Positions 1-10,446 of a stretch of 10,446 bases of DNA are shown one piece after another. Position numbers and translations under genes: made by a program. The stretch is from Thermoproteota archaeon (GTDB lineage: Archaea; Korarchaeota; Korarchaeia; Korarchaeales; Korarchaeaceae). The stretch covers positions 1 to 10,446 of the forward strand of contig JAOZFH010000037.1 of the NCBI GenBank assembly GCA_027491415.1, given 5' to 3'. The notes beneath the pieces were generated by a model that saw only the letters and a list, made by a program, of their open reading frames with translations, had not been told where the DNA came from and made no database searches. Each line of letters begins with the position of its first letter. The first letter of the stretch is position 1.

Positions 1-10
1 CTGATCCCCG

Positions 11-1219
11 ATGGCCAGGATAGTTGTTGAGAGATCTGCCCGTGTCCCAATGGACGAGCAGCCAATTGAGATCGTGGAGAGGAAGGGGATAGGCCACCCA
101 GACACCATGTCGGACGCTATAATGGAGAGGGTGTCCCTTGAGCTCAATAGGGAGTACCTGAGGAGATTTGGAGGCATCCTGCACTACAACGCCGACAAGT
201 CCCTCCTAGCGGCCGGCGTCACCGAGCCAGCATTTGGAGGAGGCAGGGTGGTCGAGCCCATGCTGATAGTCTTCGGAGACAGGGCTACCAACGTGTACGC
301 TGGCGAGGAGATCCCGGTAGATGAGATAGCCATCAGGGCGGCCAAGAGCTGGATAAGGGAGAACCTCCGGTTCGTGGATCCTGACGAGCACGTGAGGTAC
401 CAGGTGGAACTCAAGCCGGGTAGCGCGGAGCTCACGGACATATTCCGGAGGGGTGAGTCCGACCTGGGGGCCAACGACACATCGGCGGCCGTCGGGTATG
501 CCCCCCTCTCCCGAACCGAGAGAGCCGTGCTGGAGATAGAGAAGTTCCTCAACTCCCCCAAGTTCAAGAGGAGCCACCCCGAGACCGGCGAGGACATCAA
601 GGTCATGGGGTACAGGGTGGGGGACAGGCTGGACATAACCGTGGCCCTCGCATTTGTGGACAGGTTCGTCTCCAGCGAGTCGGAGTACTTCCGGATGAAG
701 GAGGAGGTTCTCGAGGAGCTCAACGCGTTCGTCAAGGAGAACTACGACTTCAGGGAGATAAACATAGCCATAAACACTCTGGACCGGCCTGGAAGGGGCG
801 TTGACGGGGTCTACTTGACGGTCTTGGGAACCAGCGCCGAAGGAGGGGACTCCGGGCAGGTCGGGAGAGGGAACGGAGTCAACGGCGTCATTCCGCTAAT
901 GAGGCCCAGGAGCAGCGAGGCGGCGGCGGGCAAGAACCCGGTCAGCCACGTCGGAAAGATCTACAACATGCTGACCCACCATATAGCCAAGAAGATACAC
1001 GAGGAGGTCTCCGGAATCAAGGAGGCGTACGTGTGGCTGCTCAGCAGGATAGGTCACCCAATCAGCGATCCCGCCTTGGCGGCCGCGGAGGTGTCCGTGG
1101 AGCCGGGGGTGTCTCTCGCGGACATCAGACCGGCCATCGAGGACATCGTTCAGCGGGAGCTGGAGAACATAACGGACTTCGTCGAGAGGCTCATCGAGGG
1201 TGAGATCCCGCCCTACTGA
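11..1219 (+). CDS. mat: S-adenosylmethionine synthetase (methionine adenosyltransferase), archaeal type
   Basis: 402 aa with the archaeal MAT motifs EIVERKGIGHPD, HYNADK, ANDTS, GEDIKVMG, GTSAEGGDSGQVGRGN and EAAAGKNPVSHVGKIYN. Confidence 0.97.
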   Translation: MARIVVERSARVPMDEQPIEIVERKGIGHPDTMSDAIMERVSLELNREYLRRFGGILHYNADKSLLAAGVTEPAFGGGRVVEPMLIVFGDRATNVYAGEEIPVDEIAIRAAKSWIRENLRFVDPDEHVRYQVELKPGSAELTDIFRRGESDLGANDTSAAVGYAPLSRTERAVLEIEKFLNSPKFKRSHPETGEDIKVMGYRVGDRLDITVALAFVDRFVSSESEYFRMKEEVLEELNAFVKENYDFREINIAINTLDRPGRGVDGVYLTVLGTSAEGGDSGQVGRGNGVNGVIPLMRPRSSEAAAGKNPVSHVGKIYNMLTHHIAKKIHEEVSGIKEAYVWLLSRIGHPISDPALAAAEVSVEPGVSLADIRPAIEDIVQRELENITDFVERLIEGEIPPY

Positions 1220-1228
1220 GGGGCGGGG

Positions 1229-2272
1229 TCATGCCCTCGCCTCCACCCTAACCTCTTCCGGGTCCACGATTCCGTCCCCGTTTTTGTCCCTCCAGTACAC
1301 CAGGGTGATGTTGGCCGACAGCGCGGCCTGGAAGTTGGACGCCGCCCACATGAGCCCGGCCCTGGTGCCGTACCTCGTCACCCCGCCGATGAAGAGAGTT
1401 ATCTCGCCCCCCTCCTTGACGGGAATCACAGCCGCGTAGTCCTTGTATCCGAAGTCTGCCCGCAGGGTGACGCCAGCGTACCTCATGCCGACGTAATATC
1501 CCCCGGCTTGAGCGAACTCTACGACGGACGACGGCCAGTCGGGATTCACGAACGGACCTCCGAGCACCACCTCAAGCCCGCCAGACCTGTCGGTCGAGTA
1601 TCCCCCGAAGTAGGATTCGATCAGGTCAGAGTTCATCTCGGCGTCCACCGACGACCTGGCCACCAGCCTGAAGGCCTCCGATCCAGGGTAGGGGGTCTGC
1701 TCCAGCTTCGCCATGACCGTCCCAGATTGCGTGGGCTCAGACTCCGGGTCGTCGCTGTCCGCGCTGTAGGAGACGGTCACCTCGATGGCGTCCCCCGGGC
1801 GGAGGATGGGGTCGAACGGGTCGCCGGTTGAGAGCGGATACACGAACTCGACCGTGGTTCCGGAGAGGCCCTCCTTCCCTGCGGGCGACAGAACGTTCGG
1901 GTCGTCGAGCGAGCTGTCGCCGTCCCTGGTCTTTCGGTCTTCCACGAAGGTCCTTCCGGACGAAACCCAGGCGACTATCAGGTTGGCCCAACCTCTCTCA
2001 CCGACCTTCCTCCACGAGATCGCCACGTAGCCCTTGCCAGGGCTCGACAACCCTATGTAAAGCCTCTGGCCGTCGTGCATCCAGTGCACGGATACCCCGC
2101 CGACCGAGAGAGATGCGGGGTACTCACCCGGCCCTATGGTGCCCATCAGGGTCAGATGCTTCGGATAGGGGACGCATGGGATCGTGACGTAACTATCTGC
2201 GGCCATCGAAGAAGCTGCGGGGGCCGGAATGCCCAGAAGCAGTAGCAGTGCAATCGTGCCTGCCCTTCGCAT
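1229..2272 (-). CDS. Secreted/cell-surface protein: signal peptide, DOMON-like beta-sandwich, and C-terminal S-layer-like domain with a DxNxDG loop
   Basis: N-terminus MRRAGTIALLLLLGIPAPAASS looks like a Sec signal. The central region (VHWMHDGQRLYIGLSSPGKGYVAISW...NLIVAWV...FVED...GTTVEFVYPLSTGDPFDPIL) has the DOMON pattern. The C-terminal region has VVLGGPFVNP, IGGVTRYGTRAG and WRDKNGDGIVDPEE. Domain calls are by motif recall, not a search. Confidence 0.7.
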   Translation of the reverse strand: MRRAGTIALLLLLGIPAPAASSMAADSYVTIPCVPYPKHLTLMGTIGPGEYPASLSVGGVSVHWMHDGQRLYIGLSSPGKGYVAISWRKVGERGWANLIVAWVSSGRTFVEDRKTRDGDSSLDDPNVLSPAGKEGLSGTTVEFVYPLSTGDPFDPILRPGDAIEVTVSYSADSDDPESEPTQSGTVMAKLEQTPYPGSEAFRLVARSSVDAEMNSDLIESYFGGYSTDRSGGLEVVLGGPFVNPDWPSSVVEFAQAGGYYVGMRYAGVTLRADFGYKDYAAVIPVKEGGEITLFIGGVTRYGTRAGLMWAASNFQAALSANITLVYWRDKNGDGIVDPEEVRVEARA

Positions 2273-2293
2273 ACTGCGGCGGCGTCAAGTCGA

Positions 2294-2302
2294 CCTTAAT
2301 TC
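2294..2302 (-). promoter_or_regulatory. Putative TATA box for the secreted-protein gene (probably leaderless)
   Basis: AT-rich AATTAAG on the minus strand about 25 nt upstream of the ATG at 2272 in a GC-rich background; no RBS seen. Confidence 0.4.
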
Positions 2303-2352
2303 ACTTTGTGTCGTCGGCAGCCGATGGTCTCCCCTCCAGGGGCTGACCGCAG

Positions 2353-2360
2353 GTTTATTT
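2353..2360 (+). promoter_or_regulatory. Putative TATA box for the SPFH-PPC pair (probably leaderless)
   Basis: GTTTATTT ends 23 nt upstream of the ATG at 2384. Confidence 0.5.
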
Positions 2361-2383
2361 CCCGTGGCACGAGGGCGCCTCAG

Positions 2384-3361
2384 ATGCCTGGCCGGGTTGA
2401 GGTGAAGATCCCAGAGGGGTCTGGCGGGAAGTTCTCCAAAGTCCTCGCGATCCTCGTCTTGCTCGTTCTGGTGGCCGTCTCCGCCAACAGGGTCGTGTTC
2501 AGGGTCGACTTGGGCTACGCGGGGGTCATAGTTGATCCCATCACGGGTTACATCTCACCAACCCCGGTGTTGGGGCCGAGGATCGGCTTCAAGGCCCCGT
2601 GGAGGGTGGTGAAGAACGTCTATGTAGCCACAGACGCCGTCCACATGTGGACTGAATATCAGCAGGCCCTCGTCGGCCGGGGGGAGCTGATCGGCGACTA
2701 TCCGGCCATCGAGACGCTGACCAAGGACGGCCTCCAGGCATGGATAGACCTGACGGTCAGGTGGCATATCAGGCCGGAGTACGCTCCCGCGATCGTGAAG
2801 TCCTACCCCAACCTTGACTACGAGGACAAGTTCCTTATACCGGAGATCAGGAAGGTCGCTAGGGATGTGGTGGCCCAGTACGAGGCCGCCATGATATCTG
2901 AAGTGCGTCAGAGCATAGGATTAGAGATAATGGATCGCCTGCAGAGGAACCTCGACGCTGATGAGAAGGTGGGAGGGGCCTTCGTCATAGACGAGGTCTA
3001 CGTGAGGAACATAAGGCTGCCGGACGAGTTCATGAACGCGATTCAGGCGAAGCTCGCCGCCCAGCAGAGGATGATTGCAGCAGAGTACGAGAGGAACAGG
3101 ACGCTGATCCTGGCCAACGCGTCCGCGCAGGCCAAGATATTGGAGGCTCAGGGAGAGGCGGAGGCGAGGATAATTCAGGCGAAGGCCGTGGCCGACGCCA
3201 TAGACCTGATAGCTCAGGCCGGTGGGAACAGGGAGGCCATCGCCCAGCTATACGTCCTCCTTCAGAATCTGGCCCAGCTGCAGGCCAACGGCACTAGGTT
3301 CATAATAGTCCTCTCTCCGGAGGGCGCCCAGCTCCCCATTCTCTACCCCGTGGGTGGGTGA
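2384..3361 (+). CDS. SPFH/Band 7 (prohibitin/HflC-like) membrane protein
   Basis: One N-terminal TM helix (VLAILVLLVLVAVSA), GFKAPW, AIETLTKDGLQAWIDLTVRW, VYVRNIRLPDEFMNAIQAK and an Ala/Glu-rich coiled coil (AQGEAEARIIQAKA). Start moved from 2306 to the in-frame ATG at 2384 because of the TATA-like box and the non-protein-like upstream extension. Confidence 0.9.
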   Translation: MPGRVEVKIPEGSGGKFSKVLAILVLLVLVAVSANRVVFRVDLGYAGVIVDPITGYISPTPVLGPRIGFKAPWRVVKNVYVATDAVHMWTEYQQALVGRGELIGDYPAIETLTKDGLQAWIDLTVRWHIRPEYAPAIVKSYPNLDYEDKFLIPEIRKVARDVVAQYEAAMISEVRQSIGLEIMDRLQRNLDADEKVGGAFVIDEVYVRNIRLPDEFMNAIQAKLAAQQRMIAAEYERNRTLILANASAQAKILEAQGEAEARIIQAKAVADAIDLIAQAGGNREAIAQLYVLLQNLAQLQANGTRFIIVLSPEGAQLPILYPVGG

Positions 3362-3367
3362 GGATTT

Positions 3368-3784
3368 ATGAGGGCCAACCTGACGTCAGTTCACGTAGTC
3401 AGGCTCGACACGGGAGATGAGGTGATCTCGACGCTCTCGAGCAGGCTGAGAGAGCTTGGAGTCAAGGGCGCGGCGATAATGGGGATAGGCGGGGTCTCCA
3501 GGGCGAGGGTGGGGGTGTTCGACCCCTCGGCGGGGAAGTACAGGGAGAGGGAGGTGGAGGGCTTTCACGAGGTGGTCTCCCTGATGGGGAACGCCTCGGT
3601 CCGGGAGGACGGGAGCACGTTCCTTCACCTCCACGTGTCCCTGGCCAGCGAGTCCGGCTCCGTGGCGGGGCACCTGCTCGAGGCGGTCGTGGAGCCGACG
3701 CTAGAGGTGTTCGTGTTCTCGCTGGACTCAGAGATCAAGAGAACGCTGAAGACCCCCTACGGCTTCGTCGCGCTGGACGTGTGA
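3368..3784 (+). CDS. PPC domain (DUF296) protein
   Basis: VVRLDTGDEV, GIGGV, EVVSLMGN, HLHVSLA, AGHL and TLEV motifs are typical of PPC/DUF296. Starts 6 nt after the SPFH gene. Confidence 0.92.
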   Translation: MRANLTSVHVVRLDTGDEVISTLSSRLRELGVKGAAIMGIGGVSRARVGVFDPSAGKYREREVEGFHEVVSLMGNASVREDGSTFLHLHVSLASESGSVAGHLLEAVVEPTLEVFVFSLDSEIKRTLKTPYGFVALDV

Positions 3785-3796
3785 ACCTCAGGGCCG

Positions 3797-4165
3797 TCAC
3801 TTCTCCGGAGGAACCCCCTTGAGGGGGATCAAGCAGAGGAACTCTAGGTCCTCCTCGCCAGTGTTCTTGTAATAGTGCTCCACGTTGGGCGGAATGAACA
3901 GGAAGGTCCCCTCGCTCACCACATATTCCTCCTCCCCTATCCTCACCAGGCCGCTTCCCCTCAGAACGAAGATCTCGTGCTCCCAGTCGTGAGAGTGCGA
4001 GGGGATGGACCCACCGGGACCGATCCTGAAGAGCCTCATGGCGAAGTTCGGCGCCCCGTCCTTCTTGGAGATGAGCCACCTAACGGTCGTGTTCTCGGCT
4101 ATCTCCACGGGCTCCTCGAGCACATCTCGAGATTTTCCAACCTTTGGCTTCAACTCCGGGGTCAC
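3797..4165 (-). CDS. Cupin domain protein (Cupin_2, metal-binding)
   Basis: GAPNFAMRLF, cupin motif 1 IPSHSHDWEHEIFVLRGSG and motif 2 FIPPNVEHYYKN. GTG start. Confidence 0.92.
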   Translation of the reverse strand: MTPELKPKVGKSRDVLEEPVEIAENTTVRWLISKKDGAPNFAMRLFRIGPGGSIPSHSHDWEHEIFVLRGSGLVRIGEEEYVVSEGTFLFIPPNVEHYYKNTGEEDLEFLCLIPLKGVPPEK

Positions 4166-4190
4166 CGGTCCGGACCCTTGGGCTAACGAC

Positions 4191-5102
4191 TTAATCTCTC
4201 CCCCTACCCTTGGGTACCCTGACCTTGGCGATTTCCCCCAGCAGAGCCTTGAGGCGCCTAACCAGTTCCTGAAGCTTCCTGTTGGCTTCTGCCGATCTCT
4301 TCTTCATGAGCTCACAGTCCCTGTCCCCGAACTTCAGGGGGAAGGTGGCTTGGAGCCTGACGGGAGTTATGGAGATGGCCCTCTCCACCATCAGCGCGTA
4401 GAGGTCTGTCCCTCTCTCCCTCTCCCCGACGCTCAGCGGGTTTGATCCGATCCAGTAGTAGGGCTTGCCGCGGGGGTCGAGCCTCTCTAGGATGTAGTTC
4501 TCGAACTTGGTCCAGCCGAGCCTGGTGAGCCTGACAGGGGTGTCGTCGGAAATTCGAAACGGGAAGTTGACGTTCAAGAGGTCCACTCCCTCCGGGAGCC
4601 CGTTCTCGAGTATCCAGGCGGCGATCTCGGCCGCGACCCTGCCGTGAATAGAGAAGGCCTCGGGGGTTGTCGGCTTATGGGTCTCTGGTATCTCCGCCGA
4701 GAAGGCGACCGCCGGGATGCCGTTGAGGACGCCCTGAATTGCTCCAGCGATTGTTCCACTGGTGAACAGGTTGTCCACCGTGATGTTGTCGCCCATGTTT
4801 ATGCCGCTGACCACGAGGTCGGGCTTGTCCGCCATGATCTCGCCGAGGGCTATCATTACGCAGTCTCCGGGCGTTCCGCTCACTAGGTAGGCCTTGCCGT
4901 ACTTCCCCCTGCCCAGCTTGGCGTAGATCTCCCTGACCCTGAGGGGCTTGTGCAGCGTCACGCCCTTGCCGGCGGCGCTCATCTCCCGCTCCGGAACTAC
5001 GCAGGTCACCTCTCCAATCTCCTTGTCTAGGAGCGCTCGCCAGAGGGACCTGAGGGCGGGGGAGTTCACGCCGTCGTCGTTCGTTACGAGGATGGAAGGC
5101 AT
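4191..5102 (-). CDS. surE: 5'/3'-nucleotidase SurE
   Basis: ILVTNDDG, SGTPGDC, PDLVVSGINMGDN, SGTIAGA, LLNVNFP, DPRGKPYYWI and ISITP. RBS GGGGAGTGA overlaps the upstream gene's stop. Confidence 0.96.
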   Translation of the reverse strand: MPSILVTNDDGVNSPALRSLWRALLDKEIGEVTCVVPEREMSAAGKGVTLHKPLRVREIYAKLGRGKYGKAYLVSGTPGDCVMIALGEIMADKPDLVVSGINMGDNITVDNLFTSGTIAGAIQGVLNGIPAVAFSAEIPETHKPTTPEAFSIHGRVAAEIAAWILENGLPEGVDLLNVNFPFRISDDTPVRLTRLGWTKFENYILERLDPRGKPYYWIGSNPLSVGERERGTDLYALMVERAISITPVRLQATFPLKFGDRDCELMKKRSAEANRKLQELVRRLKALLGEIAKVRVPKGRGRD

Positions 5103-5106
5103 TCCG

Positions 5107-5823
5107 TCACTCCCCGCCTAGGGCAGACATAACCACATCGACGGCGAACTTCTCCTCCGGCTGAACGCCCACGAGCCGCCCCTTCGCCACCCACTCCCCG
5201 TCTTCGTAGGTGTAAACCACCGTGTCGGGGACGGCGCTCACCCCCAGCGAGTCGGCGAGGTCTGGGTTCTCCCAAGCCTCCACGGTCTCGGCCTCGATCG
5301 TTTTCGGCACAGCTATGGCGAACTTGTTCGCTAGGAGGACCTGGTGCGGGCAGTAGGGGCAAGTGGGCGTGACGTACACCTGCAGCTTGATCCGCTTGCC
5401 CAGCTCGGTGAGCTTCTTCAGGGCGTCCACCGTGCTCGGCGAGAGCCCGCTCTCACCCTTGGAAGTTAGGATGATGGTCTCGAGGAACGCCCACGCCTCG
5501 TAGCCAGAGGGAGCCCCGGTGTACCGGATGGCCACCCTGTCCGGGCCTATCAGCACCGTAGGCGTCCTCCTTGGGTCTACCCCGAGATCCTCAGCCTCCC
5601 CAAGACTGTTCGTGACGTCGACTATCCTCGGAATCACCTTGTCGCTCAGGTCCGCGATTTCCCGTATTAACTGGGCTGTCCACTGGGAGTACTCGGCGTT
5701 TTGACTGCCGACGACGGTGACGACCTCTACGGGGTCCCTCATCTCGGCTTCGAGCCTAGCCTTTAGCTATGAAGCCGTCTTTTCGTCAATTATTCTGTCG
5801 TGAACGTGCTCGTGGTGTCCCAA
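5107..5823 (-). CDS. Protein disulfide oxidoreductase (PDO; two thioredoxin folds), with an in-frame TAG at codon 19 (readthrough, pseudogene or error)
   Basis: C-terminal unit VYVTPTCPYCP...VEAWENPDLADSLGVSAVP and IRYTGAPSGYEAWAFLETI match the archaeal PDO family. Manual translation upstream of the track's ATG (5742) gives TTG(5823)-GHHEHVHDRIIDEKTAS-TAG-LKARLEAE-MRDPVEV, with GAGGTGAT 3 nt before the TTG. The uninterrupted ORF is 5107..5742. Confidence 0.85.
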
Positions 5824-5826
5824 TAG

Positions 5827-5834
5827 ATCACCTC
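5827..5834 (-). promoter_or_regulatory. Shine-Dalgarno site GAGGTGAT for the TTG start of the PDO gene
   Basis: Minus strand reads cGAGGTGATctaTTG, the same geometry as GGGGGTGATtgtATG in front of POR beta. Confidence 0.75.
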
Positions 5835-5856
5835 GCGGCCCCCTCTCAACACAAGG

Positions 5857-5865
5857 CTATTTAAG
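5857..5865 (-). promoter_or_regulatory. Putative TATA box for the PDO-surE(-cupin) transcript
   Basis: CTTAAATAG on the minus strand about 35 nt upstream of the TTG at 5823. Confidence 0.55.
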
Positions 5866-5881
5866 TTATTCTCCCGCCCCC

Positions 5882-5910
5882 GAGAGATCAAAGGGCCGTT
5901 TGAGCCTCTC
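5882..5910. promoter_or_regulatory. Palindrome (candidate operator) between the divergent PDO and POR promoters
   Basis: TCAAAGGGCCGTTTGA (5888-5903) is self-complementary at 14/16 positions and is flanked by GAGAG and CTCTC. Confidence 0.35.
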
Positions 5911-6000
5911 TGAGGATCTTGAACGGTCATTTTGGATCCTCTAGGCTACGATCTACACCTCCAGGGTTCAGGAGATCTGCCTCTGCTCCACTGTGTCAAC

Positions 6001-6011
6001 GTTTTTTACAT
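6001..6011 (+). promoter_or_regulatory. Putative TATA box of the POR operon
   Basis: GTTTTTTACAT about 32-42 nt upstream of the ATG at 6043, followed by an RBS-like GGGGGTG. Confidence 0.5.
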
Positions 6012-6042
6012 CCACGGAACGGGGAGCAGGGGGTGTCCCCTA

Positions 6043-6624
6043 ATGCTGGAAATCAGGTGGCACGGCCGGGGAGGTCAGGGCGTCTGGAGCGCATCCGCCG
6101 TCCTGGCTTCCGCGGCCATAAACACGGGAAAGTACGCACAGTCCTTTCCACAATTTGGACCCGAGAGGACTGGCGCACCCGTCCTAGCCTTCAACAGGAT
6201 CGACGACAGGCCCATCGTCGTTCACTCGATGATCTACGAGCCGGACATTGTGGTTGTCATCGACAGGACTCTGCTCTCGGATAGGGAGGCGATACTTGGT
6301 GGCCTGAGACCCGGTGGCCACCTCATAGCCGACACAGATGAGTCTCCCGAGGAGCTCCGTGCCAGGCTGCAGGTCCACGATAGCATCCACGTCTGGACCT
6401 TGGATGCCGTGACCCTAGCCCTCGAGGAGGTCGGAAGGGCCTTTACGAACACGCCCATGCTGGGAGCCGTGATCAAGGCCGCGGGCGTAGTCCCGCTCGA
6501 GGCCATAGAGGAGTCCATCAAGGAGAGGTGGAAGGGCGAGATCGGAGAAAAGAACGTCAAGGCCGTCCGGAGGGCCTTCAACGAGGTTGCGCACTCTCCG
6601 GCCAAGGTGGAGGTGACCGCGTGA
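6043..6624 (+). CDS. porG: Pyruvate/2-oxoacid:ferredoxin oxidoreductase gamma subunit
   Basis: MLEIRWHGRGGQG, QSFPQFGPERTGAPV, YEPDIVVVID and NTPMLGA. Start moved from 5932 to the in-frame ATG at 6043, which follows an RBS-like GGGGGTG. Confidence 0.93.
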   Translation: MLEIRWHGRGGQGVWSASAVLASAAINTGKYAQSFPQFGPERTGAPVLAFNRIDDRPIVVHSMIYEPDIVVVIDRTLLSDREAILGGLRPGGHLIADTDESPEELRARLQVHDSIHVWTLDAVTLALEEVGRAFTNTPMLGAVIKAAGVVPLEAIEESIKERWKGEIGEKNVKAVRRAFNEVAHSPAKVEVTA

Positions 6625-6896
6625 TGTCCGCGCTGAGGGGTTGGAAGGAGATCCCCATCGCGGGTATACCGTTCGAGCCTGCCGTGAAGTACAAGACCGG
6701 AGACTGGAGAGTCTTCAGGCCGGTGATCGACAACGAGAAGTGCATCAAGTGCGGGCTGTGCTGGATGTTCTGCCCCGACAGCTCTATCATCTGGGACGGC
6801 GACAACTTCCCGACCGTCGACTACGAGCACTGCAAGGGGTGCGGCATCTGCGCCCACGAGTGCCCCACGAAGGCCATCGAGATGGTCAGGGGATGA
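6624..6896 (+). CDS. porD: Pyruvate/2-oxoacid:ferredoxin oxidoreductase delta subunit (2x[4Fe-4S])
   Basis: KTGDWRVFRPVID, CIKCGLCWMFCP and DYEHCKGCGICAHECP. ATG overlaps the gamma stop (TGATG), with GGAGGTGA upstream. This is the 3' part of track ORF 6528..6896. Confidence 0.94.
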   Translation: MSALRGWKEIPIAGIPFEPAVKYKTGDWRVFRPVIDNEKCIKCGLCWMFCPDSSIIWDGDNFPTVDYEHCKGCGICAHECPTKAIEMVRG

Positions 6897-6921
6897 TTGT
6901 TGATTTGGGAGGTGTGAGTCA

Positions 6922-8160
6922 ATGGCCAAGTCCGTTCAGCAGAGGATGATGTCCCTCAACGGGGATGAGGCAGTTGCATGGGCGGCCAGGCAGAGCAACG
7001 TTGACGTCGTGGCCGCCTTCCCGATAACCCCCCAGACGATCATCATGGAGAGGATCGCAGAGTTCATCCACGACGGACTGATGGACTCTGAGATCATCAG
7101 GGTTGAGAGCGAGCACAGCGCCCTGAGCGCCTCTTGGGGCGCCTCGATCGCCGGGGCGAGGGCTTTCACGGCCACGGCGGCCAACGGACTCGCCCTCATG
7201 TGGGAGATCCTCTACATAGTCGCGTCGAGCAGGGCCCCCGTGGTGATGGCGGTTGTCAACAGGGCCCTGAGCGCCCCGATCAACATCCACTGTGACCACA
7301 GCGACTCCATGGGAGCCAGAGACTCTGGCTGGATCCAGATCTACAGTGAGGACGCCCAGGAGGCGTACGACAACACGATCCAGGCCTTCAGGATAGCGGA
7401 GCACGAGAACGTCCAGCTCCCGGTCATGGTGATGCTGGACGGCTTCCTGATCTCCCACACGATGCAGAACGTACAGATACTCCCTGAGGACGTAGTGTCG
7501 GATTTCGTGGGCTACAGGAAGCCCTCGAGGATCAAGCTGCCCGAGTTCTACGGCGAGAAGGAGATCCCCCTCATGCTCAACCCCAAGTACCCGATCTCCA
7601 TAGGCCCGCTTGACCTTTACGACTACTACTTCGAGCACAAGATGCAGCAGATCGAGGCCATGAAGAGGGCGCCCGAGGTGATCAAGGAGATCCACAAGGA
7701 GTTCGCTGAGATAAGCGGAAGATCCTACGGCGACGGCCTGCTCGACCCATACAGGGCGGAGGATGCGGACGCCCTGATAATGGGCATAGGGAGCACGATG
7801 GGCACCATGAAGGCCGTGGTCGACGAGCTCAGGGAGGAAGGAAAGAAGGTGGGCTCCGTCAGGATCAGGACGTTCAGGCCCTTCCCGGCCGACGAGATAA
7901 GGGAGCTTGCCTCTGGCGTCTCCTCTCTGGGAGTGCTTGACAGGAGCGCCAGCTTCGGAGCGGAGGGCGGGCCCCTGTTCATGGAGGTCAGGTCGGCCCT
8001 CTACAGCCTCAAGGACAGGCCGCCGGTGCTCGGCTACATCTACGGACTGGGAGGCAGGGACATGCCGCCGAGGCTCCTGAAGAAGATCGCCGAGGAGGTT
8101 CTGAGCACCAGGGAGGAGCCGGAGAGGCCCAGGGTGGGCTACCCGGGGGCGAGGGAGTAG
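6922..8160 (+). CDS. porA: Pyruvate/2-oxoacid:ferredoxin oxidoreductase alpha subunit
   Basis: GDEAVA, AAFPITPQT, ESEHSALSA, GARAFTATAANGL, NRALSAPINIHCDHSD, DGFLISH, FRPFP and GLGGRD. RBS GGGAGGTG. Ends in TAG. Confidence 0.95.
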   Translation: MAKSVQQRMMSLNGDEAVAWAARQSNVDVVAAFPITPQTIIMERIAEFIHDGLMDSEIIRVESEHSALSASWGASIAGARAFTATAANGLALMWEILYIVASSRAPVVMAVVNRALSAPINIHCDHSDSMGARDSGWIQIYSEDAQEAYDNTIQAFRIAEHENVQLPVMVMLDGFLISHTMQNVQILPEDVVSDFVGYRKPSRIKLPEFYGEKEIPLMLNPKYPISIGPLDLYDYYFEHKMQQIEAMKRAPEVIKEIHKEFAEISGRSYGDGLLDPYRAEDADALIMGIGSTMGTMKAVVDELREEGKKVGSVRIRTFRPFPADEIRELASGVSSLGVLDRSASFGAEGGPLFMEVRSALYSLKDRPPVLGYIYGLGGRDMPPRLLKKIAEEVLSTREEPERPRVGYPGARE

Positions 8161-8172
8161 GGGGGTGATTGT

Positions 8173-9174
8173 ATGGCTGAGACCAAGTGGGTTCCCAACA
8201 TAAGGCAGATCGCGAAGGAGATGCACGAGAGGGGCTTCACCGGGATCACTCCGGGCCACAGGCTCTGCGCCGGATGCGTGGCCGGAACCATCGTCAGGCA
8301 GGTTATGATGGCCGCCAGGAAGCCGGTCGTCGTCATCAACGCGACTGGCTGCCTCGAGGTGGCCACCACGATCTTTCCTTACACCGCCTGGCAGGTCCCT
8401 TGGGCGCACAACGCCTTTGAGAACGCCGCCGCCGTGGCCTCTGGCGTTGAGAGGGCTCAAGCCAAGCTCATCAGGGACAAGAGGTTCGAGGGAGACCCGG
8501 ACATAGAGATGGACTACGACATCGTCGTCTTCGGCGGCGACGGAGGCACCTACGACATAGGCCTCCAGGCGCTTTCTGGCGCCATGGAGAGGGGCCACAA
8601 GTTCATGTACGTGCTCTACGACAACGAGGCGTACATGAACACGGGCATCCAGAGGTCGGGAAGCACTCCCTTCGGGGCGTGGACCACCACGACACCGGCG
8701 GGCAAGGTCATACCGGGCAAGCCTGTCGGAAAGAAGCCGCTGGTGGACATAATAGCGGCCCACAGGATCCCCTACGTCGCCACCGTCTCGCCCTACTACT
8801 GGAACGACGCTCTCGTGAAGTTCAGGAAGGGATTTGAGGCCGACGGACCGGTGTTCATCAGGGCGTTCTCCACGTGCAACAGGGGCTGGTACAACGCCCC
8901 GGAGGAGTCCATAGCGATCTCCAGGCTAGCCGTGGAGACCTGCGTCTTCCCGCTCTACGAGGTCGTAAACGGGGTTGAGTGGAGGCTCTCACCGCCCAGC
9001 CTCGCCATAGCCAAGAACCCTGAGAAGAAGAAGCCGGTGGAGGAGTACCTGAAGACCCAGCGCAGGTTCAGGCACATGTTTGAGCCCGAGAACAGGTGGA
9101 TGATCAAGCGCTTCCAGGAGATGGTCGACTACGAGTGGGAACTCCTACTGGAGCGAGCCGGACTCAAGGGCTGA
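8173..9174 (+). CDS. porB: Pyruvate/2-oxoacid:ferredoxin oxidoreductase beta subunit (TPP-binding)
   Basis: GHRLCAGC, ATGCLEV, FENAAAVASG, TPP motif GGDGGTYDIGLQALSG...YDNEAYMNTGIQRS, and STCNRGW. RBS GGGGGTGAT. Substrate specificity (POR versus VOR) cannot be proven by eye. Confidence 0.95.
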   Translation: MAETKWVPNIRQIAKEMHERGFTGITPGHRLCAGCVAGTIVRQVMMAARKPVVVINATGCLEVATTIFPYTAWQVPWAHNAFENAAAVASGVERAQAKLIRDKRFEGDPDIEMDYDIVVFGGDGGTYDIGLQALSGAMERGHKFMYVLYDNEAYMNTGIQRSGSTPFGAWTTTTPAGKVIPGKPVGKKPLVDIIAAHRIPYVATVSPYYWNDALVKFRKGFEADGPVFIRAFSTCNRGWYNAPEESIAISRLAVETCVFPLYEVVNGVEWRLSPPSLAIAKNPEKKKPVEEYLKTQRRFRHMFEPENRWMIKRFQEMVDYEWELLLERAGLKG

Positions 9175-9206
9175 TGGGCTGAAGGCCCTGCCCACCCCAC
9201 CACCCA

Positions 9207-9212
9207 TTTTTT
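9207..9212 (+). terminator. Possible oligo-T terminator after the POR operon
   Basis: T6 run about 33 nt after the porB stop, preceded by a C-rich tract. Confidence 0.35.
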
Positions 9213-9257
9213 CCGAGAAAGGCGGAGAAACCTTTTTGAGTGGCTAACCCGGCAAGC

Positions 9258-9548
9258 ATGGGGTCAAGGGTGGCCGAGAGGCGGGTGCACCTCAAGATCA
9301 GCGGGATCGTGCAGGGCGTCGGCTTCAGAGCCTTCGTGTGGAGGAACGCGCGATCCCTTGGCCTGAAGGGGTACGTTAGAAACCTTCCAGACGGAACTGT
9401 GGAGGTCGTGGCCGAGGGGGACGAGCAGGCCTTGAGGAAGCTCGTTGACCTCTGCTGGAGGGGGCCTGCCTTCGCTAGGGTCGACTCAGTGACGGAACGC
9501 TGGGAGGACCCCGAGGGGGAGTTCGAGGACTTCTCCATCGCCTGGTGA
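9258..9548 (+). CDS. acyP: Acylphosphatase
   Basis: GIVQGVGFR, GLKGYVRNLPDGTVEVVAEG, GPAFARV and FEDFSI. Start is probably ATG 9258 (or GTG 9270), downstream of a TATA-like AAACCTTTTTGAG (9228-9240). Confidence 0.95.
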   Translation: MGSRVAERRVHLKISGIVQGVGFRAFVWRNARSLGLKGYVRNLPDGTVEVVAEGDEQALRKLVDLCWRGPAFARVDSVTERWEDPEGEFEDFSIAW

Positions 9549-9570
9549 TCCCAACCCAACCCCTCTCTGA

Positions 9571-9828
9571 TCACTCCTCCTCCCAGAAGTCCTCCTCCGC
9601 CAGGCCCCAATCCTCTTCCTCTTCCTCTTCCGTCTCCCAGAGGTCCTCGTCCTCGAGCCAGCTCTCCTCTTCAAAGCCCTCCTCTATGAGGTCGACCTCC
9701 TCAACGACTCCCTCGGAGATTATCACGTGCAGGAGGGCCTTGCACGAGGGACAGGAGACCTCCCCCTCGTAGTCCATCTCCTCGATCTTGAAGTGGGCCC
9801 CGCAGGAGGGGCAGACTATCTCAGGCAT
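9571..9828 (-). CDS. Small zinc-ribbon protein, LysW/ArgW-like, with an extended acidic Trp-containing tail
   Basis: CPSCG-x17-CPSC ribbon (GEVSCPSCKALLHV resembles LysW GE.v.CpxCGAeLEV), a very acidic tail with an internal EEDWG, and a C-terminal Glu. TATA-like TTTATGAA at 9861-9868 on the minus strand. Confidence 0.7.
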   Translation of the reverse strand: MPEIVCPSCGAHFKIEEMDYEGEVSCPSCKALLHVIISEGVVEEVDLIEEGFEEESWLEDEDLWETEEEEEEDWGLAEEDFWEEE

Positions 9829-9869
9829 GGCTCACGCCGCGGCGGGGCCCGGGTGTGCGATTCATAAAC

Positions 9870-10445
9870 TTATCGCGACTGGACACGGGATCTCCTCGAT
9901 GGACAGCTCTCGGCGACGGGGCACCTGTCGCACAGCGGGCGGGCCTTGCACACCCTCCTGCCGAATTCGATCAGGGCGAAGTGGGCCGTCATCCTCTCCT
10001 CGGGCCGAAAGATGTCCTCCAGCGCTCCCTTGATCTCGGCGTATCCGGCGTTTTCCGGGACCAGCCCGAGCCTCTTGGCCACCCTCCCGACGTGCACATC
10101 CACCGGCAGGATTGGGTGACCGAGGGCCATGAGTCTGACATCCGCCACCTTGTCCCCGATCCCCGGCAGAGATTTCAGCGTCTCCCGAGCCTCTTCCAAG
10201 TCCGCGTCGGCCAGGGAGGCCACCCCGGGGCCCTCAAGCTCCCACTCCGCCAGGGCCTTGACCGCCCTAGCCTTAGACCTGTACATGCCCGACACCCGGA
10301 TTGCGTCCTCCAGGTCCTCCAAGGGGGCCTCCGCGATCTCCTTGGCTCCGCCGGGAAATCTCTCCATGAGCCTCTTCACGGCCTCCCTCTCCAGCTTGGC
10401 GGTCGTCCTGGGCGACACGGCGATGGTCACCGCGACCCAGAAGGG
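9870..10445 (-). CDS. nth: Endonuclease III-family HhH-GPD DNA glycosylase (5' end outside the window)
   Basis: SGMYRSKA, HhH LKSLPGIGDKVAD with catalytic Lys, PVDVHVGRVAKRLG with catalytic Asp, and Fe-S loop CKARPLCDRCPVAESC. The frame stays open to the window edge (PFWVAVTIAVSPRT). Confidence 0.88.
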   Translation of the reverse strand, partial: PFWVAVTIAVSPRTTAKLEREAVKRLMERFPGGAKEIAEAPLEDLEDAIRVSGMYRSKARAVKALAEWELEGPGVASLADADLEEARETLKSLPGIGDKVADVRLMALGHPILPVDVHVGRVAKRLGLVPENAGYAEIKGALEDIFRPEERMTAHFALIEFGRRVCKARPLCDRCPVAESCPSRRSRVQSR

Positions 10446-10446
10446 G

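Follow-up and report, generated by a model that had tools for sequence, protein, structure and literature searches.

Organisation of the locus

The window, a stretch of 10,446 bases, is one whole contig (C15) of a 1.78-Mb assembly in 63 contigs, which is 96.3% complete and 1.1% contaminated. Pfam matches between positions 11 and 10430 give the gene order AdoMet synthetase, DOMON-domain protein (minus strand), SPFH/Band 7 protein, PCC-domain protein, SurE (minus) and protein disulfide oxidoreductase (PDO; minus), followed by the POR gamma, alpha and beta subunits and an HhH-GPD glycosylase (minus). SurE starts 5 nt past the PDO stop codon, so that the two genes are probably co-transcribed. A 614-codon open frame at 6919–8763 (minus), which has no Pfam match, lies antisense to the POR alpha- and beta-subunit genes and is in all likelihood a shadow ORF in a genome of 63% G+C.

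The window's genome (G000) was compared with four genomes of the same genus (G001–G004), the nearest being G004. Close to the 5′ end of the ORF for the SPFH/Band 7 protein (2306–3361), the window has two single-base gaps relative to G004, 25 nt apart at 2341 and 2366 on the plus strand. These represent either a compensated frameshift or gaps upstream of the true start.

For the PDO gene, a mechanical ORF list shows only a 211-codon ORF (5107..5742). A longer minus-strand frame runs from a TTG at 5823 to the TGA at 5109–5107 and comprises 238 codons including an in-frame TAG, its sole interruption (Table 1). The 18 sense codons from the TTG to the TAG read MGHHEHVHDRIIDEKTAS, and the 24 nt between the TAG and the ATG at 5742 hold no in-frame ATG, GTG or TTG. 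The initial annotation had described this arrangement of TATA-like box, ribosome-binding site, TTG, TAG and 238-codon frame, and its coordinates and translation proved exact.

The TATA-like box appears to be placed for transcription to begin a few bases ahead of the ribosome-binding site. In a nucleotide alignment, the block ATAACTTAA(A/T)TA of this region is kept in all four same-genus genomes, and the Shine–Dalgarno-like motif is identical in three of them, with GAGGCGAT in the fourth. More distant family members carry ATG where the same-genus PDO genes have TTG. As all four same-genus genomes retain the box, the ribosome-binding motif and the TTG, the expression signals serve the long form of the gene.

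Table 1. Features of the PDO gene and its upstream region in the window.
Feature	Position	Strand	Remarks
TATA-like box CTTAAATA	5865–5858	minus	putative promoter element, judged by position
Shine–Dalgarno-like motif GAGGTGAT	5833–5826	minus	2 nt upstream of TTG 5823
Ancestral TTG start codon	5823–5821	minus	same place in 4/4 same-genus orthologues
Codons 2–18 (GHHEHVHDRIIDEKTAS)	5820–5770	minus	His-rich tail and first turns of helix 1; separated from the rest of the gene by TAG
In-frame TAG, codon 19	5769–5767	minus	replaces Glu codon (GAG in nearest relative)
Codons 20–27, LKARLEAE	5766–5743	minus	rest of helix 1; 24 nt
ATG of Met28	5742–5740	minus	internal Met of intact protein; start of listed ORF
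Residues 29–238 and TGA	5739–5107	minus	remainder of PDO gene; two thioredoxin-fold units
CPYC redox motif, residues 155–158	5361–5350	minus	C-terminal unit; aligns to CPYC of 1J08, 1A8L and 2HLS

The stretch upstream of Met28 encodes the first helix of the PDO fold

A search of 40 related genomes with the 211-residue protein found a PDO match in 35 of 41 genomes, the window's own being counted, and in all four of the same genus. The stop-to-stop frame round the match spans 219 codons in G000, compared with 240–252 in the same-genus genomes. Translation upstream of the matches revealed a family-wide motif, R-I-I-D-E-K-T-A-x-x-L-K-A-R-(L/F)-E-A-E-M, and the N-terminal stretch is encoded by every family orthologue with a definable start codon (22 of 22). 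Leu20 is invariant across the 23 aligned sequences, while Arg10, Asp13 and Thr16 are nearly invariant. At the Met28 column, the alignment has methionine in most orthologues and leucine in some.

The NCBIfam PDO profile TIGR02187, searched over the genome, matches positions 5134–5784 through one TAG, covering profile positions 2–206 with a score of 175. The long form is matched from profile position 2, and the form starting at ATG 5742 from position 15. An AlphaFold2 model was built for the intact G004 orthologue, the protein of which is 99% identical, from a 22-sequence alignment, and has a mean pLDDT of 93.5 and a pTM of 0.90. In this model, residues 1–8 are disordered (pLDDT <50), residues 14–27 form a confident helix and the first strand spans residues 32–38. 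This places codon 19 within helix 1 and Met28 just past it.

Accordingly, the 27 codons upstream of ATG 5742 are genuine coding sequence for the first helix of the PDO fold. The orthologues, the profile, the structure alignment and the model fully bear out the proposal in the initial annotation that the stop is flanked by coding sequence on either side. A reading of the first 18 codons as an upstream ORF or leader peptide was rejected, as they form a protein N-terminus conserved in 22 of 22 orthologues.

The protein begins with the His-rich tail MGHHEHVH (5800–5823, minus), which is the disordered segment of the model (pLDDT <50). Similar tails occur in related genomes (MGQHEHVH, MGHAHNHS and MGHTHSHSH), and their conservation in kind suggests a metal-binding tail.

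Relationship to structurally characterised PDOs

The intact G004 protein aligns over residues 12–235 to residues 4–225 of Pyrococcus horikoshii PDO (1J08; E 3.5e-31), over residues 18–234 to Pyrococcus furiosus PDO (1A8L; E 9.8e-28), and to Aeropyrum pernix PDO (2HLS; E 2.6e-24). As in these proteins, full-length alignment reveals an N-terminal helix, which is the one interrupted by the TAG here, two thioredoxin-fold units and a C-terminal CPYC. The two tandem units appear in the model of the intact G004 orthologue as two beta-alpha units. Residues Cys155, Pro156 and Cys158 are invariant and Tyr157 is nearly invariant in the 23 sequences, so that the C-terminal CxxC is present throughout.

In contrast with the three solved proteins, which carry CxxC in the N-terminal unit, the protein encoded here has AEYS (5697–5686, minus) at the position of CQYC in 1J08, in addition to the TAG at codon 19. 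An N-terminal CxxC is absent from all 23 aligned family sequences, and the C-terminal CPYC would appear to be the only redox motif of the PDO-like proteins of this lineage. Known PDOs are described, in excerpts of one study, as having a CxxC in each domain, with that of P. aerophilum as an exception (PMC1188242). The intact orthologue scores 178.8 bits against TIGR02187 and the ATG-5742 form 167.7 bits, both under the curated equivalog cut-off of 185; the missing N-terminal CxxC may be the reason for a score just under the cut-off. As a label for the gene product, PDO-like protein with a single CPYC is the most fitting.

Protein and TIGR02187 profile searches both found this gene to be the sole PDO-family match in the G000 assembly, and its frame is interrupted by the TAG at codon 19. 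In the same excerpts, PDO is singled out as a key protein, the presence of which tracks disulfide-rich thermophiles (PMC1188242).

A sense codon stands at codon 19 in every relative

Codons 18–20 read TCA TAG CTA in the window. The nearest relative, G004 (97.6% nucleotide identity), has TCA GAG CTC, while G002 has TCC GAA CTC, and G003 and G001 both have GCC GAC CTA. More distant family members have Gln, Glu, Ala, Val or Thr at this column, which is open in 22 of 22 family orthologues. The orthologue alignment proposed in the initial annotation thus shows a sense codon in every relative, and GAG, GAA or GAC within the genus. The TAG is thus a one-off, single G-to-T change in a conserved Glu codon (GAG).

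Public collections were scanned with a degenerate 26-letter pattern. Two PDO loci were found among six matches in metagenomes, both with GAG, and four among ten matches in genome collections, with GAG, GAA, GAC and GAC; the other ten matches were unrelated and had arisen by chance. The TAG allele was carried by none of these six related PDO loci, in a scan from which the records of the window's own genome were possibly left out.

UAG is a normal stop codon in this genome

The initial annotation had offered amber readthrough or recoding, by pyrrolysine or suppression, as one reading of the TAG. An in-frame UAG within a conserved gene does recall the pyrrolysine decoding of Methanosarcina and its relatives. 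In contrast with that system, no pylS, pylB, pylD or tRNA(CUA) was found here, TAG is a frequent terminator, and the UAG is not conserved. Searches for PylS (TIGR02367), PylD (TIGR03911) and PylB (TIGR03910) gave no match in the 96.3% complete genome; each profile scored above its cut-off in one of 14 control genomes.

ARAGORN reported 39 tRNAs in G000. With the Rfam tRNA model there were 43 matches, of which one scored under the gathering threshold; a further locus found only by ARAGORN brings the total to 44. None of the 44 has a CUA anticodon, the anticodons of intron-bearing genes having been read by eye; as a few tRNAs that a complete set should contain are missing too, a CUA tRNA is probably, rather than certainly, absent. 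A locus reported by ARAGORN as 'tRNA-?(Arg|Pyl)(ccta)' (G000:C30:18773-18868) was considered as a suppressor and rejected, being tRNA-Arg(CCU) with a 17-nt intron after position 37; it supplies the Arg anticodon CCU otherwise absent from the tRNA set.

Two further tRNA genes outside the window also deserve comment. A second 'Cys (gca)' of ARAGORN (G000:C51:2801-2891) is, on inspection by eye, an intron-bearing tRNA-Ala(UGC); at this locus and at G000:C30:18773-18868, ARAGORN mislabels intron-bearing tRNAs. The gene at G000:C51:24585-24688 has a body almost identical to that of tRNA-Ile(GAU), with UAU in the loop as read by eye and then a 29-nt intron, and may be tRNA-Ile(UAU).

Among the terminators of 2277 open frames of at least 200 codons, TAG accounts for 677 (30%), TGA for 1358 and TAA for 242. 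An open stretch of at least 100 codons follows a stop at a frequency of 0.209 for TAG, compared with 0.196 and 0.207 for the other stops. By a codon-usage score, coding-like sequence flanks 31 of 1802 TAG codons (1.7%), 62 of 2236 TGA codons (2.8%) and 13 of 651 TAA codons (2.0%), so there is no genome-wide excess of TAG among internal stops. The test is blunt and missed the PDO TAG itself, the upstream flank of which, 29 codons long and partly non-coding, scored −0.10; it is therefore insensitive to stops near gene starts. Within the window, TAG closes the POR alpha-subunit gene (6922–8160), and the ATG of the following subunit gene lies 12 nt downstream; the orthologous gene of G004 terminates at the same residue. 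In G000, TAG acts as an ordinary stop codon.

Programmed readthrough would leave a conserved stop, and none was found at this codon in the 22 family orthologues or in the two metagenome contigs. Excerpts of a review of archaeal recoding report stop-codon redefinition for Sec and Pyl only, together with one established −1 frameshift (PMC8211752). The PDO gene resembles interrupted genes of Saccharolobus solfataricus, such as fucA1, in being a conserved archaeal gene with a frame interrupted in one strain and full-length in relatives (PMC8211752). Whereas fucA1 has programmed −1 frameshifting, a slippery site and demonstrated expression, the PDO gene has a plain nonsense codon, round which no sign of a recoding signal was seen. 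The PDO TAG adds nothing to the established archaeal recoding cases.

Strain divergence and assembly quality

The window is 97.6% identical to G004 over 10,450 aligned columns, with 241 mismatches and four gap openings, or one difference every ~43 nt. With 241 differences in 10.4 kb, a substitution at codon 19 falls within normal strain divergence. The PDO gene differs from that of G004 at 16 codons, comprising the nonsense change, 13 synonymous changes and two amino-acid changes (pN/pS 0.05). One of the synonymous differences lies in the codon right after the TAG, 5 nt away. The gene has no further defects, as expected if the lesion is very young.

Gene integrity was compared between G000 and a 126-kb G004 contig with 115 coding-like open frames. 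A match in G000 was found for 113 of these, with an identity of at least 80% for 110. A stop or a second frame in G000 marked out ten frames; in nine, the stop precedes an evident start codon, as judged by eye from alignments for three and from short excerpts for six. Conserved coding sequence is broken by a stop in G000 in only one of these 110 genes of at least 80% identity, the PDO gene, and no frameshift was found in any of them. With neither frameshifts nor other internal stops in this set, the assembly is not error-ridden.

The reverse comparison used 158 queries, of which 117 had a match and 110 were at least 80% identical; 13 were flagged and one of these was examined. This gene (L054; G004:C15 ~104167-104928, against G000:C6 81589-82366) has a stop in place of Arg in G004 (…ALTAPGASAL*QTEAPKV…, the asterisk marking the stop), and is open in G000. 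The stop lies in what looks like the final part of an N-terminal signal peptide and may be a nonsense lesion of the PDO kind in G004. Such lesions would affect roughly 1 in 100 genes in both assemblies.

Public read runs were also considered. Among 23 listed runs, the share of sampled words found in any one of them was at most 0.16. Four runs from four studies, compared at 85% likeness, contained only relatives less than 95% alike to the window, and no entry for 5764–5769 appeared among those listed. The contigs per run in the classes 99+, 95–99, 90–95 and under 90 numbered 0/0/2/12, 0/0/2/7, 0/0/3/4 and 0/0/2/0.

Consequences of the stop codon for expression

The ancestral TTG at 5823 would still be served by the TATA-like box and GAGGTGAT. 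As the expression signals are set for this TTG, ribosomes are expected to make an 18-residue peptide and then terminate. The 211-codon ORF from the internal Met28 lacks both its own ribosome-binding site and helix 1, and would be translated poorly if at all. Inspection of the sequence by eye found no Shine–Dalgarno-like motif of GGTG or GAGG type before ATG 5742, and none of the 22 orthologues starts at Met28.

Excerpts of a study of reinitiation report that, after termination, it falls by ~60% at a distance of 13 nt and to about zero at 22–23 nt in Haloferax volcanii, and by 80–100% at 38 nt in Escherichia coli (PMC10666635). These data come from a haloarchaeon and from E. coli, both of other lineages than the present one. 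By analogy, reinitiation at ATG 5742, 24 nt past the TAG, would probably be poor in this lineage too. The PDO gene in G000 would then be a fresh pseudogene, or else a strong hypomorph, that is, a weakly expressed truncated gene.

Origin of the TAG codon

Three readings of the TAG had been put forward in the initial annotation, namely recoding, a recent change of a sense codon to TAG, and a consensus error. The first finds no support, while a recent GAG-to-TAG nonsense change and a consensus error both remain. The explanation preferred here, and regarded as more probable than not, is that the strain truly carries a nonsense allele of very recent origin, either as a mutation or as a variant within the population, and that the gene has thereby become a pseudogene or is strongly hypomorphic. 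On this explanation the change appears to be real rather than an assembly error, and PDO expression appears to have been lost. That the loss of PDO is unexpected must be set against it: the 96%-complete assembly has one copy of the gene, the pN/pS of which is 0.05, and a key role in disulfide-rich thermophiles has been ascribed to PDO (PMC1188242), all of which favours either an artefact or a product that still functions. The main rival, quite possible if less probable, is an artefact of assembly or consensus; the organism would carry GAG, and the T at 5769 (minus) would be a sequencing or assembly error, or else a minority allele of a mixed population that became the MAG consensus. Consistent with this, the window is a whole 10.4-kb contig of a 63-contig assembly, the single-copy gene is under strong purifying selection and shows no second defect, and the TAG allele is missing from all six related public loci. 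Changes of G:C to T:A are, moreover, a common type of both damage and artefact. Against an artefact stand the 110 compared genes without frameshifts or other internal stops, and a contig that shows real divergence from its nearest relative every ~43 nt. Real nonsense alleles are also commoner than consensus substitution errors in short-read assemblies.

A functional product could also be preserved by a shift of the start codon, with enough 211-residue protein, devoid of helix 1 and the His-rich tail, made from ATG 5742 by reinitiation or internal initiation. In favour of this, the ORF after the stop is undamaged, with CPYC retained and a pN/pS of 0.05, the TAG-to-ATG gap is just 24 nt, and no second PDO copy could compensate; a lesion too recent for decay to have set in would, however, account just as well for the low pN/pS. 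Such a shift is nevertheless improbable, in view of the missing Shine–Dalgarno-like motif before ATG 5742 and of reinitiation that, in the excerpts on H. volcanii, is about nil at 22–23 nt (PMC10666635). The lost helix is, furthermore, a high-confidence part of the fold, contains or adjoins the invariant and nearly invariant residues, and is present in solved PDO structures, and no relative starts at Met28. Decoding of the UAG, whether by pyrrolysine, by a suppressor tRNA, or by programmed or near-cognate readthrough in the UAG-C context, is very unlikely. It would fit the coding sequence on both sides in one frame, the C that follows the TAG, and the eukaryote-like release factor 1 of archaea. 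The outcomes named in the initial annotation as refuting it speak against it: relatives have sense codons, no PylS, PylB or PylD match occurs in the 96%-complete genome, no CUA anticodon occurs among 44 tRNA loci, and TAG ends 30% of long open frames with no excess of internal TAGs. The stop is also absent from the 22 orthologues and two contigs, whereas programmed sites are conserved, and the excerpted review reports archaeal stop redefinition for Sec and Pyl only (PMC8211752). Very little credence is given to a real TAG with some full-length PDO made by near-cognate UAG-C readthrough, for instance by tRNA-Gln(CUG) or tRNA-Glu(CUC).

Implications

The nonsense change in the PDO gene is an ordinary finding and calls for no new reading of the genetic code; its significance beyond annotation is little. 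The locus should be annotated as a PDO-like gene with its ancestral start at 5823 and an internal stop, either as a pseudogene or as a suspected error, and not as an intact 211-residue protein from 5742. Should the stop prove to be an error, the case would illustrate why the MAG consensus deserves checking at conserved genes. Near-cognate readthrough, if true, would represent a natural, tolerated case of leaky termination in Thermoproteota, with a eukaryote-like release factor and without a pyrrolysine system. If the stop is real, this strain would be without the one protein credited with driving the formation of cytoplasmic disulfides in hyperthermophiles, and would represent a mildly interesting natural knockout.
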